A stretch of 64,000 nt of DNA from Candidatus Bathyarchaeia archaeon. GTDB taxonomy: Archaea; Thermoproteota; Bathyarchaeia; Bathyarchaeales; Bathycorpusculaceae. Both the position numbers and the translations under genes were made by a program. The notes beneath the pieces were generated by a model. The model worked only from the letters and a program-made list of their open reading frames with translations. It was not told where the DNA came from and did no database searches. Below, one piece after another: positions 1 to 64,000 of the stretch (position 1 is its first letter; each line of letters begins with the position of its first letter). Where the stretch lies: assembly GCA_038883795.1 (NCBI GenBank), contig JAVZLK010000004.1:32001-96000 (forward strand), given 5' to 3'.

Positions 1-1075
1 AATTCTTAAAGAGTTTGGCATAACAGACGAGAAGAGAGCAAAAAGAGTGAAAAGATACCTTGGACATTTGGTAAAAAGGGACATTTTAAAAGAGAAAAAT
101 GAAGTTTACACACTGAATCCAAAATATGCCACAACATGGGAACGCATCAAAAAACTTGTAACAAGCCTCGGCGACCGCTTCTTCTTTACAAAAACCTCGG
201 AAACAACAAGCCTCATGAAAATCTTGAAGGATGGAAAAGAGCATTGGTTGACAACTCTTGACATTGCTTTTCTGACGCTTTTCACTTTGCAAACGCTCAT
301 GGAAGAATGCTGGAATAGGCATGTTTTGCTTATAGGCATAACGAAAGATACGGCGGCAAGGGATTTCAAAAGGCAGCTCATTCCAATAATGAATAATGAA
401 GGCTTGTTGAAGGCAAATGTTACGCCTGAAGAGTTTGAAAAACTGCCAAACACGGACCGCATGATTCTCCAATCCACAAGCATTTTCAACCCGGAAGAAA
501 TTAAGCCTCCGTGGAGCCTTATTGAGTATGATTCAGCTTACAGAACAATGATTCCAGATAGGCAGGGCAGAAAGGGATACGTTTCAGGTGCCATAAAAAA
601 CAAGATAGGCTTAGAAAAAACTTTCTTAAAAACCTATGTGCAGTTAAGCCAAGCAAAAACAGATCCGCTTTTGCGCAGTAACGTCCTCTTGGTGGACCGT
701 TTGGTCTATCCAGAGTATGATTATAAGCCAGAAAATGTTGTGGAGTTTTGGAATGAGCTCAGCGATGGAACAAGAGAAACCGTTGAAACCATCTTATTTG
801 TGGATAAGGAAGTTCCTAATGAGATTCAGAATTTGGTTATGGTTGTTTTGGAGGCTATGGCACCGTCTAGCATTCCAGAAGCCTTCGGTCATAACAAGCC
901 TTTGTTCATCGCAGATAAAGTTGCAAAGTGGAATTATAACCAGTTCAAGCGTATAGTAGATACGACGGCTGATTGGATACTCAATAACCATAAATTGAGA
1001 AAGTTCATATTTTACATGAGCACCTTTAGGGAGAGGAGGGCAACAATTGAAGCGGCAAGAAGAGAACAATTTTAA
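1..1075 (+). CDS. NurA-like 5'-3' nuclease with a winged-helix-like insertion (5'-truncated by window edge)
   Basis: Frame is open from position 2. NurA-type motifs LLIGITKDT and IPEAFGHNKPLFIADKVAK (GYPxPLxxAD-like). Overlaps the downstream HerA-like gene. Confidence 0.7.
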   Translation, partial: ILKEFGITDEKRAKRVKRYLGHLVKRDILKEKNEVYTLNPKYATTWERIKKLVTSLGDRFFFTKTSETTSLMKILKDGKEHWLTTLDIAFLTLFTLQTLMEECWNRHVLLIGITKDTAARDFKRQLIPIMNNEGLLKANVTPEEFEKLPNTDRMILQSTSIFNPEEIKPPWSLIEYDSAYRTMIPDRQGRKGYVSGAIKNKIGLEKTFLKTYVQLSQAKTDPLLRSNVLLVDRLVYPEYDYKPENVVEFWNELSDGTRETVETILFVDKEVPNEIQNLVMVVLEAMAPSSIPEAFGHNKPLFIADKVAKWNYNQFKRIVDTTADWILNNHKLRKFIFYMSTFRERRATIEAARREQF

Positions 1076-2924
1076 CAGTTTCTGCTTCACAGATTTTGAT
1101 GGAAGATTCCGCGCTAGGCTGGCAGCCGTCATACCAAGGTTTTTTGCTGCTGCTGAAGAGACTAAGCTTGCTGGCACAAGCGCTCGCTATCAATGTCGAA
1201 TTAAGGTTGAGTATCAGAAGGATTTGATGGGCCTTTTGGAAGAGGGCATGCTTTTGGCTGTTAAGAATTTCAAGCAGTGTGGAGAAGGCGAAGAACGTTT
1301 TACGCTTATGGAGATTAGCCGTGTTTGGCCTGAACATTTTGGTTTGAGGGGTTTGTCTGATCATGGTTATTATCCTATGCAGTTTGAGATTATTGAGCAG
1401 TCTGAGGAGGATTGGCAGACTGACGATAGGTCTACGATGATGGTTCAGATAGATGCCATACCAATAAATTATGATTTGATTGTTAATAGAAAATGTGAGT
1501 TTGAGTTTGTTAAAGGCTTCTCCTACCCAGTTGTGGGCAGCCCAGCCTATCTTTTAAACGGCGAAATGATAAATCGCATGTATAACCAGAAAATCGCTGA
1601 AAAGTTGGGAATAGACCCATCCAAAACTGTCAGTGACGCCCGTGCGGACCCGAGGCTTGGTTTAATAAAAATGTTTCAGGCAAGTGAAACTATAATTCCA
1701 ATTTATGTAGATTTTGAGAAGCTTGTGCGCTACCATTTCGGCGTTTTCGCCTTCACGGGCGGTGGAAAAAGCAATTTGATGTCGAATATTTTGAGAAGAT
1801 TATTGTATCATACTGAGCAAACGAAGGTTGTGGTTTTTGACATAAGCTGCGAATACGTTTTCCTTTTACTTGACATTTTAACGGATCCAGCGATTTCTGC
1901 GAAGGTTATTATGGAAAATAGGATAGATTCGTTAGAGCAATTTTTCAATTCTGTTGTTAAACCACGAGAGTACGAGACTGACGAGCGGATTAAGAAGGGA
2001 CTTAAATGTATAATGGACCAAGGCAGACTTTTCTATTACAAAAGACCACGGGGGAAGGTTCCAACTTACAGCGAGTTTATGGAAGAGCTGAGCGACCAAA
2101 GGAAGGGTTCTGCTGACAAGCCAAATTACATGAATGCCATTGACGAGATTCGTGATGCCATATTAGAGTATATTGAAGAGCATGGGCTTATGGAAAATCA
2201 GGAAGTCAGCGAAGACTTTGTTAAATATATAGACGAAATATCGAGAGCCAAAGTGGAGGAGTTTAAGGTTCACGAAAAAAGCGGTTTGTATGCTTGGGCA
2301 ACAACGCGGAGCATGCTTTTGGATAGGATAAAAAGGCGCAATGAAAGGGAAGAGAAGGAAACGGGCGGATTAGCCATAGAAAAAATTCGGGAGTTGCTTG
2401 AAGACAAAACAACGAGGCTTATTTGCATCTCAATTTCGGACCCATTCACGATAAAGGATTTGGTGATAACGCTTACGCAGGATTTGCTTGTTAGGAGAAA
2501 ACGCAAATTCCAAGTTAAACCATACATCCTCCTCGTTTTCGATGAAGCACAAGAATTCATACCAAGCGGAGGCTCTGGCATCGATGCCAAATGTTCTGGG
2601 CATGTGGAAACCTTGCTAAGGCAAGGACGCAAATACGGCTTAGGCGTTTGCATCGCCACGCAACGCATAGCCTACTTGAATACGAATGCCCTACAACAGC
2701 TTCACACATATTTTGTTGGCACTTTGCCAAGACCATACGACCGCCAACTTGTAAGCGAAACTTTTATGATAGATAAGGGCATCTTAGAGAAAACTTTGGA
2801 GTTTGCGCCTGGCGAATGGCTATTGTCAAGTTATATAGCGACTGGAATGGAGAACGTGCCAATATTCATAAAGGCGGACAACGCAGAAAACGAAATAGAA
2901 AAATATCTTAAATCAAACGCTTAA
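1047..2924 (+). CDS. HerA-like/FtsK-family ATPase (DUF87)
   Basis: Walker A AFTGGGKS, Walker B LLVFDEAQ, RQGRKYGLGVCIATQR motif, N-terminal HAS-barrel-like region. Confidence 0.85.
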   Translation: MKRQEENNFNSFCFTDFDGRFRARLAAVIPRFFAAAEETKLAGTSARYQCRIKVEYQKDLMGLLEEGMLLAVKNFKQCGEGEERFTLMEISRVWPEHFGLRGLSDHGYYPMQFEIIEQSEEDWQTDDRSTMMVQIDAIPINYDLIVNRKCEFEFVKGFSYPVVGSPAYLLNGEMINRMYNQKIAEKLGIDPSKTVSDARADPRLGLIKMFQASETIIPIYVDFEKLVRYHFGVFAFTGGGKSNLMSNILRRLLYHTEQTKVVVFDISCEYVFLLLDILTDPAISAKVIMENRIDSLEQFFNSVVKPREYETDERIKKGLKCIMDQGRLFYYKRPRGKVPTYSEFMEELSDQRKGSADKPNYMNAIDEIRDAILEYIEEHGLMENQEVSEDFVKYIDEISRAKVEEFKVHEKSGLYAWATTRSMLLDRIKRRNEREEKETGGLAIEKIRELLEDKTTRLICISISDPFTIKDLVITLTQDLLVRRKRKFQVKPYILLVFDEAQEFIPSGGSGIDAKCSGHVETLLRQGRKYGLGVCIATQRIAYLNTNALQQLHTYFVGTLPRPYDRQLVSETFMIDKGILEKTLEFAPGEWLLSSYIATGMENVPIFIKADNAENEIEKYLKSNA

Positions 2925-2929
2925 AATTT

Positions 2930-3724
2930 TCAGGTTCTTATGGAGAGATACGTCTTATATGATTTGAAGCCTACTTTTGAATATGCACGTATGGCTGGGG
3001 CGTTATCTGCTATTACATAGATTATTGCTATTGGAGATCTTTTGAAAATTTTTTGGACAAGAGCAGACACGATAGATGTAGCGTAACCTCTATTTCTGTA
3101 ATGTTCATCAGTGGCTACAACTCCAATTAGGCTTGCAAAATCCACGAATCGAGCATTGCCAACAGAAACCAGTCTACCTTCTTTTCTTATGCCAAGCCAG
3201 AAAACGTTTTGCCATCTCTGCTTCAACTGTTCTGCATTAGTTTCGCCCCACCACTCAGGATCGCATCGTCTCATTAATGCTGCAACTTCCTCAGCGTCTT
3301 CAACATTTAGCCTTATGGGAGTTTCAGTTATTTGAATGCGCTCGTCTCCGCGGTTCAAGCACATCAGCACCATGTTCTCTTTAACGCGTGGCTTAAATTT
3401 CTGACAAATGACATCTTCGCAGTCTGGTGGCGCCTGCAATTCAACCTTCTCAAGATTAGCATATTCAAGTAACTTCTGCACAGCTTCCCGACTGCCTCTA
3501 AACTGGACAATATAATCAGAAAAAATTAGCAGCAAACCTAATACTTCCCTTCTCTCCACTGCCAGAAATATCTTTGTCTGTTCCCTACGTTGAGTCCAAT
3601 CAAGTATGAAAAAATAGTAATCTAACTGGTCGCGGTTTACATATTCCCAGAACGTCTGCTCGTAACCTTCAGTCACAGAAACAATTTTCATAAATACAGT
3701 CTCCGAACAGGTAATAAGGCGCAA
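2930..3724 (-). CDS. GNAT family N-acetyltransferase
   Basis: VATDEHYRNRGYAT acetyl-CoA-binding motif; NAPAIRAYSKVGF. Confidence 0.85.
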   Translation of the reverse strand: MRLITCSETVFMKIVSVTEGYEQTFWEYVNRDQLDYYFFILDWTQRREQTKIFLAVERREVLGLLLIFSDYIVQFRGSREAVQKLLEYANLEKVELQAPPDCEDVICQKFKPRVKENMVLMCLNRGDERIQITETPIRLNVEDAEEVAALMRRCDPEWWGETNAEQLKQRWQNVFWLGIRKEGRLVSVGNARFVDFASLIGVVATDEHYRNRGYATSIVSALVQKIFKRSPIAIIYVIADNAPAIRAYSKVGFKSYKTYLSIRT

Positions 3725-3746
3725 TGTGGAATAAAAGTTTAAGAAT

Positions 3747-4742
3747 TTATACTGCTGCCTTTGCAGGTTGCGTCATTCCGCATTTTTTGAGCAGTTTATT
3801 CCATCTTTCATCTGTTATTCTTTGTATTTCGTTAAGCATCTTCTCGAATTGTGGCGTAAACAAATGCCTAAACCGTCCTTGCACTTCCAAATACTCCTTA
3901 ACGGGCTTTTTCTTTTGTGGACTCAAAGCCATAACCTTGCTTGGTGCCGAAAGCTGATATTCGCCGTTTACTGCTTCCCATAATGGGAATATGCATGTTT
4001 CCACAGCCAAACGCGAAAGCTCTATGGTTTTTGCTGGGTCGCTTCGCCATCCGCGTGGGCATGGCGCAAAAACGTGCAGAAAGGCTGGTCCATTCACTTC
4101 TAAGCCTCTTCTCACTTTTGTTATTAGGTCCCGCCAATAATATGGCGATGCTGTAGCCACATATGGCATTTCATGAGCCACCATAATATCTGCTATAGGC
4201 TTTTTAGGCTCCAGTTTTCCTGGTATTACGGTGCCCGCTGGCGATGTTGTTGTTGAAGCGCCTAGGGGCGTTCCGCCGCTTCTTTGGATTCCAGTATTCA
4301 TATACGCTTCATTATCGTAAAGCACAAACAAGAAGTCATGTCCCCTTTCCACTGCGCCGCTGAGTGCTTGGATGCCAATGTCGTATGTGCCGCCGTCTCC
4401 AGCCAAAGCAATAACGTCTATATGCTCATGCTTTATTCTCCCCTTCTTCTTTAGCACTTTTATGGCTGCCTCAATTCCAGAAGCGTTTGCAGCTGCATTT
4501 TCAAAGGCTGTGTGAAGCCATGGCAAAGCCCAAGAAGTGTATGGGTATATGGACGAGACCACTTCCATACAGCCAGTGGCATTAGTTACTATGGTTGGTC
4601 CCCTAACAGCTTTCATTATGAGCCTTAAAACTGTTGCTGGTCCGCAGCCTGCACATGCTCTATGTCCAGACAAGAAGAGGTTTGGTTTTTCGGCTATGTC
4701 TTTTGCGGTGAATTTCCATTCAGAAAACATTTTTTCACTCAT
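3747..4742 (-). CDS. porB: Pyruvate/2-oxoacid:ferredoxin oxidoreductase beta subunit
   Basis: GHRACAGCG, TPP-binding GDGG..YDNEAYMNTG, PCPRGW. Confidence 0.93.
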   Translation of the reverse strand: MSEKMFSEWKFTAKDIAEKPNLFLSGHRACAGCGPATVLRLIMKAVRGPTIVTNATGCMEVVSSIYPYTSWALPWLHTAFENAAANASGIEAAIKVLKKKGRIKHEHIDVIALAGDGGTYDIGIQALSGAVERGHDFLFVLYDNEAYMNTGIQRSGGTPLGASTTTSPAGTVIPGKLEPKKPIADIMVAHEMPYVATASPYYWRDLITKVRRGLEVNGPAFLHVFAPCPRGWRSDPAKTIELSRLAVETCIFPLWEAVNGEYQLSAPSKVMALSPQKKKPVKEYLEVQGRFRHLFTPQFEKMLNEIQRITDERWNKLLKKCGMTQPAKAAV

Positions 4743-4749
4743 CTCTTTT

Positions 4750-5982
4750 TCACTCCCTTAAACCAACATAATTTACCAATTTTTCAACACGTCCTGTTTT
4801 GATTATCCTCCGCAAATCCTCATAAATACCACGTATTTGAGCTGGGCTTGTGTCTCTTCCACCTAAACCATAAACATAATTCACTACATGAGGACGCTCT
4901 CTAACATCGTAAAGCGCATGCCGAACCTCATGGAAAACTGGTCCGCCGTGGCTTCCGAAGCTGAGGCTTCTATCCATGACAGCCACAGCTTTCACATTTT
5001 TAAGCGCTTCAACGATTCCTTCGACTGGTAGGGGTCTGAAAGTGCGCATTCGCAGCAGTCCTGCTTTTATGCCTTCAGCCCTAAGCTCGTCCACAACAGC
5101 CTTAACCGTTCCAGCCGTAGAACCCAAACATACCGTGGCGATTTCTGCATCATCCATGTGGTAGAGCTCTAAAAGCCCATCTCCATAATGTCTTCCACTT
5201 AGTTGGGCATATTCCTCATGTACTTGTCGTATCACCGTAAGCGCATTTTTCATGGCTTCTTCTTGCTGCCGCTTAAACTCAAAATAATAGTTTGGCAAAG
5301 CTATGGGTCCCATAGTTGTTGGATTTTCTGGGTCAAGCCTAAAAGGCACCATTTTTCCTTCGTGATTCTCTACTAGTGGGAATTGGCGAATTCCAACAAA
5401 CTTTTTCACTACATCATCTGGGAGAACTTGCACATTTTCCAGCGTGTGGCTTAAAGTGAAGCCGTCCAAACCCACGATGGCTGGCAACAAGACTTCTGGG
5501 TTTTCAGCTATTTTGAAGGCTTGAATTACAGAGTCATAAGCTTCTTGAGCATTTTCAACATAAATTTGTATCCAACCACTATCCCGTTCAACCATGGTGT
5601 CGGAATGATCGCCGTGGATGTTTAATGGTGCTGACAAAGCCCTATTAGCGATTGCCATAACCACTGGCGCACGGCATCCAGAAGTTACAAAAAGCATCTC
5701 ATGCATCAAAGCCAAACCAGCAGAAGCCGAAGCCGTAAAAGCCCTTGCACCAGTCACAGAAGCCGCAAGACACGCAGTCAAAGCACTGTGCTCTGATTCT
5801 GTGCAGACAAATTCTGTTTCAACCTCGCCATTGGCCACATATTCGCTGAACTTTTCAACAATTATTGTTTGAGGCGTAATGGGATAAGCAGCCACAATGT
5901 CAACATCAGACTGCTTCACGGCATAAGCAACAGCCTCATCCCCGTTTAGGGCTAAAACCTCCTGTTTAACAATACCCTTCAT
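4750..5982 (-). CDS. porA: Pyruvate/2-oxoacid:ferredoxin oxidoreductase alpha subunit
   Basis: AAYPITPQT, ESEHSA, NRALSAP, YGLGGRD. Confidence 0.93.
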   Translation of the reverse strand: MKGIVKQEVLALNGDEAVAYAVKQSDVDIVAAYPITPQTIIVEKFSEYVANGEVETEFVCTESEHSALTACLAASVTGARAFTASASAGLALMHEMLFVTSGCRAPVVMAIANRALSAPLNIHGDHSDTMVERDSGWIQIYVENAQEAYDSVIQAFKIAENPEVLLPAIVGLDGFTLSHTLENVQVLPDDVVKKFVGIRQFPLVENHEGKMVPFRLDPENPTTMGPIALPNYYFEFKRQQEEAMKNALTVIRQVHEEYAQLSGRHYGDGLLELYHMDDAEIATVCLGSTAGTVKAVVDELRAEGIKAGLLRMRTFRPLPVEGIVEALKNVKAVAVMDRSLSFGSHGGPVFHEVRHALYDVRERPHVVNYVYGLGGRDTSPAQIRGIYEDLRRIIKTGRVEKLVNYVGLRE

Positions 5983-6000
5983 TTTTATTACTCATCCTCC

Positions 6001-6279
6001 TCATCCAAGCTTCATTTCAATAGCCTTTGTTGGGCACTCGTTGGCGCATATTCCACAGCCTTTACAAAAGTTAAAGTCAAACTCAATATCCTCCTTCTCG
6101 GGATTCCAGTGAATTGCGCCATCGGGACAGAAAAGGACGCATAGAAGGCATCTTGTGCATTTTTCTGGGTCTCTAATGGGCATGTATGTTTTCCAATCTC
6201 CAGTTAAAAATTCTGTGCTCGGTTTCCAGCAAACTCCTGCTGGCGCAATTTCTTTCCAACCTTTCTCTTTAGCCGTCAT
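6001..6279 (-). CDS. porD: 2-oxoacid:ferredoxin oxidoreductase delta subunit (2x[4Fe-4S])
   Basis: TGDWK, CTRCLLCVLFCP and CKGCGICANECP. Confidence 0.92.
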   Translation of the reverse strand: MTAKEKGWKEIAPAGVCWKPSTEFLTGDWKTYMPIRDPEKCTRCLLCVLFCPDGAIHWNPEKEDIEFDFNFCKGCGICANECPTKAIEMKLG

Positions 6280-6845
6280 TCAGATTTCACCCTCTCATAA
6301 GCTTCTTTTATAACTGCAAAATTTTTCTCAGCCACACCCAACCTAAAACGCTCCTTAATGACTTTTTCTAGGCTTTCCAATTTTACCAGCTGGGTTACGC
6401 GGGCTACAGCGCCTAGCATGGCTGTGTTTGTTATGGACATTCCTAAAATGTTTATGGCGATTTCCGTAGCTGGAACAGTCCAAACCTTGCCTTTATTCAT
6501 ATTAAGTGTTTTTCGCATTTCCGCTGGATCATCCTTAGAGTTAATTATGATTGTTCCTTCTTCATTTAATCCTTCGGTGACAGAAACCGTTTTCAGCAGT
6601 GTTGGGTCCAAAACCACTACAACGTCGGGATTATAAACTGCACAGTGTATGTTGATTGGCTCTGTGCTTATTCTTGTGAAGGCTGTTACTGGTGCGCCCA
6701 TTCTCTCTGGACCAAACTCTGGAAAGGATTGGATAAACTTCCCCTCATAGATGGCTGCACGAGCTAGGAGTTCGCTGGCTGTCCATGCTCCTTGTCCACC
6801 TCTGCCATGCCATCTAACTTCCAAGATTTTTTTCAATATGCTCAT
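6276..6845 (-). CDS. porG: 2-oxoacid:ferredoxin oxidoreductase gamma subunit
   Basis: EVRWHGRGGQG, FGPERMGAPV; start moved to ATG 6845 (TTG 6836 also possible). Confidence 0.92.
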   Translation of the reverse strand: MSILKKILEVRWHGRGGQGAWTASELLARAAIYEGKFIQSFPEFGPERMGAPVTAFTRISTEPINIHCAVYNPDVVVVLDPTLLKTVSVTEGLNEEGTIIINSKDDPAEMRKTLNMNKGKVWTVPATEIAINILGMSITNTAMLGAVARVTQLVKLESLEKVIKERFRLGVAEKNFAVIKEAYERVKSE

Positions 6846-7040
6846 TCTCCATGAGTCTTCCAAGCTAATTGGGAAATCTAACATATACATTTTTCTATAC
6901 CGCGCGAAAGAAACGGGACAAGGCATATCAAATTTTAAATTTTCAAATTATTCAATGAAACAGCAATATTGTAACCATAATTCTTAAGTGGTAAAATTTT
7001 TCAATTAAATTTTTTAGACAACCAAGGGGCTGCGAAAATA

Positions 7041-8537
7041 ATGCCAGAAGCGGCAGCCAACACGGTGCTTTTGACGGCAGACAAAACATTAATGAGCGAT
7101 TATCATCGAAACATATTTTTGGGTTTTGGAACATGCGCCCCGCCGAATGTTATTCCAAACTGGCTTTACAGTTGGCTTTTCTTCCCACCAATAAAAACAA
7201 AAAATGGCATACCAATCGCAGCTCCATATGGACTAAGGAAAATTGAAGCTCAACTTTTAAGCGAAGGCTTCAACGTATTAACTGTTGCACCAGACCACCT
7301 TAAAAAGTACATAGACAAGGCAAAGGTTTTGGGTATATATGTCATGGACCCCTTCGGTTTGGGTCCAGCCTCAAGCACCTTCGCCTACATCCTTAAGAAA
7401 GAACCCTTTTTAGCGCAGCATTTCCGAGCCCTCTTAGATAAGCCGGAAGTCAGATGGGCTAAAAAGCATGGATTAAAGATTATTGTTGGCGGTCCTGGTG
7501 TTTGGCAGTTTCGTTATAGGCCAAAGTTTGTTGAAGAGTATGGAATAGACTGCATAATTGAGGGAGAAGCGGAAAAAGTCATAGGAAAAATTGTCCACGC
7601 AGCCCTTAACGGTGAAGAACTTCCAAAATATTATGAGGTTGGCATTAAAGAGGTGCCAGCCTTAAATGAGATTCCAGAAATTGTGAATCCTTCTATTGAT
7701 GGATTGGTGGAAGTTGGGCGTGGATGCTGTAGGGGATGCGAATTCTGCAGCGTAACATTAAAACCCTTAAGATGGTATCCCTACGAGAAAATACTGCGAG
7801 AAATTGACGTGAACATGAACTTTGGAGACATTAACTGGGCTTGCCTCCATGCGGAAGACGTTATGCTTTACGGCTCAAACAACACTATACCAAACGATGA
7901 AAAGCTCATTAAACTCCATCAATTGGTTTTAAAAAAGTGTGATGGAATAAGCTGGAGCCACTGTTCCTTAGCTGCTATCACATCAAAACCAAAACTTTTC
8001 TCGCAAATCGCCCAACTCATACTCCAAAAACAACCTTGGTGGGGTGCTGAGATTGGAATAGAAACGGGCTCGCCAAAACTTGCAGAAAAAATCATGCCAG
8101 CAAAAGCCCACCCCTTTAAGCCGCAGGAATGGCCAGAGGTTGTCCGCGCCAGCATGGGCTTGATGCATGATAATAAGCTGATTCCAGCTTGCACATTGAT
8201 TGTTGGCATGTTAGAAGAAACAGAAGAAGACATAATCAAGACCATAGAATTGGTAGAAGACCTTAAAGGTGTTAGAAGCTTAATCGTGCCTTTATTTTTT
8301 GTTCCCTTAGGCAGGTTGAAAGATAGAGAATGGTTTAAGGGAACCCAAATGACCGAACTGCATAAAGAATTATTAATCACATGCCTAAAACACGACTTTT
8401 ACTGGATAGAAAACCTAATAGACTTGGCTTTTGCAGGAAAATGGTACGCACACTTACTTCATCCATTTTACAAAGGTTTCGTAAAAATTGTTAAGAATAG
8501 AGCCATAAAGGCTGGAATAACAATAAAAACCAGCTAA
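7041..8537 (+). CDS. B12-binding-domain radical SAM protein
   Basis: RGCCRGCEFC (CxxxCxxC), APYGLRKIEA, IIVGGPG, GIETGS. Confidence 0.85.
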   Translation: MPEAAANTVLLTADKTLMSDYHRNIFLGFGTCAPPNVIPNWLYSWLFFPPIKTKNGIPIAAPYGLRKIEAQLLSEGFNVLTVAPDHLKKYIDKAKVLGIYVMDPFGLGPASSTFAYILKKEPFLAQHFRALLDKPEVRWAKKHGLKIIVGGPGVWQFRYRPKFVEEYGIDCIIEGEAEKVIGKIVHAALNGEELPKYYEVGIKEVPALNEIPEIVNPSIDGLVEVGRGCCRGCEFCSVTLKPLRWYPYEKILREIDVNMNFGDINWACLHAEDVMLYGSNNTIPNDEKLIKLHQLVLKKCDGISWSHCSLAAITSKPKLFSQIAQLILQKQPWWGAEIGIETGSPKLAEKIMPAKAHPFKPQEWPEVVRASMGLMHDNKLIPACTLIVGMLEETEEDIIKTIELVEDLKGVRSLIVPLFFVPLGRLKDREWFKGTQMTELHKELLITCLKHDFYWIENLIDLAFAGKWYAHLLHPFYKGFVKIVKNRAIKAGITIKTS

Positions 8538-8542
8538 TAACT

Positions 8543-8553
8543 AAACTTAAATA
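8543..8553 (+). promoter_or_regulatory. Putative BRE/TATA box for tRNA-Asn
   Basis: AAACTTAAATA about 37 nt upstream of the mature tRNA 5' end. Confidence 0.4.
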
Positions 8554-8589
8554 TCACTCAAAACTCAAAATCACAAGGCAACACAGGGA

Positions 8590-8663
8590 GCCGCCGTAGC
8601 TCAGTTCGGTAGAGCGGCTGGCTGTTAACCAGTCGGTCGTAGGTTCAAGTCCTACCGGCGGCG
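8590..8663 (+). tRNA. tRNA-Asn(GTT)
   Basis: Acceptor GCCGCCG/CGGCGGC, anticodon loop CT-GTT-AA, T-loop GGTTCAAGTCC. Confidence 0.97.
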
Positions 8664-8805
8664 CCTCTAAAATTTATAAGGTTTCGCTCTGTTAAATTGG
8701 ATACCCTCTCTAGAATTTTCATTAAAATTAGAGAATGCGAAAAGAGAAGTTTTATCATAATTTATAAGTCATGAGGAGAATATAACATTAAAAGGAGGAC
8801 AGTTA

Positions 8806-9135
8806 ATGAAAGAGGATTTTTCTAAGCTAATTTCTATAAAGAAGTGTCCAATTTGTGGAGGAGAACTCGAGAGAGGATATATATTTTCATCTTCTACCAT
8901 TCGCTGGGATTTGGAGAAGCCTAAATTTTCATGGGTTTGGACGTTTAGAGATATTGTACCTTTTTGGAATGCTCCAGCCTTAAGATGCGAACAATGTGAA
9001 ATTGTAATTTTCGATTGGGAAGAATATGTGAGTTCAACAACGCCAAAGAGCTTTATGAAGAAATGCGTAAAATGCGGCAAGGAAATCCCAATAGCTGAAC
9101 TACAATGTCCATACTGCGGTTCCAAGCAAAATTGA
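8806..9135 (+). CDS. Small multi-zinc-ribbon protein
   Basis: Four CxxC pairs (CPIC, CEQC, CVKC, CPYC); AGGAGG RBS upstream. Confidence 0.75.
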   Translation: MKEDFSKLISIKKCPICGGELERGYIFSSSTIRWDLEKPKFSWVWTFRDIVPFWNAPALRCEQCEIVIFDWEEYVSSTTPKSFMKKCVKCGKEIPIAELQCPYCGSKQN

Positions 9136-9191
9136 CAATATTCACGCATTGCATCCTTCTTTAGCGACCAAAAACGTTAAGCAAGAAAAGC

Positions 9192-9524
9192 TTATGTCTT
9201 ATTGATTTTTGCTTCTTTTCTGATCATCGAGACTTGCGTGGACATAAGCGGCGTTGGCATACTTGCCACTATGGGACGTTTTTGTATATGCTTATATCCA
9301 CATTCACATTTGAAGCCAATTATTTCGCCTCCACGTTTTATTATTTGCCACTTTCGTCCATTACAGCTGATGTCTTGTTTGTGAATTTTCCACAGAAGTC
9401 TTGCTTCATATGGCGTGAGAGGGGCATAATGTTTTGCTGATGTGAAATACCATGTTGCATAAACTACAAATATTGTCCACAAGGTGAAGGCAAGTATTTC
9501 TAGTGGTTCGAACATTTTTCTCAC
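9192..9524 (-). CDS. Hypothetical membrane-anchored protein with putative Zn-binding residues
   Basis: N-terminal TM helix, then H-x4-C and CECG. Confidence 0.65.
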   Translation of the reverse strand: MRKMFEPLEILAFTLWTIFVVYATWYFTSAKHYAPLTPYEARLLWKIHKQDISCNGRKWQIIKRGGEIIGFKCECGYKHIQKRPIVASMPTPLMSTQVSMIRKEAKINKT

Positions 9525-9640
9525 GTGTTTTTGTGTTCTACATATATACGATATGTCCTTTGTTTGACATATCTAAGTTGAGAATATTATCTCTTACGAT
9601 ATAAGCATTATGTAAGATTCCGAATACTAAACCCTAAAAC

Positions 9641-10114
9641 CTAAAACTGTTGAAGAACATCTCGCTTCTCCATAATATACCCACAATAATGACACTTCAA
9701 AATAAGCGGCTCTTCACTTTCAACATAAAATTTAGCCACAACAGGTTCATTACTATTGCTTATACAAGCAGGATTAGCACATTTAATAATGTCCTCAATA
9801 ACCTTTGGCAACTGAACCCTTTGTTTAGCCACAACATTATAATCACGGATAATGTTAATTGTGGCGTGGGGCGCCAACAAGGCAATTTTATGCACTTCTT
9901 GGGGGTTTAATTCCCTGCCCTCAATCTTGACAATATCCTTAACTTTAAAACGCTTACTTGGAACATTAATGGCAATTGTAATAATGCCCTTCTCTCTTCC
10001 AGTTATTCCCAAAATTCTAGCCACATCTAAGGCGTGACCGCCAGTTATATGGTCAATAACAGTGCCATCCTTAATTTTTGAAACGTGCAGCATCGTATCG
10101 CTCATGCGTACCAT
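9641..10114 (-). CDS. pyrI: Aspartate carbamoyltransferase regulatory subunit
   Basis: IKDGTVIDHI, KDIVKIE, CANPACIS, CHYC. Confidence 0.97.
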   Translation of the reverse strand: MVRMSDTMLHVSKIKDGTVIDHITGGHALDVARILGITGREKGIITIAINVPSKRFKVKDIVKIEGRELNPQEVHKIALLAPHATINIIRDYNVVAKQRVQLPKVIEDIIKCANPACISNSNEPVVAKFYVESEEPLILKCHYCGYIMEKRDVLQQF

Positions 10115-10199
10115 CTCTCTGTGAAGAGGCTATAATCTAAACAAGCATAAAAGATTTTAACTGTTCTGGCAGTGGTTGCTGATAAAAGTTATTTAGTAG

Positions 10200-11147
<948 letters not shown>

Positions 11148-11156
11148 CATTCGAAA

Positions 11157-13370
11157 TTAGACTGATGCAAAACGGTCAAAGGACGTCAGTGTGTCTATTG
11201 CTCCACATGATGGGCATTTATGCAAAAGTCCGAACCAGCTTCTTTTGCAGTTGAAGCAATAAGTCAGTTTGCAGTCATAAGTGAAAAATTCAATGCTGTA
11301 ACCCTCGAAAATTTGTTTGGTTAAAGCCATAAGCTCTTCAGGTTTATGTTCAGCATCTCCAAGCTCTATTATCGTTAAGCTTCCACCAGAATAAAGCCTC
11401 TGCATTTCCTGTTCAAATCTTAAGGCTTCTGGACTAATTTTTCCATCACTTAATGTTAGTTTGCTGACTGTTGAATAGTATGGTTTTTCCCTTGTTCCCG
11501 AGAATCGAATTTTCGCTACGCCGAATCTTTCAATGTCTAATCTTGCCAACCTTTCGGAAGCTTCAAAATCGGGTAATTTCGCTGGGACTAAGTTTTTTTC
11601 GCGTCTTCTGTCAATTTTGTGTGTATAATCCAAAATGTTTTGCATAATTTCTCTGGTAAAATCAAATGTTCTTTCATCTTCGCCAACATTTTTTCGGCAA
11701 AAGGCTTCGATTGTTTCTTTTAATCCTGCCAAATTTATTATGCAAGAACAGTTCTCATTTCTAAAATATCGGTCACCATTAATGTTTTGCAGTAGAAATG
11801 GAAGCAAACCTTTACCATGCTGTTTAATGGATTTATGCTTGATTTCTAAAGCCCGCGATGCCAAATCAAGCCTCTCTTTTAACGTCTGAAAGAATTTTGC
11901 CTTATCCCCTTCGCTTTCATATGCAATGCGTGGCAAATTAAGAGTTACATGGGCTAATTTTCCCGTGCGCAAAGTATCTATTTCCCAATCCCCATCCAAA
12001 CTCGCCCCTAGCCTAAATCCAGAGGCGGAGAAAACACTTTGCCTTTCCTCTTCTTTTAGGAGATTAGCAAAATAGGGTATTCCCCTTTCTGAAGCCAGTT
12101 GATGCGCCTTAAAAATTATGGCCTCCGCTTTCTCGTCTGCGAAGGCTTCTGGGCGTATTTTCAGAATAAGTTTTGGATTAAGTAAGGGCTTACTTGCGCT
12201 TTCTTCAATAAATATGTCGAGGAGAAGGGAAGCCAAATTTTGACTTTCCTCAAAGAAATCTCGATAATTACCCGCTAATTTTCCAGAGACTCCCACAGCT
12301 GGCTTGTTTGCAATAAAACCTGGAAGCGTCGGCTCAAGGCTTATGGAAACGTTCGCATGCTGATTTAGATTAATAATGAATAAGCGTAAAGCTTCCTTAA
12401 CCTCTGAAGCGCCTAAGCCTTTTACAAAGGGAGCGAGAAAAACATTAAAATACTCAAGGGTTTGCGTTTCGCATATTTCCTTGGACGAATGCAAAAGAAC
12501 ATTAAAAATGAGGGAAAGGGCTGTTTCCAAATTTTTAGGAGGAGGGAAAGAAAATTGAGAAGCATTTATTTTCTCTAATTTCAAGCCATTCTGGAAGAAA
12601 AATCTCAAATCATGCACAATCTCGCTTGGCTTCAAAATCCAAGAACCAAGCCCACTTATGTGCATTGAACCGGACAAGTGGGCGTCTGCAATATCCCTTG
12701 GAAAAACGTTTAGAAGCGTAAACTCTTTTAAAACAATGTCGCCAGCCGTTTCATGAATGTAAACCGGCCACTGGGGAGTTTTACTTTTCAAGTCGACAAG
12801 GGCTGCAACGTCATAGACTGGAAGCCCCAGCCTTGTGAGTTTGTGACGGTAATCTTCCAAGCCTTTTTCAATCAAAATTGCGTTTACAACCTCCCTCACA
12901 AGGGGCGCCGTCAAATACTTGGGCTTTGACTTAAGCAGCCTTTTTTCTGCTTCTTTGGCAACCTTTTGCGCCAAATCAGCAGGCATCTTCGTCTCTCTTA
13001 TGAGCGAATTAGCTATTTTGCTAACATCAAACTCCTCAAGTGTGAATTTGGAAGTGCGGACAAGCATGCTTCTGGGCTTGAAGGCTCTCTTTTCAATTCG
13101 CTCCGCCACCTCAATAACCATCTCGCCCAAATCCGTTAAACAATACTTTTTTGCTTCCACGTCTGCCTCAATCAAATCCGCCTTCAACAAAAACTTCAAG
13201 TGATAAGCAAACCTTCCAGCATCCCTTGTGGGGTTCATCTTCAAAGAACCCATCAACTCAGTATAGGAAAGGGGACCCCTATCAAAAAGCAAATTCAAAA
13301 TCTGTAGCCTAACTGGTGAAGAAACAGCTTTGAGTATCCTAACTCCCCGCACACGATGTGGAACAGACAA
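11157..13370 (-). CDS. ArsR-like wHTH + ATP-cone + degenerate class III ribonucleotide reductase (NrdD-like) fusion protein
   Basis: N-terminal SSPVRLQILNLL..LSYTELM..FAYHLKFL HTH; ATP-cone VRTS..EEFD..YLTAPLVRE; NrdD-core motifs TRLGLPVYD, HDLRFF, GIPYF, TLNLPRIAYE, RLARLD; C-terminal CxxC..CxxC; no RxxGY motif. Confidence 0.85.
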   Translation of the reverse strand: MSVPHRVRGVRILKAVSSPVRLQILNLLFDRGPLSYTELMGSLKMNPTRDAGRFAYHLKFLLKADLIEADVEAKKYCLTDLGEMVIEVAERIEKRAFKPRSMLVRTSKFTLEEFDVSKIANSLIRETKMPADLAQKVAKEAEKRLLKSKPKYLTAPLVREVVNAILIEKGLEDYRHKLTRLGLPVYDVAALVDLKSKTPQWPVYIHETAGDIVLKEFTLLNVFPRDIADAHLSGSMHISGLGSWILKPSEIVHDLRFFFQNGLKLEKINASQFSFPPPKNLETALSLIFNVLLHSSKEICETQTLEYFNVFLAPFVKGLGASEVKEALRLFIINLNQHANVSISLEPTLPGFIANKPAVGVSGKLAGNYRDFFEESQNLASLLLDIFIEESASKPLLNPKLILKIRPEAFADEKAEAIIFKAHQLASERGIPYFANLLKEEERQSVFSASGFRLGASLDGDWEIDTLRTGKLAHVTLNLPRIAYESEGDKAKFFQTLKERLDLASRALEIKHKSIKQHGKGLLPFLLQNINGDRYFRNENCSCIINLAGLKETIEAFCRKNVGEDERTFDFTREIMQNILDYTHKIDRRREKNLVPAKLPDFEASERLARLDIERFGVAKIRFSGTREKPYYSTVSKLTLSDGKISPEALRFEQEMQRLYSGGSLTIIELGDAEHKPEELMALTKQIFEGYSIEFFTYDCKLTYCFNCKRSWFGLLHKCPSCGAIDTLTSFDRFASV

Positions 13371-13475
13371 AGGCTCAGCCTCCAGCCCGGTAAAGGCAAT
13401 TAGCGAAATAAGGGTTTAAAAGGTAAGAACACTTTATCCTTATATGCTTTTCAATCACTAAAAATCTTAAAGAGG

Positions 13476-13553
13476 GGGGCTGTCGGCTAGCTTGGTCTAG
13501 GCTTGGAGACTCGGGCTCTCTAGACCCCGGTTCAAATCCGGGCAGCCCCACCA
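13476..13553 (+). tRNA. tRNA-Pro(CGG), CCA encoded
   Basis: Acceptor GGGGCTG/CAGCCCC-A-CCA, anticodon loop CT-CGG-GC, GGTTCAAATCC. Confidence 0.95.
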
Positions 13554-13563
13554 AGCTTTGAGT

Positions 13564-15516
13564 TTAAACCTCTGAAAGAGGGAGCAAGGTCAAAATTCTG
13601 AAGGCTGTTCCTCCAAATAGGATGGCGAAGGTTATCTCGAAAATTGTTATGTATACTGCTTTTTTCCATCCGAACTCTTTGGTTAAGGCTGCAATTGTTG
13701 ATATGCATGGTATGTAAAACATGGCTACCAGTGTGAAAACAACCATTTGGACGGGTCCGAATCCTGGAATTTCTGCGAAATTTGTTGTTCCAAAAAGCGT
13801 TGCAAGCATGATTAACGTTAATTCTTTCCTTAAAACGCCAAAAATTAATGTTATTCCCGTAATTGCGGGCAGTCCAAGCCATGCGACTGTTATGGGGCTT
13901 AACAAGTTTGCGATTGGCTCAAGTAAACCCAATATTTCGATAAGTTTTATGGTGATGCTTCCAACAATTATTATTGGAAAAGCTATTTTTATGAACTCAG
14001 CCAGCCTAAACCATGCTTGCTTTAAAATTGTCTTTAAATGGGGCAGTCGGTAATCAGACATTTCCATAATTAGGGCTGTGGGTTCGCCTGGCAATGCTTT
14101 AAATGCGAGTCTTCCAAGGATGAAGATTATGGCTAGGTTGAAAATGTAAAGGGCTAATGCGTATTGAACTCCTAAATATGTGCCAACTAAACCGAGGATT
14201 ATGACTGTGCGGGCTGCGCATGGAACAAGCGTTGTTACAAAGGCTGCGAGAAGTCTTTCCCTTTGGGTTTCCATTATTCTACATCCCAAACAGGCGGGAA
14301 CGTTGCATCCATAACCGAGAATTAGCGGGATGAAGGCTTTTCCATGCAGTCCCATTTTGTGCATTATGTTGTCCATTAAGAAGGCGATTCGGCTCAGGTA
14401 GCCCGAATCTTCAAGGAAGTATAGTATAATGTAAAATGGGACTATGTAGGGCAGTGCTATTGTGACGCCAGCAAGGATGCCTTCCAAAGCGCTCCAAACT
14501 ATTTTCCCAAAAATTTCTGTTCCAAAAAAGCTTTCAAAAGCGGGTCTCCAGTTGTAAAATAAATTGTTTAATGCATCTGAGGTGTATCCTCCGAAGGTGA
14601 AAATTGAATAGAATATTAAGAGCAGCGAGAAAGCCATTATTGGGTATCCCATGACCTTATGGGTTGTAATGTTGTGAAGTTGCTCCCCAAACTTTGGCTT
14701 TATTGGAGAAACCAGTTTTTGGGCTTCTCTGGCGATGCAGCCAGCAATTTCGTAACGCTCCGAAGTTATCACCGTTGAGCAAGAATGTCCATGAAGCTTT
14801 TCGATTTCTTTTGCAAGTTTTTTGGCTGCAGAAACTATTTTTGGATTAACTTTCGCGACTTCCCTCTCTATTTCTTCGTCTCCTTCCAGCAATTTGATTG
14901 CTACATATCTTGGCGGATACCAAAATTGGATGGGTTCAACCATTTTTGTGAGTTCGGCTATTTTCTTTTCAACCTCTTCCCCAAACCTCACTGGAACACG
15001 ATTTGCCGCTAATCCTTTTTCAGCCACTTCTATTGCTTTTTCTAAAAGTTGAAAGACGCCAACCCCTTTTATGGCAACGGTTGGGATGACTGGTATTCCT
15101 AAAAGCTTCTCCAGTTTTTCCACATCTATTTGAATTCCTTTTCTCTTTGCCATATCCATTTGATTTAATGCTATAACCATAGGGGTTTCCAATTCCATAA
15201 GCTGCAGCGTAAAGTAGAGGTTTCTTTCAAGAACCGAAGCATCCACAACATTTATTACAACATCTGGTTTTTCCACAGCAATATATTTTCTTGAAATCAA
15301 CTCTTCTAGGGAATAGGTTGAAAGCGAATAAATTCCGGGCAAATCAATAATGTCTATAGTGTAGCCCTTAAAGTGAAGCGTGCCCTCCGCTTTTTCAACA
15401 GTTTTTCCAGGCCAATTGCCAATATGCTGATGCAAACCAGTTAGGTAGTTGAATATGACGGATTTTCCAACATTGGCGTTTCCAGCCAAAGCAATGAGCA
15501 GTTTCTTCTTAGCCAT
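13564..15516 (-). CDS. feoB: Ferrous iron transport protein B
   Basis: GNANVGKS, GNWPGKTVE, DLPG, LEDSGYLSR, GYGCNVPA, FYIPC. Confidence 0.96.
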   Translation of the reverse strand: MAKKKLLIALAGNANVGKSVIFNYLTGLHQHIGNWPGKTVEKAEGTLHFKGYTIDIIDLPGIYSLSTYSLEELISRKYIAVEKPDVVINVVDASVLERNLYFTLQLMELETPMVIALNQMDMAKRKGIQIDVEKLEKLLGIPVIPTVAIKGVGVFQLLEKAIEVAEKGLAANRVPVRFGEEVEKKIAELTKMVEPIQFWYPPRYVAIKLLEGDEEIEREVAKVNPKIVSAAKKLAKEIEKLHGHSCSTVITSERYEIAGCIAREAQKLVSPIKPKFGEQLHNITTHKVMGYPIMAFSLLLIFYSIFTFGGYTSDALNNLFYNWRPAFESFFGTEIFGKIVWSALEGILAGVTIALPYIVPFYIILYFLEDSGYLSRIAFLMDNIMHKMGLHGKAFIPLILGYGCNVPACLGCRIMETQRERLLAAFVTTLVPCAARTVIILGLVGTYLGVQYALALYIFNLAIIFILGRLAFKALPGEPTALIMEMSDYRLPHLKTILKQAWFRLAEFIKIAFPIIIVGSITIKLIEILGLLEPIANLLSPITVAWLGLPAITGITLIFGVLRKELTLIMLATLFGTTNFAEIPGFGPVQMVVFTLVAMFYIPCISTIAALTKEFGWKKAVYITIFEITFAILFGGTAFRILTLLPLSEV

Positions 15517-15792
15517 TTACCGTTCTATCTCCACGAGAATTTTCTCTGCCATGCCTCTGCCAATGGCAAGCCTTGAGCCTCTCACAAGAATTTCTAACGG
15601 TCCATGGAAAGGGGCTGATTTTACTACGGTTACTTTTGTGCCCGGAGTTAAACCCATGTCCATGAGTCGCTTTTCAAATCCCCATCTTCCACGTCCTCTT
15701 CCCCTTCCTCTGCCGTGTCCTGCCTTTACAGAAGTAACTATTCCAGTCTCTCCATCCTTCAGTGCGGTCAATGGAACTTCCCGTTTTTCCAT
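15517..15792 (-). CDS. feoA: Ferrous iron transport protein A with Gly-Arg repeat insert
   Basis: KRLMDMGLTPG..APFHGP..GSRLAIGRG; abuts feoB; start set at ATG 15792. Confidence 0.9.
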   Translation of the reverse strand: MEKREVPLTALKDGETGIVTSVKAGHGRGRGRGRGRWGFEKRLMDMGLTPGTKVTVVKSAPFHGPLEILVRGSRLAIGRGMAEKILVEIER

Positions 15793-15806
15793 AAAATCAC
15801 AACCTT

Positions 15807-16478
15807 TCATTTTAACTGTTTAACTTGGATGACCGAGGCGACTTGACGACTTATTGCATGGCGATTTGAACCCACCTTTACGGTGATTGGGCCACTCATG
15901 GGAGCTTTATCCAAAATCTCTATGGAGGCTCCGGGCACAAGACCCAGCTTACCCAAATATTGAAGCAATTCCACATGTTCTTCTGTTATTTTCACTATCG
16001 TTCCTTTCCTTCCTGTGGCAAAATCGGTTAGAGGCAGCGATTTTTCTTCTATTATTCCACCGCATGCTGTGGGTATGGGGTTTCCGTGGGGACAGGTTTT
16101 TGGATGTTTAAGCGCTTTCTCTAAAGGTTTGATTATTTCCTTTGTTATGCCATGTTCCAACTTGCAAGCTGCATCGTGAACCTTCTCCCATTCTATATGG
16201 AGGATGTCCACAAGCAAACGTTCCGATAAGCGATGCCTTCTTATAACTTGTAAGGCTATTTTTCTACCCTTTTCCGTAAGCTTAACGCCTTTGTAAGGTG
16301 AATGCGTCAAAAATCCTTCCTTTTCGAGGCGTTCCACAGTGTTTGTAACTGTTCCAGGCACAACCCCAAGCATTTTAACGATATCACTGGTTCTGGCGGC
16401 TCCGCTCTTTTCCTCCAGCCTATAAATACATTCGAGATATTCTTCTGTGGCTGCTGTGATTTCTTCGTTTTCAGACAT
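15807..16478 (-). CDS. DtxR/IdeR/MntR-family metal-dependent regulator with C-terminal FeoA domain
   Basis: EEYLECIY, RRHRLSERLL, ACKLEH, CPHGNPIP; start set at ATG 16478. Confidence 0.93.
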   Translation of the reverse strand: MSENEEITAATEEYLECIYRLEEKSGAARTSDIVKMLGVVPGTVTNTVERLEKEGFLTHSPYKGVKLTEKGRKIALQVIRRHRLSERLLVDILHIEWEKVHDAACKLEHGITKEIIKPLEKALKHPKTCPHGNPIPTACGGIIEEKSLPLTDFATGRKGTIVKITEEHVELLQYLGKLGLVPGASIEILDKAPMSGPITVKVGSNRHAISRQVASVIQVKQLK

Positions 16479-16495
16479 TTTACGAGCTCTCCAAA

Positions 16496-16549
16496 TTAAA
16501 ATTACGAGAAGTCGTATTTTAACTTTCTCAAAGCATAAATCTTTTATGC
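16496..16549. promoter_or_regulatory. Two inverted repeats in the divergent promoter region; candidate DtxR-family operators
   Basis: TTAAAA-T-TACGA-gaag-TCGTA-TTTTAA (16496-16522) and GCATAAA-tct-TTTATGC (16533-16549). Confidence 0.45.
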
Positions 16550-16584
16550 GGTCGCCAAAAAACATTCAATTCGAGGAAAATTTT

Positions 16585-17562
16585 ATGTACGAACCCATTA
16601 CTGCGCTTAAAGAAGTTGATGGTGTAGAAATAATAAGTTTGATGGACAACTCCCTAGATTTCCTATCCACGATAGAAAAGGCTGAGGTTCGACAAGTTCG
16701 CGATTGGATAAGAGAAAGAAAAGGAGAAAAATGGGTGAGAGCACATTTTCGCTTACCCATAGCCGAGCATGGACTTTCTTTTTTGATTCGCATCTTCCAG
16801 GGCAGAAACGTTCACACACTACTGTTTGACACAGGCAGAAGCCCAGAAGGTGTTATAACTAATGCTGAACGAATTGGTATAGACCTTTCTGAAATAGAAG
16901 CCATAGTGATATCTCATGGTCACGATGACCATTTCGGCGGGTTGCTGACGGTTTTAAAGGCAGCTAAAAAGAGAGATTTGCCCATTATAGTGCATGACGA
17001 CATGTTCAAAACTAGGGGAACAGCCCAAAAAGATGGAACGATTAGGAAAGATACGCCCTTTCCATCAGAGGATATGGCGAAGCCAGCTAGATACGTTAAA
17101 ACTAAAAAGCCTTACCTTATTGCTGATGGTGCTGTGCTTGTCACGGGCGAAATCCCATCTGAAACGGATTTTGAGAAAGGTTTACAACGATATAAGATTT
17201 TAATTGATGGAGAGTGGAAGCCTTATCCATGGATGTGGGATGACAGGGCAATTGCCATAAACATTAAACGGAAAGGGCTTGTAGTGCTATCTGGATGTGC
17301 TCATGCTGGCATAATAAACACGATAAAACATGTGCAGCGTATAACTGGAGTTGAAAGAGTTCATGCGGTTATGGGAGGATTCCACTTAGCTGGGAAAGAA
17401 TATGAGCCAAGAATAAACCAAACAGTTGAGAACCTAAAAAACATAAAGCCATATTTGATTGCGCCATCCCACTGCACGGGTTGGAGAGGAATCTACGCCA
17501 TAGCCCAAGCCATGCCAGAAGCCTTCGTCTGGAACAGTGTTGGAAACCTATACAAATTTTAA
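16585..17562 (+). CDS. MBL-fold metallo-hydrolase
   Basis: AEHGLS, FDTG, SHGHDDHFGG, GCAHAG, GGFHL, HCTG; start set at ATG 16585. Confidence 0.88.
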   Translation: MYEPITALKEVDGVEIISLMDNSLDFLSTIEKAEVRQVRDWIRERKGEKWVRAHFRLPIAEHGLSFLIRIFQGRNVHTLLFDTGRSPEGVITNAERIGIDLSEIEAIVISHGHDDHFGGLLTVLKAAKKRDLPIIVHDDMFKTRGTAQKDGTIRKDTPFPSEDMAKPARYVKTKKPYLIADGAVLVTGEIPSETDFEKGLQRYKILIDGEWKPYPWMWDDRAIAINIKRKGLVVLSGCAHAGIINTIKHVQRITGVERVHAVMGGFHLAGKEYEPRINQTVENLKNIKPYLIAPSHCTGWRGIYAIAQAMPEAFVWNSVGNLYKF

Positions 17563-17653
17563 AGACAAGTTTTATAAGAGACAATGCCGTGAAATAGCTG
17601 CATTGTGCAAACCTGTTTTTGCACAATAAAAAGTTAAGGAGATGAAAGAGTAT

Positions 17654-17794
17654 ATGTCAGGAAGAGAAATGCATAAGGCAGTTTGTGCTGATTGTGGAAA
17701 GGAATGCGAAGTCCCCTTCGAGCCTGACCCAAATAGGCCAGTTTACTGCCGAGAATGCTGGTCAAAAAGAAGAAATCAAAGAAGGAGATATTAG
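17654..17794 (+). CDS. Small CxxC-x17-CxxC zinc-finger protein (46 aa)
   Basis: MSGREMHKAVCADCGKECEVPFEPDPNRPVYCRECWSKRRNQRRRY; not in ORF track; in-frame alternative ATG at 17642. Confidence 0.88.
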   Translation: MSGREMHKAVCADCGKECEVPFEPDPNRPVYCRECWSKRRNQRRRY

Positions 17795-17936
17795 TCCTAG
17801 ACTAAAATACTCTTCTTATTAACCATAATTTTCTAAATTTCTAGCTTTTTCCATGTAAGTTTTCAAATTAAACTCTGCGTTTGCTTGCATAACTTTTAAA
17901 AATAACTCATCAATTGTTAAGCTGGGTGCCACAAAA

Positions 17937-18668
17937 TTGAGTTTTGCAGTTGAAGCAAGGGACGTCGTTAAAGTCTTCGGCGCTATCCACGCACTGGATG
18001 GATTAACATTCCAAGTTAGACAAGGAGAAATTTTCGGTCTTATAGGTCCAAACGGGGCTGGAAAAACCACAGCCCTCCGCATAGTTTCAACTCTATTATT
18101 GCCAACCTCTGGCACAGTTAAAGTTTTCAACTTAGACGTTGTTAACCAAGCAGATGAAGTTCGCAAGATAATAACCTATCTTCCAGAAGAGGCTGGAGCC
18201 TACCGATATCTCTCAGGTTGGGAGTATCTGGAGTTTATGGCGAAATTCAACGCCAAAGACAAGGATGACGCTAGCGCAATGGTTAATGAAGCGGCTCAAA
18301 TATCTGGTTTGGGCGAGCGCCTTAAAGACAAGACTAAAACCTATAGTAAGGGGATGAAACGTCGGCTTTTAGTAGCAAGGGCGCTTATGCTTAAGCCTAA
18401 ACTAGCAATTTTAGATGAACCCACAAGCGGTTTAGACGTTATCCACTCCTACCATGTTAGAGAAATAATAAGAAATTATGTTAGGAAACACGGCGTAACA
18501 GTGCTTCTTTCAAGCCACAACATGCTGGAAGTGGAACACCTATGCGACAGAGTAGCCCTAATCAACAAGGGCAAACTCGTGGCCGAAGGAACCTCCCAAG
18601 AGCTTAAGGAACAGTTCGGATGCATAAATTTGGAAGAGGTTTTCGCAAAGGTGGTTAAAATTGCTTAA
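17937..18668 (+). CDS. ABC transporter ATP-binding protein (NatA/CcmA-like)
   Basis: GPNGAGKTT, YSKGMKRR, ILDEPTSGLD, SSH. Confidence 0.93.
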   Translation: MSFAVEARDVVKVFGAIHALDGLTFQVRQGEIFGLIGPNGAGKTTALRIVSTLLLPTSGTVKVFNLDVVNQADEVRKIITYLPEEAGAYRYLSGWEYLEFMAKFNAKDKDDASAMVNEAAQISGLGERLKDKTKTYSKGMKRRLLVARALMLKPKLAILDEPTSGLDVIHSYHVREIIRNYVRKHGVTVLLSSHNMLEVEHLCDRVALINKGKLVAEGTSQELKEQFGCINLEEVFAKVVKIA

Positions 18669-19956
18669 AGGTTTTGGCAACTTCCTCCTAAAAGAGCTTA
18701 AAGAGCTTATTAGAGACCCTAAAGTTCTCTTAGGAATGATTGTTATACCGCTTATCATGTTCCCAGTCATGGGTGGAATAATGAGTTACGCCGTACAAAC
18801 AGCACAGGAACAGGCTATAAAAGCTTCGTTGATAGTTGTGGACAACGACTGTGGAAACTGGTCCCACACTTTTATTGACTTCCTAAAAGGCTTGAATGTC
18901 ACAGTTTATATTGAAAATAACATAAAATTAGATAACGAAAAGGTTCTAGAGCTGTTGTCGAGATACAATACGACACAGATTCTGGAAATTCCCGGAGGGT
19001 TTAGCGAAAATGCAACCATCCACTTTAGCAATCCAACCGTAAAAGCTTCCCTAAGGTTTTACGGCATCCTTCTCGGAACAAGCGTTTTTGAAAGTGTCGG
19101 CTCATCCATTGTTGACTTTTTGGTAGGCCAGTTTAACCGTGCTATAGCTCCGGACGTTTTATACTCTGAAAAGGCGACGGTGATTAAGGGTGAGATTAAG
19201 TATGGTGTTGACCCAGCCGCAGTTTCTGGGATTTTGATGTCGCAGTCTATAGTTTTGCCAGTCACAGTAATTATTCTGTTTATGTCTGCTGTTCAGATTG
19301 CTGCCACTTCAGTGGCTATGGAAAAAGAGGAGAAAACCCTTGAAACGCTTCTGACGCTGCCCATGGATCGTCTTGTGATTCTCTGGGGGAAGCTTTCCAG
19401 CTCTATCATTGTTGCGGCCATCGGTGCCGTGGCTTTTATGGTTGGTTACAGTTATATGATGGGCTCTGTTATGGCTAGAATTCCAGAGGGCTTAAACTTG
19501 GATTTGGCTGCTTTGGGGTTGATGCCATCGGTTTTTGGTTATCTACTTTCGGGTTTATCGCTTTTCGTTACGATGCTTTTAGCTTTGGCTTTGGCTGTCA
19601 TAATGTCTGCTTTTGCCGAAGACGTTAGAAGTGCCCAGTCCTTTGTCAGCTACATTTACCCTCTGGTTTTCATTCCATCCATCGCTCTAATGTACTTGGA
19701 CATTAACACTTTGCCTCTCGCTTTAAAATTGGTTTTATTTGCCATTCCCTTTAGTCATCCCGTCATAGCATCAAAAGCCGTTATAATGGGCGACTACTGG
19801 ATAGTCGTTTTCGGCATAGTTTATGTCTCAGTCTTCACGCTGATCATCATGTATGCAGCTTCAAGACTATTTGCAACTGAGAAAATCTTAACAGCAAAAC
19901 TAAAGTTTAAGGGGTTAAGAAAACGCAGACAAGTAACAGCTGAAGAGTTGGCGTAA
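18661..19956 (+). CDS. ABC-2 type permease (NatB-like)
   Basis: KELKELIRD, EKEEKTLETLLTLP, multiple TM helices; overlaps the ATPase gene. Confidence 0.9.
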   Translation: MLKGFGNFLLKELKELIRDPKVLLGMIVIPLIMFPVMGGIMSYAVQTAQEQAIKASLIVVDNDCGNWSHTFIDFLKGLNVTVYIENNIKLDNEKVLELLSRYNTTQILEIPGGFSENATIHFSNPTVKASLRFYGILLGTSVFESVGSSIVDFLVGQFNRAIAPDVLYSEKATVIKGEIKYGVDPAAVSGILMSQSIVLPVTVIILFMSAVQIAATSVAMEKEEKTLETLLTLPMDRLVILWGKLSSSIIVAAIGAVAFMVGYSYMMGSVMARIPEGLNLDLAALGLMPSVFGYLLSGLSLFVTMLLALALAVIMSAFAEDVRSAQSFVSYIYPLVFIPSIALMYLDINTLPLALKLVLFAIPFSHPVIASKAVIMGDYWIVVFGIVYVSVFTLIIMYAASRLFATEKILTAKLKFKGLRKRRQVTAEELA

Positions 19957-19992
19957 AGTTTTTCCATTAAAACCACATTACTCTGCAGTTAG

Positions 19993-21105
19993 ATGTTTAA
20001 AATGGGCATACAACAAATTGAAGTTTTCCCTGTAACCCTACGCTATAAAGAACCCTTTAGGATTGCTCCAGAAGCCCACACAGAAAGCCACAATGTCATC
20101 GTAAAAATAGTTACTGATTACGGCGTAATAGGTTGGGGTGAGTCTTCACCATCAGAAAGGGTAACTGGCAAAACTTCAGAAACCGTCCTTAACGCTATTG
20201 ATAAAATTGCGCCGAAACTTATTGGAATGTGCCCCTTAAGGATTGAGCAAACAGTTGAAGTTATGGACTCGATTGTAAAGGATAATCCAGCCGCAAAAGC
20301 AGCCATAGACATAGCTTTACATGACATTTTAGGAAAAACAGCCCGCAAACCCCTTTTCATGCTGATGGGTGGATACCGCACAGAAGTGTTAACTGACATT
20401 ACTTTAGGAATTAAGTCTCCAAAGGAAATGGCTAAAGACGCCAGAAAAGCCGTTAAGAGAGGTTTTAAAGCCTTAAAAGTGAAGGTTGGCATAAACCCAA
20501 CAGAGGACGTTGAACGCTTAAGGCTTATCCGCGAGGCGGCTGGCGAAGAAGTTCAAATAAGAATTGATGCAAACCAAGGCTGGACACCAAAGCAAGCTAT
20601 AGAAGCCCTAAACAAAATGGAAAAATTCAACATCCAATTCGCCGAACAACCAGTCCCAGCAGAAAACATGAAAGGCCTAATAGAAGTAAAACGGAACTCG
20701 CCAATACCCATAATGGCGGATGAAAGCGTCCACTCTCCAGAAGATGCCATACGCCTAATACAAGCCGGAGCCGTAGACCTAATAAATATTAAGCTAATGA
20801 AAAGTGGAGGAATACTCAAAGGGAGAAAAATAGCTGAAATCGCCGAAGCCGCTGGCATACCGTGCATGATAGGATGCATGGGAGAATCCGAAATAGGCAT
20901 AGCTGCAGGAGCCCATTTGGCTGCCGCAGTAAAAAACATACAATACGCAGACTTAGACTCAGACATTCTTTTAAGAGATAAACTTGTCAAAAAGGGTGGA
21001 ACAAAAGTCAAAAATTCCATGCGAACATTTCCAAAACAAAATGGTTTAGGCATAAAAGAGTTGGACGAAAGCTTGTTAGGAAAGCCCAAAAAGATTTACA
21101 AATAA
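19993..21105 (+). CDS. L-Ala-D/L-Glu dipeptide epimerase (enolase superfamily)
   Basis: KVKVG, DANQG, EQP, DES, NIKLMK, GCMGES, DLD. Confidence 0.88.
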   Translation: MFKMGIQQIEVFPVTLRYKEPFRIAPEAHTESHNVIVKIVTDYGVIGWGESSPSERVTGKTSETVLNAIDKIAPKLIGMCPLRIEQTVEVMDSIVKDNPAAKAAIDIALHDILGKTARKPLFMLMGGYRTEVLTDITLGIKSPKEMAKDARKAVKRGFKALKVKVGINPTEDVERLRLIREAAGEEVQIRIDANQGWTPKQAIEALNKMEKFNIQFAEQPVPAENMKGLIEVKRNSPIPIMADESVHSPEDAIRLIQAGAVDLINIKLMKSGGILKGRKIAEIAEAAGIPCMIGCMGESEIGIAAGAHLAAAVKNIQYADLDSDILLRDKLVKKGGTKVKNSMRTFPKQNGLGIKELDESLLGKPKKIYK

Positions 21106-21141
21106 CTAATTTTTACTAAAATTAAAGGAGTAAATAACAAA

Positions 21142-22131
21142 TTGGTTTCTCTTAGGGCTTTAGCCCCTTCATTAACACGTATCACTATTGCTGCTGCAGT
21201 TGGAGCGGCATTACATATAGGACAAGGCAGCCCAGACTTGATAGATGCAAAGGCTGTGGAATTTTCAAGGGCTGTCCTCGCTCAAACAGACGTTGAAGGC
21301 GAAGTCATATCATGCGAAGGTCCAAAAGACAATGCCCCAGCTTTTATGAAAAGAGAAAGAGTTGGAACTCGAAAAGGTCCTAAAGTGGAGTTTGTCATAG
21401 ACCCTGTGGACGGAAGCACAGCCGCATCGAAAGGCAGAAAAGACGCCATCTCTGCCCTTGCTTGTGCACCCGCTGGCTGCTTTCAAGTTCTTCCAGACGA
21501 CGGATACTATTTCAAAGTGGCAACCGATTATCGCTCTATTGGCAAAATCTCCCTTGACATGTCCATCGAAGAGATAGTGCGCACAGTCGCCAACGAAAAG
21601 AGTTTGCCCCTTGAAAACTTCACAGTTATAATGTTGGAACGAGAAAGACATTTGGAAATTCTTAAAACTCTTAGAAAATTGGGTGTGAGAATAATTTTGA
21701 TTCCAGACGGGGACATAGCAGCAGCCGTGGCCACATGCATCCCAAGCTCAGGCGTCGACCTCCTATTAGGTGCGGGTGCTGGACCAGAAGCAACCATAGC
21801 AGCAACAGCCGTAAAATGCCTAGGCGGAACGATGCTCGTAAAAGTTTGGCAAGACAAAAGAGACGACCCAAAAAGGCTGGAAAGACTAGAAAAGGAAGGC
21901 GTTGACGCAGAAAAAGTTTACAATCAAGATGAGTTGGCAAAGGGCAACGAACTGGTTTTTGCCGCCTCAGGCGTAACAAAAGGCGAACTTTTAGACGGCG
22001 TCCGCTTCATCCCAAACGGAGCCATAGTGAACTCCATCTGCATGAGACTACCAAGCGGAACGGTGGAAAAATCAGAAACAACATTGCGATTTAAAGCCCA
22101 CCCCATATACAAACACTTCATAATAAAATAA
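21142..22131 (+). CDS. glpX: Class II fructose-1,6-bisphosphatase family protein (GlpX-like, divergent)
   Basis: DPVDGST, LERERH, LIPDGDI, GPEA, FAASGVTKGELLDGV. Confidence 0.8.
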   Translation: MVSLRALAPSLTRITIAAAVGAALHIGQGSPDLIDAKAVEFSRAVLAQTDVEGEVISCEGPKDNAPAFMKRERVGTRKGPKVEFVIDPVDGSTAASKGRKDAISALACAPAGCFQVLPDDGYYFKVATDYRSIGKISLDMSIEEIVRTVANEKSLPLENFTVIMLERERHLEILKTLRKLGVRIILIPDGDIAAAVATCIPSSGVDLLLGAGAGPEATIAATAVKCLGGTMLVKVWQDKRDDPKRLERLEKEGVDAEKVYNQDELAKGNELVFAASGVTKGELLDGVRFIPNGAIVNSICMRLPSGTVEKSETTLRFKAHPIYKHFIIK

Positions 22132-22207
22132 CTGTCAAAAGCATGTGCATACAAAACTACGAGATTAATTTTGTATTTTAACCAAAAAGGGAGAATAGTT
22201 ATAATAA

Positions 22208-22490
22208 TTATGGTTGACGCCTGTGATTTTTCTTTGTTAACATTGCAAGTAAAATTATAATGACTTGTATAAACGACATCATAGCGGGGGTGAATTCGGG
22301 AATAATTATATTACTGAATAAATATGCAATGTAAGTTGGGTCATGTTGAATCTCTAACCCATCCCAAACAGGATAACAGATTCTGTAAAGTAATGCTGAA
22401 GCGTTGCAGTCTAACTCAGTTTTCCGCCAATGTCACCCATGGAGGGAAACAAGGCGCTAATGTTTAAGTTATTCTCACCAGAAGAGCCAG
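22208..22490 (-). pseudogene. 3' remnant of a PEF-sorted surface protein gene
   Basis: Minus-strand frame reads ..ELDCNASALLYRICYPVWDGLEIQHDPTYIAYLFSNIIIPEFTPAMMSFIQVIIILLAMLTKKNHRRQP*; an upstream stop/frameshift lies near 22430 and no long ORF precedes it. Confidence 0.65.
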
Positions 22491-22568
22491 CGCGCAATAG
22501 GATTAAAATTTATCTTAAAAAGGTATAAGCTAAACTTCCAGCATCCTATACTTATACAAAAATTTAAG

Positions 22569-22643
22569 TGGGCCGGACCGGATTTGAACCGGTGACCTTC
22601 CGCACGTCAAGCGGATGTCCTAACCGAGCTAGACTACCGGCCC
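22569..22643 (-). tRNA. tRNA-Val(GAC)
   Basis: Reverse complement GGGCCGG...TCCGC-TT-GAC-GT-GCGGA...GGTTCAAATCCGGT-CCGGCCC-A. Confidence 0.96.
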
Positions 22644-22755
22644 GCTGGCTTTTGCATTCTTATTTGATAATTTTTCTTTTAAAATAGGTTTTCGGTTTTA
22701 TAGCGAATAAGTAAACATTTTAAGATGGAGCGGATTAGATGAGCATGCCTATTAA

Positions 22756-22843
22756 GCCGGGATGGCGGAGTGGATAACGCGCAGGCCTTGAGAGCCTGTG
22801 GCCCTTTGGGGCCGCGTGGGTTCGAGTCCCACTCCCGGCGCCA
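22756..22843 (+). tRNA. tRNA-Ser(TGA), CCA encoded
   Basis: Acceptor GCCGGGA/TCCCGGC-G-CCA, CAGGC-CT-TGA-GA-GCCTG, long variable arm, GGTTCGAGTCCC. Confidence 0.96.
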
Positions 22844-22854
22844 AAATATTTGAA

Positions 22855-25103
22855 TTATGTTTGAAATATTGAAGTTGGGCTTTGTTTTCTGTGCTTTTGC
22901 TTTGCGAAAACTATGGTTATTATAGAGAGAACTGGAAACAGTGTTAAGATAATGGCTTTTGGAAACTCGGAGACTATGGTTACTTGGTGGTTTGAATGAG
23001 TATAGTTTATGTATATATATGCGTGTGCCGTGTCTGTCCAGTTTCTGAAGGGCCATGGTTCACCGTTTAAGAGGACTGTGTAGTTGCTTTGCCAAAATTC
23101 TTGGATGATGATGTTTGGAATGATTATTCTGCAGAAGCCATTTGTGGGTTGCAAGCCGCTGACGTTGAAGCTTATTATTTTTTGGTCAGCGTCTATCTGA
23201 AAGTTTGAGAGTGTTGAGTTGCTTATGATGTCAATGGTGTATGGTATTTGGTTCCATGTTCCAGCCTCAAAAACGTTTATTGGTCCCATTAGGGGGTATC
23301 TATCTGTATTGTTCTCGTTGATGCCATAAGGAGAGTCGCTTATCCCGTCGCTTCCAATTTCATCTTGATTGAGCCCACTTTTTTCATCAACGCCTGTGTG
23401 GTCGCTCCAGTAGTTTCCGCCAGAAGGATAGCCGTTATCCCAAGTGTTTGGAGCACCATCGCTGCTGACTTGTTGAGTATTGTTTAGGAAATTGTTATGG
23501 TATATGATGTTGTTTTCCGATTCTTCCAAGCGTATGCCTTCAGTGTTGTTTGCTATGGTGTTTTCATATATGATGTTGTCGTTTGTTTCAGAATATGCAT
23601 AAATTCCATATTCATTGCTTGTTATGTTATTTTGATATACAATGTTTTTTGAGGCGTTGGAAAATTCGATTCCGTATTCGCCGTTTGCCAGGTTGTTTGC
23701 GTATATGAGGTTTTCGGATGAGTCGCTAATGACAATGCAAGTGTAGGATACTGAAATTTTATTTTGGCTGATGATTGCGCTTGAATAATATAGGTCAATT
23801 CCGCAGTCACCGCCTCTAATTTCATTTTTAAATATCGTGCAGTTTGAAGAGTAACCCAGTTCTATGCCAATATTTCCATTTTCTTCTAGTGTATTTTCGC
23901 TGATTGTGTTGTTTAGGGAACTTTTAAGGTAAATGCCACCATGATTTCTTTGAAAACTGTTTTGGGTTATCGTGTTATTTGATAATTTGAGGAGTCGTAT
24001 TCCAACATCGTTGCTTGTTAAATTGTTATTTTGAATTTTCGAATTATTTGTATAAGCTATTAAGATTCCTTCTCTGCTTTTTGTTAGATTTTGCCCTTCA
24101 ATTGTGATGTCTGTTGAGTTTATTAGGGCAAGATAACCAATTTTGGGATGTGTTGAAGCGTTAATGGTTAGGTTTTTTGGTTAATTAAGTAGTAGACTGG
24201 TTTGCCGTCCACAAGATTTGATGTATCAATAGAATGTAGATAATAATCCAGCTCTTCTCCTCCCACACTTAATCCATAACCATTATCATTCAGCAAATTA
24301 TCAGACAAGAAAATGTTTCTGCATTCATAGAGGCTTATTCCATCCGATTCTTGGGCTGTCACATTGTTTTGGTAAATCTTCGTATTATTGCAATTAGAAA
24401 GCTCTATCCCCCTAAAACTCTCAGTTATGTTGTTTCCATAAATTTGGTTATCCGCTGATATATAAAAGGCGATGCAAGCACCAGTTTTTGAAAACGTGTT
24501 TTCGGAAATGGTAGCATTATATGAATAAACAAGATTCATACCACGATTAAGATTGCTCGTAATATTATTTCCAGAAATTGTGTCATTGAAAGAATACCTG
24601 AAACTGAGACCTACACTGCTTTCTGCTATTTGGTTTCCAGAAATTATGGTTTTAGAAGTATTATAGCCTAAAAGACCATAGTCATAGTTATCGAGAATGC
24701 TGTTTTCAAAAATTTTTATGTCGGATGTTGAGCTTAGATTAATGCCAACCCAGAAATCCTTCACGATTACGTTTGCAATTGTAACATTGCTTAAATTTTG
24801 TAAAGAAATTCCAACGGACAAATAGAGTTTTTTGCCTTGGACTGCGAAACCATTTCCGTCAATGATTATGTTGCTTCTTTCCACAACTATCGGGTAATAA
24901 TTCGTGCCATTAAACGTGTAAGTGGTATTATCATATGTGGTAACGTTTGCCTCTGGGGGTTCAATTGCACCATTGGCCCTAATATAAATTGTTCCATTTG
25001 TCGCCTCGGTTGGTTGAATATCGTTTACAATCCTCAACATGCTGACAAATAGCAGCGCCAACATTATCCAAACAATTGCACTACTTTTCAACACATATTC
25101 CAC
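22855..25103 (-). pseudogene. Right-handed beta-helix (NosD/CASH-repeat) surface protein with PEF-like C-terminus, split by a single frameshift
   Basis: ORF 24168-25103 stops just after an A6 run (24173-24178). The -1 frame is open from 24171 to 22855 with the same repeats, NTWDNGYPSGGNYWSD and a VSEFP-TM-basic tail. One extra A gives about 749 aa. Confidence 0.85.
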
Positions 25104-25124
25104 CTTTTCCCTCTTATGATTTTA

Positions 25125-25199
25125 AGCCTTCAGAATCCGACTAACCAGCCCGTCGCACCTACATAGGAGCGCAAAGCCAATAAGCCAGAAACGAAGGCT
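25125..25199 (-). other. Long imperfect G-U-rich hairpin upstream of the beta-helix gene
   Basis: AGCCTTC/GAAGGCT, TCTGGCT/AGTCGGA, ATTGGCTT/GGGCTGGT, CGC/GCG and CCT/AGG stacked stems on the minus strand. Confidence 0.55.
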
Positions 25200-25289
25200 A
25201 TATGCCTCAAGAATTCTTCTTAGACGCTTTTAAAATTTATGGATAAAAATTCATGGCATCTATTTCAATAAAAAGGGTTGGTTAGGTGG

Positions 25290-27368
25290 TTATAGGCCTA
25301 AAAGTTTTAGGAGGTTGTAGTTTGCGATTAGCACGGCGAATAGTGAAGCTACTAGGGACATGACTGTTATCATCGTGTTTAGGGATGGTCCTGCTGTGTC
25401 TTTGAATGGGTCGCCTACTGTGTCGCCTACTACTGCTGCTTTGTGGGCTTCTGAGCCTTTTCCGCCGTGTTCTCCTGATTCTATTAGTTTTTTGGCGTTG
25501 TCCCATAGGCCGCCCGCATTAGCCATCAGCAAAGCGAAGAGTAAGCCGCTGAATATCGTTCCAGCCAGGTATCCGCCTAGGGCTTCTATGCCGCCCACAA
25601 AGCCAACAATTAGTGTTACGCTTATGGCTACGAGGCTTGCTGGCATAAGCTCTTTTATGGCGCCCACCGTAGCAATGTCAACGCATCTGGCATAGTCGGG
25701 TTTTACGCCTTCTTTGCCTTCTCTTAACCCTGGAATCTCGTTAAACTGTCGTCTAATTTCTTCAATCATTCGGAAGGCATTTCTGCCCACGCCAAGCATA
25801 ACCATAGCTGAGAATACTGCTGGCATGGCTATGCCTATCAATGCACCTAACAAAACCAGCGGGTTCATGAGGTTGAATGATGGGTTTACACCAGCGCTTT
25901 GGGCTCTTTCTTGGAATGCAGCTAAAAGCGCAATGACGGTAAGTCCTGCTGCGCCTATGGCGAAGCCTTTTGTTATGGCTTTGGCTGTGTTGCCCGCAGC
26001 ATCCATTTCGTCTGTTACTCGTATGACTTCTTCGCTGAGTCCGCCTTGCATGGCTATACCCCTTGAATTGTCAACTATTGGACCGTAAGCGTCATTTGAT
26101 ACTATAAGCCCGACTATTGAAAGCATTCCAACCGCTGCCATTCCAATGCCGTATAGGGCGTATTTGTCGCCTAGGGGTGCGCAAAGGAAATAGGCGATGG
26201 CTGAGGCTACGCCTATTCCGATTAGCGGTGGGAAGACGCTGTGTAAGCCATAAGAGAATCCAGTTATGATGTTTGTGGCGGTTCCTGTTAAGGATGCCTC
26301 AGCTGTTTTCTTGACTGGTGGTTTATCTTCTGACGTGAAATAGTCTGAGGTTGTGCCGATTATTATTCCAGCTATTAAGCCGACAACTGTTGCGCCCCAA
26401 ATTCTCAAATCATAATCCAAATAGTAAGATGCCAAAAAGGTTAAAACCGCAAAGATTATGCATGTGATATATGTGCCCATGTTAAGGGCTCTTCCAGGAT
26501 TGCCATGTTTGCCAACCCTAACTAATAGTGCGCCCAAAACTGCTGCTATAATGCCTAAACCAGCAAAAACCAATGGAATCTGCGTGAATTTTCCAGCCGA
26601 ACCAGCAATTATGTCGATGGCTTCTCCTAGAATCATTACTGCGACTATGCTTGCCACGTAAGAGTCGAAGAGGTCTGCGCCCATTCCAGCCACATCGCCC
26701 ACGTTGTCGCCTACGTTGTCGGCTATTACTGCTGGGTTTCGTGGGTCGTCTTCTGGAATGCCCAACTCCACTTTTCCGACCAAGTCTGCGCTTATGTCAG
26801 CGGTTTTTGTGTATATGCCTCCCCCAGCCTTGGCAAAAAGAGCCAATGAGCTTGCGCCGAAGCTGTAGCCCAAAACTATTTCTGGATTACCAGTGACAGC
26901 GTAAACTATGCTTATTCCAAGTAAACCTGCACCCACAACGGCCAAGCCCATTACTGCTCCGCCTCGGAAGCCTATTGGAAAAGCTTTATTCAATCCTTCC
27001 CTCGCTGCGCTAGCTGCTTTTGTGTTAGCCTTTGTTGCAATGCGCAAACCTAAAACGCCAGCAAGGGCTGAACAGAAAGAACCGAATATGTATGCTAATG
27101 TTAGTTCAACATTTTCTATTGGTTTTTGAGTTTGCCATATGGGTTCTGGCAGAAAAATGCACAATAAAACGGCTACTACGGCTACGAATATTGCTAATAC
27201 GGTATATTCTCTTCTTATAAAAGCGTTGGCTCCCTCCTCTATTGCAGCGGCAATTTCTTGCATCCGTTTTGTGCCGCTGTCCTGTCTTTTCACATAGTAA
27301 TAGAAGTATGCGCCAACCATAATGGATATCAAAGCTGAAATTGGAGCTATTATCCATGGCTCAAACAT
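25290..27368 (-). CDS. hppA: Membrane-integral pyrophosphatase, probably K+-independent H+-translocating
   Basis: GGIYTKTADISADLVGKVE, DNVGDNVGD, GDTVGDPFKDTAGP; GNTAK signature has Lys. Confidence 0.95.
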   Translation of the reverse strand: MFEPWIIAPISALISIMVGAYFYYYVKRQDSGTKRMQEIAAAIEEGANAFIRREYTVLAIFVAVVAVLLCIFLPEPIWQTQKPIENVELTLAYIFGSFCSALAGVLGLRIATKANTKAASAAREGLNKAFPIGFRGGAVMGLAVVGAGLLGISIVYAVTGNPEIVLGYSFGASSLALFAKAGGGIYTKTADISADLVGKVELGIPEDDPRNPAVIADNVGDNVGDVAGMGADLFDSYVASIVAVMILGEAIDIIAGSAGKFTQIPLVFAGLGIIAAVLGALLVRVGKHGNPGRALNMGTYITCIIFAVLTFLASYYLDYDLRIWGATVVGLIAGIIIGTTSDYFTSEDKPPVKKTAEASLTGTATNIITGFSYGLHSVFPPLIGIGVASAIAYFLCAPLGDKYALYGIGMAAVGMLSIVGLIVSNDAYGPIVDNSRGIAMQGGLSEEVIRVTDEMDAAGNTAKAITKGFAIGAAGLTVIALLAAFQERAQSAGVNPSFNLMNPLVLLGALIGIAMPAVFSAMVMLGVGRNAFRMIEEIRRQFNEIPGLREGKEGVKPDYARCVDIATVGAIKELMPASLVAISVTLIVGFVGGIEALGGYLAGTIFSGLLFALLMANAGGLWDNAKKLIESGEHGGKGSEAHKAAVVGDTVGDPFKDTAGPSLNTMITVMSLVASLFAVLIANYNLLKLLGL

Positions 27369-27525
27369 CCTTTCACCTCAACGGAATCTTTCTATTTATT
27401 TTAAATACCTTTAGAGTGAAGTACAAAATTGCTTATAAACTTATTTCCCAAACATGTGTCCTTTTTAGAAAAGATTATATCTAATGATTTTTAACACAAT
27501 AGAAGGTCTATTGGATAAAAGAAGG

Positions 27526-30291
27526 ATGGTGATTAAAACGTCAAAGCCATGGCATGCGATGGAAATTGAAGAAACTTTAAAGGCTTTGAACACTTCGGAG
27601 AATGGCTTAACCCAAGAGGAAGTGCAAAAGCGCCTACAAGAATATGGACCTAATGAGCTTAAGAAGGAGAAGGGAATATCGCCAATAAGGCTTTTCATAG
27701 AACAGTTTACAGACATACTTATCATAATATTGCTAATTGCCACAGGGCTCTCCATATACTTAGGCGAAATTACCGATGCCATCGTCATAATCGCCATCGT
27801 CCTAGCCTGCGCAATTCTGGGTTTTGTAGAAGAATACCGTTCGGAAAAAGCTTTAGAAGCATTAAAGAAGATGACGGCGCCGACAGCCATGGTTTTAAGG
27901 GATGGAAAAGAGGTTAAGGTTCAAGCAAGCGAAATCGTTCCAGGCGACATAATCCTATTATATACAGGCGACAAGGTTCCGGCTGACGCCAGACTTATTG
28001 AGGCAATCAACCTAAAAATGGATGAAGCACCATTAACCGGAGAGTCCACACCCGTAAACAAGAGTGTGGATCCCTTACCTGAAGAAACTGGGCTTCCTGA
28101 AAGGCGAAATTTTGTTTTTACTGGAACGGCTGTTGTTTATGGGCGTGGGAAAGCTGTTGTTACTTCAACTGGAATGAACACTGAGTTTGGAAAAATAGCT
28201 AAAATGGTTCAAGTAACAGAAGAGGAGGAGACTCCTCTTGAAAAGCGTATGGCTTCTGTTGGGAAATGGATTGGAATTTTATGCATAGCCGTTTGCCTAA
28301 CGGTAGCAGGCATAGGTATAGCGGAAGGACGCAATCCTCTTGACATGATTTTGTGGGGTGTAAGCCTTGCTGTTGCTGCAGTTCCAGAAGCATTACCCGC
28401 CATAGTAACAGGCGCCCTCGCTGTTGGCATGTACCGCATGGCTAAGGTAAACACAATCGTCAGGAGACTTCCAGCTGTTGAAACATTGGGATGTACAAGC
28501 GTCATCTGCGCCGACAAAACTGGAACAATGACCAAAGGCGAAATGACTGTTCAAAGGATATACGTAAATGACCAAACAATCAAAGTTTCAGGAGTAGGCT
28601 ACGAACCACAAGGCGAATTCATATTCGAAGACAAAAAATTGGATCCAGCACAAGAAGAGGAACTTGTGGCGCTTTTAAAGATTTCAGCGTTGTGCAATGA
28701 TGCAAAGTTGGAAAAGGAAAAAGAAAGTGGGAGATGGATAATTAAAGGCGATCCCACAGAGGGAGCTTTGGTTGTTGCTGCAGCCAAGGCTGGATTATGG
28801 AAAGAAGAATTGGAAAAAGAAACTCCAAGGATAGGTGAGGTTCCGTTTTCTTCTGAAAGAAAACGCATGACCACCGTTCACTTTACATCTAAAAAGAAAA
28901 TGGCTTTCATGAAAGGAGCACCTGAAATAGTTTTGGAAAAATGCACAAGGATTCTTTCAAAGGGAAAAGTGCGCAAAATAACAGAAGAGGACAAAGAAAA
29001 AATACTGAAAGTAAACGAAGCTATGGCAATGCAAGCATTGAGAAATTTGGGCTTCGCCTACAAGGAATTGCCAGAATCTGCAACAAGTTTTGATGAGAAA
29101 ATTGAGAATGATATGACTTTTGTTGGAATAATGGGGATGATTGACCCTCCAAGGGAAGAAGTGAAGGATGCAATTTCGCTTTGCAGAAACGCCGGAATCA
29201 AGGTTGTTATGGTAACTGGTGACCACAAACTTACTGCGGTTGCTGTGGCAAAAGAACTCAACTTAATAGGCGAAAATGAATCGTCGAGTCAAGTGCTTAC
29301 TGGTCAAGAGTTGGACAAAATAAGTGATGAACAGCTAACCCAAATGGTTGAAAACGTTGTGATTTATGCTCGTGTTTCGCCTGAACATAAAATGAGGATT
29401 GTTAAGGCTTGGAAAGCGAAAGGATATGTTGTTGCAATGACTGGTGACGGCGTAAACGATGCACCAGCCCTAAAATTGTCAGACATAGGTGTCGCCATGG
29501 GAATCACGGGTACAGAAGTAACGAAAGAAGCTTCAGACATGGTTTTAACAGATGACAATTTTGCATCAATTGTTAAGGCTGTCAAAGAAGGACGCGAAAT
29601 CTATGATAACATAAAGAAATACTTAACCTATTTGCTCCGATGCAACGTTATGGAAATCCTCGTAATGTTCATAGTAATGGTAAGCGTTCCGTACTTGGCA
29701 GGTTCAGCCTATCAAGTAGGCGAAGATCCGAAACTTTCTCCAACAGTTGCCTTGACCGCAATACAGCTTTTATGGGTTAATTTGACAACGGATGGTTTAC
29801 CAGCCTTAGCCTTGGGGATAGATCCAGGCGATCCAGATTTGATGGAAAGGAAACCTAGAGATCCAAATGAGAGCGTTTTCACACGCGACGTTAAACTATA
29901 TCTGACATTAGTGCCCATTCTAATGACTGTGCTGCTTCTATACGGCTATTTTATGCATCAACCGTGGTTAGGCGAATACAACTTGCTTGAGGCTAGGACG
30001 CAGTTGCTTACGGCCATGATCTTAATGGAGTTGGCAAATGCCATATCCGCCCGTTCACTAAAATATACCGTATTCAAAGTAGGTGTCTTCAAAAACAAGT
30101 TCCTTTGGGTTGCAATTCTCTCATCTTTAGGACTTCAACTAATGGTTCTTTACACACCAGTTCTTCAAGACTTGTTTGATGTGCACGCTCCAGAACCCAT
30201 AGACTGGGCAATCGCAATATTATTTACAGCAATAGTCTTCGGCTCGTTAGAAATAGGAAAGTATGTTGCAAGTAAGAAACGGAAGGCGTAA
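27526..30291 (+). CDS. P2A-type (SERCA-like) cation-transporting P-type ATPase, probably Ca2+
   Basis: TGES, AVPEAL, DKTGT, KGAPE, DPPR, TGD, GDGVND, WVNLTTDG; start set at ATG 27526. Confidence 0.93.
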   Translation: MVIKTSKPWHAMEIEETLKALNTSENGLTQEEVQKRLQEYGPNELKKEKGISPIRLFIEQFTDILIIILLIATGLSIYLGEITDAIVIIAIVLACAILGFVEEYRSEKALEALKKMTAPTAMVLRDGKEVKVQASEIVPGDIILLYTGDKVPADARLIEAINLKMDEAPLTGESTPVNKSVDPLPEETGLPERRNFVFTGTAVVYGRGKAVVTSTGMNTEFGKIAKMVQVTEEEETPLEKRMASVGKWIGILCIAVCLTVAGIGIAEGRNPLDMILWGVSLAVAAVPEALPAIVTGALAVGMYRMAKVNTIVRRLPAVETLGCTSVICADKTGTMTKGEMTVQRIYVNDQTIKVSGVGYEPQGEFIFEDKKLDPAQEEELVALLKISALCNDAKLEKEKESGRWIIKGDPTEGALVVAAAKAGLWKEELEKETPRIGEVPFSSERKRMTTVHFTSKKKMAFMKGAPEIVLEKCTRILSKGKVRKITEEDKEKILKVNEAMAMQALRNLGFAYKELPESATSFDEKIENDMTFVGIMGMIDPPREEVKDAISLCRNAGIKVVMVTGDHKLTAVAVAKELNLIGENESSSQVLTGQELDKISDEQLTQMVENVVIYARVSPEHKMRIVKAWKAKGYVVAMTGDGVNDAPALKLSDIGVAMGITGTEVTKEASDMVLTDDNFASIVKAVKEGREIYDNIKKYLTYLLRCNVMEILVMFIVMVSVPYLAGSAYQVGEDPKLSPTVALTAIQLLWVNLTTDGLPALALGIDPGDPDLMERKPRDPNESVFTRDVKLYLTLVPILMTVLLLYGYFMHQPWLGEYNLLEARTQLLTAMILMELANAISARSLKYTVFKVGVFKNKFLWVAILSSLGLQLMVLYTPVLQDLFDVHAPEPIDWAIAILFTAIVFGSLEIGKYVASKKRKA

Positions 30292-30357
30292 CCGGAAAAG
30301 CATATATCCCTAACCCATTTTTATGTAAGGCTTTCACAACAAAAGAAGGATTAAAGC

Positions 30358-31011
30358 ATGAGTGAAAAAACTGCAAATCCAGCTCCGCTTGGGCTTTTAG
30401 GCTTTGGAATGACAACGATCCTCCTAAACTTTGTCCACAACGCCCGCTTAGGACCAGTTGACGGCATGATTCTTGGAATGGGGATATTCTACGGCGGTTT
30501 AGCCCAAATTATTGCTGGCATATTAGAATATAAGAAGGGCAACACTTTCGGCACAACAGCCTTCACATCCTATGGACTATTCTGGCTATCCTTCGTAGCC
30601 CTAAACTGGCTTGGAACAGCTAACGTGGCAGCGATGGGCGTATGGCCATTCTCTTCTTACGGACCAGCTATACCACAATACACTACGCCTTGGCTTGTCA
30701 GTCAAGAAGCCTTTATGGCTTATTTCTTCATGTGGGGACTTTTCACTTTTATCATGTTTTTCGGCACTCTAAAAACCAATAGGGCATTACAATTCGTTTT
30801 CCTAAGCCTCGCAATCCTATTCTTCCTCCTCGCAGCCAAATCTGCGCTTCTAGCCTACACATCTCTTACATCAGCAGACTTGGAATTGTTTACACGCATA
30901 ATTGGGGTTGAAGGCATAGTCTGCGGATTAAGCGCCTTCTACTTGGGTTTAGCAGAAATCCTAAACGAAGCCCATGGAAGAACAGTATTGCCAATATGCC
31001 CAGTAAGCTAA
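30358..31011 (+). CDS. satP: Acetate uptake transporter (GPR1/FUN34/YaaH, SatP family)
   Basis: [28 protein letters not shown]. Confidence 0.92.
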
Positions 31012-31124
31012 ACTTTTTTGCCCCTTTTATTTTTGATATAAACCAACAATAATTCCATATTTTCCTAACCTAAACCTATAAATATGGTAAATAATTTTTG
31101 TAAAGAAAATCCTCAAAAGGTGAA

Positions 31125-33176
31125 ATGAAAATGTCCAAGGAAGGAATAGAAGTCTACAAAGAATTTGAAGCTAACATAATTCCGCCCAGTTGGAAAGACC
31201 GTGTATGGGATAAAAGCGACTTTAAAAAATGGTATGAAAGCACGGTAAACAATAAAAAAGCCATGGAGGAATGGTGGGAAAAGTGGGCGAACGAAATTTT
31301 CTGGTTCAAGAAATGGGACAAAGTGTTGGATGACAGCAACCCCCCATTTTACAGGTGGTTTGTGGGTGGAGAAACAAACCTAGCCTATTTGGACACGGAC
31401 TGGCAGATTGAACAGGGAAGAAAGAACAAGCTGGCTCTGATTTGGGAAGGTGAACCATGGGATGAAACCCTTGAACAGCCAAAAGAGGTTAGAAAATTCA
31501 CATATTATGACCTATACAGAGAATCCAACGTAATCAGCCACGCCCTAAAAGAGAAACTCGGCGTCAAAAAGGGCGAAATAGTGACATTATATTTGCCCAT
31601 GATTCCAGAACTACCCTTCTACATGCTTGCCCTCCAAAGACTTGGAGCAAAACACAGCGCGGTCTACAGCGGTTTTAGTGCTGATGCTTTAGCCACAAGA
31701 GCCATGGATGCAGGTTCAAGAATAATCGTCACTGCTGACGGATTTTATAGAAGAGGGAGAATAATTAGCCTTAAACCAATAGTGGATGAAGCCCTAAAAA
31801 TATGCGCACAAAGCGGCGTTAAAATAGAAAAGGTTATAGTGGTTAGAAGGGCTGGCAATGAAATACCTTGGAATACCCAAATAGACGTTTGGCATCATGA
31901 ACTGATAAAGGATGTGCCAAAAAATGTGAAGGTTCCAGCTGAAAGATGCGGCTCAGAAGATTTCTCCTATATCCTCTACACTTCTGGCACAACAGCCGCA
32001 CCAAAAGGCGCACAAATTCCTATAGGTGGATATGCAGTCGGATTGTACGCTACTATGAAGTTGATATTTGATGTTAAAGACACTGATATTTACTGGTGCA
32101 CAGCCGATATCGGATGGGTAACTGGGCACTCCTACATTGTTTATGGTCCGTTTCTAACTGGTTTGACATCAATAATGTATGAAGGCGCGCCAGATTTCCC
32201 AGGACCCGATAGGTGGTGGAGCATAATTCACCGTTATGGAGTTACACTCTTCTACACAACGCCGACAGCCATTAGAATGCTTATGAAGTTTCCAGAAGAA
32301 CTCGTCAAAAAATATGATCTATCCACAGTTAGGATTTGCCACTCAGTGGGCGAACCCATAAACCCAGAAGCCTTCAAATGGTACTTCAAAAACATTGGAA
32401 GAGAGGACATAATCGCCTCAAGCACTTGGTGGATGACGGAAACAGGACAAATGTTGACGGGGCATTTTCCAGGGTTAGGAAAAATATTTCCATTAAAGCC
32501 CGGAACAAATGGTTACCCATTCCCAGGCGTCACATTAGAAGTTCTCGATGATGATGGAAATCCATGCCCGCCTGGAGTTAGAGGCTACTTAGCAATAACT
32601 TCGCCTTGGCCTGCAATGCTTATGACGCTTTATAAAAATCCCCAAAGGTATGTGGATGTTTATTGGTCAAGGTTTAAGGGCAAAACCTACTTCTACACTG
32701 GAGATTTCGCAATAAAAGACAAGGATGGATATTTGTGGATATTGGGGAGGGCGGACGACGTCCTTAAAGTTGCTGGTCATAGGATTGGAACTGCTGAAAT
32801 TGAATCTGCAATGATTAAGCATCCAGCCGTTGCAGAATCAGCATGCATTGGCAAAGCCGACCCAGTTAAAGGCGAAATACCCTTCATATTCACAGTCCTC
32901 AAACATGGCTATTCGCCAAACCCGAAGCTTGCGGATGAGTTAAAAATGCATTTGAGGGCAACCATTGGTCCCCTTGTGGCTTCAGATGCTGTCATAGCCT
33001 TTGTTGATTCTGTGCCAAAAACAAGAAGCGGCAAAATCATGAGGAGGCTGTTGAAGGCAATTGTTAGTGGAGCAGCCATAGGCGACGTTACAACGTTGGA
33101 AGATGGGGTGGCTGTGGAAGAAGCAAAAAGGGCTTATGAGAGCGTGAAAGAAGCTTTAGAACGCGGCAAAACCTAA
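31125..33176 (+). CDS. acs: Acetyl-CoA synthetase (AMP-forming)
   Basis: YTSGTTAAPKG, WCTADIGWVTGHSY, VGEPINPE, TWWMTETG, PKTRSGKIMRR. Confidence 0.93.
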   Translation: MKMSKEGIEVYKEFEANIIPPSWKDRVWDKSDFKKWYESTVNNKKAMEEWWEKWANEIFWFKKWDKVLDDSNPPFYRWFVGGETNLAYLDTDWQIEQGRKNKLALIWEGEPWDETLEQPKEVRKFTYYDLYRESNVISHALKEKLGVKKGEIVTLYLPMIPELPFYMLALQRLGAKHSAVYSGFSADALATRAMDAGSRIIVTADGFYRRGRIISLKPIVDEALKICAQSGVKIEKVIVVRRAGNEIPWNTQIDVWHHELIKDVPKNVKVPAERCGSEDFSYILYTSGTTAAPKGAQIPIGGYAVGLYATMKLIFDVKDTDIYWCTADIGWVTGHSYIVYGPFLTGLTSIMYEGAPDFPGPDRWWSIIHRYGVTLFYTTPTAIRMLMKFPEELVKKYDLSTVRICHSVGEPINPEAFKWYFKNIGREDIIASSTWWMTETGQMLTGHFPGLGKIFPLKPGTNGYPFPGVTLEVLDDDGNPCPPGVRGYLAITSPWPAMLMTLYKNPQRYVDVYWSRFKGKTYFYTGDFAIKDKDGYLWILGRADDVLKVAGHRIGTAEIESAMIKHPAVAESACIGKADPVKGEIPFIFTVLKHGYSPNPKLADELKMHLRATIGPLVASDAVIAFVDSVPKTRSGKIMRRLLKAIVSGAAIGDVTTLEDGVAVEEAKRAYESVKEALERGKT

Positions 33177-33191
33177 CAACCTATTCTTTTC

Positions 33192-35876
33192 TTATGCCAA
33201 TTCCATTATTGCTTTGGAAGTTTCGCTGTCCACTGGTTCAATTCTAAAACCCTTTTTCGTGCATAAGTGAATCATTTTCGCATTGTCTGAAATTACAAAA
33301 CCATAAATCGCCTTCAACTTCATTTCTTTACCAATCTCAATAATATAATCAATCAATTTAGACCCAAGTCCAAGCCCTTGCCACTGGTCTCCCACGACAA
33401 CGGCGAACTCACCATTCTTTCTGCCGGGCTCAAGAGAAAGCAAAGCAACCCCTATAATTTTTCTTTGGTCTTTTTGTATTTCTGCAACTATGGCGATTTC
33501 ACGGTCGTAATCTAAGTTGCAATATCTCGTTAAAGTTTCGTGGGTTACTTCTCTAAAAACTTGGAAAAACCTAAACCTCATGGTTTCTTCTGAAAGGGAG
33601 CAGTACAATTCACGCAGGAGCGCTTCATCTTCTGGTTTTATTGGGCGAAGAATAACCTCTGTTCCATCTTTCAAAGTCCACCGTGTAACATACTTTGTTG
33701 GGTATGGCGCAATAACAAGGTGTTCATGAGAGCGGGGTTCATGCAAAATTTTTTCTGGGTCTATGACTATTCTGGCATCCACAGCCAAGGCAGTATTCTC
33801 ATCAACTATTAGGGGATTTATTTCTATCTCCTTTATCTCAGGAAAGTCTATGACGAGTTGGGAAAACTTTACCAAAATTTCTTCCAAAAGCTTAACATTA
33901 AAGCGTCCTTCGCCCATTTCCGCAAGTTTGCAAACTTTGGTTCTTTCCATAAGTCTCCTTGCAAGCACCTGATTTAAGGGTGGAAGCCCAATGTTTACGT
34001 CTTGGAATAATTCTGTGGCGGTTCCTCCCATTCCAAACATTATTATGGAGCCAAACTCCTTATCCTTTTTTGAGCCTATTAGCAGTTCGCAAAGTTTTTT
34101 CTGAACCATGGGTTGAATAATGACGCCTTGAAATTCTGCTTCTGGACTGTACTTTTTAACCCTTTCAGCCAGTGTTTCGAAAAAGGCTTTGGCTTGTTCC
34201 GGTGACCAAACGTTTAGGATTACTCCTTCAACCTTTGACTTGTGGGTTATTTGGGGCGAAAGTGCTTTCATAACTATGGGGCATCCGATTTCAGCGGCTA
34301 TGGCTTCTGCTTCCTCTGGAGTTTTTGCAACTAGGGTTTTTATTGTTGGGATTTGGTAGGCTTCAAGAAATTGTAAAGACTCATGCTGGTTTAGGATGGT
34401 TCGCCCTTCGTTGTGGGCTTTCCTTAAAACTTCTTTAAGAAACGTTGGAATCGCCAATTCCATTGTAAGCTCTTCTGGAGTCTGATACAGAAGTTCCAAG
34501 TTTTGAGTATAACTATACATATACATGAAGGTTGAAACCGCCTGCTCTGGAGTCGGAAACACGGGGATCCTATTTTTTCGCAGAATTTGTCCAGCCCTTC
34601 GGCATTCCACTTCGCCCATCAATGAGGTGAGAATGGGTTTGTTGGTTTGTTTTGACGATTCCAAAATTATTTTTGCAATGGCTAAGGGTTCGGTGGCTCC
34701 TTGCGGCGTGTAAATTATTAAGAAACCGTCACTATTGAGGTCTTGGAGGCAGATTTCAATAACTTTTCTGAACCGTTCTGGAGTAGCCTCTTCTAAAATG
34801 TCTATGGGATTCATAATGCTGCAGTAAGGAGGCAAGGCCTTCTTTAAAGCATCAATAGTCTCTGCGCTTAAGGAGGTTAGTTTTCCACCTTTGGCTATTA
34901 GAAAATCTGCAGCCATAATTCCGGGACCGCCCGCGTTTGTGATTATGGTTAGGTTTGGACCTTTTGGGTTTGGCTGCATCGCCAATGTTTCTGCGCAGTT
35001 GAATAGGTCGGTTATGGCTTCGACACGGACTATTCCAGCCCTTCTAAAGGCTGCGTCATAAACTGCATCTTCTCCGCAAAGGGCTCCAGTGTGGGAGACT
35101 GCTGCTTCAACGCTTCTTGGAAATCTTCCAGCCTTCACGACAACTATGGGTTTTACCCTTGCGAATCCCCTTGCTGCACTCATGAATTTTCTTGAGTTTC
35201 TGATGGATTCTATGTAAAGCACTATGCTTCTTGTTTGGGGGTCTGTTCCAAAATAGTCGATTAAGTCTCCAAAATCAACATCAATCATCGAACCCGTGGA
35301 AACTACAGCGCTGAATCCGATGTGGGCTTCTGAAGCCCAGTCAACTACTGAAGCGCATAATGCTGCGCTTTGGGATATGAAAGCTATTTTTCCAGGCATA
35401 GCCGCTTTGTTTGCAAAGGTGGCGTTCAACCCTATTTTTGGTCTCATTATTCCAAAACAGTTCGGTCCAAGAATCCGCATGCCATATTTATCCTTAATTT
35501 CAAGAATTTGCCTTTCCAAAGCTTCTCCTTCTTTTCCGGTTTCTCTGAAACCAGCGGAAATAATTATTATTCCTTCAACTCCAGCCTTTCCACATTCTTC
35601 AACTATTTGTGGGACAACATGGGCTGGTGTTGCTATTATGGCGAGGTCTACATGCCATGGAATTTTTAGGATGCTTGGATAAGCCGTTATACCTTGAACA
35701 GTGATTCTAAAGGGATTAACTGGATAAACTGTTCCAGTAAATCCAACTCCGATTAGGTTTCTAAAAAGTCTGGCGCCAACAGATCCTTCTCTGTCTGTTG
35801 CTCCAATTACTGCTATCCTTTTTGGGTTGAAAATTTTGTCGAGGTTTTCTGTTCCCACTCCCAAGGAATCCTCCAA
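33192..35876 (-). CDS. Acetate--CoA ligase (ADP-forming)-like/GNAT fusion, Pat/PatZ-type protein lysine acetyltransferase
   Basis: CoA-binding domain IAVIGAT, GPNCFG, SHTGAL, NAGGPG, NPID; ATP-grasp HKS, EINPL; C-terminal GNAT WQGLGLG. Confidence 0.9.
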   Translation of the reverse strand: MEDSLGVGTENLDKIFNPKRIAVIGATDREGSVGARLFRNLIGVGFTGTVYPVNPFRITVQGITAYPSILKIPWHVDLAIIATPAHVVPQIVEECGKAGVEGIIIISAGFRETGKEGEALERQILEIKDKYGMRILGPNCFGIMRPKIGLNATFANKAAMPGKIAFISQSAALCASVVDWASEAHIGFSAVVSTGSMIDVDFGDLIDYFGTDPQTRSIVLYIESIRNSRKFMSAARGFARVKPIVVVKAGRFPRSVEAAVSHTGALCGEDAVYDAAFRRAGIVRVEAITDLFNCAETLAMQPNPKGPNLTIITNAGGPGIMAADFLIAKGGKLTSLSAETIDALKKALPPYCSIMNPIDILEEATPERFRKVIEICLQDLNSDGFLIIYTPQGATEPLAIAKIILESSKQTNKPILTSLMGEVECRRAGQILRKNRIPVFPTPEQAVSTFMYMYSYTQNLELLYQTPEELTMELAIPTFLKEVLRKAHNEGRTILNQHESLQFLEAYQIPTIKTLVAKTPEEAEAIAAEIGCPIVMKALSPQITHKSKVEGVILNVWSPEQAKAFFETLAERVKKYSPEAEFQGVIIQPMVQKKLCELLIGSKKDKEFGSIIMFGMGGTATELFQDVNIGLPPLNQVLARRLMERTKVCKLAEMGEGRFNVKLLEEILVKFSQLVIDFPEIKEIEINPLIVDENTALAVDARIVIDPEKILHEPRSHEHLVIAPYPTKYVTRWTLKDGTEVILRPIKPEDEALLRELYCSLSEETMRFRFFQVFREVTHETLTRYCNLDYDREIAIVAEIQKDQRKIIGVALLSLEPGRKNGEFAVVVGDQWQGLGLGSKLIDYIIEIGKEMKLKAIYGFVISDNAKMIHLCTKKGFRIEPVDSETSKAIMELA

Positions 35877-35966
35877 AATTACCCTAAGTATAGCATATAC
35901 GATTGTGTTTTAAAGTATTTCTAGTGAATATGTCTATCGCTAATCTTTTAAAGTCGAAACTTTGTT

Positions 35967-37289
35967 TTACGGGTAGACTCTTGTGATGGTTCTTGGGAAA
36001 GGAATGGTTTCACGTATATGCTTCAGCTTACAAATCCACATGACGGTTCTTTCAATTCCTAGCCCAAATCCTGAGTGGGGAACTGAACCATATCTTCTCA
36101 AATCCAAATACCACTCATAAGCTTCTCTTGGCAAGCCAAACTCTTCTATCCTCCGCTCTAACAATTTCAAGTCGTGGATTCTTTCGCTTCCACCAATTAT
36201 CTCGCCATACCCCTCCGGAGCCATCAAATCCGCGCAGAGCACAACTTCTGGGTTTTCTGGGTCTGGTTGCATGTAGAAGGCTCTGGCTTTTGCTGGATAG
36301 CGATGCACAAAAACTGGTTTTTCAAACTGCAACGATATGAATTTTTCATGGGGTGCTCCTAAATCTTCTCCCCACTCAATATTGTAACCAGCCTTCTGCA
36401 GTCTATCCACCGCTTCCGTATAGCTTATCCTCTCAAAGGGCGGCTCAACCTTTCTCAAAGGCTCCAAATCTCTTTTCAAGAATTCTAATTCTCTTTTTCT
36501 CCTTTCCAGAACCCGCTTGACAATGAAGGTTACCATTTCTTCTTGAAGTTTCAAGTTATCCTCAAAAGTGTAGAAAGCCATTTCAGGCTCAACCATCCAA
36601 AACTCCGTCAAGTGTCGTGGAGTCTTTGACCTTTCTGCCCGAAAAGTTGGACCAAAACAGTAGACTTTGCCAAAAGCGGCGATGGTGGCTTCAACATAAA
36701 GTTGTCCGCTTTGAGTTAGAAAGGCTTTATCACCAAAATAGGGTGTTTCAAAAAGTGTGGTTGTTCCCTCAACAGCTGACGGTGTGAGAATTGGCGAATC
36801 TGTTAGGGTAAAACCATTCTCGTCAAGAAAATCTCTGCAAGCCTTTATAATTTCAGCTCTCACCTTTAAAATGGCAACTTGCCTTGGGCTTCTTATCCAT
36901 AGATGCCTAAGGCTTGCTAAAAAGTCGATGCCATGGGATTTCTTACTTAAGGGGTATTCTGGCATTGCCAAATGAACAATTTTCAAATCCTTAACTCTCA
37001 CTTCGTAGCCGCCCGGTGCTCTCTTGTCTTCCTTAACTATGCCTTTAACAATAATTGAGGATTCTTGGGTTAGCTTATCCACGTCCTCGAAGGTTTGTGG
37101 AGCCACGTCTTCCTTGTGGACTGTGGCTTGTATCATTCCGCTTCCGTCTCTAATTATTAGGAATTGGACTCCTCCGCTGGAGCGTCTCGTAACTACCCAA
37201 CCCTTTATTTCAACTTCCTTTTCTGTCAGTTTTCCATCCAAAACTTCGCTAACGCTCATGATTATCATTCTCAACCGCTTATTTCTCAA
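35967..37289 (-). CDS. asnS: Asparagine--tRNA ligase
   Basis: OB-fold [52 protein letters not shown]. Confidence 0.93.
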
Positions 37290-37395
37290 ATTTTAATGTC
37301 AACACTTGTTTTTAAGTATTAAATTTTTGAAATTAAACAGACAATCCTTAAATCGCCCTTCCTCGCCCATAGTATGTATCTGCGAAGGTTATTAG

Positions 37396-37941
37396 ATGAA
37401 AAAGGCTGCGCCGGAAAAGTTTGAGGTTCATTATTTGATGGAGAGTGTAGCCTTCGGATTAACAGACGGCATAATATGTTTTCTCGGCATAATCGTCGGC
37501 GTTGCAAGAGCCACCCTAGACCCAAACCTTGTAATAATAGCGGGCATTGTTGGCGGAGTGGCTGATGCCCTCGGAAACTCTGTAGGCTTCTTCGTTTCCC
37601 AATCAACGGAAAGGGCAGTTCAAATTTATGGGGTTGAGCAAGGAACCGAAGGCAGAGTTCATACTAAAAAGGAGGTTAGAATGAGCGGAGTATTCTCCTT
37701 CATAGCCACCATAATCGCCCTCTTCTTCTTGATTTCGCCATTCAAACTTGTAAACGACATACTCTACGCTACAGTCCTCTCTTTCATAATTGGCATCATA
37801 TTAGCCTTCATTCTGGGCAGTTACGTTGGAAAACTAACAAAAGAAAACCAATTCAAGTGTGGACTAAAATACGCTTTCATAACCATTGCTGGAGCCCTAA
37901 TCTCCTACTTCATAGGAGAAGCCCTCCACATAATCATATAA
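37396..37941 (+). CDS. VIT1/CCC1 family transporter
   Basis: FGLTDG, AGIVGGVADA, five hydrophobic segments. Confidence 0.75.
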   Translation: MKKAAPEKFEVHYLMESVAFGLTDGIICFLGIIVGVARATLDPNLVIIAGIVGGVADALGNSVGFFVSQSTERAVQIYGVEQGTEGRVHTKKEVRMSGVFSFIATIIALFFLISPFKLVNDILYATVLSFIIGIILAFILGSYVGKLTKENQFKCGLKYAFITIAGALISYFIGEALHIII

Positions 37942-37958
37942 AAATTAGGCTGAAAGCT

Positions 37959-39797
37959 TCAGCGAAGCTTAATTTCTCTTATAAACCCCAAGTTTTCCAG
38001 GCTGTTCATTTGCACCTTTGCTTCGGACACCGTGTACAATACATTATCAATGTAAAGCGCCCTTGATATATAATAGTAGGCATCATTCTCTTGGTGAGTA
38101 ACATTACCCCTTAAAACGAGTCCTTCATCCAAATTTATTTTGAAAACGTAGACACCATACCATGGGAGAAAATTGTATTCTAGATGTGGGTCTTGGTAAT
38201 AAATTGTCACTGGAATAGCTAAAAGCTCCTTCGTTTTATTGAAGAGAAACGCCTTATGCTCTGTCAAAGCCAAAGTGTATGACCAATAACCATCAATTTT
38301 ATACTCCGTTATGTTCCTTGGAGCTGTAACATTGCTAACGTCATAGACGGAAATTTTCACGTTACTTCCATCCATCCCTAAGCCTATAATGTGATTTCCA
38401 TCGTAGGGATGCAGATAGCTTGTAAAACCTGGAATTTTTAAGTAGCCTAAAACTTTTGGTTCACTAGCATTCTCAACATCTATTACGAAAAATGGGTCTC
38501 TTTGAACTACAGAGGTTGAAAGGTAACAGCGATTTCCTATAAATCTAGCCGAGTTCATGCGCTCATTAAAGGCAAGGGTTATGTTTTCTAATCTTCCAAC
38601 AATGCTTAAGTTCATATCTAATATGAACAAGTTGTTTTGGATGTTTCCGTTCACCCATTCACTAGTGGCTATTCTGAAGTAACCATTATGCTCATCCATT
38701 GAGAATTGGTTAAGCGGATGTCCTAAGACGGAGCCTACGGCTTCTGGAGTGATAGTGCTGTTTTCTATGCGTATTCTATATATGGTTGTGTTTTGGTAGT
38801 TTTCTGGGAATGTTATGTAAACATTGTTTAAAGAAACATACATGCAGCTTGCTCCGCCCAGCATAATTGGCTTGTATGTTGCTTCTTCCGTGGCGTTTTG
38901 CATGTTGAAGGCAACAATTGTTGTGTACAAATAGTACTCATCAGAAGCATTATAATAGTAGATTTCGGTGGCGTCTATTTCTTTGGTTCCTTCCTTTGTG
39001 TAAATTTTCGGAAGAATAACCATGCCATCGATGAGGTAGGCTGGTTCGCTGACAACAAAATAGACGTAGTCGCCTATCATTCTTGAATTGAAGTAGCTGC
39101 CACTTATCGTGAAATTTTTTAGGAAAACCGGGTTCGCTTTGTTTGAAATGTCATATAAGTCTATGAAAGTTTTCATGTTTAGGCAATAATATGCAAAATA
39201 CTCATATGGGAACTTTAAAGGAATAAAATACTGGCATCCTAAAACCGCTAATCTATCGCGGCTTACAAAGATTCCCACAAGATAAGTGTCATTATAGGTT
39301 ATTTTCGAAACTAACTCAGCTTCTTCTGGCGGATAAGCCTTTAAAATAGAGACATCGCTTCCTGACACCACATAGATGTATCCTCCATCGGTTTTTACGA
39401 TGTCTGCTTCGTCCACCCCAGCAACCTGAACGTTTGTTGTTGAATATTCGACATTTGTGCGCACTTCAAGTCCTAATGGATATATTCCTAAAATTTCAAA
39501 ATCAAAAGGTCCATAGAATATAAATGGGGAACTATTAGATAAGAAACTTTTAAGCTCGTCTAGGGATGAGAATGTCCTTAAGGCTGTGAGCGATGGGGTG
39601 GGTGAAGGCTCCGTGGGTGGGGTAGGTTCAACGGGTACTGTTGGCTGGGTGGGTTCTTCATATTGTGGATTAACCCCCAGATTATAGCATACTGAGCTTA
39701 ATAATATTGCTAGGAGAACAGCGGCAAAACCGTAAACGTATGCACGCTTCTTAATTTCCTTCTGCATCCCAATCGCCATTAAACAAAGCGTTATCAT
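37959..39797 (-). CDS. Secreted/membrane-anchored beta-propeller domain protein with Pro/Thr-rich linker
   Basis: N-terminal TM, PTQPTVPVEPTPPTEPSPTP, YSTTNVQVAGVDEADIVKTDG, NQFSMDE, GYLKIPGF. Confidence 0.85.
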   Translation of the reverse strand: MITLCLMAIGMQKEIKKRAYVYGFAAVLLAILLSSVCYNLGVNPQYEEPTQPTVPVEPTPPTEPSPTPSLTALRTFSSLDELKSFLSNSSPFIFYGPFDFEILGIYPLGLEVRTNVEYSTTNVQVAGVDEADIVKTDGGYIYVVSGSDVSILKAYPPEEAELVSKITYNDTYLVGIFVSRDRLAVLGCQYFIPLKFPYEYFAYYCLNMKTFIDLYDISNKANPVFLKNFTISGSYFNSRMIGDYVYFVVSEPAYLIDGMVILPKIYTKEGTKEIDATEIYYYNASDEYYLYTTIVAFNMQNATEEATYKPIMLGGASCMYVSLNNVYITFPENYQNTTIYRIRIENSTITPEAVGSVLGHPLNQFSMDEHNGYFRIATSEWVNGNIQNNLFILDMNLSIVGRLENITLAFNERMNSARFIGNRCYLSTSVVQRDPFFVIDVENASEPKVLGYLKIPGFTSYLHPYDGNHIIGLGMDGSNVKISVYDVSNVTAPRNITEYKIDGYWSYTLALTEHKAFLFNKTKELLAIPVTIYYQDPHLEYNFLPWYGVYVFKINLDEGLVLRGNVTHQENDAYYYISRALYIDNVLYTVSEAKVQMNSLENLGFIREIKLR

Positions 39798-39837
39798 TCT
39801 ATTTTATTCTAATCTTTAGTACAGCCTAAAGCAGAAA

Positions 39838-40296
39838 CTAGAATGGTTTCAAAGACCATATGCGTATAGCTTCATACCAAAATATTGCCGAAATTATGGC
39901 TCCAAAGAAGATTATGAAAAGGTTTTCTCTTGTGAAACCTTGCATTAAAAATAGGAGATAAGCCACATAGAAGGTTGTGGAGAAAACCGCGTAAAAGAAG
40001 TATCTTGGAAATAGGATTCTGCCCAACTTTACAAAGTGTCGAAGCACACCGATTTTGACTTCGCCAACCAAAGAGTAGTGTCCACCAATATCATGTTTCT
40101 GCACCAAGCCTAATTCACGTAATTGTTCAAGGTGGTGCTGTGCTACGCTTGGGCTGCTGAAATGAAGGGCTCTTTGAACTTCGCGAACACTCATTGGTCT
40201 ACCGCTTTTTAATAGAAGCCAATAAACTTTCCAGTCCTTCCCCCTAAGCGCATATTCAAATTTGGCTTCATCCTCCTCACTCAATGGGCGACACAC
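39838..40296 (-). CDS. Membrane-anchored wHTH transcriptional regulator
   Basis: SVREVQRALHFSSPSVAQHHLEQL HTH followed by two C-terminal TM helices. Confidence 0.8.
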   Translation of the reverse strand: MCRPLSEEDEAKFEYALRGKDWKVYWLLLKSGRPMSVREVQRALHFSSPSVAQHHLEQLRELGLVQKHDIGGHYSLVGEVKIGVLRHFVKLGRILFPRYFFYAVFSTTFYVAYLLFLMQGFTRENLFIIFFGAIISAIFWYEAIRIWSLKPF

Positions 40297-40363
40297 TTCT
40301 CTAAATTAAATCCATAACATGTGAGGCTTATAAGTCCAATTTTTAGAACAAAAACCGACCATG

Positions 40364-40936
40364 TTAACTGAAATGCGCAGTAATTTCTTTTTCTATCTCC
40401 ACTACTGGTCTGTTTGCGTTTATAATGTTCCACTCATCAATTAATGCCAAATAAAGAGCTTTACGCCTAATCTTTTCCAATTCTTTCAAGCTTTCAAACA
40501 TTTCCCGCCTTTTTCGTCCTTGCTGTATTCTTTTATAAGCCTCCTCTGGTGTAACGTCCAGGAAAAACATGAAATTTGATGTTGGCACAATGGCTGCGAA
40601 GAAGTGGTAGGCTATTCTGTGTAATGGTGATGGCAGATAGGCGGTTCCCATAAGGTAACGGACAAAAATTATGTAGTCAAATTTCCTCCAAGAATAAAGC
40701 AAAATTGAACGGATAACATCAACCATGTAAAAGAGGGCTGCTGCAAAATGGGCACTTCTACCCCTCAAGTAAAGAAACTGTTTTGCTTTTATTCCGAAAA
40801 AATTGTCGTTTGAAGGGTGAAAACGCAAATAAACCCTTTTTCCACCACTTTTTAGAAAGTTGTAAAGCCTAAAGGCTTGGGTGCTTTTTCCAGAAGCATC
40901 CAAACCGTCTATGGCTACGAAAACCAACCCTTTCAT
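40364..40936 (-). CDS. Thymidylate kinase-family nucleotide/phosphate kinase (divergent)
   Basis: P-loop IDGLDASGKST, FLDVTPEEAYKRI; canonical DRY replaced by VRY. Confidence 0.75.
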   Translation of the reverse strand: MKGLVFVAIDGLDASGKSTQAFRLYNFLKSGGKRVYLRFHPSNDNFFGIKAKQFLYLRGRSAHFAAALFYMVDVIRSILLYSWRKFDYIIFVRYLMGTAYLPSPLHRIAYHFFAAIVPTSNFMFFLDVTPEEAYKRIQQGRKRREMFESLKELEKIRRKALYLALIDEWNIINANRPVVEIEKEITAHFS

Positions 40937-41649
40937 AAACCTCCATTCAAAAGGAAGAAGGTCAAAGCGCCGAAGGCTGGCACAGTTAAATTGTCAAAGC
41001 CTAAGGGTGTAAACCCTTCAACCAAAGTTGTGACTGCAGCCACAGCAACCGCAGAGAAGACCTTATCGACAAATGAGAATGGCAATATTAGCGAGAAATA
41101 GAAGAGGCTTAAAGCGAAGACGATAAAGCTTGCAAGGAACATGGCAGCAGAGCCTTCAAAGCTTTTTTCTGCAAAAACTCCATATTTCCTCTTGCCAAAC
41201 TTTTCTCCAACAATAGAAGCTATGGCATCGCCGTAAGCCATAGGCAAGATGCCCGCCGCCAAAACCATAACATACTGTTTAGAGGCGAAAAGCAGAGCCA
41301 AAACTGTGTAGGATATGGCATAAAAAACTAGTCCCAATTGATGACCTTCTTCGGTTATGTCTGCAAGTCCCTTCATTTTTTTGCTTAAATTTTTGAATGG
41401 TGAATAGGCGGATGCGAAAAATGTTATGGGTATAAATGGGGCTGCAACAAGAAATGGGTAAATGTTGGATGTGAAGAATGGGATTATGAAGGGAAGGTTT
41501 CCAATCATTATGTGCAAGAATTTTCGGGAAGCCTTTCGCTGTATGCCTAAAATTTTCTCCATTCTGCCAGAAACAAAAATTATTAGCAGTATGTAAAAAT
41601 AGCATAGAAGCATCAAAAGAACGTTTGTAAAAACCTCATCACTAATCAA
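40933..41649 (-). CDS. Dolichol/phytol kinase family (CTP-dependent polyprenol kinase)
   Basis: RKFLHI, GDAIASIVG, KSFEGS, GFDNL. Confidence 0.85.
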   Translation of the reverse strand: MISDEVFTNVLLMLLCYFYILLIIFVSGRMEKILGIQRKASRKFLHIMIGNLPFIIPFFTSNIYPFLVAAPFIPITFFASAYSPFKNLSKKMKGLADITEEGHQLGLVFYAISYTVLALLFASKQYVMVLAAGILPMAYGDAIASIVGEKFGKRKYGVFAEKSFEGSAAMFLASFIVFALSLFYFSLILPFSFVDKVFSAVAVAAVTTLVEGFTPLGFDNLTVPAFGALTFFLLNGGL

Positions 41650-41658
41650 GGTTTCACC

Positions 41659-42507
41659 CTAAAAGGCTCCAGCAATAAAAGCTAACAATCCAATGAGAAA
41701 CCATAAAAGAACAATGTTTTTGACCTTTCTGGCGTTTTCCCTCGAAAAGTCTTTAAGAAGCATGACTGTGGAAGCCAAAAGTCCAAAATCAGTTATAGCC
41801 ACGAGGGGAAAGAACCCAAAAGAAACGTTTCCCAAAAGCCCCGGAATCGGACTTAAAAGTACCGCAGAAAAATAAAATAATGCAGCAGTTATGGCTGCTC
41901 TTTTTTCTCCATAAAGAACAGCCAAAGTTTTCACATTCTGTGTTCTATCCCCCTGAACATCAACTATTCCCTTGGTTATTTCTCTGCCAGTGTTTGACAG
42001 GAAAACCATTAAAACGAAAATCAAAACATTCGGTACAACATTATTAACTGCGGCTACACTTCCATAAATAAATGGTAATGCTACGCATGTGCTAACGAGA
42101 AAGTTTCCGGGCAAACCGCTACGCTTTCCAACAGTTGTATATGTTACAAAGATTGTCCATGCAATTATGGCTATTAAGAAACAGAGAGGGTTTGTTAAGA
42201 ATGCACTTACAAAACCTATGATCGTAAGTGCTGATGCGAAAATTAGGGCGTTTTTTGGCTGGATTAAGCCGCTTGGAATTGGACGTTTCGGCTCGTTTAC
42301 AGCATCAATTTCCCTGTCATAATAGTCATTTATAGCCATGGACGCAGCGGTTAAAGCAAAACCAGTGATAAACCCGTATGTGAGGTTTTGCCAACTAACG
42401 CCTAAAACATTTGGGTTTGCTAGGGCTGCGCCCACTATGACAGCAAAGCCCATCATTAGACAGTTTATTGGACGCATTAAACGAAGATACCCGCCGACTT
42501 TTCTCAT
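41659..42507 (-). CDS. Digeranylgeranylglyceryl phosphate synthase (UbiA family)
   Basis: RPINC, INDYYDREIDAVNEPKRPIPSG, REITKGIVDVQGD. Confidence 0.85.
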   Translation of the reverse strand: MRKVGGYLRLMRPINCLMMGFAVIVGAALANPNVLGVSWQNLTYGFITGFALTAASMAINDYYDREIDAVNEPKRPIPSGLIQPKNALIFASALTIIGFVSAFLTNPLCFLIAIIAWTIFVTYTTVGKRSGLPGNFLVSTCVALPFIYGSVAAVNNVVPNVLIFVLMVFLSNTGREITKGIVDVQGDRTQNVKTLAVLYGEKRAAITAALFYFSAVLLSPIPGLLGNVSFGFFPLVAITDFGLLASTVMLLKDFSRENARKVKNIVLLWFLIGLLAFIAGAF

Positions 42508-42627
42508 GTTTTAAACCTTGCCATAACATTTAGCTTCTCTTTAAAGTTATAAAATTCACGATTAAATTCGAAAGTTTAATACGTTTGGCATAAGTAAACC
42601 ATTCTAAAGTCTATTGGTGATAGGCTT

Positions 42628-43899
42628 TTGAACCCTAACTATGCCCCAGAAAGGTTAAGAGTGATAATTCCTGTTGGAGGAAAAGCCACAAGACTACTAC
42701 CGCTTACTGCTGAAACGAGTAAGGCTTGTCTGCGCATACTCAACAGACCCTTAATAGAATTTTCCCTCCTATCCCTAGCCAACCAAGGAATTAGAAACTT
42801 CATTTTCGGGGTGAAGGGCTACACAAACTATAGGGATCTACATGACTATTTTGAGTCAGGTTATGGATTCTCCGCCAGATACGGCATAAAGCCCAGAGTT
42901 CATATAAAATATCAACCAAACATAGAAGATTTGGGAAGCGCAGACTCCGCAAGAATAAACATGGAATACTACAACGTTAGGGATCCAGTTTTTGCTGTGC
43001 AAGGCGACAACATTTTTGACGTGAACTTGAAAGAGCTTGTGGAGTTTCACCAGAAAAAGGGCGCCATCATGACCATAGCCTTAAGGGAAGTAGAAGACGT
43101 GGAAGGTTATGGAATAGCAGACATAAACAGAGATATGCGAATCTCAAGATTTGTGGAAAAACCAGCGCCAAAAGATGCTCCATCAAATCTTGCAAACACT
43201 GGTTTGTACATGGTTTCGCCTGAAATAAGAAAAATCTTCAAAGAGGAAGGCGTTAAAAAAATAATTAAGGAAAGGCAGCGCCTAGATTTCGGCTACGATT
43301 TCATTCCTTACCTGATACAAAGCGGAAGACCAGTTTATGGTTACACTTTAAAAGGAAGCTGGTATGACGTCGGCAACCCAAAACGTTACCTACAAACAAT
43401 GCAGGACATGCTTCAAGGGCGTTTCTCTTCATTGACAGGTTTTGGCGGAAGAATAAGCGAAGAGGAAAGAATTTGGGTTCAGGGAGAAAGCACAGAATCA
43501 ATGAAGAGGAGAAAGGAAATCATAAAGAAAATCAAGCAAGGAAAAATAGAGGTTAAAGGCGCTGTCCTCATTGGGAGACACTGCCAAATAGAAGATGGCG
43601 CAAGAATAGTGAATTCATGCATTGACAATTACACTAAAATTGGCAAAGGCGTTGTTATAGAAAATTCCGCCATCATGGACAGAGTTATAATTGAGGAAAA
43701 GGCGGAGATAAAAGAAAGCATTATAGGACGTCACGTAACAGTTCTCTCAAGCCCCAAAAAGCAAACCAAGATAGAGGCTGTTTCCGTTGTCGCCGACGAC
43801 GTAACCATAGCAGAAGGCTGCAAACTGACAGCAACAAAAATCTATCCACACCAGTTCGTAAAGGGAGAATTCATAAATCAAACGTTAATGCCTGGCTAA
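42628..43899 (+). CDS. NDP-sugar pyrophosphorylase with left-handed beta-helix C-terminus
   Basis: GGKATRLLPLT, GSADS, FVEKP, DFGYDFIP, WYDVG, hexapeptide repeats. Confidence 0.85.
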   Translation: MNPNYAPERLRVIIPVGGKATRLLPLTAETSKACLRILNRPLIEFSLLSLANQGIRNFIFGVKGYTNYRDLHDYFESGYGFSARYGIKPRVHIKYQPNIEDLGSADSARINMEYYNVRDPVFAVQGDNIFDVNLKELVEFHQKKGAIMTIALREVEDVEGYGIADINRDMRISRFVEKPAPKDAPSNLANTGLYMVSPEIRKIFKEEGVKKIIKERQRLDFGYDFIPYLIQSGRPVYGYTLKGSWYDVGNPKRYLQTMQDMLQGRFSSLTGFGGRISEEERIWVQGESTESMKRRKEIIKKIKQGKIEVKGAVLIGRHCQIEDGARIVNSCIDNYTKIGKGVVIENSAIMDRVIIEEKAEIKESIIGRHVTVLSSPKKQTKIEAVSVVADDVTIAEGCKLTATKIYPHQFVKGEFINQTLMPG

Positions 43900-43967
43900 A
43901 TTCTCAGCAAACGTCAACTATTCATCACAAAAGTTTTATTAACTTATATAAGCCATATTTCAGAGCC

Positions 43968-44984
43968 ATGTTACATATGAAATTTCGCATAATTGGTTTG
44001 TTCTCAATATGTTTAATAATATTCGCTGTTGCTTGTCGCCAAGTTTCCGTTGTCTATGCGCTAAATGGAGCGCAATTAATGGAAAATGTAGCTATTTCCG
44101 TTAACTGCACAACCGCCCAGCTGCACATCACAAGCATGGTTGCATCCAGCGACGCTTCGCTTGTAAACTTCACGAGTGGCGTAAACATGAATGACCCAAA
44201 CTTAATAAATGCAACCACAATTAGCGCCATATTTTCAGCAGATGGATCTTTTCTAGGATACCTTTTCAACAACACTGATCCAACAACTGCCACATCAATT
44301 GCGGACTCGATTACTCCGGGTGTATCCACAGCCTTTAATACTGCTTTCACGTATCTTTCAACCGGCACATACGAAACCTTTGCCAATGTAACATACACTG
44401 GACCAGCAAAAGCCAATTTGCAGTCTTATACGGAATGGTTAATAACTCAGTGTCTGGCTTCTGATTTAGGAGGATTTTCGTTGACATTTTCACCGATGTC
44501 TCAAGCGCCGCATGCTGTAGTTGTTGTTAGCGCAATGAAAGACAGCGGTGGGTTTGACTGGGAATATTCAATGATGGTTGGCTATTATACAAGCATTACA
44601 CCCGGCTCTGGCAACCATACCATTGACGTTCTATATTGGCTTAATGTAGAATCCCTTGCGCCTTCATCATACGCTTCTGAACCCGAGATTGGTTACGACT
44701 CAATGGTTTCGCTTACAATTTATTCAAACCAAACAATCAGTTATGTTTCATGTGAACCAGGATTGGCAGACTTTCCTGGAAATCGAGGGTGGACATATTA
44801 TCAGTATGAACCAACAAGTTTAGTGGCTTACTTCGGCTTTGGCGATGATTCCTCACCAGTCAGTCCATTAACCTTCACCTTTTCAGGATTAGTAGTTCCA
44901 GAGTTCTCGACTCCAGCCTTACTTGCCATGTTCACATTAGCCGCAACAATAGCCCTAATTGCAAGAAAGCGTCTCTTAAAGTGA
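43968..44984 (+). CDS. Secreted surface glycoprotein with PEF-type C-terminal sorting signal
   Basis: Signal peptide, Ser/Thr-rich with NxT/S sequons, ends VVPEFSTPALLAMFTLAATIALIARKRLLK. Confidence 0.8.
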   Translation: MLHMKFRIIGLFSICLIIFAVACRQVSVVYALNGAQLMENVAISVNCTTAQLHITSMVASSDASLVNFTSGVNMNDPNLINATTISAIFSADGSFLGYLFNNTDPTTATSIADSITPGVSTAFNTAFTYLSTGTYETFANVTYTGPAKANLQSYTEWLITQCLASDLGGFSLTFSPMSQAPHAVVVVSAMKDSGGFDWEYSMMVGYYTSITPGSGNHTIDVLYWLNVESLAPSSYASEPEIGYDSMVSLTIYSNQTISYVSCEPGLADFPGNRGWTYYQYEPTSLVAYFGFGDDSSPVSPLTFTFSGLVVPEFSTPALLAMFTLAATIALIARKRLLK

Positions 44985-44993
44985 AGAACAAAA

Positions 44994-45467
44994 ATGATTA
45001 TTGACTTAAAAGAAACCAGAAAAAGAACAGTACCCGTGAACCAGTACATAGATAGCTTAAAACAGACTTTCAAAGAAAAATTTCTGGCGAGAAAGCATAC
45101 ATACAAATTGAACCAAGAGGCAATAAATAGAATTAAGGAATTTGCAGACAAATATCTCATAGTTGCCTTCTCTGCAGAATGGTGCAAAGACTGTGCAGCA
45201 AACATTCCAGTCTTAGCCCGCATATCCGAAAAAACCGGTTTAGAAGTTAGAGTGTTCGGAGGTTTAATGAAGGATCCGTTAAGTCATGAAAGAAAATGGA
45301 GGATTCCACCTTCGCCACCTGAAGTAGAAACGTTTAACGTGGACAAGATTCCATTGATAATTTTGTTTGATAAGAATGGAAAAGAGATTGGAAGAATAGT
45401 TGAAAATCCACGCGAACCAACGCTGGAAGAAGAATTGCTGAAAATTATTTTACAACAGCATCAGTAG
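44994..45467 (+). CDS. Thioredoxin family protein
   Basis: AEWCKDC, KIP, EIGRIVENP. Confidence 0.82.
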   Translation: MIIDLKETRKRTVPVNQYIDSLKQTFKEKFLARKHTYKLNQEAINRIKEFADKYLIVAFSAEWCKDCAANIPVLARISEKTGLEVRVFGGLMKDPLSHERKWRIPPSPPEVETFNVDKIPLIILFDKNGKEIGRIVENPREPTLEEELLKIILQQHQ

Positions 45468-45481
45468 ATAAGCTAGAAGAA

Positions 45482-46039
45482 TTAGGCTTTAAACCACTTG
45501 AATATTAGGTATCTTATTTTCTCCTTTTCCATGTCTGGCACTGCTATTATGAACCGTTTCCGAACAGTTGTTGCAAGCCTTCCAGCCTTCACAATCTCTG
45601 TCGCCGTTATTTCTGAAGAAGCGCTTTTAACAGAAACCATGTAAGGCGCATGTTCAATGCCTGGTCCATGCTTGTAAACGGCAAAGTCGCATCCAAACTT
45701 TATTCCAGGCGTAACAATCAAGCCATTGTCACGTAAGTCTCGGTAAACAGCATACTTTTCATCAAACTCCTCATATAATTGCCTAGCTTTTTGACGCAAC
45801 TTTTTGAGGCCGACTTTCTTCTTTGCTGGTCCTTCATAAATGCTTATGATTCCTTTTTCGGCAAGATATAATCCTTCCATCAAATCCAAAATTAGTGGGA
45901 CCTCAAATTCTGGAATTTTAGGTTTTGGAATGCCTAAGGGTTTTCCGTAAAAGCCCTTCTTATAGAGTTTAGACCCTTCCTTGGGGTTCCAAACGATTAA
46001 GAAGTTTTCAATGAATTCGACATCAATTTTTTTAGGCAT
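45482..46039 (-). CDS. endA: tRNA-intron endonuclease
   Basis: VYRDLR..GIKFGCDFAVY..HAPY..VRK catalytic Tyr/His/Lys. Confidence 0.93.
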   Translation of the reverse strand: MPKKIDVEFIENFLIVWNPKEGSKLYKKGFYGKPLGIPKPKIPEFEVPLILDLMEGLYLAEKGIISIYEGPAKKKVGLKKLRQKARQLYEEFDEKYAVYRDLRDNGLIVTPGIKFGCDFAVYKHGPGIEHAPYMVSVKSASSEITATEIVKAGRLATTVRKRFIIAVPDMEKEKIRYLIFKWFKA

Positions 46040-46055
46040 TAGAATTTTCGCCTTT

Positions 46056-46733
46056 TCACATTATGAAAGAAAGGATTCTAGCGGCGTCTGCTGCATCTTC
46101 AGCCTTGTCCGCTGAATCTTCCAATAGTTGTAGAACATCTCTTAGAAGGATTAGGGCTGGAAAGTCCAGTTTGCTGTTTAATAGTTTTATTTCTAATTCA
46201 CGGTATAACTCATCAACTGCCCTTTCTGCAACTTCAACTTCCTTGGCTTTTTCCATGGCTTTAGATGAACCGTAAGTGAGAACCATGGCGGTTTCTCTAA
46301 GCTTAAGCACGGCCTCTAAAACGGTTTCTGAAAGCTTCAGTAAGTCCTTTTTTATGTCCATGGGAACATTCCAGTTGTGCTCCATAATTTCCACTAGGCG
46401 GAAGGCTATGCCCTCTGAGAAGTCCGCAATCTCGCTTGTGAGGTTTGTAAATCTTAAGAAGTCTTCTCTGCTGAGGAGGATGGCTCCTATTTCGGCAAGT
46501 TCTTGCGAGACAAGTCTCCTTGCGTTGTCAACATCGTCTTCGCCGCTTCTAATTTCGTTGAAAAGTTGTTTTGCCCTATCCTTGTCGTTTTTAACGAAGC
46601 AGTCCACCATTTGAGGAACTTTTCTTGTTAAATCCAGAACTTTCCTTAGGTGGTCTTGGCATATGCTTAAGGCTCTCCTTTTTACTCGTTCTTCGGTTTC
46701 TGCTGGAAGCACCAAATTTTTCCCCGCCCACAA
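46056..46733 (-). CDS. DUF47/PhoU-like phosphate transport regulator
   Basis: All-helical; EDDVD..REDF..EIAD; ERAVD..EDSADKAEDAAD. Confidence 0.8.
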   Translation of the reverse strand: MWAGKNLVLPAETEERVKRRALSICQDHLRKVLDLTRKVPQMVDCFVKNDKDRAKQLFNEIRSGEDDVDNARRLVSQELAEIGAILLSREDFLRFTNLTSEIADFSEGIAFRLVEIMEHNWNVPMDIKKDLLKLSETVLEAVLKLRETAMVLTYGSSKAMEKAKEVEVAERAVDELYRELEIKLLNSKLDFPALILLRDVLQLLEDSADKAEDAADAARILSFIM

Positions 46734-46791
46734 GTAAGGCTATTTTCCTCTACATTAAATAAGGTGAAGTGTTAAAAAAGGTAACGAAACC

Positions 46792-48555
46792 TTAGCCTTT
46801 AAACGGCTTGCCCAAATCCTCAAAATTGATTTTCCATCTAAAATATTTGTGCAAAAGCTCAGGCAAATCTTCAATTCTGCTTCTAACCTGTTTCCAAGAA
46901 TCACGGTCTCGGATGGTGACCGTGTTATCCTTAAGTGTTTCATAGTCAACTGTTATGCCTAAGGGTATACCAATTTCATCTGCTCTGGCGTAGCGTCTGC
47001 CAATGGAGCCAGCCTCATCATACTCCACTATGAAACCTTCATTAACCAAAATTTTATGCAATTCCATGGCTTTTTCTGGCAATCCATCCTTACTCACTAA
47101 CGGATAAACGCCAACTTGAATGGGGGCGATGTCCCTTGGAAAACTCATCACAGTCCTATCATCCTTCACGCGATAGGCATATTCGAAAGTCACGTAAAGG
47201 AGGCGGTCTGAGCCAAAGGTTGGTTCTATAACATGAGGTATGAAGCGCCTTCCCCGCTCCACAACTTTTTCATGTCTAATTTCCAAATGTTCTGGCAAAA
47301 TCTTGTATTTCCCAAGCATAAAATATCCATTCTTTTTAAGGGAATTCTCCACCTCCTTCGGGTCTGCCTTAGAAAGCATTTCAGCAACCTTTGCAGCTTC
47401 CTTCTTAAAAGCGGGTCCCAATTTGCCCATTATTGGCTTTATGATTATTTGCTCCTTTTCCAATGGTTTTTCATATTCTTTAAAGATATACATGTCTTGA
47501 TTGCTAAATTCTGTATGCCTCTTCAAATCGTAATCAGTTCTGTGGGCTGTGGCTGTAACTTCAATCCAACCCCACCTTTCAACTAGAACCTCATGGTCGA
47601 ACGTTTGGGCTGAATAGTGGGCTCTTTCCCATGGAAGTTTTTCAATGAAGCGTTGTTTTTCAGCTGGAACCCCCAAAGCTATTAGTAGCTTTTTTGAGAT
47701 TGCCATAAAAACCGCTTGCCACTCAGCCTTAATATAGCCTTTCTCTAAAGCCTCTTTTACGGTAACCGTTATGAGATCCTCAGAACCCTTTAGCCTATTC
47801 TCAGCCAAAACCAACTGTAAGGTTTCATTTTCCACCTCCTTTAGCAGGTAACAGTTTGGTTCTTCTGGGTCAAAGAAAAACTCCAAATCCCCAATGGTGA
47901 ATTCTCTCAGCCTCAAAAGCCCTTGCCTCGGCGAAATCTCATTTCTTAAGGCACGCCCAATCTGTATTACGCCAAAGGGCAGTTTTTCTCGTGCCATTTC
48001 ATAGAGGCGTCTAAACTCCACAAATATGCCTTGGGCGGCTTCTGGTCTTGCATAACCTACAGCATCCGAATATGGTCCTATAGTTGTTTTGAACATTGTT
48101 AGAAACTGTTTTGGTTCGCTTAATGTGCCGCCGCATTCTGGGCAGAGAATTTTCTGCCTTTCAATTATGTTTTTTATTTCTGTTAGGCTTAGTTTTTCTG
48201 CTTCGGTTTGGGGAATTTTTGTGGTTTCTGCGATTAGGTGGTCAGCCCTAAATTTTTTCTTACAATTTTGGCATTCAACCATGGGTTCTTTAAAATGTTC
48301 CACATGCCCCGAAGCCTCGAAAACCTTTTCTGGCGCAATTATCGGTGACTCAATTTCCATCATGCCAAGCTTGTAAACATAAAATTCTCTTATCTTTCTT
48401 TCAATGTTTTGTTTTAATCTTGCGCCAAGATGTCCATAGGTAACGAAGCCGCTGGCGCCTCCATATATTTCATAGGATTGCCAAAAGAAACCTCTTCGGC
48501 GTGCTAGCTCATTAATCGCCGTGAACTTGTCTGCTATTTTTGTTTCTTTCGTCAA
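46792..48555 (-). CDS. glyS: Glycine--tRNA ligase (archaeal/eukaryotic type)
   Basis: RRGFFWQSYEIYGG, ASGHV, RPEAAQG, RNEISPRQGLLRLREF, GSIGRRYAR; start set at TTG 48555. Confidence 0.94.
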   Translation of the reverse strand: MTKETKIADKFTAINELARRRGFFWQSYEIYGGASGFVTYGHLGARLKQNIERKIREFYVYKLGMMEIESPIIAPEKVFEASGHVEHFKEPMVECQNCKKKFRADHLIAETTKIPQTEAEKLSLTEIKNIIERQKILCPECGGTLSEPKQFLTMFKTTIGPYSDAVGYARPEAAQGIFVEFRRLYEMAREKLPFGVIQIGRALRNEISPRQGLLRLREFTIGDLEFFFDPEEPNCYLLKEVENETLQLVLAENRLKGSEDLITVTVKEALEKGYIKAEWQAVFMAISKKLLIALGVPAEKQRFIEKLPWERAHYSAQTFDHEVLVERWGWIEVTATAHRTDYDLKRHTEFSNQDMYIFKEYEKPLEKEQIIIKPIMGKLGPAFKKEAAKVAEMLSKADPKEVENSLKKNGYFMLGKYKILPEHLEIRHEKVVERGRRFIPHVIEPTFGSDRLLYVTFEYAYRVKDDRTVMSFPRDIAPIQVGVYPLVSKDGLPEKAMELHKILVNEGFIVEYDEAGSIGRRYARADEIGIPLGITVDYETLKDNTVTIRDRDSWKQVRSRIEDLPELLHKYFRWKINFEDLGKPFKG

Positions 48556-48641
48556 CTTTGCAGCCTCTTTATGGTTAAGTGTTTTAAAGAGTTTAAGGCT
48601 TACTAATAATAAACTTTCATCCGAAACGGAGGTTTCAAGGT

Positions 48642-49709
48642 TTGAGAACCCTAAACCATCAAGACCTGCTCGACTTGGTGGATGGCGCTGCAATTTTTTC
48701 CGCTGGAGGTGGAGGCGACCCCGAAACTGGTTATAACATAGCAGACGGGTTGGCGAGTCAAGGTTATACTGTTAGGCTTGTTGTCCCTTCAGATGTTCCA
48801 GAAGAGGCGAGGGTTGTAAATTTCGCATGTGTAGGCGCCACAACCGCCATTGGATACGATTCTGATGCGGCTGTGAAAACTTTGAAGGCTTTAGAAGAAT
48901 ATGCTGGTTTTTCCGCTTTTGCCACCATTCCAGTAGAACTTGGCGGCTTTAACACATTAGCTGCTGTAGATGTTGCTGCCAGAAGAGGCATTCCCGTCGT
49001 TGATGCGGATGGGGCTGGGAGGGCTGTTCCAGAAGTTCACCTAAAGGTTTACACTATTGACGGCATATCCTTAACGCCGATGGCTATTGCAGACATCCAC
49101 GCAAAAAACGTGGTCATTGTTAAAGAGACAATGGATGCGAGGGCTGCGGAAAGAATCGCACGGGTTTTGGCTGCAGAATGGGGTCAAAGCGCTTACACTG
49201 CTAGAAGAATATTAACAGGTGCTCAGGTGAAAACTTCGCCAATCCAGCTTAGCCTCTCAAAGTCTATAAAAATTGGAAAACTTTTAAGGACAACAATTGA
49301 ACCCATAAAGGCTGTTCTAAAGGAAACCAACGGTTTTAAACTCTTCGAAGGCTTGGTGGAGAATGTTGAACAAAAAACCGAAGCTGGCTTCACATTTGTA
49401 AACATAAAACTTAAGGGAACTCATGAATATGCCGGCGATATTTTTGAGTTTAAAGCCAAAAACGAAGTGCTAATAGCCTATAAAAACGGAAAACTGGCAG
49501 CAATAGCTCCAGACATCATAACACCAGTACATCCGGAAACTGGCAAGTGCATAACAGCAGAAAAAATAGAGAAAGGCGACAAAATTGTTGTTTTGGGTTT
49601 GCCAGCACCAGCGAAATGGCGAACTAAAAAGGGATTAGCATTATGGAAAGATGTACTACAAAGATCTAACATAATTGAAGAATACGTACCAATTGAGAAA
49701 CTACAATAA
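48642..49709 (+). CDS. DUF917 family protein
   Basis: GAAIFSAGGGGDP, ELGGFN, VDADGAGRAVPE, KNE, PDII. Confidence 0.85.
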   Translation: MRTLNHQDLLDLVDGAAIFSAGGGGDPETGYNIADGLASQGYTVRLVVPSDVPEEARVVNFACVGATTAIGYDSDAAVKTLKALEEYAGFSAFATIPVELGGFNTLAAVDVAARRGIPVVDADGAGRAVPEVHLKVYTIDGISLTPMAIADIHAKNVVIVKETMDARAAERIARVLAAEWGQSAYTARRILTGAQVKTSPIQLSLSKSIKIGKLLRTTIEPIKAVLKETNGFKLFEGLVENVEQKTEAGFTFVNIKLKGTHEYAGDIFEFKAKNEVLIAYKNGKLAAIAPDIITPVHPETGKCITAEKIEKGDKIVVLGLPAPAKWRTKKGLALWKDVLQRSNIIEEYVPIEKLQ

Positions 49710-49711
49710 GT

Positions 49712-50506
49712 TCAAAATGTTTGTTTTTCTTCCCGTTTAATTTTTAAACTTTGAAAGATTTTCTTCCTTTCTTTTTCACTTAAATGGGCGAGGTTTTTCC
49801 ACTTGCCCATACAAAATGTTTTCTCTATTTTCGCTCCGATTGGACAAAAGTTGTAGCAGTAGCCACAATATCTCACTCTTTTTCTTGTTATATCTCTAAT
49901 TTGAAGTATGAACTGAATACATCGAGTTCTGTTGAATCCTTTTGGCGGTGGCATTTTTCTGTTTATGGCGTTTATTGGGCAAAGCTTCACACAAGTGTCA
50001 CATTTCTGGCAAGGATTGAAGTCTTTTAAAGGTTTGTCCGTTTCTATGGAAGCGTCTGTTAGAACAACGCCAAGATTGACTCTAGGTCCATATTCTGGAG
50101 TTATCAGGATGCTTGGTCTTCCAAATACCCCTAGTCCTGCTTCATATGCGGCTAATTTAAAGGATAAGCGGGCAATCATTTCCTTTTCATTTTTGAAGCC
50201 TTGCGGAATAACAGCATTATAGCCCTTGTTTTTGAGGAAGTCGGTAAGTTGAAGAGAAACCCAGTCACGGTAAATGTTTAATACTCTTGATTCAACATCT
50301 CCTTTTTGGTAATAATTCAAAGTGGTATAATAGTCTAAACCCGCATGAAGGGCAAAAACAATAACAGAATTACAATTTTCTATAACGTCTCTTGGACGGC
50401 AACCATCTTTCGCCATTTTAAATCCATGTTTTGGGTCAGCAATTCCAATCTTGAAAACACCAAATCTCTTTAGAAAATCTTCTAACTCTTCTCTCATAAG
50501 CCTCAC
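49712..50506 (-). CDS. QueG/reductive-dehalogenase-like 4Fe-4S protein
   Basis: AAYEAGLG, ITPEYGPRVNL, CQKCDTCVKLCP, CGYCYNFCP. Confidence 0.8.
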   Translation of the reverse strand: MRLMREELEDFLKRFGVFKIGIADPKHGFKMAKDGCRPRDVIENCNSVIVFALHAGLDYYTTLNYYQKGDVESRVLNIYRDWVSLQLTDFLKNKGYNAVIPQGFKNEKEMIARLSFKLAAYEAGLGVFGRPSILITPEYGPRVNLGVVLTDASIETDKPLKDFNPCQKCDTCVKLCPINAINRKMPPPKGFNRTRCIQFILQIRDITRKRVRYCGYCYNFCPIGAKIEKTFCMGKWKNLAHLSEKERKKIFQSLKIKREEKQTF

Positions 50507-50528
50507 TTCTTCATACTTTTTGTCTTAT

Positions 50529-50768
50529 CTATTCTCTGATTGTTGGCGGCAAAGCTATCAAAGTTTGTGTTCTACGCACACCATTAATGTGCTGAATTTT
50601 CTCAATTATTTTTCCAAGCTCGTCAATCTTTTGGAATTCCACGAAAACCACAACATCAAACTGTCCCGTTACCGCATGCGCCGTTTTCACTCCTTCTACT
50701 TTGCAGGCGGCTTCTGCAACCTTCCATAATATTCCTGGCTCTGTACTGATGAGAATGTAGGCTTCCAA
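50529..50768 (-). CDS. Stand-alone Lrp/AsnC ligand-binding (RAM) domain protein
   Basis: AYILI, VTGQFDVV, GVRRTQTL. Confidence 0.85.
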   Translation of the reverse strand: MEAYILISTEPGILWKVAEAACKVEGVKTAHAVTGQFDVVVFVEFQKIDELGKIIEKIQHINGVRRTQTLIALPPTIRE

Positions 50769-50838
50769 AATTTCCCCTCAATAGTTTGTTTCGGTAAGGG
50801 GATATAAAACTTGCATTGCAGATGCTAATGTGCGTTTA

Positions 50839-51069
50839 TTATTCTATTTTTAAATGTTCGAGGATTTTGGCTTCTTGCATTTTTCCATCATCATCTATTT
50901 GGAATTCAAGCATTACACGGTCTTTTGCGTTTTTCTTGCTGTTAAACTCTTTTCCACAATTTCCACACTGGATATCCGATTCCATTTCCATGACATACCA
51001 AGAAGCATCCACATAATAGCGTCCACAATTTGGACAGCGCAAAACAGCCACATCTAACCATGTTTTCAT
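50839..51069 (-). CDS. Small zinc-ribbon hypothetical protein
   Basis: CPNCG and CGNCG pairs; start set at ATG 51069. Confidence 0.7.
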   Translation of the reverse strand: MKTWLDVAVLRCPNCGRYYVDASWYVMEMESDIQCGNCGKEFNSKKNAKDRVMLEFQIDDDGKMQEAKILEHLKIE

Positions 51070-51128
51070 TTTGATAATCTCCATTTTAGGCATAAACACC
51101 ATAGCACTTTATAAACCAGTCGTAAAAT

Positions 51129-52214
51129 ATGGAAATGCCAGTTAGGGGTTTGAAATTGCCGAAGATAAAAGTTGCTTTAGCAGGAGTTGGAAACTGTGCT
51201 TCTGCCCTAATCCAAGGCTTAAAATATTATAGCCAATGCGAAAACGAAGAAGAAAGCATTGGGCTTCGACACCTATTTTTAGGAGGCTTTCATCCGAGGG
51301 ATATCCAAATAGTTGCAGCCTTCGACATTGACGCTCGAAAGGTTGGAAAAGACCTTTCAGAAGCCATTTTTGCACAACCAAATAACGCGCCAAAAATAGT
51401 TGATGTTCAACCATCTAATGTTATTGTGCAAAAGGGACCAGTTTTGGATGGGGTTGGCGAATATACAAAAAATGTTGTCAAAATTAGCAAAGAACTGGAA
51501 GTTGATGTTGCAGAAACATTGAAAGATAAAGACGCAGAGATGCTTCTAAACTTGCTTCCAAGCGGAGCCGCAAAAGCTTCGCAATGGTATGCAGAACAAG
51601 CTCTAAAGGCAAATTGCGCCTTTGTCAATGCCACTCCAACGTTCATTGCCAGCGACGCCCATTGGAGTAAGCGTTTTGAAGATGTTGAGTTGCCGCTTGT
51701 TGGTGATGACTTAATGGATCAAGTGGGCGCAACTACATTACACAAAGCCTTGCTTAAGCTTCTTTCAATGCATGGTGTTCGTATAACTGAAACTTATCAG
51801 TTAGATGTTGGCGGAGGCACTGAATCCTTAGACACGTTGGAGAGGACGAGAGATTTGAAGAGAACCGTTAAAACGCGGTCTGTTGAAGGCGCATTACCCT
51901 ATAAGGCTGAGGTTGTGGCTGGGTCAATGGATTATGTGGATTTTCTCCAAAACAGGCGAGACAGCTACTTCTGGATTAGGGGCTTATACTTCTGCAAAAC
52001 ACCCATGCAAATAGACCTAAAACTCTCAACGGTAGATGCACCAAACGCTGGTTCCGTTCTCCTTGATGTTATAAGGGCTGTGAAAATAGCCTTAGAAAAT
52101 AAAATGTGGGGCGCAATCTTGCCAATCTGCGCTTATGCCTTCAAACATCCACCACAAATGGTTTCTTTGGAAACCGCTGAGAAAATGTTCAAAGACTTCC
52201 TCACGAAAAAGTGA
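51129..52214 (+). CDS. Myo-inositol-1-phosphate synthase family protein (divergent)
   Basis: GVGNCASAL, VAAFDID, KVGKD, GDD, QVGAT, TYQLDVGG, KHPP. Confidence 0.8.
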   Translation: MEMPVRGLKLPKIKVALAGVGNCASALIQGLKYYSQCENEEESIGLRHLFLGGFHPRDIQIVAAFDIDARKVGKDLSEAIFAQPNNAPKIVDVQPSNVIVQKGPVLDGVGEYTKNVVKISKELEVDVAETLKDKDAEMLLNLLPSGAAKASQWYAEQALKANCAFVNATPTFIASDAHWSKRFEDVELPLVGDDLMDQVGATTLHKALLKLLSMHGVRITETYQLDVGGGTESLDTLERTRDLKRTVKTRSVEGALPYKAEVVAGSMDYVDFLQNRRDSYFWIRGLYFCKTPMQIDLKLSTVDAPNAGSVLLDVIRAVKIALENKMWGAILPICAYAFKHPPQMVSLETAEKMFKDFLTKK

Positions 52215-52224
52215 TGGGCTTAAT

Positions 52225-53346
52225 TTATTTCTCTGCTAGTTTTTGCAGCTCTCTTAATATTTTCTCCTTCACTCCGCTCTGCTTCATTTTCTCCTTTAAC
52301 ATGGCAATGGTTTTCACCGGCGTTGGGTCTACTCTTCGCAGTAAAGCCAAATAAACGCTTGTGAAGTCTCCGATGGAAATGGTTGACAACATTTTTGCCA
52401 ATCTACTTTCGCCAACACTCCAAACCTCAAAAACCTTCACCTTTTCTTTGCACATTAACTCTTTTGTAACTTCAATTCTATCTCGAATCTCTTTTGGCTC
52501 TTCACCGTCTCGAAGGAAAATTGCCGAAAAATTCTCTGCCATTTTTCCTGCCTCTTCCCAACCAACAATTTCATTATGGTTAAGCTCCGGCAAAAATTCC
52601 CATTTGGATGGGATTTTACTGTTTTCATTAAACTGTTGTTTAAAACGTTGAGCAACACTTCGATAAAACCCAAAACCATAAACAACTGGAACAGTTCCAT
52701 TAATGTTTAATGCCAAAGTCTTCGAAAAATTAACGCTTGACGGTTTTTCTGGCGAATTCTCACTACTAACCTTTTCCAAAATTTTAACAGCCTCGGAAAT
52801 TTCTGTACCAACTTTTGAAACCAAACCGATTTTTTCTAAAGCTATGAGTAATGGCATGAAAAGGTATGGAAGGGCTGCGCGAGGGGGCATCCCAGAAGGA
52901 ATAGGAATAAATGACAAGCCAAATTTTTCAGCAAACTCTAAAAGTTTCCCTCCAGAGCTTACACAAACAATCATGCAGTCTCGCCTAATTGCGTCAAGAA
53001 AAACGCTTAATGTTTCCTCGGTATCTCCTGAATAGCTCACAACAAAAGCTAGCGTATTCTTGTCCGCATAGGCTGGTAAAGAATAATCCCTTTCGACCTC
53101 TATGGGAATAAGCGCCTTATCTCTTGCCCAATCTTTTAGAAGTTCTCCGCCTATGGCTGAGCCACCCATACCAGCAACGATAATTTTCTGGGGTTTTAGA
53201 TAATTAATTGAGAATTTTCTGGCAATTTTTGCCGCTTCTTCATAATGTTTTGAGGAGTTGACACAAAAAGATAGCATGTCGCTTTTGTCAATTTTCTTAA
53301 TTCTTTCAATATTGTCTAAAATGTTTGTTTTTGGCAATTTTAACAC
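52225..53346 (-). CDS. Bifunctional phosphoglucose/phosphomannose isomerase
   Basis: GMGGSAIGG, SYSGDTEET, PPRAA, QFNENSK, PELNHNEI. Confidence 0.92.
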   Translation of the reverse strand: MLKLPKTNILDNIERIKKIDKSDMLSFCVNSSKHYEEAAKIARKFSINYLKPQKIIVAGMGGSAIGGELLKDWARDKALIPIEVERDYSLPAYADKNTLAFVVSYSGDTEETLSVFLDAIRRDCMIVCVSSGGKLLEFAEKFGLSFIPIPSGMPPRAALPYLFMPLLIALEKIGLVSKVGTEISEAVKILEKVSSENSPEKPSSVNFSKTLALNINGTVPVVYGFGFYRSVAQRFKQQFNENSKIPSKWEFLPELNHNEIVGWEEAGKMAENFSAIFLRDGEEPKEIRDRIEVTKELMCKEKVKVFEVWSVGESRLAKMLSTISIGDFTSVYLALLRRVDPTPVKTIAMLKEKMKQSGVKEKILRELQKLAEK

Positions 53347-53430
53347 ACTGTTCTATACTATGCTTTTGATTTGGCATTTTAAGCTTTTATTTGTGAAAAG
53401 CGACTTTGAAAAGCGAAGGCGAAGGTTAGT

Positions 53431-54285
53431 TTGTCAAAGAAAAAGGTTTCCATAGCCATACCCGCCTCTGTTGTTTCAGACACGCCTCATTTACGTGAGA
53501 AAACAGCAAAGATAGGTTTGATTGGGAGGACAGCGGCAATTTTCAGAATCGACGAAATTATAATTTATCCGGATGATGCGGAGGTTAATCAGAAAAACGA
53601 GATTAATTTGATTGCTACACTGCTTTCCTACATGGAAACACCGCAGTATCTTCGAAAAAAACTTTTCAAACTTAAACCAGAACTGCGTTATGCTGGAATT
53701 CTTCCACCCCTTCGGACGCCACATCATCCAATAAACCGTAAAATCAAAAATCTAAAAGTGGGTGAATATAGGGATGGTGTGACATTATCAAAGACAAATG
53801 AGGGCACATTAATAGACATCGGGGTGGAAAAACCAGCATTATTAGTAAATAAGCAGTTGCCCATGCAAAAACGGGTTACAGTAAAAATCACAAAAACTGA
53901 AAAGCGTGTTGAGGTGGAGCTTGCAAATCGCATTGAAATACCAGAATATTGGGGTTATACGGTAACCGTAGAACCCAAATCTTTTGGTTCTCTCTTAAAA
54001 CGTGGAAGCTTCGACCTAACCATTGCCACATCAAAATATGGCGCTCCATTGACGGAAGTTGCCGAAAAACTGTCTGAAAGATGGAAAAAAGCTGACAAGA
54101 TTCTTTTAGCCTTTGGGGCTCCAACGCAAGGATTATACGAAATAGCCAAAAAGGAAGGATTAAACTTGGATGAGATTGTGGATTTTGTCGTTAATACTAT
54201 TCCAATGCAGGGAACAGAAACCGTCCGAACCGAAGAGGCGCTTATTGCTTCTTTAGCCATTTTTAACGTGCAATTCGACTTTTAA
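53431..54285 (+). CDS. SPOUT-family RNA methyltransferase (MTH1/DUF171 type)
   Basis: ETPQYLRK, AGILPPL, YWGY, NTIPMQGTETVRTEEA. Confidence 0.9.
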   Translation: MSKKKVSIAIPASVVSDTPHLREKTAKIGLIGRTAAIFRIDEIIIYPDDAEVNQKNEINLIATLLSYMETPQYLRKKLFKLKPELRYAGILPPLRTPHHPINRKIKNLKVGEYRDGVTLSKTNEGTLIDIGVEKPALLVNKQLPMQKRVTVKITKTEKRVEVELANRIEIPEYWGYTVTVEPKSFGSLLKRGSFDLTIATSKYGAPLTEVAEKLSERWKKADKILLAFGAPTQGLYEIAKKEGLNLDEIVDFVVNTIPMQGTETVRTEEALIASLAIFNVQFDF

Positions 54286-54317
54286 TGTTTAAATGTGTGT
54301 TCGCCTAATGAGGTTGT

Positions 54318-55316
54318 ATGTATTTCGACTTTGCCATGCCCTTAACTCTTTTCTTAGTCACGTTGGTAGCAATGTTGTTAAATGATAAGGTTGAGAGAAA
54401 ACTAAAAGGCGTTTTTGAAGAGAAGAAGTTTGGCTTTTTGGATGCCCTACTACTCATAGGCGCAATTAGCATCACTGTATGGCTTATAGTTTTCATTCCG
54501 CAAATGGCAGTTATGATAGTATTCCTCTTCGCCTATTCTACGCTTCTCTTCACTTTTACCTATATCTTCTCGAGCTTTGGAAAATTTGGAGCCAAACTTT
54601 TCTGCATGGCATTTCTCATAGTCGCCTTTTTGATAAGCACCATTACTCTTTTCACTTTCATTGAAAACAATACAGTCGTTTATGGAGTTCCAACCTTTTT
54701 TGGCTTATTCAGCTTCGCTTTTTTAGCCTTGCTTTACGAAGAAAGTAGGGTTAGCACAAAGGAAAGGTGGTATTTGGCTGTTTTGCCCCCAGCCTTGTTC
54801 GTAAGCCTATACATTTTTTTCAGTCGAACCCCCATCTGGTTTCCATATTTGCTGAATCTGTATGGAATAGTCTTCGCAGTTCTGATAATCCTCTATTTAG
54901 GAAGCCTTTTCACATGGAAAACCACATTATTTTTCGCCGGAGCCCTCACATTTATGGACATAATTCTCGTTTTGTTTAGTGGCGCCATGGTTTCCGCAGC
55001 AACCCACGTTTCGGGTCTAAGACTTCCAGTTTTGATTACTTTGCCGACAGTTCCGGAAATTGCAACAGAATTTGGCAAAGTTTACATGTCCTTGGGTTTA
55101 GGCGACTTCTTCTTCGCTGGGCTTCTAGCTTTGCAAACTTTTAAGAAGTTTGGGAAAGAGCTTGCAGTTTTATCCGCCATAGGAATGGGCATATCCTTTT
55201 TTATATTTGAGGCTTTTCTGCTAAATTATCGTCCCGGAGCTTTTCCAGGAACTTTAATGATTATCTGTGGATGGATACCATTTGTTTTATGGAAAAGCCT
55301 AAAAGGTAAGCGTTAA
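54318..55316 (+). CDS. Presenilin/signal-peptide-peptidase family intramembrane aspartyl protease
   Basis: Multiple TMs; FMDI (YD-like), LGLGDF (GxGD), AFPG (PAL-like). Confidence 0.8.
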   Translation: MYFDFAMPLTLFLVTLVAMLLNDKVERKLKGVFEEKKFGFLDALLLIGAISITVWLIVFIPQMAVMIVFLFAYSTLLFTFTYIFSSFGKFGAKLFCMAFLIVAFLISTITLFTFIENNTVVYGVPTFFGLFSFAFLALLYEESRVSTKERWYLAVLPPALFVSLYIFFSRTPIWFPYLLNLYGIVFAVLIILYLGSLFTWKTTLFFAGALTFMDIILVLFSGAMVSAATHVSGLRLPVLITLPTVPEIATEFGKVYMSLGLGDFFFAGLLALQTFKKFGKELAVLSAIGMGISFFIFEAFLLNYRPGAFPGTLMIICGWIPFVLWKSLKGKR

Positions 55317-55350
55317 ACAACCTTTTAAGAAATAAAAGAAATTTAACTTT

Positions 55351-55677
55351 TTAACCGAATAGTGCTCCTAAGCCTTCTAGCGCTGCCTCTTCCTTTGCCT
55401 TTTCTTCCTCTTCCTTCTTTTTCTTCTCTTCTTCCTTTGGCTTGGGTTCAGCTGCTGGCGCTGTTGATGCGAGCGCAGCGACAGCTGGTGCAGCCATCAT
55501 GGTTGGTGCGGTTTTGATAGCTTCGTCAATGTTGACTTCTGCTAGGGAAGCAACTAACGCTTTTACTCGGACTGCGTCGACGTTTATACCTGCTGCTGTC
55601 AAAACCTGCGTGAGGTTTTCTTCGTTTATTTCTTTTCCAGCTTTGTGAAGGAGCATGGCGGCGTAAATGTATTCCAT
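55351..55677 (-). CDS. rpl12: 50S ribosomal protein L12/P1
   Basis: [11 protein letters not shown]; Ala-rich hinge; GLGALFG. Confidence 0.97.
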
Positions 55678-55704
55678 ACCTTTTCACCTCTTCATTCAAA
55701 TATT

Positions 55705-56589
55705 TTAACCTTTTTCAATCTGTTGGGTTTTTCCCTCTAAATTAGGCAGTCTACTACTTAAACTTAACATTTCCATATGCGCCTTCCTAATCAAGTCCAC
55801 TATCGTGTTCTTTGTGGGGATGGCGGCATTAATTGAAAGCGCATATGCCTCTTGATGAGCCAATTGCAAAAGGGTTACAGTGTTTTCTGGTGTTGGATAG
55901 GCGCAGCTTATTGAAAGGGCGAACGCATCTGCTTGGGCTTTTTGGATGGTTTGTTGGATTTCTTTTATGTCTATTTTGAGCTGTTCTTGGGTTATTATGA
56001 AACCATCATCATATATGACCCTAATGGATAATCCAGCTTCAACGGGTTTTATTCCAAGTTTTGATAGTACGCTTGCAAGTCTTTCATCGATTACGTCGCC
56101 CTTTCTCGCCACCAAAGTGTCTTTACTAACCCAAACGCTTCCAGCCTCAATCCTTGTTGGCAAACCCACAGCGTTCAATTGACTAATTATTGGTCCCGGA
56201 GGTTGTCCAGTGTTTCCAGCTGGAACTATGATGTCAAAGGCTGCTATGTCGCCAGCTTTCGCTGTGGTTCTAACTTTTCCTTTTTCAAGAATTAACGCCA
56301 ACTTGAAGGGGTTTAAATTAGTGAATAAGAAAATGTTTGAGCCCGCTAAATGTTCCGTGAGCTTCTCAATGTTCGGTTTTTCTTTGCATTTTTCAATGAC
56401 TTTTCTCATCAGCGTATTCTTTATTACCCTCATGTAAACTTTGTCTGAAAGATTTTTTTTGAACTCTTGCAGTTGGCTTGCTCTAACCTTTTGGAGACTT
56501 GCAACTCCTATAGCCTTGTATCGCTTTATTAGTTGGGCTATCTCTTCCACTTCGCCGATTTTTTCCTGCAAAACCTGTTGGGACGGCAT
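55705..56589 (-). CDS. rpl10: 50S ribosomal protein L10/P0
   Basis: KNTL, NPFKL, VPAGNTGQPPGP. Confidence 0.96.
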   Translation of the reverse strand: MPSQQVLQEKIGEVEEIAQLIKRYKAIGVASLQKVRASQLQEFKKNLSDKVYMRVIKNTLMRKVIEKCKEKPNIEKLTEHLAGSNIFLFTNLNPFKLALILEKGKVRTTAKAGDIAAFDIIVPAGNTGQPPGPIISQLNAVGLPTRIEAGSVWVSKDTLVARKGDVIDERLASVLSKLGIKPVEAGLSIRVIYDDGFIITQEQLKIDIKEIQQTIQKAQADAFALSISCAYPTPENTVTLLQLAHQEAYALSINAAIPTKNTIVDLIRKAHMEMLSLSSRLPNLEGKTQQIEKG

Positions 56590-56604
56590 TGGTTTTCCTC
56601 TCTT

Positions 56605-57255
56605 TTACGGTTTAATTTTTACTGGTTCGCCCATAGATGTTTTGATGTAGGTAGACTTGATGTTTTTCACTCCTCTTTTAAGTTTTGCCTCCACAGCCCT
56701 TAATATTGTCTGAATATTTTCAGCTATTTCCTCTTCCTTCATATTTTCTGTTCCGACACGACACTGCAAAATTGGCTGGTTTCTCATTCTTAAAATGACC
56801 GTCTTTCGATGCTTCTCTATCAGACTTGCTATGTCAACTGTTGGCGGAACTGGAATGGGCATTTTGCCCCTAGGACCCAAAACTGGACCTAAAACTTTGC
56901 CTACAGTAGGCATTAATGGGGCTTCAGCAATAAAGAAATCATAATTATTAGCAATTTTCCGCAGTTCCCTTTTGTTTCCAGCCAATCCCTCAAGCTCAGC
57001 TCTTTCAATGACGAGGTCTGCGTTGGCTTTTCTAGCTTTTAGGGCTAATTCTCCTGTGGCTATAACACATATTTTGTTTGTTTTTTCTGGCGAGTAGGGC
57101 AGTTCTATGATTTCTTGGATTTTGCCTTCTGGCGATTTCATGTCAATGTCCTTTAGGCTTAGGATTAGCTCTATGGATTGGTTAAAGTTTCTTTTTTTGG
57201 ATTTCTCTTTCGCTTCTTTAACCGCATTGAGTATTGTTTTTTGGTCTAGTGGCAT
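56605..57255 (-). CDS. rpl1: 50S ribosomal protein L1
   Basis: RNFNQSIEL, LGPRGKMP, KTSMG. Confidence 0.97.
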   Translation of the reverse strand: MPLDQKTILNAVKEAKEKSKKRNFNQSIELILSLKDIDMKSPEGKIQEIIELPYSPEKTNKICVIATGELALKARKANADLVIERAELEGLAGNKRELRKIANNYDFFIAEAPLMPTVGKVLGPVLGPRGKMPIPVPPTVDIASLIEKHRKTVILRMRNQPILQCRVGTENMKEEEIAENIQTILRAVEAKLKRGVKNIKSTYIKTSMGEPVKIKP

Positions 57256-57313
57256 TTTTGGGGCCTCGTGCCAATGAGGGAATAGTATGGGATTATAAAA
57301 ATATTCTCATCCT

Positions 57314-57802
57314 TTATTCTTTACTGAATAATTCGTCATGCTTTCCTTCATCAATTTCCCTTTGTACTTCTCGGGGGTCTTTGCCTTCCACTGTTACGCC
57401 CATGCTGACGCAACTTCCCAAGACTTCTTTTGCTGCTGCTTTTAGAGTTTTTGCCAAAAGCTCTGGCCGTTTAATCTTTGCTATACGTATAACTTGTTCC
57501 AAGGTCAAGTTTCCAACTTTTTGTGTGCTTGGCGTTCCGGAACCCTTCTCTATTTTTAATTCGCTAACAATTAAGGCGGACATGGTTGGCGTTCCAACGC
57601 TTACTTCAAACTCCTTTGTTTCTGGGTCAACAGAAACCTTCACTGGAACTTTCATTCCAGCATAATCCTTCGTAAGCTCATTAATCTTGTTAACGATCAT
57701 CATGACATTAACGCCTAAAGGACCCAAAGCCGGACCTAATGGTGGACCTGCTGTTGCTTGTCCTCCGCTTACAAGTAATTCCACAATTTTTTTCTCAGCC
57801 AT
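57314..57802 (-). CDS. rpl11: 50S ribosomal protein L11
   Basis: [26 protein letters not shown]. Confidence 0.97.
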
Positions 57803-58287
57803 TACTTTTCACCGCTTTCAGTTTTTGTTTTCTCCACAAGCTTAACATAATCAGAATGCACAGTTATTGGTAAGGTAAATGTTGCCTCCAAAAGCTCAAG
57901 GGTTACTTCCGCTTTGCTCTTGTCTATGCGTGTTATTTTTGCCCGCATTCCCTTGAATGGTCCGCCTGTCACTTCTACTATGTCATTTTCGCTTAACTCT
58001 TCAATCACTGGTTTTCTAACAATGTATCTTTCAATTTCTGAAAAGCTTACGACTCCCGGAACCCTTGAGCGCACATGCCTTATGCCAGCTATGGCTTGTT
58101 CTACAAAGTGGGGGCCCTCTGCTTCCACGAAAACGTATCCTCTTAAGGTTTCTGGGACGAGAATAGCCTTTATCGGTATGTTGTTCATTTCAATTCTTGC
58201 TGTGATCAATTTTGCTACATTCCGCTCTTGTCCGGTTGTGGTTTTTACAGCAAAAATTTTGGTGGGAAACTCTTCACTTTTCGCCAT
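57802..58287 (-). CDS. spt5: Transcription elongation factor Spt5 (NusG)
   Basis: TTTGQE, GYVFVEA, KOW motif GGPFKG. Confidence 0.96.
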
Positions 58288-58299
58288 AATTTCTCCTTC

Positions 58300-58485
58300 T
58301 TAAGTGGCTGTGGTTCCGCCTGGTTGCAGAATTGATGATAACAGTTTTATGACGAATCCTATTATTCCAATGGCGCCTATGCCCAAGAAGCATATTTTCA
58401 ATGATAGCCAAACCTCGCTTTTTCCTGGTTTTACGGCAAGCTTTAATGTTCTTGCAGCTTGGGATAGGAATGACCTTAAGCCCAT
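58300..58485 (-). CDS. secE: Protein translocase subunit SecE/Sec61-gamma
   Basis: LKLAVKP..E; TM GIIGFVI; upstream of spt5. Confidence 0.9.
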   Translation of the reverse strand: MGLRSFLSQAARTLKLAVKPGKSEVWLSLKICFLGIGAIGIIGFVIKLLSSILQPGGTTAT

Positions 58486-58609
58486 CTTAATCGCACTCTC
58501 AACATTTCAACTTTAACATAATAAACGTTGCTATAACTTTGATAAAGTGTTTAAACCCTTTCTATTAACTTTTCTCTTCCACATTGAGACGAGCCATGTA
58601 ATTTTTGAG

Positions 58610-59437
58610 TTAAACTTTTTGGATTGGAAGCCTTATTTCTTGGAGAATCTCAACAAGCTTTGGTTTGTGTTCGCCTTTTATTCCCTTCCAATCCAAAATT
58701 GCATGTTCAACTTTTTCTAGTGTTTTTTGCACGCATTGCCTTAAAATCTCTGTATCCACATATGGAATGGCATATTTTGGAATCATGTGACCAAAAGCTG
58801 TTTCATTCTCTAATGCCATTCTTGTGAATTTCGAGTTATAGTGGGGTCCACCTATACCAAGAACGGCTTTAGCCTCAGCCTTGCCGAAAGTGGATATGGC
58901 TTTTATTGCTGCGTGGGCGACGGCTTCAGCTGCCTTCAAATCGTTCCACTGTTTTGGTGAACTTCCTAACTCCACGAACATGGCTGGAACGTTTAATGAT
59001 GGTCCATGGTGGGTGCATTCATAACAAACCTCATAGTCTAAACGTAATGCATCCCTAAACTGTTTTAACGCCTTTAAGGCGTTTCTCATGGCGTTTGCCG
59101 GAGAAACAGAAACCTTTCTTGGAAGTCCGCCCAGTTCTGCTTCGCCCAAATTGCCAGGCGTGTGTACAGAAAGGGTTGGGGTACCGCTTTCGCTGCTATG
59201 CCTAGAAATGAAAACCACAAGTTCTAAATCCTTAAAGAAATCAGTTATGTTTTGTGCGCTTACTAATTCTTCATTTAACGTTACGAGTTTGGCTTCTCTG
59301 CCACCTATTTCGGCTATATAAATTGGATTTTCCTGAAAATTTTCAGTAACTCCATCAAAATTGTAGTGGTTCAGAATTTGCTTTTTAATGTTTAAGCTTG
59401 CCACATCTTTGTTTGAGGCGACTATTAGAATTGTCAT
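58610..59437 (-). CDS. dtdA: Archaeal D-aminoacyl-tRNA deacylase
   Basis: SRHSS, HTPGN, ECTHHGPS, FVELGS, GGPHY. Confidence 0.93.
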   Translation of the reverse strand: MTILIVASNKDVASLNIKKQILNHYNFDGVTENFQENPIYIAEIGGREAKLVTLNEELVSAQNITDFFKDLELVVFISRHSSESGTPTLSVHTPGNLGEAELGGLPRKVSVSPANAMRNALKALKQFRDALRLDYEVCYECTHHGPSLNVPAMFVELGSSPKQWNDLKAAEAVAHAAIKAISTFGKAEAKAVLGIGGPHYNSKFTRMALENETAFGHMIPKYAIPYVDTEILRQCVQKTLEKVEHAILDWKGIKGEHKPKLVEILQEIRLPIQKV

Positions 59438-59541
59438 TGGGCTTCCATGATTAGGATAGTGAATGTTAAGAAAAAGGTTTCCATAAAGCTTATAACAGTT
59501 AAAATCAGTTGAAGCCTTAAAAGTTTAAAGAGGCAGCTAAA

Positions 59542-60453
59542 ATGCACCTAATCAATTTTAAAGAATTGTCTGGTCAACAATTAACAGCAATAATCGATAA
59601 GGCTATAGAAGTTAAGCATAACCCTGAAAAATACAAAAATGCTTTAGCTGGCAAATCTTTGGCTATGATTTTTCAGAAGACCTCCACGCGGACAAGGGTT
59701 TCTTTTGAGGTGGCGATGACCCAGCTTGGTGGACATGCCCTATACATTGATTGGAGAACATCAAACTTCACTTTGGCTGATGTTTACGATGAGACGCAGT
59801 ATTTGTCTCGTAATGTGGATTGCATAATGGCAAGATTGCTAAGAAATGCTGATTTGCAAGTTATGGCTAAGGCTTCCCATGTTCCAGTAATCAACGGATG
59901 TGATGAGAAATATCATCCAAGCCAAGCCATAGCCGACTTAATGACCATAAAAGAGAAGAAAGGCAAGTTAAAAGGTGTTAAACTCGTTTACATAGGAGCC
60001 CACAACAACGTTTGCAACTCGCTTATTGAGGGGTGCACAAAAACTGGAGTAAAAATAACCACTGTAACGCCCATATTTAACGAGCCATCAAGGGATGAAG
60101 AGCTTTTAGAAAATGCGAAGAAAAGTGGGCTTTGGGAAACAACTTTAGACGTTAAAAAGGCTGTGAAGGATGCGGATTTTGTTTACACAGACACTTGGGT
60201 TGATATGGAATTTTTCCTCGACCCAAAATATGCTGCGGAAAAGGAGAAGCGCATCAAAATTATGATGCCATACCAAATAAACATGGAGCTATTAAAAGAA
60301 AGCAAAGCCTACATAATGCACGACATGCCAATCCACAGAGGATACGAAATAAGCCCAGACGTAATAGAAAGTCCAAAATCCATAATTTACGAACAAAGCG
60401 AAAACAGGCTTTATTCAGCAAAGGCGATACTGTTAAAACTATTGGAAAAATAA
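59542..60453 (+). CDS. argF: Ornithine carbamoyltransferase
   Basis: STRTRVSF, HPSQAIAD, YTDTWVDM, HDMP, ENR. Confidence 0.85.
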   Translation: MHLINFKELSGQQLTAIIDKAIEVKHNPEKYKNALAGKSLAMIFQKTSTRTRVSFEVAMTQLGGHALYIDWRTSNFTLADVYDETQYLSRNVDCIMARLLRNADLQVMAKASHVPVINGCDEKYHPSQAIADLMTIKEKKGKLKGVKLVYIGAHNNVCNSLIEGCTKTGVKITTVTPIFNEPSRDEELLENAKKSGLWETTLDVKKAVKDADFVYTDTWVDMEFFLDPKYAAEKEKRIKIMMPYQINMELLKESKAYIMHDMPIHRGYEISPDVIESPKSIIYEQSENRLYSAKAILLKLLEK

Positions 60454-60470
60454 CTAAAAGGCGTTGTAAG

Positions 60471-61376
60471 CTATTTCATTATCATTTGGACAAATTTTTC
60501 TGGGTTAAACTCTTCTAAATCGTCATATTTTTGTCCAGTTCCAATGAAGAGGATAGGTTTTTTGGTTACGTAGGTTACGCTTAGGGCTGAGCCTCCTTTG
60601 ATGTCTGCGTCAACTTTTGTCAGTATTGTTGCGTCTATCCCAACACTTTTGTGAAACTCTTCTGCCTGCATGACTGCATCATTGCCCGTTAAGGAATCCA
60701 CTGTTAGTATTGTTAGGTCTGGGTTTGCGATACGTTTGATTTTTGCCAGTTCGTCCATTAGGTTTCTGTTTGTTTGCATTCTTCCAGCCGTATCTATCAA
60801 AACCACGTTTATTCCGTGGGCTTTTGCGTGGTTTATGGTATCATATGCCACAGCGGCGGGGTCTGAGCCATATTTGTGCCTAATCATTCGCATTTCTAAA
60901 CGTTTTGCATGTTCCTCTAACTGCTCTATTGAACCAGCCCTGTAAGTGTCGCTGCATGCTAACACAACCGAATAGCCTTTCTTGTTTAGGAATTTGGCGA
61001 CTTTGGCTATGGTTGTGGTTTTTCCTGTACCGTTTATGCCGACGAAAACTATGACGAAGGGTTCGCCTTTCTTGCGTTTTTCCTCAACAGCCCTTAACAA
61101 ATCAATTTTATTATTTGTTAGCATGGTCTCCAAAAGGACTTCTTTGAGGTTTTTCTCCACTATTTTTCTGCGGTCTTCCAATCGTTTTACTTGGACACCG
61201 TCTAAGCGTTTTTCCATTTCATTGCATATTCTTTCAGCCACTGGATAAGCAACATCATTTTCCACGAGGCTTATTTTGAATTCTGAAAGAAGCGGGCGGA
61301 GGTTTTCAGCTTTGAGCTCTGTTGTTGTAACTTTATTTACGAGTCCTTTTAGTCCAGATTTGAGTTTTTCAAACAT
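60471..61376 (-). CDS. ftsY: Signal recognition particle receptor FtsY
   Basis: GINGTGKTTT, DTYRAG, DTAGR, TKVD, GTGQ. Confidence 0.97.
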   Translation of the reverse strand: MFEKLKSGLKGLVNKVTTTELKAENLRPLLSEFKISLVENDVAYPVAERICNEMEKRLDGVQVKRLEDRRKIVEKNLKEVLLETMLTNNKIDLLRAVEEKRKKGEPFVIVFVGINGTGKTTTIAKVAKFLNKKGYSVVLACSDTYRAGSIEQLEEHAKRLEMRMIRHKYGSDPAAVAYDTINHAKAHGINVVLIDTAGRMQTNRNLMDELAKIKRIANPDLTILTVDSLTGNDAVMQAEEFHKSVGIDATILTKVDADIKGGSALSVTYVTKKPILFIGTGQKYDDLEEFNPEKFVQMIMK

Positions 61377-61815
61377 TTTCTGAAGCTTTCCTCTCCCTTA
61401 ACTCTGCTATTAAGGCTTCAAATTTTTCTCTATCCTCTTCCATTCTTTCAGCTACTTGGGCGAGCTGCTGCTGAAGAGAATTTCTTGTTTTCTCCAAATT
61501 TTCTAAACGTTTTTTTATGATTTCTTTTGCCTCTTGAAGTGTTTTTTCTAGGGAAATTCCAGCGCCCATTCCAACAATTACTTTGTCTGGGTTTTCAAGT
61601 CTTGCTTTTATGTAGGAGTTGCCGCCTATTGGGACGAGGAGTTCCGTGTTTTCCTTTTCTTTCTCTAACCCTTCCAAGGTCATGCTTGCGTATGTTAGGT
61701 CTGTTATGACGGCGTTTACTGCGTTTATTCTGGACTGTATGGTTTCTGCTGTCTGTTCTAGGAAGCGGATTTCAACGCTTAGTTTGCGGAGTTCTTCTTC
61801 ACTTTTGCTTGCCAA
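61369..61815 (-). CDS. pfdA: Prefoldin alpha subunit
   Basis: Coiled coils flanking LLVPIGG..VIVGMGAG; start set at TTG 61815. Confidence 0.93.
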   Translation of the reverse strand: MASKSEEELRKLSVEIRFLEQTAETIQSRINAVNAVITDLTYASMTLEGLEKEKENTELLVPIGGNSYIKARLENPDKVIVGMGAGISLEKTLQEAKEIIKKRLENLEKTRNSLQQQLAQVAERMEEDREKFEALIAELRERKASENV

Positions 61816-62056
61816 CTTCCTCTTCTCCCAAAACAAGTTTTCTTAAAAGCGGACTTTCTATTTCATCAACTGGAACTTCTTCAACGTTTAGGATTTTTAT
61901 TTGGAAACGTTTAGCCCTATGTTTGCTGCCCAATTCTGCATAAACCCTTTCCACAGCATGCTCTGGCTTCACGGCTACAACTTCCTTCTTGAAAGGCGAT
62001 TGCAAATTTGGCTTTCGAATTTCGCCCGTAACTCTGAAAACTTTCACTTTAATCAT
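61799..62056 (-). CDS. rpl18a: 50S ribosomal protein L18Ae/LX
   Basis: FRVTG, FKKE, YAELGSKH. Confidence 0.92.
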   Translation of the reverse strand: MIKVKVFRVTGEIRKPNLQSPFKKEVVAVKPEHAVERVYAELGSKHRAKRFQIKILNVEEVPVDEIESPLLRKLVLGEEEVGKQK

Positions 62057-62729
62057 CCTCTTTCACAACATCCAAGGCATTCCCAATTATAAACATCTCG
62101 GGTCCAGTTGTTAAGGAACCAGCAACAGCCGCATATTTGTTGCCAATCAAACCAGTGCCCACATATGGAATGCCACAATTAACAGTGCCTACATCCACTG
62201 GAACCTTTAAAACGTCTTCCAAAAGTTTTCGTTCAGAATCCTTCAACATGGGATGGGCTAGAACTCCTTTGTTTGTGGCGAAAGCCAAAGACCCAACATA
62301 AGGTAAACCAGCGATTTCGCCAGGCACGGCTTCAACACCGAGGGTTTCAGAAATTTTCTTAATTTCCGCACTCTTTAGTCTTGGGTCTACTATGGCGCCG
62401 TAATCGTTTGCTAAAACCATGTTTCCATAGGCTGTTTTCTTTGTCTCCATCACCGTTATGTTTCCTTCAAAAACAGCCTTTATTATGGCAAGCTCTTCTT
62501 CCCTAACGAAATGGGGAAGCAAAATCCCATTAGAGTTTGCACATGCAAGCGCTCCAACAAGAACTGAACCGCCAATTGTCGTGTGGATAAGTTTTACTTT
62601 AAGCCAATTTTCAATCCTTTCAGCCTTTTTAATTGGAATCAACTTTGGAATTATCACCACCTTATCTGTGGCAAGGGAGTATACGCCTATGCTTGGGCTT
62701 CCAAAAAGGCTGGAAAGGTAAACCGCCAA
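62049..62729 (-). CDS. eif6: Translation initiation factor 6 (aIF6)
   Basis: GSPSIGV, GNMVLAND, HP, GTVNCG, TTGPE. Confidence 0.96.
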   Translation of the reverse strand: MAVYLSSLFGSPSIGVYSLATDKVVIIPKLIPIKKAERIENWLKVKLIHTTIGGSVLVGALACANSNGILLPHFVREEELAIIKAVFEGNITVMETKKTAYGNMVLANDYGAIVDPRLKSAEIKKISETLGVEAVPGEIAGLPYVGSLAFATNKGVLAHPMLKDSERKLLEDVLKVPVDVGTVNCGIPYVGTGLIGNKYAAVAGSLTTGPEMFIIGNALDVVKEDD

Positions 62730-62730
62730 G

Positions 62731-62752
62731 GACTATTCTCCTTCCGCTAAAT
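62731..62752. repeat. 22-bp direct repeat copy 1 (duplicate of rpl31e 3' end; att-like)
   Basis: GACTATTCTCCTTCCGCTAAAT matches 63948-63969 at 19/22; minus strand reads L-A-E-G-E-stop. Confidence 0.75.
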
Positions 62753-62905
62753 CGTATTTGATTAATGTTCGCCAACTGCCGTTTTCTGGCATTTTTATCC
62801 TCTTCATGTCGATTGCTTTTATTTTATCTCACAACTATTTAACAATGAAACTTATATGTTTAGCTTTTAATTCATTTTGTCTTCATCATCTCATAATTAT
62901 GTATG

Positions 62906-63883
62906 CTAGTTTTGGAGAGCTTCAAGCATTGCTATTCCACTTTCCCTCAAAATTCGCGTATCCTTTTCCGCTAAACCCCAGCCACCCTCATTGTTGTCAA
63001 ATAATAGTACGTATGTGAAGAATTCAAAATTTTTTCTACAATATTCTACAAATTCCCTAACCTGTTTGGCTTTAATGGTCTCGTTTGATACCATTCCAAA
63101 GTCCCATTGACAGGGATCACCGGATCGCCATGTTCTGAAGCCATACTCACTCATATAAACCTGTTTTCCGGTTTGTTTGAAATATGCTGCCCACAATTCG
63201 ATGTATGTTGTATTCATATAGTTCCATTGCGGACTGAAGGGCATTATTCCATAAAGGTCCGCGTTTGGAATATATGGAACTGGAAAATCGTTGGGGTTGC
63301 CTTCAGTATCCATAGACACTTTTAACCCAAAACTCTTGATATAATCCACAATTTCTATTAAAGCTTCTTTGTAATCCGTAGAGTTTAACTTTTCATTGAT
63401 ATCTTCCCATTTTTGGTTAAATGGTATTGGATAGAGGACTGCCATAAATGGAACATGGTCGTACTGGTGTGCGGTGATATTTCCACAAATTGCGCCCAAT
63501 TCTCTCTTGTAATTGTTGATTATTGTCTCGTTTGGAAAATCGATGGTGGAATATTTATGTCCCCAGTATGTGGCATGAGTTGCAAATATCACCTTTAACC
63601 CAATCATTTTCGTATAGTTAAGAAGAGGCTCAACAATCCCGCTGTCTACAATATCTTCATAAAATATCTTAACACCATCAAACCCCATTCCTTTAATCAA
63701 CATTAAATCCGAAATAATCTCAGTTATGTTGCATTGTCTCGTTCCCAAAGGCTGATAGGCACAAAACGCCCAACTCTTCCGCTTTTGACTAATTAATAAA
63801 AAATATCCGACTGCTGCAACGAAAATGATGAAAATTAGAATAAGGGTTATCCCAAATTTTTTGTCTACAAAGCTAGTTTTCAT
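62906..63883 (-). CDS. Membrane-anchored glycoside hydrolase-like TIM-barrel protein (clan GH-A-like)
   Basis: N-terminal TM, DLMLIKGMGFDGVKIF, GLKVIF, VYMSEYGF, WGL; start set at ATG 63883. Confidence 0.65.
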   Translation of the reverse strand: MKTSFVDKKFGITLILIFIIFVAAVGYFLLISQKRKSWAFCAYQPLGTRQCNITEIISDLMLIKGMGFDGVKIFYEDIVDSGIVEPLLNYTKMIGLKVIFATHATYWGHKYSTIDFPNETIINNYKRELGAICGNITAHQYDHVPFMAVLYPIPFNQKWEDINEKLNSTDYKEALIEIVDYIKSFGLKVSMDTEGNPNDFPVPYIPNADLYGIMPFSPQWNYMNTTYIELWAAYFKQTGKQVYMSEYGFRTWRSGDPCQWDFGMVSNETIKAKQVREFVEYCRKNFEFFTYVLLFDNNEGGWGLAEKDTRILRESGIAMLEALQN

Positions 63884-63947
63884 AGTTGTAATTTCAACGG
63901 AAATTGGTTTAAAGGATTTTACAATTTTGCACACACAAAACGCCGAT

Positions 63948-63969
63948 GACTAGTCTCCTTCAGCCAAAT
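63948..63969. repeat. 22-bp direct repeat copy 2 (current rpl31e 3' end)
   Basis: GACTAGTCTCCTTCAGCCAAAT; minus strand reads L-A-E-G-D-stop. Confidence 0.75.
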
Positions 63970-64000
63970 AAACCGTTACGTTGCCTTCTTTATCTTTTGC
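63950..64000 (-). CDS. rpl31e: 3' end of probable 50S ribosomal protein L31e (truncated by window edge)
   Basis: Reads AKDKEGNVTVYLAEGD*; position matches the conserved rpl31e-eif6-rpl18a-pfdA-ftsY order. Confidence 0.65.
   Translation of the reverse strand, partial: AKDKEGNVTVYLAEGD

What the first reader, a model, noticed from the sequence alone, without database searches (positions are those of the whole stretch)
11157..13370. wHTH-ATP-cone-NrdD pseudoenzyme: a catalytically dead class III ribonucleotide reductase apparently repurposed as a nucleotide-sensing transcription factor
Seen: the 737-aa protein has an N-terminal ArsR-like wHTH (about aa 10-95), an ATP-cone, a full NrdD-like barrel and the C-terminal Zn-ribbon (CFNC..CPSC), then stops at TSFDRFASV. 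Known (recalled from archaeal NrdD sequences): active enzymes continue SRITGY, whose Gly carries the radical; they have the thiyl Cys in a MGCR-type finger loop and a Cys just before HDLR. Here the Gly-radical motif is missing, the finger loop reads SASGFRL, the segment before HDLR reads KPSEIV, and the SGGQ and PAES motifs read CETQ and PDFE. The ORF is intact and no nrdG activase is nearby, so this looks like targeted loss of radical chemistry and not general decay. Inference: the ATP-cone and the RNR nucleotide sites act as an (d)NTP sensor coupled to a DNA-binding domain, an archaeal analogue of NrdR built from the enzyme itself. It might alternatively hetero-oligomerise with the true NrdD. 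It converges on pyrB, which fits nucleotide-pool regulation.
Basis: partly seen in the sequence, partly recalled or inferred. Interest (0 to 1): 0.88.

Follow-up and report, generated by a model that had tools for sequence, protein, structure and literature searches.

The report
Dead ribonucleotide reductase fused to DNA-binding domain
This archaeal gene encodes a full-length copy of the anaerobic ribonucleotide reductase that has lost its radical chemistry and gained a DNA-binding domain; it belongs to a large, apparently undescribed family that usually sits beside genes for DNA-precursor or pyrimidine synthesis and is probably a regulator of them.

Summary
Window 11157-13370 (-) encodes a 737-aa protein with an ArsR-type winged helix, an ATP-cone, a NrdD barrel and a Zn ribbon. 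It lacks the thiyl Cys, the second Cys, the NxN substrate flap and the radical Gly, and it ends inside a vestige of the Gly loop.

It is not decay: dN/dS is about 0.09-0.10, and lowest in the wHTH and cone. The same architecture occurs in 57 of 57 distant relatives, which form essentially one clade spanning Bathyarchaeia, ammonia-oxidising Nitrososphaerales, Thermoprotei and Asgard archaea.

In 37 of 54 loci (about one per genus) the gene directly downstream is nrdJ, nrdD, dCTP deaminase or pyrB/pyrI. In the window's lineage pyrB is convergent in 78 of 80 loci.

The best reading is a nucleotide-metabolism transcription regulator that works like NrdR but is not NrdR. Three caveats apply:
- DNA binding and ligand are untested, and no operator was found.
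- The dNTP specificity-site region is not conserved.
- This genome also has a true NrdR-NrdD-NrdG operon.

Five closed ammonia-oxidiser genomes have no true NrdD, so pairing with NrdD cannot be the general role. No description was found in print. This scan has flagged the family before on other DNA.

The parts
11157..13370 (-). Whole gene: wHTH, ATP-cone, dead NrdD barrel, Zn ribbon; 737 aa, TTG start
   Evidence: ORF list; Pfam and NCBIfam; AlphaFold2 model with pLDDT 90.3 and pTM 0.81
13083..13358 (-). ArsR/SmtB-type winged helix-turn-helix, residues 5-96 (a1 5-15, a2 19-31, a3 36-42, recognition helix 51-63, wing 67-78, a5 80-96)
   Evidence: HTH_5 and DUF7347 over cut-off; DUF7347 in 57 of 57 relatives; secondary structure of the model; invariant L28, H57, Y76, G82; dN/dS 0.02-0.09
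12837..13067 (-). ATP-cone, residues 102-178, variant signature V104-R105-T106-S107 in place of V-x-K-R
   Evidence: Pfam ATP-cone 29.6 bits, found in 56 of 57 relatives; column counts; 31% of columns at least 90% conserved and dN/dS 0.03-0.04; the same cone type occurs in active archaeal NrdDs
12759..12836 (-). Linker, residues 179-204: conserved TRLGLPVYDV, then the place where active NrdDs carry the NxN substrate flap (absent here)
   Evidence: R180, G182 and P184 invariant; alignment with active NrdDs, which continue KENANLQ-NPET; EN.N present in 7 of 11 true against 1 of 69 dead
11301..12758 (-). NrdD-type 10-stranded barrel, residues 205-690, without catalytic residues
   Evidence: Pfam NRDD; Foldseek best matches are class III RNRs, TM on target 0.60-0.77; only 3% of columns at least 90% conserved, yet dN/dS is 0.11-0.13
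12621..12623 (-). E250, at the position of the second catalytic Cys (PcNrdD Cys171)
   Evidence: Cys in 11 of 11 true NrdDs and 0 of 69 dead members at this column; role of Cys171 from passages of PMC11226230
11997..12038 (-). Former finger loop, residues 445-458 (SVFSASGFRLGASL); F452 replaces the thiyl-radical Cys and R453 is kept
   Evidence: a C-[RK] pair in 11 of 11 true NrdDs and 0 of 69 dead members
11205..11258 (-). Zn ribbon, C705, C708, C719, C722
   Evidence: Invariant in the 57-member alignment; all four Cys in 58 of 69 members
11160..11183 (-). Vestige of the glycyl-radical loop, residues 730-737 (SFDRFASV), then the stop codon; S736 stands where the radical Gly would be
13371..13475 (.). 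Promoter region shared with the divergent tRNA-Pro: conserved TTTAAAC (13414-13420) and GGAGG (13379-13383)
   Evidence: Sequence; conservation across Bathyarchaeia loci; tRNA
10215..11147 (+). pyrB (aspartate carbamoyltransferase catalytic chain), convergent, 9 bp from this gene's stop; a conserved neighbour
   Evidence: TIGR00670 402.6 bits; adjacent and convergent in 78 of 80 related loci
9641..10114 (-). pyrI (ATCase regulatory chain), divergent from pyrB
   Evidence: TIGR00240 185.1 bits; present in 27 of 80 related loci

Best explanation
The gene encodes a non-catalytic descendant of an archaeal class III ribonucleotide reductase that acts as a regulator of nucleotide metabolism, most likely a transcription factor. 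Shown: the radical machinery is gone (Gly, both Cys, substrate flap). The N-terminal winged helix and the ATP-cone are the most constrained parts. The family is old and widespread, and it is genomically tied to RNR, dCTP deaminase and ATCase genes. Inferred: the winged helix binds DNA. The cone binds an adenine nucleotide or a related phosphorylated ligand and reports the nucleotide state. The dead barrel with its Zn ribbon serves as the dimeric platform against which the cone moves, as cones do in active NrdDs, and this switches DNA binding on or off. In this genome the likely targets are pyrB/pyrI and perhaps nrdJ, because nrdD-nrdG has its own NrdR.
For: Loss of chemistry:
- A C-[RK] finger-loop pair occurs in 0 of 69 members against 11 of 11 true NrdDs.
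- Cys at the second-Cys column occurs in 0 of 69 against 11 of 11.
- Gly followed by Tyr or Phe occurs in 1 of 69.
- The EN.N flap occurs in 1 of 69 against 7 of 11.
- The NCBIfam equivalog score is below its cut-off.

Selection:
- dN/dS is 0.086 and 0.103 overall in the two unsaturated pairs. By domain it is 0.024/0.087 (wHTH), 0.029/0.036 (cone) and 0.108/0.128 (barrel).
- Columns at least 90% conserved: cone 31%, wHTH 14%, barrel 3%.

Architecture and structure:
- NRDD and DUF7347 occur in 57 of 57 relatives and the ATP-cone in 56 of 57.
- The confident model has ArsR/SmtB topology.
- 67 of 69 wHTH members lie behind one branch with SH-aLRT 99 and no true NrdD inside.
- Shorter relatives keep the wHTH, cone and linker (E 1e-83 to 1e-105) while the barrel erodes.

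Context:
- Of 54 loci, nrdJ is directly downstream on the same strand in 12, true nrdD in 4, and dcd in 2. pyrB/pyrI is convergent in 18 directly and 3 nearby. In total 37 of 54 loci have such a neighbour.
- pyrB is adjacent in 78 of 80 Bathyarchaeia loci, while feoA, feoB and dtxR are each kept in 1 of 80.
- NrdR was found in 0 of 5 genomes outside the class and scored over cut-off in 5 of 61 within it.
Against: - No DNA-binding or ligand-binding data exist.
- No operator shared across families was found in a control-based palindrome search. The window's promoters show only TATA/BRE-like conservation.
- The cone lacks the canonical Lys-Arg pair (T106 in 48 of 57 and S107 in 54 of 57). The same cone type occurs in active NrdDs whose regulation is unknown to me.
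- The pyr genes are convergent, so they share no promoter with this gene.
- 17 of 54 loci have no nucleotide-metabolism gene next to the gene.
- This genome has a true NrdR, with an NrdR-box-like palindrome, at nrdD-nrdG.
- The barrel is still under purifying selection (dN/dS about 0.12), which a mere scaffold role explains only loosely.
Confidence: 0.6

Rival explanations
1. It regulates at the protein level and not through DNA. The dead barrel or cone binds an active RNR (NrdJ or NrdD) or ATCase and tunes its activity, and the winged helix is a protein-contact or autoregulatory module.
For: The convergent, promoter-less pairing with pyrB/pyrI is conserved (78 of 80 loci; 18 of 54). The barrel remains under purifying selection (dN/dS 0.11-0.13). 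RNR barrels dimerise (passages of PMC11226230).
Against: Pairing with true NrdD cannot be general, since 0 of 5 closed Nitrososphaerales genomes have a NrdD over cut-off. The recognition helix of the wHTH is among the most invariant parts (G52, F54, Y56, H57, L58). Some lineages let the barrel erode but keep the wHTH and cone.
Confidence: 0.15
2. It is a trigger-enzyme type protein: the barrel has a new, non-radical activity or binds a nucleotide-like metabolite in the old active site, and the wHTH couples that activity to gene expression.
For: The barrel is constrained, and a handful of barrel residues stay near-invariant: D229, H231, G234, N478, P480, R481, E552, R607, D612, Y632, G663.
Against: The motifs in which these residues sit also appear in the aligned true NrdDs (AH.SG.IHI, NLPR and RLA..D; GL.E, Y and GG), so they look like fold residues and not a new site. 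The flap, loop-2 region and PAE motif that hold the substrate are not conserved. The barrel degenerates in some lineages.
Confidence: 0.1
3. It is still a working class III reductase that uses other residues or a partner for radical chemistry.
For: The fold and Zn ribbon are intact. 11 of 69 members keep a Gly at the aligned radical column.
Against: No member has the Cys-Arg finger-loop pair or the second Cys at the aligned column. This protein ends one residue after the former Gly position. Aerobic ammonia oxidisers carry it beside a class II RNR. No NrdG-like match lies on the window's contig.
Confidence: 0.02
4. It is a decaying paralogue or an assembly or truncation artefact of a NrdD gene.
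For: The C-terminus is shorter than in active NrdDs.
Against: dN/dS is about 0.09-0.10. More than 100 homologues of 65-91% identity have the same length and end. At least 599 loci occur in reference genomes, and the family is present across TACK and Asgard lineages.
Confidence: 0.01

Closest known systems
NrdR (bacterial RNR-specific repressor; Zn ribbon plus ATP-cone, about 150 aa)
   Same: A DNA-binding module is joined directly to an ATP-cone, and the gene often sits beside nrd genes (here 16 of 54 loci with nrdJ or nrdD on the same strand). NrdR is described as rare in archaea (PMC9110341, passages) and was found in 0 of 5 and over cut-off in 5 of 61 genomes searched here.
   Different: The DNA-binding module is a winged helix, not a Zn ribbon. 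The cone is the archaeal NrdD type (VRTS) and not the NrdR type. A whole dead reductase of about 540 aa follows the cone. No NrdR boxes were found. The protein co-exists with a true NrdR in this genome.
Class III ribonucleotide reductase NrdD, archaeal subclass with a VRTS-type cone (e.g. L104, L142, L147, P0171, P0207)
   Same: Same cone, same linker (YR-K-TRLGLPV-DV), same barrel fold and Zn ribbon; clearly the parent enzyme.
   Different: It lacks the NxN flap, both catalytic Cys, the PAE motif and the Gly-Tyr radical pair, and has an added N-terminal wHTH. It scores below the NCBIfam equivalog cut-off.
ArsR/SmtB family winged-helix regulators (Pfam HTH_5, HTH_20)
   Same: a1-a2-a3-aR-wing-a5 topology, with Pfam matches over cut-off.
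   Different: There is no Cys in the a3 region, so no metal-sensing site of the ArsR type is visible (sequence; the ArsR site is recalled, not tested). The effector domain is an ATP-cone plus a dead enzyme.

Membership tests
Class III RNR (NrdD; TIGR02487 / PF13597) | Homologous 10-stranded barrel | tested here: met
   PF13597 256.7 bits; Foldseek best matches are NrdD structures, E 5e-27, TM on target up to 0.77
Class III RNR (NrdD; TIGR02487 / PF13597) | Score over the curated equivalog cut-off | tested here: not met
   264.6 bits against a cut-off of 326.35; the genome's true NrdD matches the full profile at 668.9 bits
Class III RNR (NrdD; TIGR02487 / PF13597) | Radical glycine in a C-terminal R-x-x-G-Y loop | tested here: not met
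   R-F-A-S-V then stop; Gly followed by Tyr or Phe in 1 of 69 family members
Class III RNR (NrdD; TIGR02487 / PF13597) | Thiyl-radical Cys on the finger loop (Cys-Arg pair) | tested here: not met
   F452-R453; C-[RK] in 0 of 69 members against 11 of 11 true NrdDs
Class III RNR (NrdD; TIGR02487 / PF13597) | Second catalytic Cys on the first barrel strand | tested here: not met
   E250; Cys at this column in 0 of 69 against 11 of 11
Class III RNR (NrdD; TIGR02487 / PF13597) | NxN flap over the substrate | tested here: not met
   Absent in the alignment with active archaeal NrdDs; EN.N in 1 of 69 against 7 of 11; the flap's role is from PMC11226230 passages
Class III RNR (NrdD; TIGR02487 / PF13597) | C-terminal Zn ribbon (four Cys) | tested here: met
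   C705, C708, C719, C722 invariant in A1
Class III RNR (NrdD; TIGR02487 / PF13597) | Dedicated activase NrdG | tested here: not met
   The only NrdG over cut-off lies next to the true nrdD on contig C11; there is no match on the window's contig
NrdR (TIGR00244; Zn_ribbon_NrdR plus ATP-cone) | N-terminal NrdR-type Zn ribbon as the DNA-binding domain | tested here: not met
   The N-terminus is a wHTH; the genome's real NrdR has PF22811 at 60.8 bits
NrdR (TIGR00244; Zn_ribbon_NrdR plus ATP-cone) | ATP-cone directly after the DNA-binding domain | tested here: met
   PF03477 29.6 bits, residues 102-174; 56 of 57 relatives
NrdR (TIGR00244; Zn_ribbon_NrdR plus ATP-cone) | ATP/dATP binding by the cone | tested here: inconclusive
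   The canonical Lys-Arg is replaced by Thr-Ser, but R105, K/R118, R159 and R180 (57 of 57) and R175 (56 of 57) are fixed; binding itself is not testable here
NrdR (TIGR00244; Zn_ribbon_NrdR plus ATP-cone) | Binding to paired palindromic boxes at nrd promoters | tested here: inconclusive
   No operator shared across families; lineage-specific conserved elements lie upstream of nrdJ but are not tied to this protein
ArsR/SmtB winged-helix regulators | wHTH fold with a1-a2-a3-aR-b-b-a5 | tested here: met
   HTH_5 26.5 bits (cut-off 22); model secondary structure; HTH_20 in 50 and HTH_5 in 33 of 57 relatives
ArsR/SmtB winged-helix regulators | Sequence-specific DNA binding as a dimer | not testable with these tools
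   Needs EMSA or DAP-seq

The most novel reading that the evidence does not exclude
This is the ancestral archaeal master switch for DNA-precursor and pyrimidine supply. It is a transcription factor made from a whole dead reductase, shared by TACK and Asgard archaea and universal in marine and soil ammonia oxidisers. In most of these lineages it does the job that NrdR does in bacteria. The fossil enzyme body serves as the allosteric platform that converts the nucleotide state of the cone into DNA binding.
Probability: 0.4. Interest if true: 0.88.

Novelty: new variant of a known kind. Interest (0 to 1): 0.8.

Why it matters
How archaea control ribonucleotide reductase genes is largely open, and NrdR is rare in archaea (PMC9110341, passages). 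This family would be a concrete, testable candidate. It is present in cultured ammonia oxidisers directly upstream of their only RNR, and in Asgard archaea. It would also be a striking case of an entire radical enzyme being recycled into a regulator.

In practice, hundreds of genomes label it "anaerobic ribonucleoside-triphosphate reductase". That mislabel can lead to wrong inferences of anaerobic dNTP synthesis, for example in aerobic ammonia oxidisers.

Tried and rejected
- **Operator search.** I scanned 54 upstream regions plus the same-strand downstream intergenic regions for palindromes with half-sites of 4-6 nt and spacers of 0-12. Controls were 266 other intergenic regions from the same loci, counted per family. 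Only AT-rich words recurred, and they were as frequent in the controls (one search was the same script with a bug).
- **Footprinting.** Alignments gave lineage-specific conserved blocks: GGTGTCAA-N-AA-NN-TTGA about 45 nt before the nrdJ TATA box in 8 ammonia-oxidiser loci, and CTACATTTTTGTAG before nrdJ in 2 of 4 f7 loci. Bathyarchaeia promoters showed TATA/BRE-like blocks only. None of these can be assigned to this protein.
- **Dimer test.** Complex prediction on the wHTH (residues 1-100, two copies) gave no verdict: score 0.02 against a mark of 0.42, controls not run. This counts neither for nor against dimerisation.
- **Expression.** The one raw-read RNA run laid no reads anywhere on the 6.1-kb stretch, so it is no test. 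Two runs that the tool marks "probably DNA" gave patchy short contigs over the gene at depths like pyrB and feoB, with a roughly 80-fold peak in the bin holding the tRNA. One 200-nt contig came from a third RNA run. This is compatible with transcription but does not show it.
- **Specificity site.** The PcNrdD residues Glu290, Asn298 and loop 2 lie in the stretch that the family profile did not align, so they could not be mapped.
- **Literature.** Ten searches and term look-ups in two RNR family surveys found no description of this architecture. Supplements were closed and subscription journals are not covered.
- **Rejected reading.** Pseudogene or artefact (see rivals).
Full report
**What is there.** Window 11157-13370 on the minus strand is one open frame of 737 codons. 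It starts at TTG, with GGAGG 8 nt upstream. Pfam finds four domains:
- an ArsR-type helix-turn-helix (HTH_5, residues 18-68, 26.5 bits, cut-off 22), also matched by the archaeal wHTH family DUF7347 (13-87, 30.0 bits, cut-off 27.6);
- an ATP-cone (102-174, 29.6 bits, cut-off 25.8);
- the NrdD domain (204-727, 256.7 bits), which stops at profile position 532 of 562.

NCBI's NrdD equivalog model scores 264.6 bits, under its cut-off of 326.35. An AlphaFold2 model built on a 57-sequence alignment is confident (mean pLDDT 90.3, pTM 0.81). It shows a1-a2-a3-aR-wing-a5, a cone and a barrel. The barrel's best structural matches are class III reductases (E 5e-27 to 6e-18, TM on target 0.60-0.77), well ahead of other glycyl-radical enzymes at about 1e-8.

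**The chemistry is gone.** I aligned the protein with this genome's true NrdD, with 11 true NrdDs and 69 wHTH-bearing relatives, and with solved enzymes. Residue roles come from passages of the Prevotella copri NrdD paper (PMC11226230).
- The thiyl Cys (PcNrdD Cys416) is F452, with the following Arg kept. A Cys-Arg/Lys pair occurs in 11 of 11 true enzymes and 0 of 69 relatives.
- The second Cys (Cys171) is E250. Cys stands at that column in 11 of 11 true enzymes and 0 of 69 relatives (4 relatives have a Cys within three columns).
- The PAE motif that bridges to the substrate reads PDF.
- The NxN flap, which active archaeal NrdDs carry as KENANLQ-NPET right after the linker, is missing. EN.N occurs in 7 of 11 true enzymes and 1 of 69 relatives.
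- The radical Gly-Tyr pair aligns with S736-V737, the last two residues.

Across the family, 11 of 69 members keep a Gly at that column, but only one (P0170) has Gly-Tyr, and it has no Cys-Arg pair. Of the 69, 28 keep a tail of 20 or more residues that still resembles the glycyl-radical domain, and 37 are cut short like this one. 58 of 69 keep all four Zn-ribbon cysteines.

**It is selected, not decaying.** Against the two closest orthologues with unsaturated synonymous divergence (dS 0.48 and 0.87), dN/dS is as follows:

| Region | vs L014 (dS 0.48) | vs L013 (dS 0.87) |
|---|---|---|
| Whole gene | 0.086 | 0.103 |
| wHTH | 0.024 | 0.087 |
| ATP-cone | 0.029 | 0.036 |
| Barrel | 0.108 | 0.128 |

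In the 57-member alignment (25-47% identity to this protein), the share of columns at least 90% conserved is 31% in the cone, 14% in the wHTH, 15% in the Zn ribbon and 3% in the barrel. The invariant positions include the recognition helix (H57, with G52, F54, Y56 and L58 near-invariant), V104, R105, F114, I119, L123, E126, R159 and L166 in the cone, and R180, G182 and P184 in the linker.

**The family.**
- The word-indexed search listed 120 homologues of 65-91% identity. Nearly all are about 730-737 aa and share the domain set. Where named, they are Bathyarchaeota and are called "anaerobic ribonucleoside-triphosphate reductase" or "ArsR family transcriptional regulator".
- The exhaustive representative search gave 2083 hits, the upper ranks of which are full-length relatives at 30-47% identity.
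- Of 57 chosen relatives, all 57 have NRDD and DUF7347, and 56 have the cone.
- On a tree of the barrel columns (99 rows, IQ-TREE quick search, SH-aLRT only), one branch with support 99 holds 67 of the 69 wHTH proteins plus 6 N-terminally shorter calls, with no true NrdD. Two wHTH rows (P0218, P0225) fall elsewhere. The true NrdDs do not form one side of a branch, so I make no claim about rooting.
- Reference genomes hold at least 599 loci. Of the best 80, 77 are titled Bathyarchaeota, Bathyarchaeia or Bathycorpusculum.
- In a sample of 401 genomes of the phylum, 351 have a match to the family profile (some of these are true NrdDs only). This includes 56 of 56 genomes of family f15, of which 51 have a single match. 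The f15 protein's close homologues are named Candidatus Nitrosotenuis and the like, so f15 is Nitrosopumilaceae.
- Named clusters of more distant members come from Nitrososphaerales, Thermoprotei and the Asgard groups Jordarchaeia/Freyarchaeota, Promethearchaeota, Helarchaeota and Baldrarchaeota. Only 1 of 10 and 5 of 10 looked-up clusters carried names.
- Four families have shorter relatives (529-662 aa). Their wHTH, cone and linker match the profile at E 1e-83 to 1e-105, while the barrel matches weakly or not at all. This points to the N-terminal module as the functional core.

**Origin.** The odd cone (V-R-T-S where canonical cones have V-x-K-R; T106 in 48 of 57, S107 in 54 of 57) and the linker YR-K-TRLGLPV-DV are not inventions of the dead family. 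Active archaeal NrdDs have them too (L104, L142, L147, P0171, P0207; L147 scores 506 bits on the NrdD equivalog). The simplest history is:
1. an archaeal NrdD was duplicated;
2. the copy gained a wHTH and lost the flap, the cysteines and the Gly;
3. later, in some lines, it lost the tail (as here) or much of the barrel.

**Gene neighbourhood.**
- In the window the gene has its own 105-bp upstream region, shared with a divergent tRNA-Pro(CGG). It converges on pyrB, which in turn is divergent from pyrI.
- Upstream lies an unrelated dtxR-feoA-feoB cluster.
- In the 80 Bathyarchaeia loci, pyrB is adjacent and convergent in 78 and pyrI is present in 27. feoA, feoB and dtxR are each present in 1, so the pyrB link is not mere synteny.

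I then fetched 54 loci, about one per genus, from 24 families. Neighbours were identified by tblastn and Pfam. Pfam covered 56 of 65 neighbour ORFs; the 9 left out belong to L114, L116 and L143, whose family relatives were scanned. The gene directly downstream is:
- **nrdJ, same strand, 207-457 bp away:** 12 loci (8 of 8 Nitrosopumilaceae, 4 of 4 f7).
- **A full-length nrdD, same strand:** 4 loci. Three are confirmed by Pfam, one of them with a glutaredoxin gene in between. L138 is inferred from tblastn only.
- **dCTP deaminase, same strand:** 2 loci.
- **pyrB or pyrI, convergent:** 18 loci at 60-189 bp, plus 3 nearby.
- **No nucleotide-metabolism gene:** 17 loci.

That makes 37 of 54 loci, and the linked gene is always on the downstream side.

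**Relation to NrdR and NrdD.**
- This genome has a second, complete system on contig C11: nrdR (Zn_ribbon_NrdR 60.8 bits plus a canonical cone), nrdD (668 bits, MCCRL, RVVGY, canonical VRKRDG cone) and nrdG (193.7 bits).
- A palindrome, ACACTATATATAGTGT, lies upstream of that operon and looks like an NrdR box (the consensus is recalled, not tested).
- The genome also has a class II RNR on contig C9.
- NrdR is the exception, however. It scores over cut-off in 5 of 61 Bathyarchaeia genomes (all 4 of the window's family, plus one other), and in 0 of 5 closed or near-closed genomes of four other families.
- Five closed or near-closed Nitrososphaerales genomes have no NrdD over cut-off. Their only match is this gene, at 51-74 bits.

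**Mechanism: shown and inferred.**
- **Shown:** the loss of radical residues, the constraint pattern, the single clade, the wide distribution and the genomic linkage to nucleotide-metabolism genes.
- **Inferred:** DNA binding by the wHTH; ligand sensing by the cone, whose basic residues R105, K/R118, R159, R175 and R180 could hold phosphates even without the canonical Lys-Arg; and use of the dead barrel as a dimeric platform, by analogy with cone repositioning in active NrdDs (title and abstract of PMC12662201, search listing only).
- **Not supported:** a retained dNTP specificity site.
- **Targets in this genome:** pyrB/pyrI by linkage, and possibly nrdJ. The convergent orientation gives no shared promoter, and I found no operator.

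**Prior knowledge.** Ten full-text searches and look-ups in two RNR family surveys found nothing on this architecture. Supplements were closed and subscription journals are not covered. This scan's own earlier notes describe the same family in at least eight other genomes with the same reading. Those are unchecked AI notes and are not counted as evidence. I re-derived the adjacency to nrdJ, nrdD and pyr genes independently.

**Verdict.** The protein is a catalytically dead, strongly selected NrdD derivative that most likely works like NrdR without being a member of that family. Its function remains untested.

Noticed in passing
L001 (G000 contig C11), 701-3955: A bacterial-style nrdR-nrdD-nrdG operon in an archaeon, with an NrdR-box-like palindrome ACACTATATATAGTGT upstream. 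NrdR scores over cut-off in only 5 of 61 genomes of the class, all 4 of the window's own family plus one other, which suggests lateral acquisition.
   Followed up: partly
proteins P0209, P0223, P0225, P0242, P0246; P0197, P0200, P0210, P0238; P0258, P0266: Other NrdD-like proteins lack the Zn ribbon or the glycyl-radical tail (P0200 keeps the ribbon), and most lack the thiyl Cys. They group with true NrdDs outside the wHTH clade and may be further, independent dead-NrdD lineages.
   Followed up: no
L148 440-1369 and L151 about 2303-3244: The short family members of f28 and f23 are divergently paired with ornithine carbamoyltransferase (TIGR00658 over cut-off). This is a second carbamoyl-phosphate-using enzyme besides ATCase.
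   Followed up: partly
window 9641-11147: pyrI and pyrB are divergently transcribed from a 100-bp shared region and do not form a pyrBI operon. Conserved promoter blocks are AAGTTATTTAG (pyrB) and ATCTTTTAT (pyrI) across Bathyarchaeia loci.
   Followed up: partly
window 13476-13553: tRNA-Pro(CGG) is divergent from the gene. The same tRNA end is seen upstream of the gene in many of the 30 Bathyarchaeia loci printed.
   Followed up: partly
L093, L105, L107-L111, L146 (ammonia oxidisers), between the gene and nrdJ: A conserved block GGTGTCAA-N-AA-NN-TTGA lies about 45 nt upstream of the nrdJ TATA box, and AGTCAYAAGTCTTATTTAC lies at the gene's own promoter. These are candidate regulatory elements, not assigned to any factor.
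   Followed up: partly
proteins P0166, P0168, P0179, P0208, P0211, P0215 and others: True NrdDs of 1000-1700 aa match in 2-4 separate stretches, as expected if they carry inteins.
   Followed up: no
L011 (G000 contig C9), just upstream of nrdJ: A small rubredoxin-like ORF (CxxC...CxxC) directly precedes the class II RNR gene.
   Followed up: no
L088: A MAG labelled Methanocella sp. carries a 54%-identical family member. It is the only one of the best 80 loci titled with a named non-Bathyarchaeia taxon, so it may be a binning or labelling error.
   Followed up: no
window 13564-16565: A dtxR-type iron repressor, feoA and feoB lie in a row on the minus strand, upstream of the tRNA. This cluster is kept in only 1 of 80 related loci.
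   Followed up: partly
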